A stretch of DNA of 64,000 nt from Mobula hypostoma. Its lineage: Eukaryota. The DNA lies in assembly GCF_963921235.1 (NCBI RefSeq), contig NC_086101.1:21018001-21082000 (forward strand), given 5' to 3'. The notes below the pieces were generated by a model, which saw only the letters and a program-made list of their open reading frames with translations, made no database searches and was not told the origin of the DNA. Within the stretch, counting starts at the first letter, position 1, and every line of letters begins with the position of its first letter. The translations under genes were made by a program, and so were the position numbers. Shown here piece after piece: positions 1 through 64,000 of this stretch.

Positions 1-299
1 TCTCTCTCTCTTTTTAAAAGCACAGTCCATAATGAATAACTCAGGATAATGTCACAATTGATTGTGTTGTATTTAAACAGATACAGGAACCATATGCTAC
101 ATTTAAACAGGAAACAATGGCCGTTCCGACATTAACAAATAATAGAACTTTAAAGGAGATGCAAGCACAGACATACTTGAGAAAAATCTACCCAAGTCCT
201 TGGAGGAAGCAGACATGCTCAGAGGGCTGACCCAAAGGCCTGACTTCATGTTGGTGGTGTGCTGATGCAGTGGGTGGTACTGCTGCCTCATAGATCCAG

Positions 300-452
300 C
301 TACCCAGTCCTGCCAAAGGGTCTCGGCCCTAAGCATCAACTGTACTTTTTTCCATTGATGCTGCCTGGCCTGCTGAGTGAGTGTTGTGAGTGTTATTTGG
401 ATTTTGTGAGTGTTGTTTGGATTTCCAGCATCTACAGATCTTTTCTTGTTTT
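300..452 (+). mobile_element. Penelope-like element 3' terminal fragment
   Basis: aagggtctcggccc...gatgctgcctggcctgctgagt...tttccagcatctacaga matches the termini of the Penelope copies at ~18720-18860 and ~32205-32310. Confidence 0.6.
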
Positions 453-503
453 CATCCACCCAATTTTGGTCTTGTCCCCTGGTCATTAACTGCTGTAAGT
501 TAC

Positions 504-550
504 CTCCAGTGTGTAGCTGGCTGGTGAAAGAATCCAGAGTGTTTATGAAC
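504..550 (-). other. Candidate 47-nt internal exon
   Basis: Good acceptor ttgttttccctcatag and donor GAG|GTAACT. Open in phase 0 (VHKHSGFFHQPATHW) or phase 2 (FINTLDSFTSQLHTG). No recognisable homology. Confidence 0.25.
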
Positions 551-3038
551 CTATGAGGGAAAACAAATCAAAGGGAAAATAGAGGAGGATTGTGCATAAT
601 GAGTTTTCTCTTCGTGCTGGCATAGACTCAATGGGCTGTATGACTATTTTCTGTGTCATTTCAAAATATGAAAAATGAATTAGGATACAGAAGCTAAGGA
701 ATAATGCTGAATTTTTACAAAGCACAAGTTATGTCCCAGCCAGAGTGTGGCGGATGCAGCCCTTGAGCACAGATTTCAGAGTCCATGACATCTTCTGGGA
801 CCTGGGATGAACCACTTCCATTACCTGGTTCGTTGTTGGAGTGGAGAAGCTTGAGGAAATGTGAATGAGGTACCGAAAATGTTTTGGTTGGGGTCTCATC
901 ACATTTAAAATGGTGTATTGTCAGTTAGCAAGTGTAACATTCCCTCTTCTCAACCTTTGGCCATAAAGAAACAAGACATGTAGCCTGACACATTATTTCA
1001 CATTAAATAGATCGAAACCGGTACTGAAATTTAGGAAGTTCAAACCATGGTCATGTTATCACCAATCCAGACAGTGGCTTATTATATTACTTGTGTAGAG
1101 AATAGAACACTTTGTTTCTAGACTTTCAATGGGTTGGATATTAGTTTCTTCACCTCCATGACAGAAGATACAAAATAGACTTGCAATTGACTAAAGAGTA
1201 AATTGTTGCCAGATGCAGATAAACTGAAATATATTGGTGGTTTTATGGATGTGGAGAAGACAGCGCGTGGGTCATGCCTAGTAGCTAATATTTCAGTGAC
1301 GTCTGAATCAAACCACACCTTGCTGAGCAATAGAAAATCCACACCATGTTGGCAGCACCAGGCAACTAAATAATACAAGCTGTGTACTTATACAGGCTGT
1401 AACACATTGGCAAATAATACTATAGTTGCTGTGTCATAGGTTTCCATGAAAAGGGGAGAGCAACTTAGGGGCTTCAGATATCGGGGCACAGTAGTAAATA
1501 CAATTACACCTCTTCATATTACAGATCCAGTTGCAGAGCATTCCACATGTGCATCAAAATGCCAATCTTGTGGGATATATTTTATTAATTGCTGATTTAT
1601 TTGTAGCAATATTACTTTATGTGTTGCTTCCGAGTTGTATGTACCATGTTGTGCAACTTGCAACATTTTTTCTTTTCACAGTATAAATGTATACAGTTGA
1701 ATAACAATAAATTTGAACTTGAACTTGAATGATCTGCAAGTTAATGAATAAATGAAGGGTATTTATAGAACTGCTTTACACATTATTAATAGAATGTATT
1801 CATTCTCCCTCTCTGTAAGCTGGGCATAAGATACCAGATAGTAGTAATGTGCAGGAGTGGTATTTCTCCCCATTATCTGGGACACTTCTTTCTCCTGGTC
1901 AGAAATGGGTTGTACTGGGCTCTTGTTATGCACACATCAATGCAGTATGGCCTACATTGTGACTACACTTCAGTAGTAATTACATCAAAAGCATAGGGAT
2001 ACTCTTGTAATCAGTTGGTGCCCCCCACCTTACAGCATGTTCAGTGCAAGGTGCACCAGGGAGCTCTCCTATCGCAGCCTGCCATCTTTGATCCCAACTG
2101 CTTGGAACAGATGGTACATCCAAGTGTCCACTGGACCCTGAACCAATACAAGTACAGTCAGAGCTTCCCTCAAATGCCATATACGAAGCTCTGTTTGTTT
2201 ATGCATTGTTCACTGAGAAGTGTAAAAGAGTAGCTTTACTTGTGATGCTGTTAAATAAGGAACTGATAGAAAAATTATGAGTACACAGTGGAATCTGGTT
2301 AACTGGGCTCTGGAGATTTGGGTCTAAGGACTCAATTTGATTTGGAGTGCTTTTGTTGCTGCTTGCTTCTACTGTTTGCATGATTTGTGTTTTTTTCTCT
2401 TTCTCTGTGAATTGGGAGTTGCTTTTTATTTTTTAATTGAGTTCTTTCAGGTTTCTTGCTTTGTAGCTATCTTAATTTAATAGGCATCTGTTTGTCCTGT
2501 GAGACCATGGATTTGTGCCTTGGAAGGTTTCCATACAACCCGGCATGGTTGTATGCAAGACCTGCATTTGCCCGTGCTGCAAGTCTCCCCTCTCCACGTC
2601 ACCGATGTTGTCCAAGGGAAGGGTACTAGGGCCGGTGCAGCTTGGCACCGGTGTCATTGCAGAACAATATGTGGTTAAGTGCCTTACTCAAGGACACAAC
2701 ACGCTGCATTAGCTGAGGCTTGAACTAGCTGTCTATAAGGAGACAAGTCTCAAGATTGCATAATTTATACATTTTTTGATAATAAATGCACATCAAATCT
2801 TTGAATCTTGGTTAATTGGCCACTTATTTGGGACTACTAATCAAGAAAATAGCAGGGATTGCCTTCACACTATGCTGCTCAGTTGGGGAAGGAGACTGTT
2901 GCCATACAGTTTCTGACTGTTTTAGTCGATTGCACTTGCAAGATATTAGACACTACACCATGCTTAGAATGTACAGTTTTTAAATAAAACCAGTTGTGTA
3001 TGTGTTTGTGTTCAAAAAGCAGTATTTTTGTCACTCAC

Positions 3039-3092
3039 AGTTGCTGAGAAGTAAACCAGTAAGGCAATTAAAAACTGTTTTGCTCTCTGCAT
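3039..3092 (-). CDS. Candidate signal-peptide exon of a further gene extending off the left edge
   Basis: Translates MQRAKQFLIALLVYFSAT followed by a strong donor GTGAGT (phase 0). It lies about 12 nt from the end of the block paralogous to the CD2/SLAM gene's upstream flank. No downstream Ig exon was found in 1-3000. Confidence 0.4.
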
Positions 3093-3394
3093 TTTCAAGC
3101 AATCAGGGGTGGAGATGCCAAAAACGGATGGTAGTACAATTAAAATGATTTAACTACCTTAACAAGTTAGGAACTATGATGAATTTGAAGATATTAACAA
3201 CTAACTTGAATGTTACAATGAAAATGAAGATTTGTAGGATCTTTATCAGTCCATTATCTGCATTAGGTGTCTGCACTGATTATGTTAATTTACATTTAAT
3301 CAAAAGAACACAGCAGCATACATTGGATTAATTCCTCCTTTAAAAACTATTAAGAACTAATAAACAGTTTTATAGGAGTGTTGATAGTATTCTA

Positions 3395-3568
3395 ATTTTC
3401 TCTAGTTTTTCTTTATTTAAATACACAATTTGTTACGCAGTTAACTGGTAGTTTAGCCTTTTTATGTTTTTAACTATCTACATGATACTTCAGCTATTTG
3501 GGGCAGCTGCTTAAATAGGCCAAAATGCGCTGGTCCTGATGTGTCATATTTAACTAAAATCCACTGTA
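3395..3568 (-). mobile_element. Tigger/pogo-like DNA transposon end fragment
   Basis: Ends in ...aaaatccactgta (CAGTGG-type end plus TA). A related remnant lies in the paralogous block near 37600-37675. The family call is from recall. Confidence 0.4.
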
Positions 3569-3809
3569 CTATAAAAGATCCTGATGTTAGGACATCTGTG
3601 TGACTGAATATGTAAAGCTGTGAACAGATATGAATGTGACCAACACAGAGAGTGGCTGTGTACCATTTCAGTAAGTTCAGCTTCCCATGGCACAGCCATC
3701 CCGCCCCTTCATCTCTGCTATTGATCGATGCCCACAGGTTGTATTGTTAACCCAAATTCTGACAAAATTGCCCATACTTGCACTGCGGATCCTTGACAGA
3801 GGAAAAAAG

Positions 3810-6292
3810 TCAAGTCAAGTCAAATTTGTTTATAAAGTACATTTAAAAACAACCCATGTTGACCAAAGTGCTATACAAACCATAACAAGTAGCTAAAATC
3901 ACAAATACAAGAAACACAGATATAAACAAGAAGGCAGACAGCTTATAGGCACAAAATAAACAACACATGAGCCTAGGCACAAGCCAAAAATCAGCCACAT
4001 CAGGCAGATTCAAACGCTGGTGAATAAAGGTAAGTTTTGAGCTTGGACTTAAAAGCGTCAAGGGAGGGGGCAGATCTGATAGGAAGGGGAATGCTGTTCC
4101 ACAGTCTAGGGGCTACAACAGCAAAGGCGCGGTCACCCCTGAACTTAAATTTAGATCATGGGACTGCCAGGAGCCCCAAGTCAGCCGACCTGAGGGATCT
4201 GGAAGTAGAATAAGGGGTTAGAAGGTCTGCAATATAGGAGGGGGCCAGCCCATTTAGGGCCTTATAAACAAACAGGAGAACCTTAAAACCAATTCTAAAC
4301 CATACTGGTAGCCAGTGGAGAGAGGCCAAGATAGAATTTATATGGTCCCTCTTCAGGGCACCTGTCAGGAGCTTGGCTGTGGCATTCTGGACAAGTTGCA
4401 GGTGGGACAGCGACGACTGACTAATCCCAGTATATAGGGAGTTGGAGTAGTCCAAGGGAGAGGATATAAGGGTGTGGATGACTTTCTCGAGATCTTTGAA
4501 AGAGAGAAATGACTTGATTTTGGCAATAGTACGAAGCTGGAAAAAACTGGCTTTTACTACTGCATTAACTCGCTCGTCAAAGTTAAATGCGGAATCAAAT
4601 ATCACACCAAGGTTTTTGACATGGGGTTTGACAAGGGTGGACAGGTTACCAAGACTGTTGGTAATCACTTTGATGGAGTCGGTGGGGCCAAATAGGACAA
4701 CTTCAGATTTCCTTCATTCAATTGTGGGAAGTTTTGAGCCATCCAACACTTTATGTCCTCAAGGCAGTTCATGAGGCTGACTAGATTTGACTCGTCGTTT
4801 GGTTTCAAGGGGAGATAAAGCTGTGTGTCGTCAGCTTAACAATGGAAGGAAATGTGTTTTTGAATGATTTGGCCGAGGGGAAGCATGTATATAGAGAAAA
4901 GAATGAGACCTAAGATGAAACCTTGTGGGACCCTGCAGGAGAAACTAGCTGGAGAAGAGGAAAATTTGCCTAAGTTGACAGAGAAGCTTCTATTTTTGAG
5001 GTCGAATGTGAACCACTGCAAGGCAGTGCCATAAACACCAACCCTGTAATGGAAACGGTCTATTAAAATGGCATGATCCACAGTATCGAATGCTACGCTG
5101 AGGTCAAGAAGAATTAGTATGGCAGAGTCACCTGAGTCAGTAGAGAGGAGGAGATCATTGTACACTTTTAGCAGAGCAGACTCTGTGCTATGATGAGCCT
5201 TAAAACCTGACTGAAATCTTTCCAAGATGTTGTTTTGATGTAGGCAGAGCAGCAATTGACTAAGAATAACGTTTTCGAGAACATTTGACAGGAATGGAAG
5301 TTTAGAAATAGGTCTGTAGTTACTAGGTAAGGTAGGGTCTAAGATGTGTTTTTAGGAGGGACTGGTCCACGGCACGCTTGAAGCAGGTTGGAACGGTACC
5401 AGTGGCCAGGGAGCTGTTGATAATAGAGAGGATGCTGGGACCGGCTGTGTAAAAGACATCCTTCAAGAGGGCTGTGGGGATAATGGGGGAAGGTTGCAGG
5501 TTTCATGGTGGATACAATCTTTGTAAGGGAGGGTAGCGTGATGGGTTGGAAACAGTCCAGTTTAGATGAACAGACCGGTGAGGCAGTTAGGTCATGGGTC
5601 GGTGGGGGAGGGGGGATATTCATTCTAATGTCTTCAACTTTTCTAGTGAAGAATTTAAAAAATTCTTTGCACTTAGCAGGGGATGCATCTGATCTAATAC
5701 TGGGGGTGGGACAAATAACAGAATTTATGGTACTGAACAAGACTTTGGGATTATGAGGGTTGTTGGGAATTAGGTCAGAAAAGTATTTTGCTCTCGCAGC
5801 CTTAACTGAATCCTGATTTTTGTGAAGATTTTATCTCAAAACTTGAAAGGAAATTTGAAGCTTATCATGCTTCCACTTTCGTTCGGATATTCTGCACTTC
5901 CTCCTCAGGGCTCTGGTGGTGTCATTAAACCAAGGCAGACCTTTAGGCTGAGGGTTTTTGAATTTAAGGGGAGCAACAGTGTTCAGAATAGAAGAGCAGG
6001 TGGAATTAAATAAGGAAATAAGTTCCTCAGTGCTGAGATGGGGAGAAGAAGCCTTATTAGGAGCAGTTATGAGAGCCTCAGAGAATTTATCGGCAGTCGA
6101 AGAGTTAATGTAATGAAAGCAATGTACAGGGAGATGAAATTTAGTAGGGGAAAAGGCAGAGAAGCATCAAACATAACAGCACTATGATCCGACAGACACG
6201 CATCAATTATTTCCACATTGCAGATCGGAAAACCGGACGATAAGACTAAGTCAAGTATATGGCCTAGCATGTGAGTGGATCTGGTGATAAGC
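3810..6292 (-). mobile_element. L2-clade LINE, 5'-truncated, frameshifted ORF2
   Basis: RT motifs QSGFKAHHSTESALLKV, LDLSVAFDTVDH and VPQGFILG; the Tyr of YADD is a stop at 4836-4838. Endonuclease end THMLGHILDLV. (TTGAC)n tail at ~3810-3825. 7-bp TSD AAAAAAG at 3803-3809 and 6293-6299. Absent from the paralogous block. Confidence 0.9.
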
Positions 6293-6469
6293 AAAAAAGG
6301 AGATGGGAAGGGGAAATGTCAAAGAATCACAGATGATGACTCTGGATGCCACATGTAGGTGAAGCCATATAGCAGGAACACACCCTTCAATCTGTTAGAT
6401 ATGTCCCAAACTTTTTCACTAATCCAACACTGATCCCATTTTAGTTCTACCACTCAATCATACCGGAGG

Positions 6470-6633
6470 AGAGGGAGAGTAGTGATTCACAGTAGCCAAT
6501 TAACCCACACTTTGGACTCTGGGAGGAGACCTACATGCTCACGGGATGGACTCCACACAGACAACGCTGTCAATCAGGATTGAAGCAGGGTCATCGAAGC
6601 TGTGAGGGTGCAGCACTACCAGTTGTACCACTG
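6470..6633 (-). mobile_element. tRNA-derived SINE, degenerate
   Basis: Reverse-complement similarity to the SINE copies at ~11040-11200, ~42390-42545 and ~54560-54770. Confidence 0.55.
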
Positions 6634-7999
6634 AGTGAGGTGCTCCTCCAACAGACCTATTTGGGACAAACATTCATGCCTGTGCTAATGCTCCAGTGAA
6701 GTGCCTGATACCATTCTTGTGACATCAGCTATTGATGGCTCTGGTTTGGAGTTTGTTAGTCAGGCTTATTGTTATGTGTACAAGTACAGTGAGGTAGAGG
6801 TATAATGAAAAACTTGCATGCAGGAGCTCTTCATGTTCAAATCATTCTCTGTGGCTTCTCAACAAACAGCTCCCAGATTGGACTCCATCCAAAATCAACA
6901 CATAAAATATGAACATATGAGCAAACACAACATTCTGAGAGGTATAAACAGGGTAAATACAAGCATGGTGTTTCCACATGTTGGTGAAAATAGAGCGAGA
7001 GGTCATAGGTTAAGGGTGAAAGTTGAAATATTTCAGGGGAATAAAAGGGGAACCTGTTCACTCAGAGGAAAAGAGCTGTCATGGAAGTAGTGGTTGCACA
7101 TTTGATTTTGGCTTTTAAGAGAAACTTGAATAAATACATGGATGAGAGTAGTATGGAAGGCTATGGTTGGTGCAGGTCAGTTAATAATTTGACATTATTA
7201 ATGGGCCAAATGACCTGTTCCTCTGCTGTAGTCCTCTATGCCTCTAAAACCATCCCTCTGTATTTTAATCATTATCTATACTGAGCTCCTGTAATATATC
7301 ATCACTGCTTATTACCATCTCATTTACACAACAATAATAGCAACAGGATATGCATACTGATCTTCCAGTTTCATCCCTCCCACAATAGGAAGCTCAATTT
7401 GACATTGTATTAGGGAGTGTGGGCTATGGCTGTTTCTGGGAGTCAGAGTGAGATTGTTCTGGGTCTCCCATTATAACATGCAGTAAAACAGGATGTTGTC
7501 TGCTCCTTTGAGAAATCTTGCCCACTTGTTCGGGTGGTTGGAAGAGAACCCTCCTTGGACAACATGGTGGACCCTGGGAATGGAACTGAGACCTTAGCCA
7601 ATACCCCCACTAAATTCTAGACAGGTTTGAGAAGAGATGCAGATATATTAGACATGGGCAATTCCCAAACACCTACAGCAGCAAGGTAACCATTAATACA
7701 GCGAAATACGCCATTGGTAACCTGGTTCTGAGAGGATGCCATAAATTTGGGTGCACAGGCTCAAATCCTGATGCAGATAAATAAGCTGAAGCCCCACAGA
7801 GTATTTGTAAGTGAATGGTATCAATGTCAAAATTATTGCCATGAAAATGAGGTCTTTACAGCAGCAGTCCAGTACACTACAAACGTGGCATATAGAAGTA
7901 ATTGTTCTTAAACATATATTAACATAAATTATACATAAATTACAGAACGCAATAAACAAAGATAAAATTATGACATTAGTGCAAGTTGAGAGTGCATTA

Positions 8000-9270
8000 G
8001 GGATTAAAAGGCCTGTCAAGAATAGGGGCATGTACTGGAGGGTGGCAAATGTGTTCAAGAAAGGAGTAAGGAAAGAAGAGTGGTAGGAGCATGGAATATG
8101 CTGTCAGGGGTAGTGGCAGAGATAGATACATTAGATTATCCTGTGACAATCTTGGAAATTATCAACGAATGAGTCTTATGTCAGTGATGGACAAACTATT
8201 GGAGAGGATTCTTAGAGAGAGGACTTATTAGAATTTGGAGAGGGATAGATTGATTAGAATTAGTGAGCCTGACTTCATTCAGGGCAGGCAGTGTCTCACA
8301 AGGCTGAGGGAATTATTCAAGGAAGTGACAAAATACTGTGAGGAATGTAGAGCAGTGGATATGGTGTACATGGATTTCAGTGAAGAATTTGATAATGCTC
8401 ATTCATAAAGTCAGAAGACGTAGGATCCAGGGAACCTTGTTTGTGTGGAGTCAGTATTGGCTTGCCCACAGAAGGCAGAGGGCAGTATTAGATAGAGCAG
8501 AGCCTACCTGGATGTCTACGAGCAGTAATGTTCCACAGTGATCTGTTCTGGGAATCATACCTATTGTGATTTTTATAAATGATTTGGATGAGGGAGTGGC
8601 AAGGTGCTTAGTATGTTTGCAGATGACCCAAACTTTAGTGCTGTTGTGGATAGTGTGAAAAGTTGTTGTAGATACAAATTGGACATTGGTATGATGCAGA
8701 GAAGTGGCAGATAGAGTTCTAAATGGGACAAAGATAGGATGTACATAATGGCATAATTTTTTGTTGCCCTTTATCTGTCGAGAAATTGAGTTAAAGAGCC
8801 ATGAAGTAACCCTATAAAACTCAGATTAGTCCACATTTGGAGTATTGTATTCATCTCTGGTCTCCTAATTATAGAAAGGAAATATGCGGAGGAGATTTAC
8901 CAGGCTACTGGCTGGAATAGAGAGCATGTCTCATGAGAAAGGGTTGAGTGAACTAGGGCTTTTCTCTTTGGAATGAAGCTGCCTTGATAAGAGAAATATA
9001 CAATGATAACAGGCGTTGATAGAGCAGATGGGCAGAGCCCCTTTTTCAGAAAGAAAATTGCTCATGTGAGAGGGCATAATTTTAAGAAGTTGGGAAGAAA
9101 GTATGGGGGGTTGTCAGAGGCAGGTCTTTTGCAGAGAGTGGTGGGTGCATGGACTGTGCTCCCGGGGGTAGGGGTAGAGACAGATAGAATAGAGATATTT
9201 AAAAGATTGTTAGATAGATACATAAATAAAAGAAATAGAGGGCTATGCGGGAAGAAAACATTAAACTGAA
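8000..9270 (+). mobile_element. CR1 LINE ORF2/3' fragments, degenerate
   Basis: Residual RT text (VYMDF..FD, QGSVLG-like, FADD-like) and CR1 C-terminus (QRVVGAW..LP). The paralog is at ~38310-39780, so this predates the duplication. Confidence 0.75.
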
Positions 9271-9674
9271 TTGTCTTTTTTACTTCGTATACATGAGGAC
9301 TAAAAATCTTTACGTTGCGTCTCCGTCTAAATGCACGATGTGCAAATTATAGTAATTTATAATAAATAGTATGTACAACAGGACAGTCAATATAACATCG
9401 ATATACAATTGTATCAGCATTGATCTTGGAGTAGATTAAAAATTCGGCTCGGCATACTGGGCCAAGTTTCTGACGTGATAGCAGAAGGGGAAAGAGCTGC
9501 TATTGAACTGATAACACGATGACATTTTATGTAACATTAATTTCAATGTTCGCCGTTACATGCTTTAAGAAAATGACTTGCCTTGAAATTAAGTAGATTC
9601 TAGTCACGCATTTCCGGACAATTATTTCCATAATTTCCAGAACATATATACATCTGGTATTTTATGCTACTACG

Positions 9675-10154
9675 CAGACATCCCACCCTGCAAAAACTCA
9701 TTTCAGGGAGGTAGCACCATAAATTTGCGGGAGACTTCCGGGAGAGGGGGAATGTCTGCAATAGAGTAGCTCCTTAGCAGCTAACCAGCTAGTTTAAGTA
9801 ACGTTAGCTACGCTAATGAACGAATGACACCTGTTAAACTCACCTCAACATGTCTTTTACAGTCTTAACCCACCATGGGCAATAGAAAAGTCACTGTTGC
9901 AAACAGTGCAGCGAACAACACTGTCATTATTTTTGACCCCTATTAGGCAGGGATACACTTTAGTGCAGTCTGGGGTGACGTACGTTTTATATTTTTTTGG
10001 AACACTCTTCCATGGCGCTCTCTCTTGCTTTCTCTCGCTCGGTCGCTTTCAAAAAAATTGATTTCCGTGATATTGTATATAATTTGCGGGCATCAGGGAG
10101 CCACTATTCATATGCGGGAGACTCCCGGAACTTCCGGGAGAGGTAGGATGTCTG
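9675..10154. mobile_element. MITE (non-autonomous DNA transposon)
   Basis: TIRs cagacatcccacc / ggtaggatgtctg (12/13). Flanked by tactacg / tactaca. Empty site in the paralog near 39970. Confidence 0.8.
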
Positions 10155-11039
10155 TACTACATGGCAACATAATCTCGGGTTTATTTTCTACACATTTCGA
10201 TCATTAATCGGTTTCACATTTTATTCCAAGCGTGCTCGCAACGGCGTGAGAGGCAGGTACTTTGCCTAAGACAGGTACTGAGGTTCTGTACGGAAAGTCG
10301 CCCCAGTCCTCGATCTGCAATGGGAAACTTGGCTGACACAGTGAAGAAACTCACTCCAAAAGATGATTGGGTGGCTGAAAGGAACTGGGCAAGGAACGGC
10401 TGCGACAAGTTTATCAAGATCTGAAATTCAATGCACGGACAAAGCCAAAGCAACAGAATCACTCGTTGCAGTCCCCTACTTCGGTCTCAGTGTTTAACCC
10501 CTCCACCTTCCCCCACCAGTTTAAGATGTAAAGCCGAGAACCCACCTCCCGAATCGCTCAGCAGCAGGTAAATAATCGTGAGGCCGGAGACGATCCCAGA
10601 ACCTATCTTTGCCATTTGCTCTGTGAAGAAGAAGATTGTCATTAAATGTTGCAATGCTGCGCGAGCTTTGGTTATATCTTTCGGGCGGGCGAGCACAGGA
10701 AGGGGCGGGGAGGTTGAAAACAGTTTGAAAGGGAGATGCGAGAGTGAAGAGGAAACGTTCAGTCCATCGCGGACGATGTCAGCTCTTAGCTGAGAGAACT
10801 CATCGGTCCTCGCCACTCCACCTGTACCCCTACAACCTATTTTTCCTCTACTTTCCATCGACTTCCTTTCATCCATATAATTCAGGCAGACAGCACCCGA
10901 ACGGAGGAACAGAATCCACGCTGATCTTTATCTGCCCATTTTCACCAATGCGACATGAGCCCATTTTTAATTCCCTTCGTATACCCATCAACTGCCTCAC
11001 ACCCTACCACTCATCAACACGCTCTGTTTAGCTTCTCAC

Positions 11040-11200
11040 GACTAATTAACCTATTGTCTCTAGGAGATGGTAGGAAATCGGGGCATCCGGGGAAACCTAC
11101 GCGATCACCGGCACAACGTCCAGACTCCATGCAGACAGCACCGGAGGTCGGATCCAACCCGGGCTCCTGGAGCTGTGAGACAGTAGTTCCGCCACCCTCA
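11040..11200 (-). mobile_element. tRNA-derived SINE
   Basis: ggaaatcggggcatccggggaaacctac...cagacagcaccggaggtcggat. Also present at ~42390-42545. Confidence 0.65.
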
Positions 11201-11531
11201 GAAGCTGCGGACAGGTTACGACTGACTACAGCACCTTTAGTTAAGGGACGGAACACAGCTACTGTATATTCAGCAAATAGGGACAAAGTGAGGAACAAAC
11301 TAGGTATTAAACAGCAGCAGAGTGGGTGGATGGGGGTTCGTTTGCAATATCTAAGAGAAGACTGGATGAGTACATGGATGGGAGGGGTACTGAGATCTAT
11401 GGTCCATTTGTGGATCGATGGGACTAGGCAGAATAACAGTTCATCGAAGACTAGATGGGCCAAACGGCCTGTTTCCGTGCTGTCGTTCTCTATGATTGTG
11501 ACAAAACGCTGACTCTATGAGAAACCCCTTA

Positions 11532-12477
11532 TGTCATGGTCCGGTCTGTAAAGTCTGCATTCCGGTTCACGGGCCTGTCCATCGACCTTGCTCCAGGTTT
11601 TCCTGTCTACCCTGTTTCTGTTCCTGTTTGAGCACTAACTGAAGCAGCTGTTTCTCGTTGGGGCTGGCTGCATAAATATCTCCAGAGACTCCTTATATTC
11701 CTTCCCCTGCCTTCTGTTTCCTTGCCTGAAGCCTTGCCTTGTCTTGCCAGTAACTCTCGCCTCACCTTGCATTACCTGAAGCCTTGCCTTGTCTTGCCAG
11801 TAACTCTCGCCTCGCCTGAAGTTCTTGTCTTGCCTTGCATTGCCTGAAGCCTTGTCTTGTCTAGCCGGTAACTCTCACCTCATCTTGCCTGAAGTCTTGT
11901 CTTGGAGCCACCCTGTACTTCGCTCCATTCCTGTCCCTTGCCTCCATCGGGTACACCAGGCCAGATTGCCGTTACCCTGCGGTGGGTCCTGTCCCTTCCT
12001 GTCCCTTGCCTCCATCGGGTAAGCCAGGCCAGATTGCCGTTACCCTGCGATTGGTTCTGTCCCTTCCTGTCCCTTGCCTCCATCAGGTGGAGATCCGCGC
12101 CCTGCCCAGGATTACCTCGCCCTGCCCAGGAGGAGCATCAAGCCCCCAAGTCTCTGGTCTCCAGCCTCGCCTCAAGTCTCTGGTCTCCAGCCTCGCCTCA
12201 AGTCTGAAGACTCCAGCCTCGTCCTGCTTGCCGGCCAAGTCACGTCCTTGCCTAGTTCTGGGGTCCGGGCCAGAGGAAAGACCCAGGTTCTAGGTCCTTG
12301 TCCAGTCTCTGGCTCAGAATCCCAGCCTGGGGTCCTAGCTCTCTTGTCCAGTCCTGTTCCGGGTTCCTGGTTTTCAGGTCCATGTCCTAGCCCTCACCCT
12401 GTATCCTAGTCCTGTCCCTAGTACTTCATTGTCTGTGTCTTGCACTTGGGTCCGTTCCCAGCCACCCCCTTATGACA
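11532..12477. mobile_element. Solo LTR-like element with internal tandem repeats
   Basis: TGTCAT...ATGACA termini, 5-bp TSD cctta/ccata, and an empty site in the paralog at ~42885. Internal arrays with units of roughly 47, 65 and 27 nt. Confidence 0.75.
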
Positions 12478-13187
12478 CCATAACAACTCCAGCAACAGCT
12501 ATGGAGGGAAATGCACAGTCAGCGTTTCGTGTCTAGAACCTTCATCTGTCCATTTCCCTCCATATCTGCTGGTTGACACATTGAATTCCTCAAGCGTTTT
12601 GTGTGTTTTTACAGATTCCAGCATCTGCAGTCTCTTATTTCAAAATACTGAGTCCAGCCACCAACGAATATATTCAGAAAAGGTAAGGGTCTGATATAAG
12701 ACCAGCAATTACAGAGGATCTGACAGTAACAGAGTAATAACATGGGGAGTGGAAGCATGGAACGCATGCTGCAAGCCGAGCCACGGAACTGGCTCCTAAA
12801 CTTCCTTCTTTTTTCTTGACCGCCGCCTCAGTAAGTCATCACGCATAGATCCCGTACATACCGGTCTCGTCATTCATCCTTAGAGGAACATGCTGCTCCA
12901 GGTCTCTTGATATCATACTTCCTTTTCTTTTCAAATAGGTTCAGCGGGTCATTCTCCAGTTTAACAACCTAACCTTTGGGCTGTCCTTCCTTTTCCCATC
13001 ACTATCTTAAATGTAATATAATTATGGCACGAGAACTAAAATGCTCTGATTGCCACTTCAACAATTTGCGATGCTTCTTTCCTTTAGAGAAGGTCCACAC
13101 TATTGCATCAGCCCAACTAGGAGCCTCTAAATAGTGACCCTAGAAATAAAAAAGGCAACGTCCTCTTTTCACCCATACATCTGCTTT

Positions 13188-13401
13188 TAGCTGGCTGGTG
13201 GTGTAGTGGCATCAGCGCCGAACTTCGGAGCAAAGGCCCCCGAGTTGGAATCCAGCCGTCACCCTTGCACGCTTTCCATCCGTGCTGGGTTGAGCGTCGT
13301 GCTAGCAACTCGGTCTCGTAAAAAAATAAGAAAGCCTGCTAAAAATAAAACACCGTCATGACGGCATCCCGATGACTCCACTCAGAGTTAAGAGCTATAA
13401 A
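13188..13401 (+). mobile_element. tRNA-derived SINE with 13-bp TSD
   Basis: A-box/B-box-like head (ggtggtgtagtgg...gagttggaatcc). TSD atacatctgcttt at 13175-13187 and 13402-13414. Empty site at ~45440. A same-family fragment is reversed at ~37490-37590. Confidence 0.85.
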
Positions 13402-13424
13402 ATACATCTGCTTTGCCTCTATCC

Positions 13425-14262
13425 TGGAACATTCCATGTATCCTGGAACATATGTGTGCGCATGCGCCGGTCGTGCATGCAGCCAGGTACAGCCATTCCG
13501 ATCTATTCTTACTTTCTTCTTCTTACTTTTTAATTTACGTTATTTTTTTGTATTTTTTTCTCACGGTAACACGTCGAAGCTGCATCCTCTCTAACGTGCT
13601 GGTAGAGAGAGTTTTATTTGGTTTTTTTTAGCGCTGGAAATGGTTACATCCCGACACGCGGGACAGAAGCAAGGTCGCATTGTGTATTCCACGGACCAGC
13701 AAATGCCGGCCGGTTTAGCGAGCAGAGCGGCGGACAGCCCTGCTGAAATCCAGAGGAAAACACACAGATGCAGAGGGGGATCACAAAGCTGAGGGAAGAG
13801 GACTGGGTCGAGACAATAGAGACTTATGGAGAAGAGGAGTTTGGTGGGTAATACCATTCCGGCTGACCGGAAGTGCACTGAGAGCGGTAAGTGTAAAGGA
13901 GATGGGTGCTTACTGATCTGATTAACAACAGATGGTGCAATCCGGGGCATATTACGATTGAGGAACGTGTTTGCAGACTGGATATTGAACTTTTTACTGT
14001 TGGACTTCGGCCACATTCCACCGTGATACAACACTTGGCGGCTCGGGAGGTCATTCCTGCCTGTGGCCATCGAACGTGCAGTTCCTCCCGTGGAGGGTCA
14101 GACACCCTGAGCCAATAGAGTGGTCCTGGACTTATTTTCCATCTGGCATAGTTTGCCTTTTGTTGTTTGATTGTTGGAGGTTTTTGTATTGCTATATTTA
14201 CGCTCTATTCTTGGTTGGTGCGGCTGTAACGAAACCAAATTTCCCTCGGGATTAATAAAGTA

Positions 14263-14317
<55 letters not shown>

Positions 14318-14330
14318 CTATCTACCTATC
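13425..14330 (+). mobile_element. Internally deleted Rex1/Babar-like LINE
   Basis: CpG-rich 5' region, then an endonuclease N-terminal fragment (INNRWCNPGHITIEERVC..DIELFTVGLRP) joined directly to the 3' UTR. AATAAA at 14254-14259 and a (TATC)n tail. Absent in the paralog. Confidence 0.7.
14263..14330 (+). repeat. (TATC)n microsatellite (LINE tail)
   Basis: About 17 near-perfect TATC units. Confidence 0.95.
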
Positions 14331-15029
14331 ATTGATCCTGCTTCAATAATGACTGAGAAGTCCCAGTTTCTCCATTTTATCCATTAAGCTTCGAAATAAA
14401 TGGAATTTGTTCAATATTTATTTCCCTCCGCTTAAAATGTCTCTGCCTATCCTAATCCAATAGCGTGTTCCTGCTCGTGTTCCGTCCTCACCCTTACCTC
14501 CAGCACCCCCACCCCCAAAGCCAATCTAGTATCTAGTTTAAACCCTCTGTGTTCGTACGTCACGCCCTGTGGACAGATATAGTCTGCTCCGTGTACGCCT
14601 TTCATTTCCTATCAACTACTGTCAGGCCGCTCCTCATCTGTGTGGAGCTCTACCCTGTGGCTTGGCTGAGCACAGCAAACAGATGGAAGTACTGATGCAA
14701 TCAGAATCAGAATCAACTTTAAAATCACTGGCTATGTTGTGAAATTTGTTGTTTAGCGGTAGCAGCACATTGCAATACAATAAATTTAAAACTAAAAAAT
14801 TACAAAATAATCGATAAACAAATAAAATAAGTTCTGCAAAAGGGAGCAAAATCAAGATAGAAAGAGAAAACGAACGTGTGTTGCTGGGATTTCCAGCATC
14901 TACAGATTTTCTCTTGTTTGAGAAATAAAAAAAAATCAGTCAGATATATTGTCCATGGCATCTGGGAGAAACTGTTCCTGAATGGTTGAGTGAGTGAGTG
15001 ACGTCAGGCTTCTGTACCTTACTCCCACT

Positions 15030-15900
15030 TTTAGTATATCCCTCTGATATCTTTACTTCCCCTTCCCCCTTTTTCTGTTTCCCACTCTGGTCTCTTACCT
15101 CGTCTCCTCACCTGCCTATCATGCACCCCTGGTACACATCCTTCTTCCCTTTTCTGTTAGTCCACTCTCCTCTCCTACCAGATTCCTGCTTCTCCGGCCA
15201 TTGACTTTTCTCATTCACCTGACTTCACCTATCATCTTCTAGCTCTTCTCATTCCCTTCCTCCACATTTTTATTCTGGTATCTTCCTTTCCAATCCTGAA
15301 GAAGGGTCTCCGCCAAAAAACATCAATCATTTCCAGAGATGCTGCATATCGCAGCAAGGGAAACAATGCTACACCTGCCCATTCACATCTTCCTTTATCT
15401 CCAATCAAAGCCCAACAATCTTTGCAGGTCACGCAACACTTCACCTGCGAATAAATTGGGGTCGTCTATTGAAACCAGTGCTCCAGATGTGGCCTTATTT
15501 ACATTGGTGAGACAGACATAAATTGGACGTCTGCTTTGTTGAGCACTTTTGCTCCATCTATCAAAAGGAAAATTTGCCCATGGACAGCCATTTTAATTCC
15601 TGTCTCTATTCCCGTTCAGACTTGACGGTCCTTGGGCTCACTGTTTTTTCCACGATGAGGCCATTCTGAGGGTGGAGAAACAACATTTCATATTCCGTCT
15701 GGGCAGCCTCCAACTATCTAGTTAGCTAACCATTTAGCTAATCACCAAACACCTTCCCCTCCCCCACCTTCTAATTCTGACGGCTTCCCCATTTTTCCAC
15801 TTCTGAGAAGGCTGCTTTCCTGGAACATCGACAGTTTATTCATTTTTATTGATACTGCCTGACCCGCAGTGTTCCTCCAGAATTTTGAGTGTGTTGCTCT
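15030..15900 (+). mobile_element. Penelope-like element fragments, degenerate
   Basis: Terminal motif cctgaagaagggtctc at ~15296 and a decayed GIY-YIG region (ggccttatttacattggtgagac...ggagaaacaacatttcatattccgtctggg). Confidence 0.65.
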
Positions 15901-17040
15901 TGTGCTTCCTCCTTGCTGTTGTTAATGGGATAAGGACAGGTCCTGGTATTCAACACAATTGTTGCTGATGGGCTACTTTTATTGCAGTCATCCCAGTTCC
16001 AGTGATTTCTTCAATACACGGAAATCAGTTCACCTTTATCATAATTGAACTCAGGGACTGAAATCCTACGGATGACCAAAGTAGATAATCCTAACATCTG
16101 AGTGAATAGATTTCTCCTTATCTCAGCACTAAATGGCATGTTGCTTACTCTGCGACTGCCACCTGGTTCTAAGTTTCCTCATTTGGTGGAAACAATCAGC
16201 TGTATACCCACGCTGTGGAGCACTCTGAGAATTTTGTGAACTTAATGAGATTGCTGCCTATTCTTCTACATTCTGAAGCCTACAGGTTTAGGCAACTCAA
16301 TCTCACCTTATACTACAAACTGAGACAAGCCTTGTGAAATATCTCTGCATAACACTGATCTATACATATCCCCCCAGTCACAGTATGCTGGTCTGAGAAA
16401 GATCAATTTCATTTTTTCACTCTGCTTTCTATGCATTATTCAATTTCCAGCCATATCAATATAATACCCTCATTTGCATGTATTCATACAACTACCAGTA
16501 TAGAGCCTCAATTGAAGTCTTCTGAGAAACATACAGGGAACATTCCCTGGTTCCTTTTATCTTTTCTGTTGATCACATTCTCAGGACAGTCAGGGGTCAT
16601 TTTTGTTTCATACATCCATGTTCACGGTACTAAGTTCCATTTCGTGATGTTCTGTTATCACATCATTGTAAATTCCAGCAATATTCCTGCTATTAATGTA
16701 AGACGAACATGTCAGTAGATCTCTGCTTCATCTCTCCCTCCTTTTCTAAATAGTGGTTTGCATTCTATAGGATTTCACTCTGCAGATCAACTCCAGAATC
16801 CATAGAATTCTGGAAGACACTAAGAGAACATTTCCTAACTACCTCAGCTAGTTTTAAAACTCTGGTACATATTCTCAGAATTTATCATCAGCTTCCTCAT
16901 TTAATTTCCTTCAGTTCTCTTTCCCACAAGGGGCTTTGTTTTTTAGTATTTCTGGCAGTTGATGACCACCCCAATTTCCATGTGTACGTTACAAATTCTC
17001 CACTCTGCCTGTGCTAGAAACCCTTATCCGCTCTCATTTC

Positions 17041-18864
17041 AAAGTTGCTGGTGAACACAGTAGGCCAGGCAGCATCTCTAGGAAGAGATACAGTCGATGT
17101 TTCGGGCCGAGACCCTTCGTCAGGACTAACTGAAGGAAGAGTTAGTCAGAGATTTGAAAGTGGGAGGGGGAGGGGGAGATCCAAAATGATAGGAGAAGAT
17201 AGGAGGGGGAGGGATGGAGCCGAGAGCTAGACAGATGATTGGCAAAGAGGATATGAGAGGATCATGGGACAGGAGGTCCGGGGAGAAAGACGGGTGGGGG
17301 GCATGGAACCCAGAGAATGGGCATAGTCAGAGGGACAGAGGGAGAAAAAGGAGAGTGAGAGAAAGAACATGTGTATAAAAATAAATAAGGGATGGGGTAC
17401 GAGGGGGAGGTGGGGCATTAGCGGAAGTTAGAGAAGTCAATGTTCATGCCATCAGGTTGGAGGCTACCCAGACGGAATATAAGGTGTTGTTCCTCCAACC
17501 TGAGTGTGGCTTCATCTTTACAGTAGAGGAGCCCGTGGATAGACATGTCAGAATGGGAATGGGATGTGAAATTAAAATGTGTGGCCACTGGGAGATCCTG
17601 CTTTCTCTGGCGGACAGAGCGTAGGTGTTCAGCAAAGCAGTCTCCCAATCTGCGTCGGGTCTCGCCAATATATAGAAGGCCACATCGGAAGCACCAGAGG
17701 CAGTATATCACCCCAGCCGACTCACAGGTGAAGTGTCGCCTCACCTGGAATGACATGCCATTACACTTCCTGCCTTAGCACCATTCAGGGCCCCAGACAG
17801 TGAACAATCTATGTTCCGTGCCTATTCTGGTATCTGTCCCCCACTTTCCCTTCGCTAAATCGACAACTGCATTGGCACTGCTTCCTGCACGCATGCTGAG
17901 CTCGTTGACTTCATTAACTTTGCCCCCAACTTTCACCCTGCCCTCAAGTTTACCTGGTCCATTTACGACACCTCCCTCCCCTTTCTAGATCTTTCTGTCT
18001 CTGTCTGTCTCTGGAGACAGCTTATCCACTGATGTCTACTATAAGCCGACTGACTCTCACAGCTATCTGGACTATTCCTCTTCTCACCCTGTCTCTTGCA
18101 AAAATGCCATCCCCTTCTCGCAATTCCTCTGTCTCCGCCGCATCTGCTCTCAGGATGAGGCTTTTCATTCCAGGACGATGGAGATGTCCTTTTTTAAAGA
18201 AAGGGGCTTCCCTTCCTCCACCATCAACTCTGCTCTCAAACGCATCTCTCGCCACCCCACACACATCTGCTCTCGCTCCGTCCTCCTGCCACCCCACCAG
18301 GAATAGGGTTCCCCTGGTCCTCACCTACCACCCCACCAGCCTCCGGGTCCAACATATTATTCTCCGCAACTTCCGCCACCTCCAACGGGATCCCACCACT
18401 AAGCACATCTTTCCCTCCCTCCCCCCCACCCCGCTTTCCACAGGGATCGCTCCCTACGCGGCTCCCCACTGATCTCCCTCCTGGCACTTATCCTTGTAAG
18501 CGGATGCCCTTACACTTCCTCCCTTACCACCATTCAGGGCCCCAGACAGTTTCCCCCCCCCCTCATCTTTCTCCCCGGACCTCCTGTCCCATGATCCTCT
18601 CATATCCCCTTTGCCAATCACCTGTCCAGCTCTTGGCTCCATCCTTCCCTCTCCTGTCTTCTCCTATCATTTTGGATCTCCCCATCCCCCTCCCACTTTC
18701 AAATCTCTGACTAACTCTTCCTTCAGTTAGTCCTGATGAAGGGTCTCAGCCTGAAATGTCAACTGTACCTCTTCCTAGAGATGTTGCCTGGCCTGCTGCG
18801 TTCACCAGCAACTTTGATGTGTGTTGCTTGAATTTCCAGCATCTGCAGAATTCCTGCTGTTTCT
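17041..18864. mobile_element. Penelope-like element, inverted two-part insertion
   Basis: The minus-strand part (17041-~17750) encodes GIY-YIG (LLYIGETRRRLGDCFAEH...EEQHLIFRLGSLQPDGMN). The plus-strand part (~17760-18864) encodes the RT C-terminus and 3' end. TSD-like gctctcatttc / gctcttattttc; empty site in copy B at ~23690. Confidence 0.85.
17092..17127 (-). ncRNA. Minimal hammerhead ribozyme motif (stem III palindrome mutated)
   Basis: AGUC-CUGACGA-agggucucggccc-GAAACAUC-GACU. Confidence 0.45.
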
Positions 18865-19084
18865 GCTCTTATTTTCTAATCTTCCTTTATGCGAGAGAAA
18901 AAAAACAAAAAATTAAGTGTGGTTGTCAATATTTCAATTGTTAAAGATATCAGTAGTGCCATGCTATATATTTTCCCTCAATGCTATGTGATAAAAGATT
19001 AATCTAAGTCAGAAAGCTGAACATTTCCAACTTTTATTAATGTTAAATAATACTGCACAGGACTGAAAAAAGCTGCAGGGTGTT

Positions 19085-19537
19085 GTAAATTTAGTCAGCT
19101 TCATCTTGGGTACTAGGCTACGAAGTACCCAGGACATACTCAAGGAGCGGTGTCTCAGAAAGGCAGCATCCATTATTAAGGAACTCCAGTACCCAGGGCA
19201 TGCCCTTTTCTCACTGTTGCCATCAGGTAGGAAGTACAGAAGCTTGAAGGCACACAGTCAGTGATTCAGGAACAGCTTCTTCCCCTCTGCCATCTAATTC
19301 CTAAATGAACATTGAACCCTTAGTCACTACCTCACTTTTTTAATATATAGCATGTCTGGTTTTGCACAAATTTTAATCTATTCAATATACTTAGAGTGTA
19401 ATTGATTTACTTATTTATTTATTATTATTGTTACTATTTTATTTTGTTTTTTTTCTTCTATATTATGTATTGCATTGAACTTCTGCTGCTAAGTTATCAA
19501 ATTTCACGTCACATGCTGCTGATAATAAATCTGATTC
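19085..19537 (+). mobile_element. Rex1/Babar-like LINE 3' end
   Basis: C-terminal LLPSGRKYRSL...FRNSFFPSAI-type coding remnant, then a 3' UTR ending gataataaatctgattc. Absent from copy B. Confidence 0.7.
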
Positions 19538-21108
19538 ATACAAATCCTTAAATTTAACAGAGCCCTTCTTTTCATGATTTTCCATTATGAACCCAGTGTG
19601 ATGTTTGAAGCACTTGACAGGATTTTAGGCAGTTCTCTGAGAGCCTCCTTCACTGAACCTGAAATCAGTGACTTATCAACTCAAGACCGGCTTTTGGTCT
19701 CAATCTCAAATGTGTTTTTGACCAAGTGGTAGTTATTCCATCAACCCTCAACACCGTGGTCCACGTACATCACCCATCAACCCCAGTCCCACTCCTTCTC
19801 CTCTCCTCTTCATGCCAGCTATCTTCCTTTTCCACTCTCATGCCTTATGCAGGGTATTGTCCCAGAGTTTAGACAATCTCTTTGCCCCACCTCCTCCCTT
19901 ACAATCAGATACTCCTTGAACCATTGTGTGTCTGCCGGTACATGTTCCACTGCATTTTCAACATTCCAGTTCATTATTCCCTTCAGGTACGCTGCAAATT
20001 CCAGGTCAGAGTTGTGACTGGACCCTTTCTATGCCAGACCACTGAGGCACCCTTTGTTGAAAGACACACCAATTCCAAATACTTTGCTGACAATATGAGA
20101 ACACATTTGTGGTTGGCAAAGAGCAATTATATCACCATCAACAGAGGTGCATTTAGTATAAAAAAGTTAAAAGTTTCGTTTAATAATTAAAAATACAGAA
20201 CTACATGCCTGAATGATAATTGTAACAAACAGGAAATGGACAAAGTACACAGTGGATTACAGCTCATGCACAGCATTTTTACCAGATTACACATAGGTAG
20301 GGGCAGTGGTTTACTTCAAGGTGCTTAAGCCTGCTCTTTAATTTGATAAGATCACTTCTGATTTGACTTTGGCTTTGATCAACTCTGATGCAAAACCCTG
20401 GACTAGCTGTAGACTAAAAATCTGGACTTTGCAGCCTTGCAATACAGAATGATTCAGCTTTCACAAATTCCAAATGTTTACAACCCTGAGAAGAAACTCC
20501 ACTTCATTACCACCTCAAACTGTGAATACATTTTCTGAAACTACACTTCCAATTCTAGAAACCCCATGAGGAGAAACAGCATTTTAGCATCAACCTTGAC
20601 ATATATACTCAGAATCTTAATCATCAGTATGGTCAGGAGTTGACCATATAATCTCTGATCAGCATAGACTCAGGCTGCTCAACCTTTCCTTATAAGGTAA
20701 CCCTTTGATCCCATGAATGAACCTATTGAATCTTCACTGATCTGTATCCAATAAAATATATTTTTTCCATCACACTTCTTCATAACTCATCTGGTTATAA
20801 AGCACAACCTCAACTCTCTGTCTCTCATTCAACCCAGTTGTCCTTCTTAGAACTGATTGCTTTGCTGTCTATTTCCAATACTTCTTACTTGAGTTTCTTC
20901 CTCTTGTTCTAGTCCTTCCAAATCACATTCTCATTGCAAATTTGTATCAACACCTGGTCTACTCTCCCAATTTGCAAGCCAGCTGTGTCTGCTGTAGGCA
21001 GTACAACAAGTAGCTGAGCATAAACAGTGGTGCTGGGATTGAAGCACTTCAATGCCACATTTAGAATTCCTATAGTGGATGATCAACGTTGAGTGTTGAA
21101 CTCCTCTC

Positions 21109-21237
21109 TCATGTTGTTGCTGCCAACAATGTGTTCACATCAGGATTGTATTTTATCTCATCGTATATCGTTGTGAGCTGTGCCCTTGGATTTTGATGTC
21201 CTTCGTTGGCATCCAGTTGATGTAAATGTCTCTGTGG
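21109..21237 (-). CDS. Duplicated ITSM-bearing terminal exon (distal copy): alternative last exon or remnant of a paralog
   Basis: Acceptor ttacctgctttcaag intact. Translates PQRHLHQLDANEGHQNPRAQLTTIYDEIKYNPDVNTLLAATT*. There are 3 substitutions in the first 108 nt versus 25239-25394; a 1-nt loss after the ITSM gives an earlier stop. Confidence 0.6.
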   Translation of the reverse strand, partial: PQRHLHQLDANEGHQNPRAQLTTIYDEIKYNPDVNTLLAATT

Positions 21238-21812
21238 CTTGAAAGCAGGTAATTTCATTGACCATGTGTTTAGATCGTGTGATTATCTGAGTCTCTCCTG
21301 AAACACATACTCCAAGGATATAGCGCAGAAGATTGTTTAAAGGGAATGGAATACAAGATAGGTTCAGACTTCAGTACTGGAAGATCAAGGATTTGAAAAG
21401 ATCTGTATAAATTTTAAAGTGAAACAGAGGGAGAAACAGAGAGGTTTTGTGTTATAAAGTAATGTCAAAAGTGTTTTCTAATTGTTAGAGACCTTTGTAC
21501 TATGGGACATGCAAGGAACAGGCTGTAGATTTCTGCTTTTTATGATACTCTCCATCCATCTAGCTCTGAAGAGGGAACACTTTTGCAGTAATGTGGAGGC
21601 TTTACCCATGGAGGAAGCTTCATTCTATAAGACATAGAGGAGGGCTACATTGTCCGGCTATAGAGGGGCTTTCACAATGCCTGGTGGGATAATGCAGTAA
21701 TATCTCTGAATGGAGTCACATCCTGGGGTTTAGTGTTGTAAGTAAGGAGACAAATTTCTAAAATATCTGTATTATAGAAGGAAATCTGTACTATCAGGGT
21801 AATTCCAATGAA

Positions 21813-23150
21813 GAACATAGAACATAGAAATTTACAGCACATTACATGCCCTGCAGCCCACATTGTTGTGCCAACCATGTAACCTACTCTAGAAACTGCC
21901 TAGAATTTCCATAGTGCATAGCCCTCTATTTTCCTAAGCTCCATGTACCTAACTAAGAGTCTCTTAAAAGATCCTGTTGATTCTGCCCCTCCACCATCAC
22001 CGCCGGCAGTGCATTCCACACACCGACCACTCTCTGTGTGGAAACCTTACCCCTGATATCCCATCGGTACCTATTTTCAAGCACCTTAAAATTATGCCTC
22101 CTAGTGTTAGCCATTTCAGCCCTGTGAGAAAGCCTCTGGCTATTCACACGATCAATGCCCCTCATCATCTTATACACCTCTATCAGGTCATCTCTCATTC
22201 TTCATCGCTCCAAGGAGAAAAGGCCAAGTTCACTCAACCTATTCTCAGAAGACATGCTCTCATAAGGCAAGCTCCCCACTCCAGGCAACAGCCTTGTACA
22301 TCTCCTCTGCACTCTCTCTATAGTATCTACATCCCTCCTGTAGTGAGGTGACCAGAACTGAACACAATACTCCAAGTGGTGTCTGACCAAGATCATATAG
22401 CTGCAATATTACCTCATGGCTCGTGAACTCTGTTCCATGGTTGATGAATTCCAACACTCCACATGCCTTCTTAACAACACTGTCAATCTGCGCAGCAGCT
22501 TTGAGTGTCCTATAGACACAGACTGCAAGATCTCCCAGATCCTCCACACTGGCAAGAGTGCAGAATACGAACCATCTACAACTACCCTTTGCCTTCTGTG
22601 TGCAAGTCAATTCTGGATCCACAAAGCAAGGTCTCCTTGGATCCCATGCCTCCTTACTTTCTGAAGGAACTTTGAATGGGGAACCTTATCAAATGTTTAC
22701 TGAAATCCAAATATACTACATCCAGGGCCCTACCTCCATCAATGTGTTTTGTTACATCCTCAAAGAATTCAATCAGACTCGTAAGGCATGATTTGCCTTA
22801 TCAAAGCCATGCAGACTATCCCTAATCAGATTATATCTCTCCAAATGCTCATAAATCCTGCCTCTCAGAATCTTCTCCAACTCTTGCCCACTACTGAAGA
22901 CAGACTCACTGGTCTATAATTTCCTGGATTATCTCTACTCCCTTTCTTGAACAAGCAAACAACATATGCAATCCTCTAATCCTCCTCCCGTCCCTGTTGA
23001 TGATGCAAAGATCATTACAAGAGGCTCAGCAATCTCCTCCCTCACTTCCCACAGTAGCCTGGATTATATCTCATCCAGTCCCAGTGATTTATCTAACTTA
23101 ATGCTTTTCAAAACATCCAGCACATACTCTTCCTTTATGTCTATATCCTC
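21813..23150 (-). mobile_element. CR1 LINE, 5'-truncated
   Basis: ORF fragments LVRHHLEYCVQFWSPHY, MRDDLIEVYKMMRGIDRV and QRVVGVWNALP, with a (TTCTATG)n-type tail at ~21813-21830. It sits at the junction of tandem copies A and B. Confidence 0.85.
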
Positions 23151-23163
23151 AGAATCAGTCTAG

Positions 23164-25960
23164 TGAAATGTCTCTGTATAACACTGATCTCTACATATCC
23201 CTCTGTCACAGTATGCTGGTCTGAGAAAGATCAATTATCTTTCGTCACTCTATTTTCTATGCATTATTCAGTTGCCAGCCACATCAATATATTACCCTCA
23301 TTTGCAGGTATTCACACATTGCAAATTCAAGCAATTTTTCTGCCATTAATGTTAAGCAAACGTGTCAGTAGATCTCTGCTTCATCTCTTCCTACTTTTCT
23401 AAAAAGTGGTTTGCAGTCATTAAGATTCCACTCTGCAGAACAACTCCAGAGTCAACAGAAAAATGGAAGACAGTAAGACAACATTTTTTGACTCAGCCAC
23501 AGCCTGTTTTAAAACTGTGGTGTAGATTCTCAGAATTTTTCACCAGCTTCTCCACTCCTGTTTTTACCAACACTTAATTTCCTTTCCCACAAGGGAAATT
23601 CTCTCATATTTCTGACAGCTGATGGTTACTGCCATTTCCCTGTTTACATTTAAATTCTCCACTCTGCCTGTGCAAAAAAAACCCTGCCTGCTCTATTTTC
23701 CCTTTAGGCGAGAGTAGGAATCAGAAGAAACCTCAGTATGGGCCTCAGTATTTAAAGCTAAAATTAATGATGTGGTTGTCAAACATTTCCGTAGTGCTAC
23801 ACTGTTTTTATCCAATGCTACGTGACAAATTTATTTTGGAGGGTTTTACATTTGCAAGTTTCTTGTTAATGTTAAATCATACCAAACCTGAAATTTAACA
23901 GGGCCTTCCTTTCATGATTTTCCTTTCTAAACCCAATGTGATGTTTGAAGCACTTGACAAGAATCTTAGACGGTTCTTTGAGAACCACCTTCACTGAACC
24001 TGAAACCAGTGACTTACCAGCAAAGCTTTTGATCTCAATCCTGATTAAGAGTCTTGTTCCCGAGCTTTGACAATCTCTTTGCCTCCCTCTCCCCCACTCC
24101 ACCCTTACAATCGGATGCTCCTTGAACTGCTGAGTTCCTGCAACAACTTTTCTTTTGCTGGTAGTAGTTCCACTGCTTTTTCACCATTCCAGTGCATTAC
24201 TCCTTCAAGGCACGCTGGAAATTCTATGTCAGTGTTGTCACTGGGCCCTTTCTAAGCCACACCACCGAGCATCTTTGTTTAAAGCCACACCAATTCCAAA
24301 TGCTTTGTTAACAAAATGAGAATACATTTGTGTTGGAATAGAGCAAACATATCACCATCATACAGAGAAATGCATCAATAAAAAAAAAGTTAATTAAATA
24401 AAATACGAAATGTCATGGCCGAATGATAACCATAACAAATAGGAAATGGTGGAAATACACTGTGGTTGACAGCTCATGCACAGCACTTCTACCTGAGTAT
24501 ACACATGTAAAGGCAGTGGTTTCCTTCAAAATCCTCAAGCTCCTCTGCCAAAGATCATGTCTGATCAGGCTTTGGCTTAGCTCAAGTTTCCTGTGTAACC
24601 CTTGACTAACTGTAGACTGAAAATCTGGATTTTGCAGCCTTGCAATACACAATGATTCAGCCTCCAGAAAGTCCAAATGTTTACATCCCCTGAAAAGAAA
24701 CTCCACTTCATTGCCACCTTAAACTGTGATATTTCCTCAAGCTAGATTCACCATAAGGAGAAACATTATCTCAGCATCGATCTTGTCAAATTTATGCAGA
24801 ATCTTAATCATCAGTACAGACATGGGTTTACTATATAACCTCCGATCAGGTTAGATTTAACCTACCCAACCTTTCCTTATAAGGTAACACTTTGATCCCA
24901 TGAATGAACCTAGTGAGTCTTCCCTGATCTTCCTTCAATGAAAGCTATCAATCCATCACACTTCTTCCTAACTCATCTGTGAGGTATAAACCATGCCTCC
25001 ACCTTAGAACTCATCACCTTGCTGTGTATTTCCAACATTTCTTACTTAGATTTGTCCAGCTTCTCCCAGTCTTTCCAAATTGGATTCTCCTTGCAAGCCT
25101 ATTCCAACGCCTGGTCTGTTCTCCCAGTGTGCTAGCCAGTTGTGTCAGCTGTAGGCAGTGCCGAAAGTTGCTGAGCATAAAAATTGCTGGGATTAAAGCA
25201 CACTTCAATGCCATTTTTATGTTTCATGTGGTGGATGATCAATGTTCAGTGCTGAACTTCTCTTCCATGTTCGTTCCAGCCAAAGATGTGTTCAAATCAG
25301 GATTGTATTTTATCTCATCGTATATCGTTGTGAGCTGTGCCCTTGGATTTTGATGTCCTACATTGGCATCCAGTTGATGTAAATGTCTCTGTGGCTTGAA
25401 AAAAAAGTAATTTTAATGATCCATTCATTTAGACTGTGTGATTATCTGAGTCATTTTTGAAACATAATGAGGAAGTTTGTTTAAAGGGAATGGAATACAA
25501 AATATTTTCCAGACCTGGAGACAGAATTTAGCACTGGAAAATCAAGGAATTAAAAAAAAATCTGTATAATTTCTGAAGTATAAGGTGAAACAGAGGAGTT
25601 ATGTGTTATAAAGTAATGTCAAAAGTCTTTTCAATAGCTGGAGACCGCTATACTGTGGGATATGCAGAGAAATGGCTGCATATTTCTGCTTTTCTTTATG
25701 ATAATCTGACCCTCTAACTTTGCCGTGGGAGTACTTTATAGTAATGTGGAGGTTTCGACCATGGAGGAAGCTTCATGCTATAAGACATGGACAGGGAGAG
25801 CTATTTTGTCCAGCTACGGAGGGACATTAACTATGTTTTGTGGAATATTGCAGGATCTGCTAAAATGTATAGAGTTTCCTCCCGGGGTTTTGTGCTGAAC
25901 TTGTGGAGAAGATTTTTAAAATGTCATTATACAAGGAACTCTGTACTGTCAGTGTGATCT
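23164..25960 (+). repeat. Tandem duplication, copy B (ITSM exon plus 3' flank)
   Basis: Collinear with 16330-21810 and separated from it by a CR1 fragment. Confidence 0.85.
25239..25394 (-). CDS. CD2/SLAM-family receptor, terminal cytoplasmic exon with ITSM (proximal copy)
   Basis: Acceptor ttacttttttttcaag, phase 0. Translates PQRHLHQLDANVGHQNPRAQLTTIYDEIKYNPDLNTSLAGTNMEEKFSTEH*. TIYDEI (25311-25328) matches the ITSM consensus TxYxxI/V. Confidence 0.8.
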   Translation of the reverse strand, partial: PQRHLHQLDANVGHQNPRAQLTTIYDEIKYNPDLNTSLAGTNMEEKFSTEH

Positions 25961-27084
25961 GGATAAAGCTTTGATTTCCCTTATTGGTCAGCAGCACAGC
26001 ATTTGACTTTGGAAAATTGCTAACAGCAATTTTGTAAAAATACAAAACTGACCCATATGCAAATATAACCGTGAAGGTTATCAGCTTACCAGGATTGTTT
26101 AAAATATGATGTGGTTGGTACGTCTAGCACACTGCTGTCTCTCTACTGTTTCTTGTTCCAATCCTATCTGTTATCTGATTATTCATCTGTGTTTTTATTC
26201 AGACCCATGGTGTGGGACCTCAAAGTTGGGTTAGTACTGCAGTATCTGCAGTCAGCACTCAAGCCACATTGAACTGCATAATCTCTGTATCATCTCACTG
26301 ATGGGGCAAATCTTATTGGCAATTTTTTAAAATTACTTTTGTTTCCCCATTGACTGAACTTCTGCTGTCTGCCTCCAGTTTTTGTTAACTACATATTGCC
26401 AATTTTAGATCATTAACACAGTGAAGTCCTGATGATTTTTTACAACATTAAAGGCAATGCATAAATGCAATTTCTGTATTTTTTTCAAACTCTGTTTGTA
26501 ATAACTTTATCCTACACAGTCTTGGTGGAAAACTTCCACTTTCATAAGTTAGTCACGCTGAAATGGTTAGAAGAGATTGAAAGGGGTTCTGTTGGATTCA
26601 TGGAATCATGGAAGCAGCAGAAACAAAAATGCAACAAAGCAACAGAATGGGAGAAAAATTTGGAGGAGAAATGCCCAGGGATGAAAGAAGAGAAGCCAGA
26701 AGGAATTGTTCAAGAGGTACCTTGTGGCAAGCAGCAAATGCAAAATGAGGGACTGAGAGAAAACACAAAAGAACAAAGATTACTGAAACCTCAATAAATT
26801 GGAAGTCACAGAGAAATGCATATGAAATGCAGAGGTATCAACCTTGTTCTTGAAGTCCCATCTAAAATTACCTTAGAGCTATGATGAAATCTCCCATGAG
26901 GGGACTGTTCATGTGGTAGGGATGTAATAACCCTTAAATTACCTCATCTCTCAAAAATGTTCCTCATCCAATCCCACTGTGCTCAATGACTGTTTTTTGG
27001 TTCATGTCGTAATTTTCTTTTTATTCCTTTTTCCAGAACAAGGTATCTTTAAGAAACCTAGTGTTTGAAATTGTGATCGTAAGC

Positions 27085-27540
27085 ATAGACATGAGAAATT
27101 CAGCAGATGCTGGAAACCTAGGGAAAACCACACAAAATGTAGGAGGAACTCAGCAGGCCAGGCAAAATCTATGGAGATGAGCAAACAGCTGACATTTCCG
27201 GCCAAGATCCTTTTTCAGGGCTGGAGAGGAAAGTGTATGGCGGTAGAATCAAAAGGTGGGAGAGGGATGGAGAATAGCCAGAATGTGATAGGTGAAGCCA
27301 GGGGTTGTAGGAAAGGCAAAAGTCTGGAAGGGAAGGAATTGGGTGGAGGAAAGTGGGCCATAGGAAGAAAGTGAAGAAGGAGGGGACCTGGGGGAAATGA
27401 CTGGCAGCTGAGAAGTTATAAGAGGCCAGAGTGGGGGAATGGAAGTAGACAGGAGTGTGAGGGAAATTTTCTCTTTAGTAGAAGGAGAAAACAATACTCA
27501 TGCCATCAGGTGGAGGCTACCCAGATGGAATATAAAATGT
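27085..27540 (-). mobile_element. Penelope-like element 3' fragment, degenerate
   Basis: cagcagatgctggaaac...ggaggaactcagcaggccaggc terminus and gccatcaggtggaggctacccagatgg (GIY-YIG end). Confidence 0.65.
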
Positions 27541-28378
27541 TATTACACACTGGAGGTCACGAATAAAGTGGCCACTGAGCTTATACCTGTTTATTTACCT
27601 CTGGTGAATTTAAACCCTGGTAAACCTTCACCAAATCTCAGTGAAAGCACTGAAAAGCACTCTACCACTTTCTCAAGGGCATTCAAGGGGAGGTCATAAA
27701 TGCTGGCCTCGCCAGTACACACCACATCTCACAATTAAAGAACAAGGAAAGAACAAGGCTTTGCAACAAGTGTGTGCAGTTACTTCCACATGGCTGAGGT
27801 ATCTCTCAACAGAATAAATAACGGATGAAGCTGCCCTACCCAGTTCTGCAATGCTTGCTGTCAGTCATAGGTGATAGAGTTCAGCAGTGGCGTTGATGAA
27901 GTGGAAGGAATCGTATCTATTTTTAGACTTGCGAAATCAGTGAGGGCGTGTTCCTATAAAAATAAGGTTGGAAGAAAATTGAAAATTTTGATGGCTGTTT
28001 GAGGCTTGCCTACTGAAAGGGGAGGAGGCAGCAGTCCTCATCACATCTGATGTGCTGTATTCTACAATAGTGCAGACAAAGCTGGAGAGGAGTTGGTATT
28101 GTTTGGATGGTGCAGATACAGTGGACTGAATAAGATGTGCTGTAACATTCTGTGACATAATCAAATTACAATTCCATTGTGCAAATCATGAAGCCTTTAT
28201 CAAACGGAACCTCCTCACACCATCAGACAGAGACAACATTCATGCACAGAAGGAGGGAAACTGATCAGGGTATGAATAACTTTGCTCTTCTTGAAAGTAT
28301 TGATGAATATTTGGCACTGCAGAAAGGGGAGAGAATGGGAAAAGTGTAAACCCAACAAATGTTGCAGCTTCTACTGAC

Positions 28379-28452
28379 CTGGTCCATGGCAATGTTTGTT
28401 CTCCTGGTCACAGCATACAGCACCGATTTACTTCTCCTTTCAGTATCAGAAG
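28379..28452 (-). CDS. CD2/SLAM-family receptor, cytoplasmic exon 1
   Basis: 74 nt, phase 1-0, acceptor gtgttttttttttaatttaaag and donor CAG|GTCAGT. Translates ASDTERRSKSVLYAVTRRTNIAMDQ. Its phases join the TM exon to the ITSM exon exactly. Confidence 0.72.
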
Positions 28453-29986
28453 CTTTAAATTAAAAAAAAACACAACTGCTGTTGGAACCATGTCTGGATG
28501 CTCCTTCTGTTCTATTTTCAGTAAATATTTTCTCCAGATATCCTTCCCCTTAAAGGTTACCCACCATACCTTCTCCATTCAAAAATTTGACTGACTGCAC
28601 AACCACAAGGACATCTCAGAGAAGTCTGACATTATCCTCAATGGGCACATTGTGGGCATTTCCTTTCACTGAACTACCCAGCTGCCATCCCTTTATAAAC
28701 TTCCACTAGGAATGAGGTATCCAGTTATTTCTTGCTGGTATCAAACTATACAGTAGACTTTAAACCAGGGAAAATCACAAATTCGCCCTCAGATGAAAAA
28801 AAAAACATGGTGGAGTTCTGTTCTTCATTGTAAAATGAAGTGGGAGTACTCTTCACAGCCAGTGTAGTTTCAGAAAATGCCTGTGCCATCGAGGTGAATT
28901 GATATTTACATTATGATGTTGGTCACCCAAAGGATTTGTCGATTATCACCAATCCAATTTCCACAATACAAATAACACTCTGTGATAATGGATATAAAAA
29001 CTATGCATTCAGAAAGACCTTAAGAAGGCAAATGTGAATATCTGTGCCCAAAGTAGAGGAGTATCTCATGCTGCATTGTAGCAAAGAAAGGCCACATGTT
29101 TGTGTGTACAGCAGCAACAAAGGTGGAGATTAGAATGGTTTTGATCAGTTCAAAAGACAAATTTTCTTCATGTCACCAGTACTGTGAAATGCCGGAGGAC
29201 AGAAGAAACATGAGGATTTGCACCGTTCTGTCTAAAATGCCATGAGGGAGCAGAACATAGCTTGGACCAGTTTATCGTATGAGAAATATCCCCAATGCTT
29301 AGATGTTCCTGCTTTCCTTTAACCTTTCTTTCAGACACAGTCAAGTTTGGTGAACTACAGAATTACAGATTGTGCAGGGATAGGCAAGATGGAGTGGGAG
29401 CAGAAAATCAAGCAGGTTATTCCCAACATCTTTGCTTTACTCACAGACTGGAATTTCACTTTTGCAATATAAACTGTTCTTTCCATTCTGGCTTTCTCTT
29501 TGGTTAATTAATCTCCATTGAAAAAATCTGAGAATGGTTTCTTTCTGTCTTCACAGCACATTCTAAGATAATGATTGAATTCTATGCTGACTTTGATACT
29601 TCAACCTCCTCTGTGGATGTACAGCATCCAAAAAATATTTGCAGTTAGTAATGAAACCTATGCAGCTCAGTTAAGAGGTGACATCATCTGTGATCTAGTT
29701 TAATTGGAAAGCATTCTATGAAAATCACATAAACCTCTAAGAACAGAAGGCATTACATGGCCCTTCAGAGCAACAGATATTGCTTTACTGCAATGCATTG
29801 CTGTTAGGTAGGAGTTACCTTGTATCCTTTCAGCTCAGTTTTGCTCTTCTGATCTGAGCTCCCAGTTGTGGTTCAAACTTTGGACTTGCACATTCTTAGA
29901 TCCCATATGAGGTACACTGTTAGTTGCTGAACAGCAGGGAAATCCACACCCAGGTATTGAAGAATATGCAAGACAAGACCATTCCA

Positions 29987-30090
29987 TTATGTCCTGCACT
30001 GCAAAGAGGAAACTGGGGTCCATTGTGTTGGTGGTGGAGAGGGTTTTGAGTGTTGTAGCTGGGGGTGAGGTTGTCTGGTCAGCTTGGTAC
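29987..30090 (-). CDS. Candidate alternative terminal exon (Pro-rich, Tyr-free tail)
   Basis: Acceptor cattcacctgattgcag, phase 1 and compatible with the TM exon. Translates GTKLTRQPHPQLQHSKPSPPPTQWTPVSSLQCRT*. An ATTAAA lies on the minus strand at 29699-29704. No transcript evidence. Confidence 0.35.
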
Positions 30091-30449
30091 CTGCAATCAG
30101 GTGAATGCAGAGAGCTTGTCCAGTGTAGCAGATTGGACGCATGTGCAATGCAAGGCCTGATGAAGGGCTTGAATACAAATACCTGCAATGGGACCCACTG
30201 AGTTGGAAGTTATGCAGGAAAGTCCCATTTAAGTGGTTCAGAAGAAGAACAGAACTCCTGCCAAGGAGCTGGTATGATTTCCTCCACTAATGATTGCCAG
30301 GTGGTAATCACTAGTTTAATGAGACCATACCTGATAGGATTTAATGCCAGAGATCCCATTCACAAAGACTAACTTGAGCCCAAATATTGTGATGGGGCAT
30401 TACCAAGGGCTGCACATTGTGACAATAAGAATATTCCAAGAGTACTTGC

Positions 30450-30566
30450 CTTTATTGAACTTGAGTTCTCTCTTCCAACACAAAGCAAAAACAATTGCAG
30501 TGATGAAAGCTTTCAGAGCAATGGTAGTAATTAAACGAATGTGGAGTGGCCTCAGTAGCTTCTCAC
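30450..30566 (-). CDS. CD2/SLAM-family receptor, transmembrane exon with intramembrane Lys
   Basis: 117 nt, phase 1-1, acceptor ccatccctttccag and non-canonical donor AAG|GCAAGT. Translates GEKLLRPLHIRLITTIALKAFITAIVFALCWKRELKFNK: a 20-residue hydrophobic segment followed by a KR stop-transfer. In frame with the C2 exon. Confidence 0.85.
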
Positions 30567-32204
30567 CTGGAAAGGGATGGACAGTCATCTGTGATTCTCT
30601 CAACATATTAATTAAACTTTGCTTAAAATAAGAAATACAGCAGACTGGTGAAGCTGATATTAAGAGAAGAGCTGATGCAGATTTACAAGGTGATAACTGC
30701 TTTAAGCATGGTATAGGGAAGGACGCTGTCCCCATGAGCAGATAGTTCAAGGATCAGAGGTTACCAGGGGCAAAAGGTGAAACTGCTGAGGGGGCAGATG
30801 AGATTGATCAAGAGTGACTGTTTCTACATCTCGTTGTCTGTATGAATGGTGACTGAAACTAGAATTAATCAGAGGTTTCAAGGGATAAACAGAAATATCC
30901 TAGCATTAAAAAAGTTGTCCATCCTGAGGAAGGAGAGTGGAGAATGGACTGACCTGGTTGTCCGACCAGAATCACTGAGCAAAATGGCTGCCTTCTGCAC
31001 AGTAAAGTTTTGTCATTGCAGAGAAGATGAAAACATATAAAAAGAACAAACACCAAGTCTCAGCATTCTATATCTTGGCCCTGTCCTCAGAAGGAGCCTG
31101 TAAGAATGAGATTTATCTAGCCAATTCCTTCTTCATTCTATTGATAAATTCAAAATAATTTTTAAACATTATTCATCAATGAAATTCTTCCTGAAAGAAA
31201 GAAAATTGTACTGTTCAAGAACATATGGGTGGTGGCATATAAATTGATTCCGACCAAGGATTAGACCAAATGACAAAGGAGCTGAATGAGGCCATTTGGT
31301 CCATTGCATCTGTGCTGCCACTTATCATAGCTTATTTTCACCTCTCAACTCAGTGCTCCTTCATTCTCATGTAACCTTTGACGTCCTTACTAATTGTGGA
31401 TCTATCAACCTTTGCTTTAAATATACTCAGTGGCTTGGCGTTCATTGCCATCTGTGGCAATGAATTTCACAAATTCACCACCCTCCTTCGGCATTCAAAT
31501 GATCTCTATCGCTGCTTTTATTTTTGACAGTTTTTCTAACTTACCCTTATTTGCCGAGTTCATGGGGTAGCGCGATACCAAAGTGGTTAGTGTAATGCTA
31601 TTACAGAGCAGCAACCTGGGTTTATACCCAAATGCTGTCTGTCAGGAGTTTATATGTTCCCAGACAGCCGTAGTGGTTATCCTCCAGGTGCCCTGGATTC
31701 CTCCCATATTCCAAGGATGTATGGGTGAGTGGTGTGATTGTCCATCTGGCTGTAATGTGAAGTACAAACTCATTTGGACCGGAATGCTGCATCTACAAAT
31801 AGACCTAAACCTTAAATTTGTTCGTAATTAACCTCATATAATTTTTTTCTGCCAAGTTAAAGGCAATCAAAACTAAATTGCTGAATCTAGAAGTTTAAGC
31901 ATCAGAAAGTGTCAGGAGGTTAATTATAAATACTTTGTTTCAACCACGGAACCAGCCCAGAGAAAAATAAAGTGTCTAATTTGAAAGCAGATAGCCACCA
32001 AAGAACAGTTTTAGATAAGCTGCTGACACAAGCCCAGGGAAATTACTTTCTCTTCTGGAAAACCCTTTGAGTCTATTTTCACTAACACAAAATCATTCCA
32101 TACAAAAACATGCTCCCTTCTATTGCTTGTGCCTTGCCCCTTGCATCTATGACTTGTAGCCATGGAAACATCTGCTGATGGAAAAAAGTCAAGGTTTATA
32201 AAAT

Positions 32205-33810
32205 CAAGCAACACACATCAAAGTTGCTGGTGAACGCAGCAGGCCAGGCAGCATCTCTAGGAAGAGGTACAGTCAACGTTTCGGGCCGAGAGCCTTCATC
32301 AGGACTAACTGAAAGAAGAGCGAGTAAGAGATTTGAAAGTGGGAGGGGGAGGGGGAGATCTAAAATGATAGTGGAAGACAGGAGGGGGAGGGATGGAGCC
32401 AAGAGCTGGGCAGTTGATTGGCAAAAGGGATATGAGAGGATCATGGGACAGGAGGCCCAGAGAGAAAGAAAAGGGGGAGGCGGGGAAAGACCCAGAAGAT
32501 GGGCAAGGGGTATAGTCAGAGGGACACAGGGAGAAAAAGGAGAGAGAGAAAGAATGTGTGTATATAAATAAATAATGGATGGGGTACGAGGGAGAGGTGG
32601 GACATTAGCAGAAGTTTGAGAAGTCAATGTTTATGCCATCAGGTTGGAGGCTACCCAGATGGAATATAAGGTGTTGTTCCTCCAACCTGAGTGTGGCTTC
32701 ATCTTGACAGTAGAGGAGGCCATGGATAGACATATCAGAATGGGAATGGGATGTGGAATTAAAATGTGTGGCCACTGGGAGATCCTGCTTTCTCTGGCGG
32801 ACAGAGCGTAGGTGTTCAGCAAAATGAAGTCCCAGTCTGCGTCGGGTCTCGCCAATATATAGAAAGCCACATCGGGAGCACCGGACGCAGTATATCACCC
32901 CAGCCGACTCACAGGTGAAGTGTCGCCTCACCTGGAAGGACTGTCTGGGGCCCTGAATGGTGGTGAGGGAGGAAATGTAAGGGCATGTGTAGCACTTGTT
33001 CCGCTTACAAGGATAAGTGCCAGGAGGGAGATTGGTGGGGAGGGATGGGGAGGACAAATGGACAAGGGAATCGTGCAGGGAGCGATCCCTGCGGAAAGCA
33101 GAGAGAGAGAGGGGGAGGGAAAAATGTGCTTAGTGGTGGGATCCCATTGGAGGTGGCGGAAGTTACTGAGAATAATATGTTGGACCCGGAGGCTGATGGG
33201 GTGGTAGGTGAGGACAAGGGGAACCCTATTCCTGGTGAGGTGGCAGGAGGATGGAGTGAGAGCAGATGTACGTGAAATGGGGGAGATGCGTTTGAGAGCA
33301 GAGTTGATGGTGGAGGAAGGGAAGCCCCTTTCTTTAAAAAAGGAGGACATCTCCCTCATTCTGGAATGAAAAGCCTCATCCTGAGAGCAGATGTGGCGGA
33401 GACAGAGGAATTGCGAGAAGGGGATGGCATTTTTGCAAGAGGCTGGGTGAGAAGAGGAATAGTCCAGATAGCTGTGAGAGTCAGTAGGCTTATAGTAGAC
33501 ATCAATAGATAAGCTGTCTCCGGAGATAGAGACAGAAAGATCTAGAAAGGGGAGGGAGGTGTCGGAAATGGACCAGGTAAACTTGAGGGCAGGGCGAAAG
33601 TTGGAGGTAAAGTTAATGAAGTCAATGAGCTCAGCATGCGTGCAGGAAGCAGCACCAATGCAGTCGTCGATGAAGAGAAGGAAAATTGGGGTCAGATACC
33701 AGAGTAGATTTGAAACATAGGTTGTTCCACAAAGCCAACAAAAAGGCAGGCATACCTCGGACCCAAACGGGTGCCCATAGCTACACCTTTAGTTGGAGGA
33801 AGTGGGAAGT
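32205..33810 (-). mobile_element. Penelope-like element, 5'-truncated, in the C2-TM intron (sense to the host gene)
   Basis: GIY-YIG ORF 32605-33057 (CKRNKCYTC...FLYIGETRRRL...EEQHLIF) and frameshifted RT C-terminus. 10-bp TSD tttataaaat at 32195-32204 and 33811-33820. Confidence 0.92.
32271..32306 (-). ncRNA. Minimal hammerhead ribozyme motif in Penelope terminus
   Basis: AGUC-CUGAUGA-aggcucucggccc-GAAACGUU-GACU: stem I AGUC/GACU, core CUGAnGA and GAAA, and a palindromic ACGU in the minimal stem III. Confidence 0.55.
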
Positions 33811-34549
33811 TTTATAAAATGATAAGAGTGGGTAGCCAGCACCTTTTTCCAGATGATAATAGTGGACAGCCATTTGGAAGTGGCTAATATAAGAATGCAT
33901 AATTTTATTGTGATTGGATGATGCTATAGAGAGGATAGCTGAGATACATTGTCTTACACAGAAATTGGTGTCCGCTGCCCACGGTGATGGTGCAGGTACA
34001 TACATTAGAGACACAGATGAGACTCTTAGATAGACACATGGATGAGAGAAAAATGGAGGGCAATGTGGGAGGGAAGAAGGGCCTATACTATGTTAAGGCT
34101 TGCCGCATATTGGTCACTCCCTAACCTTGTGAAACAAAATATTTAGTCTTCTCATCACCAGCGTCCTTTGAGATTCCTTATTGTCTCAATTGTACCTCAG
34201 AGAATTTGTGACAGTCTGTTTAATAAGACTGCAATTGTACAGTCAGGTGGAGTAGAGATGAGCTCAAATGTTAATCTCAGGTTTAGAGTGGTATCAGTGG
34301 TGTTGAACATGAGTGATTCCCACCCATTGCAGTCAAGCTCTGACTGATCCATAGATGGGATCAGAATGAATAGGGAACCAAAGTCAAGTCTGGAGGGTTA
34401 TACTCAGATTCCATGTTCCTAAAATGTCACTGATCTATCTCAGACCTTACCCTGTCCATTGTAAGACTTTTGAGATTAGAAGAGAAATGAAATAAATCAC
34501 TATCATTTTTAGGAAAAGTTTACAGGGTTTAAAAATGTAATGTACCAAC

Positions 34550-34840
34550 CTTCAGTGACCAGACAGAGCCTTCTGAGATCCACACTCGTAGCTGCCTCAC
34601 TGACAGGGTTCCTCACTGTGCAGTTGTACACTGCGTTGTTCTCACTCAGCCTTACGGACAATTCCAGTCTTCTCCCTCCGTCAGTCAGTACATGTGACTC
34701 ATCGGCCGTGACCTCATCACCTCCTGTCCACCAAGTGAAAACTGGCTTCGTGCCATGCTCCAGTGAACAGCGCAAACTAATTTTACATACCTCATCTGAG
34801 TTGAACTTGCTGCTCTTTATTACTGGTGTTGATACAGATT
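34550..34840 (-). CDS. CD2/SLAM-family receptor, IgC2-domain exon
   Basis: 291 nt, phase 1-1, acceptor ttttcttataaacag and donor AAG|GTTGGT. Translates ESVSTPVIKSSKFNSDEVCKISLRCSLEHGTKPVFTWW...YNCTVRNPVSEAATSVDLRRLCLVTE. Four Cys and the YxCTVxNPVS motif are characteristic of CD2/SLAM domain 2. Confidence 0.93.
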
Positions 34841-35790
34841 CTGTTTATAAGAAAAACACAAATAAAGATAATGGTTATCAACAAGTAAGTATTAGCCATG
34901 AGCCCCTCACAAGAACTTTGGAAACAGGACAAGGAGAAATCTCCTCTGCCATTCATCAATGCCATTTTTACACTATCCTAATTCCTTTAATATACAAAAC
35001 ATCTATCTACTTTAGTATTAATACACCTTAATAATTAGGGTTCCCCAGTCTTCCAGAGCAGACCTACCCGTTATGCTGATTCTAGCCTTCTAAGACTGGG
35101 CAGATGTCTCCCAAGCATCCACTGTCTTAAGACCTTGAAGATCTAGTTCTTAAGTTTCAGTGAGTTTACCTCTCATTTTTTTAAACTCTAAGCAATACAG
35201 GTGTACTCCACTCTGTCTTTTGTATGGGATTTCCCTCTATCCCAGGAACCGTACTGCTGACATTTAGTTAGAACTCCCATGTTATGTCACGTTTTAGATA
35301 AGGAGACACAAATGGATCTTGTATCAACAGCTTTGTGAGTACTAGGAACATTCCTTCCCCATGCTATCTATGTTCCATCTAGATTCTCTGAAATGAAGCT
35401 CAGTAGAACAGCACCTTTGTCTCCTGTCCTTCACTTTCACTTCTGTTCTGCACTGTACAATTCTCCTTCCAAATAGTAAGGAGGAGATATAAATGCTGCT
35501 GACATACCCACTCACCATTGAACAATGTGGCTTTTAGGACAAAAGGATGAGTACACAGGTGGCAGCAAGAATTCACATTAAGAGATCATTCTAAGTCATA
35601 CAGTAAACAGACAGTGCTTCGGACCGGGTCCTTCACAAAAGCAGGTGCTGCATCTGAGCAGTGTTTCAGTGTTCCCTCTGCCTTGTGTATCCCACAGACT
35701 TCAGCTCAGACCATAAACATCTCCCCTTTCATCTTTAATTACTCTAAAAATGTCAGACCAGAATATATATTATAATTAAAATAATATTAC

Positions 35791-36120
35791 CATAAATTCG
35801 CAGTTCCGTCACTTCATGATGGAGATCTGTATTGGTCCTTGCAATTATTTCATACAGACCTTCATCACTGTCTGTTAGGTTCTGTATTTCCAGGCTACAG
35901 TCCTTCCGGTTTAATGTCATCCTCTCTCTGTTACAAGTTATTGGGCTGTTTTTATATTTCACACATAATTGAACCATTTTTTGATTAGATGAATATATGT
36001 AGTCCCAAGTAATGAATGAAATGCTTTCTCCTGGCACATTTCCTGGCAAAGTGACTGACTGTCCCAGTGTCCCATTCACCACACGACGAGCAGTTGGATT
36101 CCCATCGGTCTCTGCCAGAA
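35791..36120 (-). CDS. CD2/SLAM-family receptor, IgV-domain exon
   Basis: 330 nt, phase 1-1, acceptor ttcttctgtttcag and donor G|GTAATA. Translates (V)LAETDGNPTARRVVNGTLGQSVTLPGN...ITWDY...SLEIQNLTDSDEGLYEIIARTN...LRIY. It has the G-x-S-V-T-L-P, C-strand Trp, SLxIxNL and D-x-G-x-Y V-set marks but lacks the canonical B/F cysteines, as is typical of CD2/SLAM domain 1. Confidence 0.92.
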
Positions 36121-36304
36121 CTGAAACAGAAGAACAAACCATTAGAGTCTTTAGTCCCAGTGTGTTGGTGTCCACATTTCCACAGCATGGCAACTCTAGC
36201 ATGATCCCAAATCTGAGGGACAAGTGGAAGCAGCCACGTGAGAACACAACCACATAATGAGGGGATGCTCTTTTACCTCAGTGGCACAGATGCTATCCAA
36301 TGAC

Positions 36305-36380
36305 CATGGAAGAAAACAATTAAAACACAAAAGTTGATTTCTGATAGAACATCTATGCTCCACGCAAGGCTGTGATACAT
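36305..36380 (-). CDS. Candidate leader exon C for the CD2/SLAM gene
   Basis: Translates MYHSLAWSIDVLSEINFCVLIVFFH, phase 1, giving ...FCVLIVFFHVLA|ETDG with a plausible V-x-A cleavage site. The donor ATG|GTCATT is weak. Confidence 0.35.
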
Positions 36381-36666
36381 AGAACAGGAAATAACCTGCT
36401 GGAGGAGATCAGCATTTCAAACAGCTTCTATGGCAGGAGGGGGAATGATTAATGTTTTTGATAGAAACACTGCATCACTAGTTTCCCTCACTGAGACTGC
36501 TTGATCCACTGAGTTCCTCCAGCAGTTTATATATTTTTTGCCGCAGTTTCATTGCGTTGGCACAACATTTATCATTGTTGGCTCTAGATCATGGAACTCC
36601 CTCCCCAACACCACTGTGCGGGCACCTTCCCCAGAAGGACTGAAACTGTTCCAGAAGGCAGCTTAC

Positions 36667-36760
36667 CAGCACTTGTCAAGGGCAGTTTGGATTGAGCAGT
36701 AATGGTGACCTTGGCAACAAAGTACAGGATGGAGAAGAGAAGTGGTGGGAGAAGGATCAT
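36667..36760 (-). CDS. Candidate leader exon A for the CD2/SLAM gene
   Basis: Translates MILLPPLLFSILYFVAKVTITAQSKLPLTSA with a strong phase-1 donor CTG|GTAAGC and an acceptor (gtttacag) 3 nt before the ATG. The 3' half resembles an antisense CR1 3'-end fragment. Confidence 0.4.
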
Positions 36761-36780
36761 ATCCTGTAAACTACAATAGA

Positions 36781-37045
36781 TACACTCAAAGCTCACCTTA
36801 TTAAGTACACCTGTACACCATCTCATTAATCCAAACATCTAATCAGCCAATCGTATGGCAGCAACTCAAATCATATATGCATGCAGACATGGTCAACGGG
36901 TTCAGTTGTTCAGATCAAACATCAGAATGAGAAAGAGATGTGATCTCAGTGAATTTGACAATGGAATGATTGTTGATGCCAAGTGGGGAGGTTTCAATAT
37001 CTCAGAAAATGTTGATTTTGTTTATTCATGCACAACAATTTCCAG
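36781..37045 (+). mobile_element. Tc1/mariner-like non-autonomous element, left part only
   Basis: Starts tacactcaaagctcaccttattaagtacacc, matching the inverted end of the complete copy at 59988-60537. Truncated where the duplicated block begins. Confidence 0.7.
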
Positions 37046-37894
37046 GGTTGAGATGCCAGAACAGGCCAGGAGTGGAAATAAAATTATATCACTATTTTAA
37101 CAAGTTAGGAATTGTGAAGAGTTTGAAGGTATTGGCAATCATCTTCTATGTTACAATGAAAATGAAGATTTGTAGGTTGCAATCATTGAAAGGATTGTAT
37201 GAAGGCAGTCTATCTACACTATCTACACTATTTACTTTATCTAACACTAGGTGTCGGCACTGATTTTGTTCATTTTCAGTTTACCAAAAGAACACAGCAG
37301 ATTACACAGTCTCCATTGAAATCTGTTAAGAAATAATACATGTTTCTATAGTAATGTAGTCGTGTTGATATTGTTTTAATTTGCTCTGTTTTTTCATTGT
37401 TGTTCTTCTCTCATGCTTTGTGCAGCATTTGTTTTTGCCATTTCCACAGCATTTGACTGTTGTTTATGAGGCCAAGTTGCTGGCTAAACACTCTTCACAG
37501 CATAGATGGAAAGCTCGCAAGGAGCATGCTGGATTCGAACTAGGGACCATTTGCCGCAAAGTCTGACGCTGATGCCTCTACAACACTAGGCGGTTTATTT
37601 TTCATTGAAGTGCATAATTTATTACTCAGTTAAATGTCAGTTTGTCTTTTTTATTCCTTTTTTTACTCTTTCCATGAGTGGGTGTGTACCATTTGAGTAA
37701 GTTCAGCTTCCCACAATTCAACCATCCTACCCCCGCAACTCTGCTATTGATTGATGCCCAGAGGTTGTGTAGCTAACCCAAATTCTGATAAGAATGCCCA
37801 CATTTGCTCTGCAAATCCTTGACAGAGGATGAAAGGAGAATGGAAGGCAAACTGACAAAGGGTCAAATAAACAAAAATAACATAATGACATTAG

Positions 37895-38305
37895 AGCAAG
37901 TTGAGACGCAAACAACAGGAATTCTGCAGATGCTGGAAATTCCAGCAACACACATAAAAGTTGCTGGTGAACGCAGCAGGCCAGGCAGCATCTCCAGGAA
38001 GAGCTGCAGTCGACGTTTCAGACCGAGACCCTTCGTCAGGACTAACTGAAGGAAGAGTGAATAAGGGATTTGAAAGTTGGAGGGGGAGGGGGAGATCCAA
38101 AATGATAAGAGAAGACAGGAGGGGGAGGGATGGAGCCAAGAGCTGGACAAGTGATAGGCAAACGGGGATACGAGAGGATCATGGGACAGGAGGTCCAGGG
38201 AGAAAGACAAGATGGGGGGGACCCAGAGGATGGGCAAGGGGTATATTCAGAGGGACAGAGGGAGAAAAAGGAGAGTGAGAGAAAGAATGTGTGTATAAAA
38301 ATCTG
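37895..38305 (-). mobile_element. Penelope-like element 3' terminal fragment
   Basis: Closely matches 17045-17400 and 32205-32580. Absent from the paralogous block near 7990. Confidence 0.85.
38008..38043 (-). ncRNA. Minimal hammerhead ribozyme motif in Penelope terminus
   Basis: AGUC-CUGACGA-agggucucggucu-GAAACGUC-GACU: complete core with a GUC cleavage triplet; stem II relies on wobble pairs. Confidence 0.6.
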
Positions 38306-38309
38306 TCAA

Positions 38310-39780
38310 GAATAGAGGTGCATACTGGAGGATGTTAAATGTTATTCCTCTGTTTACGAAAAGCAATTGTGATAATCATGGGAATTATAGACCAGTGAGT
38401 CTTATGTTAGTGGTGGATGAACTATTGGAGACAGAATTTATTCAAATTTAGCGAAGATAGATTGATTACAATTAGTCTGCATGACTTTATAAAGAGCAGG
38501 CAGTGTCTCACAAGGTTGATGGAATTCTTCAAGGAAGTGACAAAACATTGTGATGAATGAACAGCAGTAGATGTGGTGTACATGGATTTCAGTGAGAAGT
38601 TTGATAATCCTCATCCACAAAGTCAGAAGACATGGAATCCAGGGGACCTTGGCTGTGTGGAGTCAGTATTGGCTTGCCCACAGAAGGCAGACGGTGGTAG
38701 TAGATAGAGCAGAGCCTACCTACAATTCAATGACCAGTACTATTCCATCGTGATCTCTTCTGGGAAACTACCTATTGTGAATTTTATAAATGACTTGGAT
38801 GAGGGAATGATAAGGTGGTTAGTACGTTTGCAGATGACCCAAAGTTTAGTGGTGTTGTGCATAGCGTAAAAGGTTGTCATAGGTTGAAATTGGACATTGG
38901 TATGATGCAGAGAATTGGGCTGAGAAGAGTTCTAAATGGAACAAAGATAGGATGCAGAAAATTGGGCTGAGAAATGACAGATAGAGTTCAGTCTCGGTAA
39001 GTGTGAAGTGAAACACTTTGGAAGGTCGAACTGGAAGGCAAAGTACAAAGTTAATGGCAGGATCCTTTTAGTGAGGAGGAACAAAGAGACCTTGGGGTCC
39101 ATGTCGATATATCCCTCAAAGATTCTGCATAAGTCGATAGTGTGTTTAAAATGGCATATGGTATGTTGATTTTCATGAGTCAGGGAACTGAGTTAAAGAG
39201 CCATTAGGTAACTCAGTCTGCTTAGACCACACTTGGAATATTGTCTTCTCTTCAGGTCTCCTTATAGGAAGGTTATGGGAATGTGCAGATGAGACTGCCT
39301 GGAGTAGAGGGCATTTTTATGAGGAAAGGTTTAGTAAGCTAGTGCTTTTCTCTTTGAAGTGAAGAAGAGTGAGAGATGACTTGATAGGAGGAGTGTATGA
39401 TGACAAGACACACTGATAAAGTAGTCGGGCAGAGCACTTTTCATGGGACGGAAATGGCTAATATTAGATGGCATAATTTTAACATGATTGGAAGAAAGTA
39501 TGGGGAGGGTAGAAGTAGGGTTAATCTATTGTCAGAGGTTGATCTTTTGCACAGAGAGTGGTGGATGACTGGAATGGGCTGCCAGGGGTAGTGGTAAAGG
39601 CAGATTCATTACAGATATTTAAAAGAGTCTTAGATAGATACATAAATGAATGAAATATGGAGGGCTATGCTGGAGGGAAGCATTATATTGATGCTGGAGT
39701 ATGAAAGTTCAGCATGACGTAGTGGGCTGAAAGGCCTGTACTGTGCAGTGCTGTTCTATGTTTCTGATATGATGGGAGTA
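38310..39780 (+). mobile_element. CR1 LINE fragments, degenerate
   Basis: Paralog of 8000-9270. Confidence 0.7.
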
Positions 39781-40189
39781 TGGAAAATGCTGTTGCTGAG
39801 CTGATAATCTCCTAATCGTTTATTTAACACTAACTTCAATGTTCGCCATTACATTTTATGAAAATGAATTATTTTGAAATGAAGTACATTCTAATCACAC
39901 AGTTTGCAATGTCGTTCTGGACAGGTATTTCCATAATTTCCAGACCAAATATAAACCTGGTAATTTATGCTCCTACATCGTAACACAACCTCGGATTTAT
40001 TTTCTACACCTTTTGATCATTAATTGATTTCACACTTTATTCCGAGCAACACTGTGTGCTCGCGACAGCGTGAGAGGCAGATATTTTGTCTGAGTCAGGC
40101 ACTGAGTGTCTGTACAGAAACACTCCCCTGTCCCCCCACGCCCCGATCTGCAGCAGCAAACGTGCATAAAAGAACAAACAATATCACCT

Positions 40190-41295
40190 CCACAATATCA
40201 CACACAAAATGCTGGAGGAACTCAGTAAATCAGGGAGCATCTACGGAACAGAGTGCAGTTTCGGGCTAAGACCCTTCTTCAGGACCGGAGGGAAAAAAAA
40301 TTTAAAGGGTGGGGGAAAAGGGAGGGAGAAACACAAGGTGATAAGTGAAACCGGGCTGAGGGAGGGGGTTTGAAATAAAGAACTAGGAAATTGATTAATG
40401 AAAGAGATACAGGGCTGGAGAAGGGGGGATGTAATAGGAGAGGCCATGGAAGAAAGAAAAACAGTGAGTAGCACCAGAGGGAGATGATTGTCTGGCAAGG
40501 AGATGAGAGAGAAAAAAGGGGATGGGGAATGGTGAAGGCGGAGGGTGGGCATTACCAGAAGTTCGATAAACTGATGTCCATGCCATCAGGTTGGAGGCTA
40601 CCCAGACGGAATACAAGGTGTTGTTCCTCCAACCTGAGTGTGGCCTCATTGCAACAGTAGAGGAGGTCATGGATTGACTTAATGGAATGGGAAGTGGAAT
40701 TAAAATGGATGGCTACTGGGAGATCTCACTTCTTCTGGCGGACAGAGCTTAGGTACTCAGTGAAACGGCCTCCCAATCTACATCGGGTCTCACCGATATA
40801 CAGGAGGCCACACTTGGAGCACTGGACACGGTATATGACCCCCAACAGATGCACAGGTGAAACGTCGCCTCACCTGGAAGGACTGATTGGGGCCCTGAAT
40901 GTTAGTGAGGGAGGAGGCGTAGAGCCAGGTGTAGCACTCGTTCCGCTTGCAAGGATGAGAGCCAGGAGGAGATCAGCGGGGAGGGCTGAATGGACAAGGG
41001 AGTCGCATAGGGAGCCATCCCTGCGGAAAGTAGAAAGTGAGGGGGGGGGTGCAGGAGGGTAAAATATGCTTGCTGCTGGGATCCCTTTGGAGATGGCAGA
41101 AGTTACAGAGAATTATGTGCTTGATGCCAAGTTGGTGGTAGGCGAGGACAAGAGGAAACCTATCCCTGGTAAGGCGGCGGGACGATGGGGTGAGGGCATA
41201 CGTGCATGATGTGGAAGACATGCGGCTGAAGGCAGGGTTGATGGTCAAGGATGGGAAGTTCCTTTCTTTGAAAAAGGAGAACATGTCCTTCATTG
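40190..41295 (-). mobile_element. Penelope-like element (diverged subfamily), 5'-truncated
   Basis: MKDMFSFFKERNFPS...DRFPLVLAY (RT C-terminus) and a GIY-YIG remnant (LYIGET, EEQHLVFRLGSLQPDG). Confidence 0.85.
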
Positions 41296-41344
41296 CTCCA
41301 TAAGATACTGGCTGGATTAAAAGAACTGGGCTGAAAATTATTGC

Positions 41345-41760
41345 GACACCGTTGGCCTTTTCTCCTTGGAGCGACGGAGGATGAGAGGTGACCTAATAGT
41401 GGTGTATAAGGTGATGAGAGGCATTGATCCTGTGGATAATCAGAGGCTTTTTCCCAGGGCTGAAATGGCTAACACGAGAGGGCACAGTTTTAGGTTGCTT
41501 GGAAGTAGGTACAGAGGAGATGTCAGCGGTAAGTTTGTTTTTACGCAGAGTGGTGAGGGCGCGGAATGTGCTGCCGGCGACGCTGGTGGAGGCGGATACA
41601 ATAGGGCCTTTTAAGAGATTCCTGGACAGGTACACTGAGCTTTAAAAAACAGAGGGCTATGGGTAACCCTAGGTAATTTCTAAAGTAAGTACATGTTCAG
41701 CAGAGCACTGTGGGCCCAAGGGCCTGTATTGCGTTGTAGGTTTTCTACGTCTCTATGACA
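41345..41760 (+). mobile_element. CR1 LINE 3' end
   Basis: LERRRMRGDLIVVYKVMRGID...RGHSF coding remnant plus the CR1 3' UTR. Confidence 0.85.
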
Positions 41761-43309
41761 AGGTTATCGAGATTAGAAATTCAAAACATGGGCAAAGCCA
41801 GAACAACGAAGCAACAAACCGTACCTCGGTTTCAATGTTTAACCCTTCCACCACCTTCCCCCACCAGTTTAAGCGAGAACCAACCTCCCGAATCGCTCAA
41901 CAGCAGGTAAATAATCGTGACGCCGGAGAGGCTCCCAGAAGCTGTCCTGGCCATGTCTTCTGTGAAGCGAAGATGGTCATCTAAATGTGGTAGTCTTCAC
42001 GCAAATGTGGTACCGTTACGCTCGATTTGCTCATATCGCTCAGGGGCATGGGCACAGAAAGGGGCGGGGAAAGTGAAAACAGTTTGAAAGGGAGATGCGA
42101 GAGTGAAGTGCGAACGTTCAGTTGTTAATCGGGCTCGATGTCAGCTGTTAGCTGAGCGGTCCCATCCGTATTCGCCCCTTGCACCCGTACTCCTACGACT
42201 TAATTTTCCTCAACTTTCCGTCCACTTTTTATCCATTTCATTCAGACAGACAGCGCCCGAACAGACAATAGAATCCACGCCGATCTTTATCTGCCCATTT
42301 TCACCAATGCTACATGAGCCCATTTTTAATTCTCCTCGTATCCCCACCAACTGCTTCACACTCTGCCACTATCAAAACGCTCCAATTAGCTTCTTACGAC
42401 TAATGAAACTGCCGTCTCTAGGAGGTGGTAGGAAATCGGGGCATCCGGGGAAACCTACACGATCACCGGCACAACGTCCAGACTCCATGCACACAGAACC
42501 GGAGGTCGGATCGAACCCGGGTTCCCGGAGCTGTGAGACAGTAGTTCCGCCACCCTCAGAAGCTGCGGACAGGTTACGACTGGCTACAGCACCTTTAGTT
42601 AAGGGACGGAACACAGCTACTGTATATTCAGCAAATAGGGACAAAATGAGGAACAAGCTAGGTATAAAACAGCAGCAGAGTGGGTGGATGGGGGTTCGAT
42701 TGCAATATCTAAGAGAAGACTGGATGAGTACATGGATGGGAGGGGTACTGAGATCTATGGTCCATTTGAGGATCGATGGGACTAGGCAGAATAACTGCTC
42801 ATCGCAGACTAGATGGATCGAACGGCCTGTTTCCATGCTGTCGTTCTGTATGTGACAAAACGCTGACTCTATGAGAAACCGCTTAACAGCTCAGGCAATA
42901 GCTCTGGAGGCAAATGTACTATCGACGTTTCGTGTCTGTGTCCAGACCTTTCATCTGTCCATTTCCCACCATATCTGCTGCTTTACACGTTGAATTCCTC
43001 AAGCGTTTTGTCTGCTTCTACAGATTCCATTATCTGCAGTCTCTTATCTCAAAATACCGACTCCAGACACCCACGAATATATTCAGAAAATGTAAGGGTC
43101 TGATATAAGACGAGCAACGGCAGAGGATCTGACAGTAACAGGAAAATAATATGGTGAGTGTAATTTCTGCATGCAATCATGGAACAGATTTGCAAGCCTG
43201 GGCCTCGGAACTGGCTCCTAAACCTAATGCATGCTTCCTTCTTTTGCTTGACGAGAGACTCACTAGCTCACCACCCATATACCCCTGTATTTACCAGTCT
43301 TGCTGCTCA

Positions 43310-45072
43310 TCATAATAATAACAAGGTTGTAATAATAACAGGGTTGGCGTGGTGGGAGATTTTAATTTCCCAACTACTGATTGGCATCTCCCTAGAGCAA
43401 GGGGTTTAGATAGGGTGGAGTTTGTTAGGTGTGTTCAGAAAGGTTTTGTGACACAATATGTAGATAAGCCTACAAGAGGAGAAGCTGTACTTTATCTGGT
43501 ATTGGGAAACATACCTGGTCAGTTGTCAGGTCTCTCAGTGGGAGAGCATTTTGGAGATAGTGATCACAATTCTATCTCCTTTACCATAGCATTGGAGAGG
43601 CAAAGGAACAGACAAATTAGGAAAGTGTCTAATTGGAGAAAGGGGAAATATGAGGCTAGCGGGTAGGAACTTGGAAGTATAAATTGGAAACAAATGTTCT
43701 CAGGGAAATGTACTGCAGAAATGTGGCAAATGTTCAGGGGATATTTGTGTGGAGTTCTGCACCGGTACATTCCAATGAGATGGGGAAAGGATGATAGACT
43801 TCAGGACCCATGGTGTACAAAGGCTGTTGTAAATCTAGTCAAGAAGAAAAGAAGAGCTTACAAAAGGTTCAAAAAACTAGGTAATGATAGATATGTAGAA
43901 GATTATAAGCCTCACAGGAAAGACTTTAAGAATGAAATTAAGAGAGCCAGAAGGGGCCATGAGAAGGCCTTGGTGGACAGGATTAAGGAAAACCACAAGG
44001 CATTCTACAAGTATGTGAAGAGCAAGAGAATAAGACATGAGAGAATAGGGCCAATCAAGTGTGACAGCGGAAAGTGTGTATGCAACTGGAGGAGATAGCT
44101 GGGGTACTCTATCTCTACTCTGTTTCTTGAATAAGGGAACAACACTGCAACCGGGTTAGTAAATCTGATGTTGACACAAAGGTTGGGGGTGTTGTGGATA
44201 GTGTGGAGGGCTGTCGGAGGTTACATTGATAGGGTGCAAAACTGGACTGAGAAGTGGCAGATGGAGTTCAACCCAGATAAGTGTGAGTTAGTTCAGTTTT
44301 GTAGGTCAAATATGAAGGCAGAACATAGTATTAACGGTAAGACTCTTGGCAGTGTGGAGGATCAGAGGGATCTTGGGGTCCGAGTCCATAGGACACCCAA
44401 AACTGCTGCACAGGTTGACTCTGTGGTTAAGAAGGCATATGGTGCATTGGCCTTCATCAGTCGTGGGATTGAGTTCAAGAGCAGAGAGGTAATGTTGGAG
44501 CTATATAGGACCCTGGTCAGGCACCACTTGGAGTACTATGCTCTGTTCTGGTCACCTCACTACAGGAAGGATGTGGAAAACATAGAAATGGTGTAGAAGA
44601 TATTTACAAGGATGTTGCCTGGATTAGGGGGCATGCCTTATGAGAATAGGTTGAGTGAACTCGACCTTTTCTCTTTTTGAGCGACAGAGGATGTGAGGTG
44701 ACCTGATAGAGGTGTATAAGATGATGACAGGCATTGATCGTGTGGATAGTCAGAGGCCTTTTACCAAGGCTGAAATGGCTGGTACGAGAAAGCACAGTTT
44801 TGAGGTGCTTGGAAGTAGGCACTGAGGAGATGTCAGTGGCAAGTTTTTTACGCAGAGACCGGTGAGTGTGTGGAATGAGCCGTCGGTGAAGGTGGTGGAG
44901 GCAGAAACGATAGGGTCTTTTAAGAGGCTCCCTGATAGATACGTGGAGCTTAGAAAAATAGAGGGCTATGTGTAACGCTGGGTAACTTCTAAGGTAAGGA
45001 CGTGTTCGGCACAACTTTTTGGGTGGAATGGCCTGTATTGTGCTGTGGGTTTTCTATGTTTCTATGTTCTAT
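43310..45072 (+). mobile_element. CR1 LINE ORF2 with internal deletions
   Basis: GDFNFP...SDH (endonuclease), KAFYKYVKSKR, WQMEFNPDKC, LVRHHLEY, and a (TTCTATG)n tail. Absent from the paralog. Confidence 0.88.
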
Positions 45073-47399
45073 CTGAACAGAAACGTGCTCCTCCTGGACT
45101 CTTAAAATCATAACCTTAAAGGCCTCCACCTTGCAATTTATTCCTTTCCTTTCAATTAGGTTCAGCAGATCCTTCTTTGTTAGATCCTGTCTAATTCCCT
45201 TAAAATTGGGTCTGCTCCAGTTTAGCAACTTAAACTGTGGACTGTCCTATCTTCTCACATCACTATCTTAAAAGTAATACAATTTTGGCACTTGAGTCAA
45301 AATCCCTTGATTTCCACTGCAACATCTTATCCTGCTCCTTTTCCTCAGAAGAGGTCCACACTATTGTATCAGCCTGAGTAGGGCCCTCTAAATAGTGACT
45401 CAAGAAACAAAAAGGTAACTTCCCCTTTTCATTCACCCACACATCTGCTTTGCCTCTATCCTATCCTTAATTCAATATTTCAATTATGATTGTAAAATCC
45501 CAGTCCTCAGAGCTGATCATTCTCTGAGGTTCTCTCCTTTATCTATGAAGCTTCGTGCATTGAAATAAATTGAATTTATGTGTCTATTTATTTCCGTCTG
45601 CTTACTATGCCCCTGCCTATCCTGGTTACTAAATTAGTTCTCACTGGTTATTGCTTTATCCCATAACATGCTCCTGCTCAGTGTTCCACCCTAAATAGTA
45701 GCCAAAATGTGGGGTTGAGATTGCACAGGGAGCTAGGAAGGCATGTAATAAGGGAAATAACACAATTGTAATGGGGGACATCAATATGCAAGGGGATTGG
45801 GAAAATCAGGTTGGTGTCAGATTGCAAGAGAGAGAATTTGTTGACTGCCTACAAGATGGCTTTTTAGAGCAGCTTGTGCTCGAGACTACTTGCGGAAAGG
45901 ATATATTAGACTGGGTTTTTTGGTAATAACCCCAATCTTATTAGGGAGCTTAATGTAAAGGCACCCAACATGCAGTGATCATCATGTGATTGAATTCATA
46001 CTGCAATTTGAGATGTTGAAGCATAACTCACATGTATCATAATCACAAATGAATAAAGAGAATTACAAAGGTATGAGAGAGAACTTGCCCAAATGGATTG
46101 AAGGGGGTTACTGTGGGGGCTGAAGACAAATGCAGTGCTAGCATTTATTTCAAGGGGAACAGAATATAAAAGCAGGGAGATAATGCTGAGCCTCTATAGG
46201 ACACTAGTCAGGCTGCACTTGGAGTATTTGTTGATGAGTAGCTCGCCAATGGTGGGAATGTGGAACTGGGCAAGCAGTGAGTAGGAAAGGTGAAGCAAGG
46301 AAACTAAATATGAGACGATCTGTGTTTAGATAACGGGCTGATGAAACAAGATGACGGGGTGATAAGGAGGAGAGATGTGGAAAACCTGAAGGACTGTAAG
46401 ACCATAAGACATAGCAGCAAAGTTAGCCCATTCAGCCCATTGAGTCTGCTCTGCCATTCCATCATGGCTGATCCCAGATCCCACTCAAGCCCATACTCCT
46501 GTCTTCTTACCATATCCTTTGTTAACCTGGCTGATCAGGAAACTATCAATGTCCACTTAAAATATACCCACGGACTTGCCCTCCACCCCATTCTGTGGCA
46601 GAGCATTCCACAGATTCACGACTCTCTGGCTAAAAGAGTGCCTCCACAGGATATGAGGGAGAGAATCCCCGTGCGCTGGGAAAGTGGGAAGAGAATACGG
46701 TAGAAGTGAGTTTCCTAAATACTGAAAATTCAATGTTCATCTCATTGGGTTAAAGTTGAATATGAGGTTCCATTCTTCTAGTTTGCATTTGGCCTCATGG
46801 TGGTAGGGAAGAAGGATTGAGATGATAGTTCGGCTTGGCAATGGGCAGAGAAGTTATAAACTCATGCGCACACAAAAGCTCAAGATGGCTATTGTGGAAA
46901 GAATTCAGGTGCTTTGCAAATTGGCTACCTATGCACTGATGCAGAGGAAACCACATCATCAGCACCAAATTTAATTGACCAGGATATAGGATGTGCAAAT
47001 GAATTTTTTCCTTTCCTGGAAGTGCTGTTCAGGTCCCTGAGTGGTGGTGAAGGTGTTATTGTACGGGCAGATGTTATACATCCTGCAGGGGAAGTGATGA
47101 GATGACGAGGGTGGCATTGGGTACTAGTGTTTAAATGGAGGGACAAAGGAAGAATTAGCTGGTAGAAGTAGCTAATGCTGTGTGCTTGATGTGGTTGTCC
47201 AGGAGTTTGAAATATAAGGACCGGGGAACTCTATCTATGTTCTGTCTCGGCAGAGGCAGGATGAGAGTGGGCATGTGAGAAGTGAAGAAAATATGCGACA
47301 GGTTTATTCATCTAGGCACGAGGATCAAGGCAGGACTGTGCAGGCGTGTGGACATCAGCGAGTTAGACCGACAGGAAAAACTGAAAAAGAAGACACCTT

Positions 47400-50062
47400 T
47401 ATAGAGTGGGCACTAGAGGTGTGGGTGTTGTAGTAGAGGGAGTTAGAGTAGGAGCGCTTTGGCTCAACGGATCAATGTGAAGTAAGTTACTTGTGAAGAA
47501 TAGAAATAGGAAGTATCGCTGTGAGGCCGGTGTTCTGTACTGGGTGTCAGATGTGGGATGTCCGGGAGACTCCCAACCTCCTGGATGGCCACATGTGCGC
47601 CAGATGCGTCGAGCTGAAGCTCCTTAGGGACAGGGTTAGGGAACTGGAGATGCAGCTCGATGACCTTCGTTTGGTCAGGGAAAGTGACGAAGTAATAGAG
47701 AGGAGCTATAGGCAAGTAATCGCACCAGGACCTTGGGAGACAAATAAAAGGGTATCAGTCAGGAGAGTGAAGGGCAAGAGTCAGATACTAGAGAGTACCC
47801 CAAATGACTGTCCCCCTTAACAATAAGTCCTCCTGCTTGAGTGGTGGGGGGGGAGTGATGATCAATCTGGGGGAAGCAACAGTGACTGTGCCTCTGGCAC
47901 AGAGTGAAGCCCTGTGGCTCGGATAGGCGGGGAAAGGAAGAACATGGCAGCAGTTATAGGGGACCCTATAGTTAGGGGGTCATACTGGTAATTCTGTGGA
48001 TGCAGGAAAAAACATGGATGGGAGTTTGCCTCCCTGGTGCAAGGGTCCGGGATGTTTCTAATCGCATCCACAATATCCTCAAGTGGGAAGGTGAACAGCC
48101 AGAGGTAGTGGTATATATTGATACCAACGACATAGGTAGGAAAATGGAGAAGGTCCTGAATACAGACTGCTGTGAGTTAGGAAAGAAGCTGAGAAGCAGG
48201 ACCACAAAGGTAGTAATCTCGGGATTGCTGCCTGTGGCATGTTACAGTGAGTATAGGAATAGAGTGAGGTGGAGGAAAAATGTGTGGCTGAGGGATTGGA
48301 GCAGGGTGCAAGAATTCAGATTTCTGGATCATTGTGATCTATTTTGGGGCAGGCGTGACCTGTATGAAAAGGACGGGTTGCACTTGAATCCGAGGGGGAC
48401 AAATATCACAGCAGGGAGGTTTGCAAAGGCTATTGGGGAGAGTATAAACTAGAGTTGCTGGGGTGGGGAGCCAATCTACAGAGATGTAAGAAGGGGTGGC
48501 TGGCTCACAAGCCCCTCCTGATGGCACTCCTGATCAGAGATAGTGTCACAGATGCAGAAAAGAAGGAAATCATGGAGGAATTGTCTACTGTGTCTCTGTG
48601 GGTGGAAGTTAGAAACAGGAAGCAGTCAATAACTCTATTGGGTGTTTTTTATAGACCACCCAATAGTAACAGGGACATCGAGGAGCAGATAGAGAGACAG
48701 ATTCTGGGATGTTGCAGTAATAACAGGGTGATTGTGTTGGGGGATTTTAATTCCCCAATATTGATTGGCATCTCTATGGAGCAAGGGGTTTAGATGGTAT
48801 GGAGTTGGGCATGTTCAGGAAGGATTGCTGACACAGGATGTAGATAAGCCTACAAGAGGAGAGATTGTACTTCATCTGGTATTGTGAAATGAACCTGGTC
48901 AGTTGTCGGGTCTCACAGTGGAAGAGCATTTTGGAGGTAGTGATCATAATTCTATCTCCTTTAACATAGCAGTAGAGAGTGATCGGAACAGACAAGTTAG
49001 GGAAGTGCTCAATTGGAGTAAGGGGAAATATGAAGCTATCAGGCAGGAGCTTGGAAGCATAAATTGGGAACAGATGTTCTCAGGAAAATGTATGGCAGAA
49101 TTGTGGCAAATGTTCAGGTGATATTTGTGTGGTGTGCTGCATAAATTCATTCCAATGAGACAGGGAAAGGATGGTAGGATAGAGGAACCGTGGTTTACAA
49201 AGGCAATTGAAAATCTAGTCGAGAAGAAAATAAAAGCTTACGAAAGGTTCAAAAAACTGGGCATGATAGGAATCTAGAAGATTATAAGGTTAGCAGGAAG
49301 AAGTTTAAGAATGAAATTAGGAAAGCCAGAAGGGGCATTAGAAGGCGAGCAGGATTAAGGAAAACCCCAAGGCATTCTCCAAGCATGTGAAGAGCAAGAG
49401 GATAAGACATGAGACAATAGGACCAATCAAGTGTGACAGTGGAAAAGTGTGTGGTTAAGAAGTCATTCGGTATATTGGCCTTCATTAACCATGGGATTGA
49501 GTTAAAGAACCGAGAGGTAATGTTACAGCTATATAGGACCCTGGTCAGACCCCACTTGGAGTACTGTGCTTAGTTCTGGTCACCTCACTACAGGAAGGAT
49601 GTAGAAACTACAGAAAGGGTGCAGAGAAAATTTGCGAGGATGTTGCCTGGATTCGGGAGCATGTCTTATGAGAAAAGGTTGAGTGAATTTGACCTTTTCA
49701 GCTTGGAGCAACAGAGGATGTGAGGCGACCTGATAGAGATGTATAAGATCATAAGAGGCATTGATCGTGTGGACATTCAGAGGCTTTTTCCCAGGGGTGA
49801 AATGGCTAACACTAGAGGGCACAGATTTAAGGTGCTGGGAGATGTCAGGGGTAAGGTTTCTTACGCAGAGAGTGCTGAGTGCGTGGAATGGGCTGCCAGC
49901 ACCGTTGTAGAGGCAGATACAATATGATCTTTTAAGAGACTCTTGGATAGGTACATGAATCTTAGATAAATAGAGGGTTACGGGTAACCCGAGGTAATTT
50001 CTTAAGTTAGTACATGTTCGGCACTGTATTTTGCTGTAGGTTTTCTATGTTTCTATATTTCT
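47400..50062 (+). mobile_element. CR1 LINE retaining ORF1 (zinc finger plus esterase-like domain), ORF2 internally deleted
   Basis: ORF1 pieces CTGCQMW...HMCARCVELKLLRDRVRELE and VCLPGARVRDV...IDTNDIGRK...DGLHLN. ORF2 GVFYRPPNS...GDFN. (TTCTATG)n tail. Confidence 0.88.
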
Positions 50063-50199
50063 ATCTACAGCAGAGGTTCTTGGAAGAAGCAGGACACTGC
50101 AGAAGTTCTAGAGTGGAAAGCTTCACCTTGAGAACAGATGCAGCTGAGACTGAGGTTCATAGAGATATGAAACGTGCATAAGCAGCAGTCATTTTTGAA

Positions 50200-52505
50200 C
50201 AAAATAAATTAGGGATGCAAAATCAAAAAGGGCAGCAAATACAGTAATCAAAGTGTTATATCTCAATGCGTGGAGCATAAGAAATACAGTGGGTGATCTT
50301 GTTGCAATTACAGATTATCTGCTACGATGTTGTGGCCATCACTGAATCATGGCTGAAGGATGGTTGTAGTTGGGAGCTGAATATCCAAGGCTACACGTTG
50401 CATCAGAAGGCAGGCAGAGGGGGTGGCATGGCTCTGCTAGTTAAGAATGGCATCAAAGGAAGTGACATAGGATCAGAAGATATTGAATCCTTGTGGGTTG
50501 AGTTAAGAAACTGCATGAGTAAAAGGACCATGATGGCAGTTATATACAGGCCTCCCAACAGTAGCTGTAGACTACAGATTGCAACAGGAAAGAGAAAAGT
50601 TATGTCCAAAGGGCAATGTTATGATAGTCATGGGAGATTTTAACATGAAGATCGATTGGGAAAATCAGGTTGGTAATGGATCTCAAAAGAGTGAATTTGA
50701 TGAATGCCTAAGAGATGGCTTTTTAGAGCAGTTTGTTGTTGAGCCTACGAGGGGATCAGCTATACTGGATTGGGAGTTATGTAATGAACTGGGGGTGATT
50801 CAGTCGGGAGCTTAAGGTAAAAAGAGCCATTGGAAGCCAGTGATCACAACATGAGTAACTTCAACTTGAAATCTGATATCCAGAAAGTAAAGTTTAACCT
50901 AGCAATATTTCAGTGGAGTATAGGAAATTACAGTGGTGTGAAAGAGGAGTTGGCTAAAGTAAATTTGAAGGACCTGCTGGCGGGGACGACAGCAGAATAT
51001 CAATGGTGTGACTTCCTGGGAAGAGTGAGGAAGGTGCAGGACATGAGTATTCCAAAAATGCAGAAATACTCAAATGGCAAAACAGTACAAACGTGGCTGA
51101 CAAAGGGAGTCAAAGTTAATGAAAAAGCAAAAGAGAGGGCATATAACAAAGTAAATATTAGCAGGAATATAGAAGATTGGGAAGCTTTTAAAAACATACA
51201 GAGAGTAACTACAAGAGTCATTAGGAGGGAAAAGATGAAATATGAAAGGAAGCTAGCAAACACTATTAAAGTGGATATTAAAAGTATTTTCAAGTATGTA
51301 AAAAATAAAAGAGAGGTGAGAATGGATACACAACCGCTACAAAAAGAGGACAGAGAAATAATAACGGGGACAAAGAGATCGCAGATGAATTAACTGGGTA
51401 TATTGCATTCGTCTTCACTGTGGAAGTCACCGGGAGTGTGCCAGGTGTTGTAGTGTGTGAAGGCAGAGAAATGAGTGCAGTTACTATTGCAAGAGAGCAG
51501 GAGCTCAAAAAGCTGAAGACCCTAAGTATACGTAAGTCACTGGAACAGATGAACTGCACCCTAGGATTCTGAAACAGGTAGCAGTACAGATTGTGGAGGC
51601 ATGAGCAATGATCTTTCAGAACGCATTGGACTCTGGCATGGTGCCAAGGACTGGAAAATTCTAAATGTCATACCAATCTTTAAGAAAGTTGGAAGGCAGC
51701 AGAAGGGAAATTATAGGTCAGTTAGCTTGACCTCAGTGGTTGGGAAGAGGTGGAAATCAATTGCTAAGGATAAGGTTATGGACTAATTGGTGACACAGGG
51801 CAAGATAGGACAAAGTGAGCATGGTCTCCTTAAGGGGAAATCCTGTCTGATGAACCTGATGGAATTCTTTGAGGAGATTACAAGTCGGATAGATAAAGGA
51901 GATGCAGTGGATGTTTTATATTTGGACTTTCGGAAGGCCTTTAACAAGATGCCACACATGAGGCTCCTTACCAAGATAACACCCCATGGTATTACAGGAC
52001 AGTTACCGGCATGGTTAGATCATTGGCTGAGTGGTAGGATGCAGCAAGTGGGAAAAGCAGGATCCTTTTCTGGTTGGCTGCCAGTCACTAGTGATGTTCT
52101 TCAGGGGGCGGTGTTGGGACTGCTTTTTTATGCTGTATATTAATGCTTTAGATGATGGAATAGTTGGCTTTGTTGCCAAATTTGCATATGATACAAAGGT
52201 AAGTGGAAGGTAGGTAAGGTTCAGAAAATAGCTAGGCTACAGAAGGACTCAGACAGATTCGGAGAATGGACAAGAAAGTGGCAAAAGAAATACAATGTTG
52301 GAAAATGCATGGTCAACGACCTTGGTAGCAGAAATAAATGTGCAGTCTATTTTCTAAATGGGGAGAAAACCCAAAAATCTGGGATGCAAAAGGACTTGGG
52401 AGTGCTTGTGCAGAACACTCTGAAGGTTAACTTGCAGACTGAGTCAGTGGTGAGGAAGGCAAATGCAATGTTAGATTTTATTTCAAGATGTCTTGAATAT
52501 AAGTG
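50200..52505 (+). mobile_element. CR1 LINE ORF2, degenerate
   Basis: VAITESWL, YRPPNSS, MGDFN, GNYRSVSL, DVLYLDFRKAFNK and VLQGAVLG, with many stops and frameshifts. Confidence 0.88.
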
Positions 52506-52994
52506 GCTGGATATGAACTCAGTCATGATGCTGAATCATTTAGGAGACCGGTAATCTGCAGATTCGAGTTCTATTCGAGGCGTCTGCAGAATTTAAATTC
52601 AGGTTCAGAGCCTGTAGTAGCAGTAAGAGTTTTTAGTCACAAACATAACCACAATAGCCATGATGGAAAGAGAAACGGGGTCAATGTTTCATGTCGAGGA
52701 CTCGTCTGACCTGCAACATTAACTTAATTTCTCTTTCCACGTGTGCTACGTGACTCACTGTATCCAGCATTTTCTGGTTTTGTCTCAGCTTCCAACGCAC
52801 ACAGTGTTTATTCAACCACATCACAGAGTCGGACTTTACAGGTGGACAGGCCGGCGCTATGCTGACCGATTTCCACCTCTTCCTTTTTTATGAAAGTATC
52901 ATATTTACTGCTACCAACTTTTTATTTCAGGGTTGTGTAATTGAAGCCAGAGACAGTGATGTGATGAAATCTATCTTCTCCGAACCAGAGATGT

Positions 52995-53200
52995 CTCGGT
53001 AGTCTAACAGTTAGTAGAACACTTACAGCGTCAGCGACAGGGTTTCAATTCCCGCCGCTGTCTGTAAAGCGTTTGTATGATCTTCCCCGTGATCGCTTGG
53101 GTTTCCTCCGGGTGATCCTGATTTCTGCCACATTCCAAAGACGTATGGGTTTGTAAGTTAATTGGTCACATTGGTGGAACTGTGCGACACGGCCTCTTTG
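52995..53200 (+). mobile_element. tRNA-derived SINE
   Basis: B-box-like gggtttcaattccc followed by the conserved core gggtttcctccgggtg...cccacattccaaagacgta. Confidence 0.7.
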
Positions 53201-54159
53201 GGCTGGAAGGTTCTGGTCGAATCCCTAAAGCTGGAAATAAATAAATAGCAGCGCAGTTTTTCTTGTTTTGCTTTCAGTAGGAGTAAATACAGTGCGTACT
53301 GTCGTTCTGCACATTTCCGTGCATTAATAAATCTTTCTCCCTGAATTAATTGGAATTGTTGGTGTCTGCCACACATTTATGCCTCCCTAGCCATCTCAGC
53401 CTCCAGTTGAATCACTTTGGAGAGCAGAGAGGAAGGTGACGTGAATTTTGGAAATTAGGAACGTAATTTAAATGCATTGCAAATGAAGCATAAAATTCCA
53501 ACTTATAGAACAAAAACAACAAAAAAATATAGCCCCCATTGGAATCCCGTAGAAACATGAGATTGACTAGAATACGACAATGACACGTTTGTTGGAGTCA
53601 ATACACAGGGTAAAATAGTCATAATAAACGCCGTACCGAATTCCCGGAGGGTAAGTCAATGTTAAAACCGTTTTCACAATCATGCACACTTTCTCAAAGC
53701 TGCTCCTCGCTAAATGGAATTTGGAGCGCATTCTCCACGATCTGATTGAAGCATATGTCAACGGAGTTTCATCTGAGGGCTCTGGGAGTGTTTGTGTCAG
53801 ATCTCACGGCAACATTCCCTGTCTCTGCACCAGGGAACGAACTTCCCGCATGCCTGCACAGGGTCTCCCGGCAACTCCCTAGTTGTCTGCACTAAGATTT
53901 TCAGGGTCTCTCTGCGTACCCATTATGGCTACAGACGAACGTCGAAAGTCACTTCTTTATTGGACATCTGCAGTTAAGCAGAAATTGAAACGATGGTCCA
54001 ACCTATAGAAAATCTTCCCCTTGCTCACTTTGGGATTAGTTTGATCATAGCAATAACCTATGCTGATCATAACTCACGGTGCGCAAACATAAGAGCGCAG
54101 ATATTCGGGAGAAGTCACAACGGACATCACAAATCAAATGTACAGGTACGTAAAGTAAC

Positions 54160-54300
54160 AAAAACACTGGAGGGACTCAGCATGTCAGGAAACATCTAAG
54201 GAAAGAAATAAATAGCTGTGAAGCATATCAGACAGGAACGTCGACTTTTTATTCCTTTCCATAGATGCTGCCTGACCAGCTGAGTTCCTCCAGTAGTTTC
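54160..54300. mobile_element. Fold-back element built from two inverted Penelope-type termini
   Basis: The left arm aaacactggagggactcagcatgtcaggaaacatctaaggaaagaaataa pairs with the right arm ttattcctttccatagatgctgcctgaccagctgagttcctccagtagttt. Confidence 0.6.
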
Positions 54301-57152
54301 TTTCTCTTACTCTGGATTTCCAGGATCTGCAGAATATCTTGTGTTTATTACAGGCACATTATGTTGAATTTTGCCAACTCTTTCAATCCAGATTCGAGTA
54401 TCTCATGTCTCCAAATATACATACCTCTACCCTGATGACCCGCCGCGTTCGGGAAGGGTTCCACGGACACTCCATAGGGGAGTGATAGACATTTTCACAC
54501 CTTAAATGGTCTTTTGTTTCACTCAGTCTCTCTCCGCCACTAAAGTTCCTTCTAGTCTAGCCTTCCTATTTTCCCATCCATTCTACTTCTCATTTACACA
54601 CTAGGGTCGATTTGCAACGGCCTATAACTACCACCTCACAATGTGAATGTAAACAAAGCACTGGAAAAACACTGGCTCCGGGGAGAACGGGAAAACGCCA
54701 CACATACAGCGCCGGAGGACAGGATCAAACCCGGGACCCTGCGATTGACAAGTTGGGAGCTCCACCGTGCTACATCGGAATTAAAATGCCGTCGAAACCG
54801 CTTCGCGAGCTTAATCGTTGCTCTCCCTCTCTCTGTCCTTCAGCAGCGCTGTATAGTAAAGCAACAAACCACCTCCATAATCCATTCTTGTGTTTTGTGC
54901 AGAAATTAACACTATTGCAAAACTGAAATAATATCAGGCAGCAAGGCTGCCTCGCCGCAAAATATATCAACCGATTTTCACCTTGTATATTAATATCACT
55001 GCCCTTACAACAACAACTACTACTACACTGTATTATAATTGTATTACAATCCAGATAATGCATTATAATCGTTGATAAAATTAATATAATTAATTATATT
55101 TATTATTAATTATCATATAGCCTGCATTAATATCAAGCACCATTACGACATATTAATAGCACTCATTTTAAACGAATTAATTTTAATTAATGTTAATTTC
55201 AGTACGGAAAATGTCACACAGCAGTTACAAATCTGAATATCATATTCTACTGTATTAATATCAGACAACACAGTTATATCAATATCTTTTAACATATTAC
55301 CACTGTAATCGCTATTATACTCCTGACTATATAGAATTCTGTTAAACTGCTGCATAATTATCAGACAACCCTTTTAGGACCACAGAATAATTTTACAATT
55401 TTTAATCTGCATTAAGTTTACATCACCATTACAATGATAAATTAATACTCTGCATTATTGCAATTCCCGAGCAGACTTTAAACTAAGTAGTAGGGGCGAG
55501 GAATAAAAGTTAAGGAGAGCAGGCCAATCGAAACTAAACGACTCTGGGACTTGAATGCACATAACTTGCTAAACAACGGCTAACTTACTGGTGCAATAAA
55601 AATATGGCGTAAGAGCAATTATAGAGACATTGCTGCAGAATGACATTTACTGTGACTTTAATGTTGAAAGAGCTATGGCAATAAAAATACCAGGAAGTCA
55701 GGAAAAGTTGAAGGGATTTGGCTCAGTTGATGAACGCTAATATCTGTATAGGGTCTGAGATGAAAGATGTTCGGGAAGCTGGGATGTAGACACGTTTTGT
55801 ATGGGGATGAGCTATAATAAAGGCATGAAATCACTTGTACGAATGGTGTACAAACTTTGTTCTCCCCAAAAATGTAAAACTTATTCAAAATGCATACAGA
55901 AAGTAAAAATATGCCATCCTGTTTGTCTACCATTAGTTCAGTACACTCTATTGAAATTAGTCAACAGACTGATGTTTCATCTTAAACAATGCACATTTGA
56001 AATGTTTAAGAGGCTGTAAAATGGCGCACATCTCCTCAGAATCTACCGGTGTTAGAACTCTAGACTGAGGAACTTCTTCACAAAGGCACTGGTGTGACTG
56101 CACTGAGTTTTAGCGTATCTATCAGCAAATTTTCCTCAGCATTGAATACGCTAGTTGGCTCCATTCGCTTCTACAGATTCCAAAAAGTAACCACATGATA
56201 GGGTCCTGTATAAAATGCTGGTATTGTGCAACGAGATAAGTTTAAATAATGATCTCATCATGAAATTGCCTCTCAATCGCGATAATCACAACATCAATGA
56301 AATTTACGGTAAGTTTGCAGAATAGAAGAACTGACCCAAATAATTTAAACTAAGTAGGAGAAACAAAGAGGCCACAAAAAGTGGAACTGGGAAATTTGCC
56401 TGAAGGGTCCATTAGTTGATATCCAGTGACAGGTACTGGAGGTGATCCTTTTGAATACAGAGAATGACTACCTTCTGAAAAGAAAATAACATTCCATGGG
56501 GAAGACCCACCATCTTTGGATAACGAAAAAAGTTTTAAAAACACTAAAAACGTTAAGAAAAAAAGCTCATGTTGTGGCTGTGTAAAGACAAAAGACGACT
56601 CTGCCTGCTGCATAGCTTATAAGTGAAAGCATCGAAGGGCTGGGTAGAACAAAAATGTACAAATCGTTATAAAGCTTGCATGGAATGTAAAATCAAATGG
56701 TTAGAAATTCAGTTGCCATCATCATGATGCGGACGATAACGGTTTGACCATGAATGCTCTTTGCAAATTTTTCGACACAAGTGGTCTTCCATTGCCTTCT
56801 TCTGGGCAGTGGCTTTCAAGATGGGTGACCCCGGCCATCATCAATATTCTTCTGAGATAGACTACCTGCCGGCAGCGGTCGCTTGACCAACCGTTGTCAT
56901 ATTTCTTTCTTGTTTTCAGCACATTACAGGCCCTTCGGCCCACAATGGTGTGCCGATCATGTAACCTACTTTAGAAACTGCTTAGAATTTCCCTAATTTT
57001 TCCAAGTATCTCCACCCGCCACGTTGAGAGATCTAAAAAGAAAACAATTTAAAATAATAATGTAGTCATTGCCCTCTGAAAAGTTGGAACAAATAAAGGA
57101 AAGTAAAAAGATGGCAAGTGAATTAATTTGTATTCTGCATGATCTTCAATAT

Positions 57153-58677
57153 TGTAGAGATTGCAGAGGCATTAGTGATGATCTTTCAAAAGTCGATAGA
57201 TTCTGGCATAGTTCCGGAGGACTGGAAGATTGCAAATGTCACTCCACTATTTAAGAAGGGGGCAAGGAAGCAAAAAGGAAATTATAGACCTGTTAGCTTG
57301 ACATCGGTTGTTGGAGTCGATTGTCAAGGATGAGGTTACAGAGTACCTGGAGGCATATGACAAGACAGGCAGAACTCAGCATGGATTCCTTAAAGGAAAG
57401 TCCTGCCTGACAAACCTATTACAATTTTTTGAGGAAATTACCAGTAGGCTAGACAAGGGAGATGCAGTGGATGTTGTATATTTGGATTTTCAGAAGGCGT
57501 TTGACAAGGTGCCACACATGAGGCTACTTAACAAGATAAGAGCCCATGGAATTATGGGAAAGTTACATATGTGGATAGAGCGTTGGCTGATTGGCAGGAA
57601 ACAGAGAGTGGGAATAAAAGGATCCTATTCTGGTTGGCTGCCGGTTACCAGTGGTATTCCACAGGGGTCCATGTTGGGGCCGCTTCTTTTTACATTGTAC
57701 ATCAATGATTTGGATTATGGAATAGATGGCTTTGTGGACAAGTTGGCTGATGATACGAAGATAGGTGGAGGGGGCGGTAGTGCTGAGGAAACGGAGAGTC
57801 TGCAGAGAGACTTGGATAGATTGGAAGAATGGGCAAAGAAGTGGCAAATGAAATACAGTGTTGGAAAGTGTATGGTTATGCACTTTGGCAGAAGAAATAA
57901 ACGGGCAGACTATTATTTAAATGGGGAAAGAATTCAAAGTTCTGAGATGCAACGGGACTTGGGAGTCCTCGTACAGGATACCCTTAGGGTTAACCTCCAG
58001 GTTGAGTCGGTAGTGAAGAAGGCGAATGCAATGTTGGCATTCATTTCTAGAGGAATAGAGTATAGGAGCAGGGATGTGATGTTGAGGCTCTATAAGGGGC
58101 TGGTGAGACCTCACTTGGAGTACTGTGGGCAGTTTTGGTCTCCTTATTTAAGAAAGGATGTGCTGACGTTGGAGAGGGTACAGAGAAGATTCACTAGAAT
58201 GATTCCGGGAATGAGAGGGTTAACATATGAGGAACGTTTGTCCGCTCTTGGAATGTATTCCTTGGAGTTTAGAAGAATGAAGGGAGACCTCATAGAAACA
58301 TTTCGAATGTTGAAAGGCATGGACAGAGTGGATGTGGCAAAGTTGTTTCCCATGATGGGGGAGTCTAGTATGAAAGGGCATGATTTAAGGATTGAAAGGC
58401 GCCCATTCAGAACAGAGATGCGAAGAAATTTTTTTAGTCAGAGTGTGGTGAATCTATGGAATTTGTTGCCATGGGCAGCAGTGGAGGCCAAGTCATTGGG
58501 TGCATTTAAGACAGAGATTGATAGGTATCTGAGTAGCCAGGGCATCAAGGTTATGGTGAGAAGGCGGGGGAGTGGGATTAAATGGGAGAATGGATCAGCT
58601 CATGATAAAATGGCGGAGCAGACTCGATGGACTGAATGGTCGACTTCTGCTCCTTTGTCTTATGGTCTTATGGTCTT
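57153..58677 (+). mobile_element. Relatively young CR1 LINE, 5'-truncated; open RT reading frame 57308-58684
   Basis: 458-aa ORF with QHGFLKGKSCLTNL, VYLDFQKAFDKVPH, GIPQGSMLGP, YINDL/LADDTKI and LVRPHLEYC, plus a (TCTTATGG)n tail. Confidence 0.93.
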
Positions 58678-59987
58678 AATATAAAATTGACTTCCTAAAA
58701 AAAATGTGTAATTTATGAATCGAAACGTGGGGGGTGGGATATTCTGGAATTTTACAATCACTAATCACTCTGAGCTATGTGATTATGTTTTTGAGCTACG
58801 AGATGCCGAACGCCGTGTCTGATGGGCTTCGACCTCGGGTCCTTATTTCACTGCTGTTAAACATGCCTCATTTTTCGAAAAATCGCGGATTCTGCCAACG
58901 TTTTTTTAAGAGAAAGCAGGAAACGTCAGGTCACTATATATATCATCTGCCATCAGGAAGAGGTTGAAGACATTTGGAAAAGCCGGACGCCTCGGGCAAA
59001 GTCAACCCAGCATTATGAAAGGGAAATCATATTTGACTAATTTGTTCCAGTTTTTGAATGATAAACATTGCTGTGAATAAAAAAAATAATTGAATGTATT
59101 CGCCTTAGATTTTCAGAAGGCGTTTGATAAGATGGTGTATCAAAGGTTATTCGATACAATATAAACTCATGGTGCAGACGGTAATAGGTTGGCTTGAGTA
59201 GAAAATATAGCGCAGATCAAGATCCAGCTGACAGCAAACTGCCAACGGCTGCAACACGAAACTGATGAGCGAAGTATAATGAGACAATACTTCACGGTTC
59301 TGTGCTGGGATAAAGTCAGGAAAACCATCAACGCAGATCGAACCTCTACAGACGTCTGAAAATAGGAAGTTGAAATTACATTCAAAGGAGCCCATGTGGC
59401 TCATTTACCATTCTTCACAAATACTTGATACATTACAGGAATAACTATTTAATTGCCACGTACATTTCACAAAAGGGTTTCAGGGTGTTAGTTATAGACG
59501 ATGATAATCTATTAATGAAAACCAAAGTGATAGCGCAGATGAAGTTTTATAAGTCTGGGTGAAATCACAGAAGTAGAAAAAAACAATGAAGCATTTGCAA
59601 GATAAAAGTTATAAAAATACACCCGACAAGGATTAATTTATGGTCAATTATTTTGGAAGGTGTATAACAGATTACATTGAAATTAAGGAGTTAATATTGA
59701 AATTAACTGTTTTACATTGTAAATAAATGTGATTAGACTCCGATCAACGATTTTAGATTTTAATTGGGAAGTTTCAATTATGATCAATGAATGCAGGTTG
59801 TAATAAATTCGATTAGAATGCAATCAGGGATTTCATATTAAAATCAGGAGTTAGGTCGAATTACAGTATTGCATTTAAATAGAATTCAGACTGTGATCGG
59901 CGAAATAAAACGGCATTCAAACACATGAATGATAATCAATTGTTTTGTGTTACAGAAACGCAGCAGTTAGACGCTCCTTTCGCTGTT

Positions 59988-60537
59988 CACTCAGTGGCCA
60001 TTTTATTAGGGACAGGAGGTACCAGAAAGTGGCTACTAAGTGCATGCTGCTGTAGTCCATCCACTTCAAGATTCAACAGGTTGTGAGATCAGAGAGCCTC
60101 TTCTACACACCACTGTGACGATTAGTTTCTTTTGCCCTCATATCAGCTTGAATCAGTCTGACCAATCTCCTCTGACCTCTCTAATTAACAAGGCATTTTT
60201 GCCCACAGAACTATCGTTAACTGAATGGTTTCTTTTTATTGTTTGCTTTTTGCAACATTCTCTGTGAACTCTATACACCTGCGCGTAAAAATCTCAGGGG
60301 ATCAACAGTACGTGAGATATTCAACCCATCCCGCCTGGCACCAGCTTTCATTCCACGGTCAAAATCACTTAGAACACATTCCTTCCACATTCTGAGGTTT
60401 GGTGTGAACAACAATTAAACCTCTTGACCATGTATGTATGTTTTTATGCATTGAACTGCTGCCAAATGATTGGCTGATTAAATATCTGTTTTAACGAGCA
60501 GGTGTTCAGGAGAATCCAATTAAAGGGTCAATGAGCG
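59988..60537. mobile_element. Tc1/mariner-like MITE
   Basis: Imperfect TIRs cactcagtggccattttattagg / ccaattaaagggtcaatgagcg. The interior is the reverse complement of 36781-37045. Confidence 0.75.
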
Positions 60538-61279
60538 TCGTTTGCAATAATGTAAATTAGACTGAAATCAGACAGTTTGCAATAGCGTTCAGATTTGTAA
60601 CAAATTTATGATCTTGGCACAGATAAAATCTTGCCGACTGACTTGTTTTTTGTGGGACACAGGTTCTCCCGAAGTTCCAGCTGGTGCGATGCGCACCTGT
60701 CCAATACAGTATGTTACGAATCACCCCGACATCTTTTGACAAGCGACATGCCTGATATCTGTGGAAATGTCTCAAGTGCATGGGTGGAGATCGCAAACGT
60801 GTCACTTACCGATTCGATCTTTACCTTGGTACAGGCGGGATATCGCGAGATCCCGAACAAAACACCCAGGGTAACGCCAGTCAAAACTTCTCTTCCAGGC
60901 AGCAACGGGCACCTCGCTCCTCTGTTACTGGTTGTTAGAAAGGATGAATAAAGCGCCTCGCCTGTAAACCTCTACCATCATTATCAGGGATTCAGGTACA
61001 GTGAAATATGCCCAGGGTTTGGAGGGAAGTGGCAGGTACTGCAAATCTGCAATTAAAACAAAAATAACATTGAAAACACTCAACGTGTCAGGTAGCGCCT
61101 GTGCGGAGCGAAACAACATTAACCCTTTCCGTTAGGCTGACTGAAACATTAACCCCGTTTCCACCTGACCTGATGAGCGCTTCCAACAATTTCTGTACAT
61201 TGTGCTAACCGATGCTTTCACCAAAGAATATAACAAAAAAATGAAAAGTGAATTTAAAGTACGTATGTGTTTGTTTATC

Positions 61280-61960
61280 CGGATCTAATCTTGAGTCCAT
61301 TAATGGCGGGGGCGGGAGGGGGGTGGGGGGGAGTGATTGCTGCGACGTGCCTGGACCGTGGGGTGCTTTCGGCATGTTGTGAGACAACCACTTCACCAAG
61401 TTCCCCACCACCGTCCCGTTGAGACTCCGGGCCAATGGGTTTAAATGTCAGCAACGCAGACTTCCACCATTGTAGTGAGTGGATTATTATCTGAGGCTGA
61501 GGGAGGGAAGTTTGTTCGAAGTGGAAGGCTGAAGGTTCGGAAATGCAGAGCACCGTGGGGGGGGGGGGGGCGTGGAGGACGAGTTCTTATTTTTGAACCG
61601 GAAAAAGAGACTATGAGCTGCGGTATTTGTCTGAAAACTGCAGCGAAGCCAAGAAACCGCTACGCCTAGTAAAGTAAAGCTCTCAAACAGTGATTCAAAA
61701 TGAGGTCGTTCCTCACAGACACCGGGCTTATCTTGATGAACATCAGCACTCTGGTCTGGGACAAAGAGACAAAGCTAGCAGCGTCGGTGGGTCAGGCCGA
61801 TCTGTCAATACCTTGCTTCCAATCAGTCTCCTCGCTTCAATTTCGTTTCTGGGTGAAGCGTCAGGAACTTTCTACAGAGATTACTGCAGCCAAAGAGGCG
61901 GCCATTTAGCCCACAGGATCCGTGCTGGCCTCCGGGAAGATCGAATCAATTAGTCATTTT
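61280..61960. promoter_or_regulatory. CpG/GC-rich promoter-like region
   Basis: Undepleted CpGs, GC boxes at 61305-61320, CCAAT at 61432-61436 and a YY1-like ggcggccattt at 61897-61907. No gene assigned. Confidence 0.4.
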
Positions 61961-62424
61961 TTTTTTCTCTCGCAGATTCCCCACTTTGGGACAGCCTTTC
62001 CAGGGCAGGTTTTCCAAAACGAGTAGCCCATAGTCAGACAAACGTAGACGTAGGTGGGCGTTGCATTTAACAGGGTGGAGTTGGGTAGAATTAGTAAGCA
62101 CAAGAGATTCAGCAGATGCTGAAAATCCAGTAGTTGCGTTGTTTATGAAGCACGAACGTTCAAAAATCAACTTTATTCGCCATATACATTAATATGTCTG
62201 AGGAAATCTCTGTGATGTGTTGGTGTGAAATACAACAGTAACACAACAGTAGAGAAATATAAAGAATATGTTGAAGCAAAATAATGAATTATTTTATTGC
62301 TTGTTTGTAATTTATATTGCTTTACGTTAATGTTAACTGATGTTGTGCACGTCTTGTAAAGTGGTGTGTTGCTGCTACAAAAAGCCAATTTTTATGACAT
62401 TAATACACTGTGTAACTCCACCGT

Positions 62425-62652
62425 GGACGGTCCCAAGCTTGAGAAGGGTGGGCATGGGATCATCCCGTAAAAGCCCAGAGCCTACACAAACGCCAAATAA
62501 AGCCTCAAACACCTCATTCCTGGGAGAGGAAAAATACCGAAGATGGGTTGCACCTGGGGACAACTTTAAAACCAGACCCAGCGCAGAGGACACTGGCGAA
62601 CTCTCTCGGCAGCTTCTGTCCCAGTAGGGGTTATAGGCTTGGTAAGTAAGTC
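62425..62652 (+). mobile_element. RTE-like non-autonomous element remnant
   Basis: Ends ...cccagtaggggttataggcttggtaagtaagt, an RTE-type 3' end with a (TAAG)n tail. The family call is from recall. Confidence 0.5.
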
Positions 62653-62656
62653 AATA

Positions 62657-62796
62657 TTCACTGCTCATAAACTTGAACCAGTTACATGTCCTTCACTGCT
62701 CATAAACTTGAACTAGTTACATGTCCTTCACTGCTCATAAACTTGAACTAGTTACATGTCCTTCACTGCTTATAAACTTGAACTAGTTGCATGTTC
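62657..62796 (+). repeat. 35-bp minisatellite x4
   Basis: Unit ttcactgctcataaacttgaac(c/t)agttacatgtcc at 62657, 62692, 62727 and 62762, with no spacers. Confidence 0.95.
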
Positions 62797-63029
62797 TTTT
62801 ATGCTTTCGAATCAGCACACATTCTTACAATTCAGGTCATGACTCGTCTTTATCCAGTAAGCTCATAAAATACTTGCGGGTCTGTAACACATGACCTAGC
62901 CCTGCGATATCCAGTGGCGGCCGGATATATCCATGCCGACATTTAAGCCGCATATCTCCCGCCTTTGTAATGAGACTGCAGATGCTGGAATCTGGAGGAA
63001 CATATAAATAGCTGGAGGAATTAAAATGA

Positions 63030-63500
63030 ATTGAATTGACTTTGTTTCTTACATCCTTCATATACATGACGAGTAAAACTCTTTATGTTACGTCCCATTT
63101 AAATTTACAATGTGCAATTTATTGTATTTTATAATCAGTAGTATGTACAACAGTACAGTCATCATAACATAGAAATACGATTGTATCAGCATGAATTAAT
63201 CAATTTGCTGGCCTAGTAGAAGAGCCTGTGGGTCCTGGCCTTTTATGCTGCAGTACCGCTTCCCAGATGGTAGCAGCTGGAACAGTTTGCGTTTGGGGTG
63301 ATTCGGATCCCCAGTGGTATTTCGGGCCTTTTGGCAATGTCCTGAACATTGGGAATTTCACATCCACAGATGCACTGGGCTGTCGGCACCACTCTCTGCA
63401 GAGTCCTGTGATTGACATTTCCCATATCAAGCTGTGATGCAGCCAGTCAGCATGCTCTCTAATACCTCTGTAGAAAGTTCTTAGCCAAACAGCATCTATC
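63030..63500 (-). mobile_element. Rex1/Babar-like LINE 3' fragment
   Basis: 63040-63200 matches the reversed 3' end at ~9275-9420 and continues into coding remnants. Confidence 0.6.
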
Positions 63501-64000
63501 AAGACAGATAGAAAGTCAACCTGAAATGTCAAGTGTCCATTTTTCTTCACAGATGCTGCCTGGCGTATTGTGTTCCTTGGGCTTTTTGTCTGTTGCTTCA
63601 CTTTAACGCCCCCTGCAGTGCCTGAATTCCCCCATGTGGGAGCTAGTTCCACATTTTCAAGACTAAGGATTTTTTTTCTTCAGGATTCCCTACCTGTTAT
63701 CTTACCTCACCCATTTGTGCGGTCTGTCGACAAATCAGTGTAAACCAACCCAGACTTTCTAAACGTCCCAAAGAACTGTGGTTTCCCAATCCCTTTCAAT
63801 GATCCATTTCCATTCTAGGTTTAAAACAATGATTCACAAACGGATGCACGCTAACCAAAAGAATTTCAAGTCCATGAAAATAATAAAAAACAATTCAAAT
63901 ATTTGAACAATAAAATCAAAATCCAGCAGCAGAATTCTAAATGGTTATTAATCTGGGTTTTATCATGCAAGGTTAATAACCAAGTTTCCATATTTGCTTC

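Follow-up and report, generated by a model that had tools for sequence, protein, structure and literature searches.

Mammalian SLAM receptors (SLAMF1, 3, 4, 5, 6 and 7, and especially SLAMF6/NTB-A) combine an IgV domain without its disulfide and a two-disulfide IgC2 domain, are encoded by leader, V, C2, transmembrane (TM) and tail exons joined in phase 1, and carry the TxYxx[V/I] switch motif (ITSM) in their tails. The same domain pair, exon layout and motif are found in a receptor gene of the devil ray Mobula hypostoma, although the sequence identity between its product and SLAMF6 is only ~25%. The mammalian members have an uncharged TM and usually at least two ITSMs, whereas the Mobula protein has a lysine in the middle of its TM, one canonical ITSM and one degraded proximal motif.

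Basic TM residues are known from other members of the family. The CD2/SLAM receptors of Xenopus with NxxR TMs reportedly go back to Guselnikov et al. in 2011. As far as these published, charged-TM receptors are described where they are cited (PMC4536121, PMC6557307), they resemble the Mobula protein in joining a CD2/SLAM ectodomain to a basic TM residue, which indicates that the family is able to adopt adaptor-type TMs outside mammals; by the same accounts their arginine is conserved and exon-shuffled (NxxR, FcR-gamma type), whereas the Mobula lysine would have arisen by point substitution in the ancestral TM. Charged-TM SLAM-like proteins are also present in cartilaginous fish, namely Callorhinchus XP_007908710 (P0027, elephant shark) and Scyliorhinus XP_038673370 (P0104, catshark). 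Both share with the Mobula protein a SLAM-like V domain and a basic TM residue, and the tail of P0027 bears a tyrosine motif (SVYENV), a further likeness to the motif-bearing Mobula tail; unlike in Mobula, the residue is an arginine in a different type of TM (L-x-I-R-A), the TIYDEI ITSM is absent, and the tail of P0104 has only 12 residues against 85. Neither is a near relative of the Mobula gene, as placed by the tree in the case of P0104.

In other Ig families (LRC, NCR), activating KIR (KIR2DS/3DS), KIR2DL4, NKp44 and chicken CHIR-AB likewise set a basic TM residue on a tyrosine-motif background; the TM lysine of NKp44 is paired with DAP12 (PMC13107469), and CHIR-AB is called bifunctional in one account (PMC3601082). 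Their tail motif is an ITIM, whereas that of the Mobula protein is a SAP-type ITSM, and their association with adaptors has been shown experimentally, whereas that of the Mobula receptor is a prediction. A first-pass annotation of the locus had presented the union of TM lysine and ITSM as new. The union itself stands, in a single annotated polypeptide, and a basic TM residue and a tyrosine tail motif occur together in the RefSeq models of two Mobula species; the novelty is weaker than was claimed, as the gene is in RefSeq and charged-TM CD2/SLAM receptors were already known.

A six-exon SLAM-family gene in Mobula hypostoma

Positions are those of the window, the whole stretch of 64,000 nucleotides that was analysed, and all features lie on its minus strand. 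The gene is intact, with a leader exon and five others whose splice sites were read. The leader (signal peptide) exon (41885-41954) starts with the ATG at 41954, ends in a phase-1 GT donor and was placed by tblastn with residues 1-23 of XP_062905756.1, to which it is 100% identical; the earlier model had been drawn without it. The IgV exon (35791-36120; phase 1-1, AG acceptor, GT donor) encodes a V-set domain, and the IgC2 exon (34550-34840; phase 1-1) a domain with four cysteines. The TM exon (30450-30566; phase 1-1) encodes the segment LITTIALKAFITAIVFALCW, within which the lysine codon (K249) at 30511-30513 reads AAA. The tail is completed by exon D (28379-28452; phase 1-0), which holds the proximal motif SVLYAVT, and by the terminal exon E (25239-25394), in which TIYDEI is read at 25328-25311 and which ends in a TGA stop. 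Encoded are a signal peptide, a disulfide-less IgV, a two-disulfide IgC2, a TM helix that contains Lys249, and a tail of 85 residues in which a single ITSM is canonical. The five exons that the first-pass annotation had joined in frame are all present in the phases it gave, together with its lysine codon and its tail motif.

The spliced product of these five exons is identical to residues 25-345 of XP_062905756.1 (P0082) at 321 of 321 positions, a Mobula hypostoma protein entered in NCBI RefSeq as "T-lymphocyte surface antigen Ly-9-like"; the gene had therefore been annotated already, and the same junctions are used by an independent gene model. Donors follow the GT consensus in 4/5 cases and are GC in 1/5, and acceptors are AG in 5/5. 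The GC donor, AAG|GCAAGT, belongs to the TM exon and had gone unmentioned in the earlier description. Read-through at this site would enter the segment 30400-30449 and produce a hypothetical 25-residue, motif-less tail with its stop at 30402-30400; the homologous site is read through in the database model of the paralogue P0001. A duplicate terminal ITSM exon, E' (21109-21237), has the same acceptor as exon E and a stop of its own, and the M. birostris gene model terminates with an E'-type exon.

By sequence and predicted fold, the gene is a CD2/SLAM-family receptor, as had been proposed from its IgV-IgC2-TM-tail layout. The IgV exon scores as V-set in Pfam (E 3e-9) and finds its best PDB sequence match in SLAMF6/NTB-A (E 5.7e-7); NTB-A also tops the Foldseek ranking of the AlphaFold model (target TM-score 0.81), in which ranks 1-8 are taken by NTB-A, CD2, CD48 and CD58, and CEACAM1 ranks lower. 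The canonical B-F disulfide is missing from the IgV, which has no cysteine at the B-strand (SVTLPG) or F-strand (GLYEII) positions, and the IgC2 cysteines C152, C158, C207 and C226 are invariant in an alignment of 12 proteins. A profile search with this alignment gave matches limited to cartilaginous fishes. Judging by the known members of the family, the ectodomain would bind a CD2/SLAM-family ligand, possibly itself.

CEACAM membership was also considered, because CEA heads the PDB search with the whole-protein sequence, by which CEA and CEACAM1 score similarly to CD2/SLAM members; it was rejected on the four-cysteine C2 domain, the match of the IgV to SLAMF6 and the fold ranking.

Origin of the transmembrane lysine

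K249 is the eighth of 20 hydrophobic TM residues, a central position such as the lysine occupies in DAP12-type receptors; the segment is strongly hydrophobic despite the lysine (Kyte-Doolittle 2.26), and the region is modelled by AlphaFold as a helix (residues 230-264). Among the full-length cartilaginous-fish relatives aligned, the lysine is common only to the M. hypostoma protein and its M. birostris sister; the two nearest relatives, P0001 and P0080, have isoleucine at this site, and the TM of all the others is uncharged, so that what the first-pass annotation gave as the SLAM norm normally holds for these fishes too. In the tree, the two lysine-bearing proteins are sisters (100/99) and adjoin P0001 and P0080. 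The lysine is therefore a change of the Mobula lineage. On the aligned sequences it traces to one branch, later than the divergence from the P0001/P0080 lineage and before the Mobula common ancestor, and the replacement of isoleucine by lysine is compatible with one nucleotide step, ATA to AAA.

The stretch LTTIYDEI is invariant in all 12 aligned proteins, from chimaera to rays, and TIYDEI is the sole canonical TxYxx[V/I] copy in the tail. Of the two features whose joint conservation the first-pass annotation had proposed to check, the ITSM is thus kept throughout and the lysine is confined to the two Mobula proteins. The Y+3 residue in the proximal, ITIM-like motif is isoleucine in 10 of the 12 proteins and threonine only in the two with lysine, so that the gain of the TM lysine coincides with an Ile-to-Thr change in the tail. 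From family knowledge, the phosphorylated ITSM would recruit SAP/EAT-2-type SH2 adaptors or phosphatases; a literature search for SH2D1A in elasmobranchs gave nothing.

Adaptor coupling and competing readings

The reading that we prefer, at a probability of about 0.4, is that its central lysine enables the receptor to associate, within the membrane, with a DAP12-type dimer whose TM is acidic. Adaptor docking of K249, one half of the dual-mode receptor (adaptor plus ITSM switch) that the first-pass annotation had proposed, is plausible by analogy: every DAP12 partner known so far carries a lysine at the centre of its TM, assembly with DAP12 needs no more than a basic residue in the middle of a poly-Leu/Val TM (PMC13107469), and the TMs of activating and inhibitory KIR differ essentially by one lysine (PMC6557307). 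The receptor may be on its way to the adaptor-coupled activating type, as an ITSM receptor that has only begun the conversion proposed for activating KIR derived from inhibitory KIR, and if the GC donor is used leakily, the gene could also produce an isoform with a short tail and a purely activating role. Counting against adaptor coupling are the annotated 85-residue tail with its ITSM, unlike the short, motif-less tail of classical DAP12 partners; one survey in which no FcR gamma was found in sharks (PMC4016189); and an RNA depth of zero across the exons for IgV and IgC2. It is doubtful that the receptor already stands midway, with a one-nucleotide lysine, a decayed proximal motif and a weak GC donor that yields long and short isoforms; if it did, one gene would encode a paired receptor in the manta/devil-ray lineage.

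It is also quite conceivable, at clearly less than even odds, that this is an ordinary SLAM receptor signalling only via TIYDEI, in which the lysine is tolerated, silent or mildly deleterious, and recruits no adaptor. The single-branch change compatible with ATA to AAA fits such a history, as do an ITSM and an entire reading frame that both Mobula species retain and the branch lengths of the two lysine-bearing proteins (0.07 and 0.08), which do not exceed those of an uncharged paralogue pair. Conservation of the lysine between the congeners is little informative, because their TM exons differ at only 2 of 39 residues, a closeness at which a neutral lysine would persist too. A silent lysine is harder to reconcile with its place at residue 8 of a 20-residue TM, from which snorkelling to the interface would be difficult, and with the established retention of other single-pass receptors that have an unpaired TM lysine (PMC13107469). 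The invariant isoleucine of the proximal motif was, moreover, lost in the same lineage, which suggests a signalling shift and not drift at one site.

We consider it unlikely that the gene is a redundant, poorly expressed or decaying paralogue within a tandem SLAM cluster, its lysine, degraded motif and GC donor reflecting relaxed constraint. RNA runs labelled as this species gave depth 0 over the exons for IgV and IgC2, none of their contigs covered the IgV, the IgC2 or the lysine codon, and no reads or contigs from this gene were found in the runs examined; the exon-rich stretch matched no run when used as query, and the runs first retrieved covered only intronic LINE repeats (32200-34180). 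The tail exons of a paralogue, in contrast, were covered at depth 33-240 by contigs placed at 90% likeness. Relaxed constraint would also agree with three derived weakening changes (the lysine, the Y+3 threonine and the GC donor) and with an IgV only 79% identical between the two Mobula proteins. The runs are, however, small, of uncertain type and from unstated tissue, and decay is at odds with a frame open through six exons in two species, with splice sites of which only one donor departs from GT, and then to the recognised GC alternative, and with two intact ITSM exon copies, E and E', that are 95% identical between flanks only 72-88% identical.

Contigs over exons D and E were considered as transcripts of the lysine-bearing gene and rejected. 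Differences at 25242-25244 change the final codon from His to Ser (...TES, as in P0087/P0083), and the contig at the TM exon spans only its first 39 bases, a stretch common to paralogues; their source is therefore a paralogue, and all that they support is the conserved D|E junction, present at the homologous position in spliced form (joint 25394|28379).

The first-pass annotation had named a different, uncharged TM exon as grounds for abandoning its model; family-based tblastn and a hydrophobic-segment scan revealed none of the family type between 21000 and 41954. Given this result, the ...N[KE]|A... junction identical in the 12 full-length proteins aligned, the match of AAG|GCAAGT to the strong consensus required by GC donors and the homologous D-to-E junction of the paralogue contigs, it is most improbable that the model is an annotation artefact, with a true transcript that contains another TM exon or in which the lysine-bearing TM is never spliced to the ITSM exons, even though the GC donor is non-canonical and relatives are often represented in the databases by models that omit exon D or continue past that donor into frame-shifted tails.

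On current understanding, activating immune receptors have evolved repeatedly from receptors of the inhibitory or switch kind, which first acquired a basic residue in the TM and then lost their tails; to our knowledge, intermediates in this conversion are seldom seen. If the lysine is silent, the gene merely adds to the annotated SLAM paralogues one that has an unusual residue. If the lysine docks an adaptor, the Mobula receptor would represent an intermediate of this kind from the SLAM family of a cartilaginous fish, and would provide a simple test of how readily ITSM and ITAM signalling combine.

Gene structure and transcript evidence

Scripted splicing of the minus strand joined an IgV exon (36120-35791, phase 1-1), an IgC2 exon (34840-34550, phase 1-1), a transmembrane (TM) exon (30566-30450, phase 1-1), exon D (28452-28379, phase 1-0) and exon E (25394-25239, phase 0 to a terminal TGA), exactly the five exons and phases proposed in the first-pass annotation; the TM lysine and tail motif it had reported are both present in the spliced product, as the AAA codon at 30513-30511 (minus strand; K249) and the ITSM TIYDEI at 25328-25311 (minus strand). 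A leader exon absent from that model was located by tblastn at 41954-41885 (minus strand); it supplies the ATG, codes for a hydrophobic signal peptide and has a GT donor in phase 1. Every acceptor is AG, and every donor but one is GT; the exception follows the TM exon, where GC stands in the strong context AAG|GCAAGT, a point on which the annotation was silent. The spliced product was identical at 321/321 positions to residues 25-345 of P0082 (XP_062905756.1, 345 aa, "T-lymphocyte surface antigen Ly-9-like", Mobula hypostoma), and the leader exon matched residues 1-23 at 100% (tblastn); the window is therefore M. hypostoma DNA, and the gene is already in RefSeq with identical junctions. That its model is an artefact is very improbable.

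Read-through of the GC donor at 30400-30450 (minus strand) yields a 25-residue tail without motifs. In the model of the paralogue P0001, translation likewise continues across the homologous site (…NKGKYS…), and for that reason the GC donor may be common to the small clade to which both belong. P0001 is a SLAM family member 5-like protein (V-V-C2) whose leader exon lies at 10547-10642 (minus strand; 100% to residues 1-32); since its remaining exons precede the window start, its first intron exceeds 10 kb.

The RNA-labelled runs matched by a 10-kb stretch contained nothing but intronic LINE sequence, and the IgV-IgC2 stretch was found in none of the RNA runs listed. Intronic LINE/CR1-like repeats with long ORFs (32200-34180, 26970-27530 and about 37800-41600) reached a depth of 10^4-10^5 in small runs labelled RNA. 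Contigs of a second organism (90% likeness) span exon E and some of exon D, and their joint at 25394|28379 reads GT..AG on the minus strand. Their differences turn the last codon into Ser (...TES), as in the paralogues P0087/P0083, and the contig over the TM exon ends short of the Lys codon; the contigs therefore confirm the D|E junction for the family, not transcription of the studied gene. We consider it unlikely that the studied gene is a paralogue in decay or little used.

Family and fold

An IgV-exon query against 1.8 billion representative proteins, followed by word-index searches, matched exclusively cartilaginous-fish proteins named SLAM-family-like. Pfam V-set and Ig_3/I-set domains are present in the protein, and the best solved relative of the IgV is SLAMF6 (E 5.7e-7). 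An AlphaFold model, built from an alignment of 12 full-length cartilaginous-fish proteins, had pLDDT values of 80-95 across most of both Ig domains, and its positions 230-264 formed a helix; with this model as the query, the best Foldseek match was NTB-A/SLAMF6 (target TM-score 0.81), followed by CD2, CD48 and CD58, with CEACAM1 lower. The CD2/SLAM-family assignment made from sequence reading was upheld by both IgV sequence and Foldseek. The canonical disulfide is missing from the V domain; the four Cys of the C2 domain are invariant in the alignment. CEA was the first match in a whole-protein sequence search, a result explained by its repeated C2-like domains; CEACAM membership was rejected on the four-Cys C2 domain, the IgV match to SLAMF6 and the Foldseek order.

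Tail motifs and terminal exons

In SLAM receptors, phosphorylated ITSMs bind SAP/EAT-2 or phosphatases for signalling. The LTTIYDEI sequence is invariant from chimaera to rays in the 12-protein alignment. The proximal motif in exon D (28379-28452, minus strand) conforms to x-Y-A-[V/E/D]-I in all aligned proteins except P0082 and its M. birostris counterpart P0081 (XP_072115633.1), which carry SVLYAVT; Thr at Y+3 occurs only in these two Lys-TM Mobula proteins, and Ile in the other aligned relatives.

Exon D is skipped in several RefSeq isoforms of relatives (P0003, P0006, P0089, P0097, P0102), so that their ITSM exon is translated in the wrong frame (…RDIYVNWMP…) and the ITSM is lost; this is either genuine tail-switching or recurrent model error. 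A copy of the terminal exon (25239-25394) lies at 21109-21237 on the same minus strand, within a 4.2-kb tandem repeat. The copies are 95% identical (flanks, 72-88%), both retain the acceptor, ITSM and stop, and the M. birostris model, whose gene spans 23.3 kb, terminates in the distal type; the duplication suggests either gene conversion or the alternative use of the two terminal exons. The segment at 26967-27068 (minus strand) matches the last 34 residues of P0080, the Hemitrygon model, at 68% identity; since this segment and the repeat block at 26970-27530 overlap, the P0080 model probably ends in a repeat-derived exon that was annotated in error.

Origin and possible role of the TM lysine

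Around the Lys site, the TM reads ...TTIALKAFITAIV... in both P0082 and P0081, ...TTITLIAFITAIV... in P0001 (M. hypostoma, next gene in the cluster) and ...TTIVLIVFITAVF... in P0080 (Hemitrygon akajei). P0082 and P0081 are sisters in a maximum-likelihood tree (support 100/99), with P0001 and P0080 as neighbours. Because the TM exon products of all four align residue for residue apart from the Lys site, the lysine is a derived Ile-to-Lys replacement on the Mobula branch, compatible with one inferred nucleotide change (ATA to AAA). Only P0082 and P0081 combined a TM Lys with an ITSM in a hydrophobicity scan that took in all retrieved proteins. Retention across the two Mobula species carries little weight, since their TM exons differ at just 2/39 residues, and there is a distinct possibility that the lysine is silent.

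The same scan identified two charged-TM SLAM-like proteins with Arg, Callorhinchus P0027 (XP_007908710; SVYENV tail) and Scyliorhinus P0104 (XP_038673370; 12-residue tail), whose TMs share one type, L-x-I-R-A, possibly an old activating type of cartilaginous-fish SLAM clusters.

Receptors mixing TM charge with a tyrosine motif are known from other families. No description of cartilaginous-fish SLAM receptors, or of Lys plus ITSM within the CD2/SLAM family, was found in the literature searched. Charged TMs are already published for the Xenopus CD2/SLAM family, where they are of the NxxR type (as cited in PMC4536121 and PMC6557307), whereas the studied gene has a TM Lys.

All known DAP12 partners have a central TM lysine, and a TM otherwise made of poly-Leu/Val needs only one basic residue at its centre for assembly and surface expression (2026 review, PMC13107469). 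The hydrophobic stretch around K249 is 20 residues long and bounded by Arg on its outer and KRE on its inner side; K249, 8 residues in, qualifies by position for DAP12-type pairing. In a 2014 survey, FcR gamma was not found in sharks (PMC4016189). We place the probability that K249 docks an adaptor at about 0.4. Activating KIR are thought to have descended from inhibitory KIR, their TMs differing essentially by Lys (PMC6557307). Gain of the central Lys would have created a putative adaptor-docking site in parallel to this route from inhibitory to activating receptor, and the concurrent loss of the Y+3 Ile in the proximal motif fits such a KIR-like shift.
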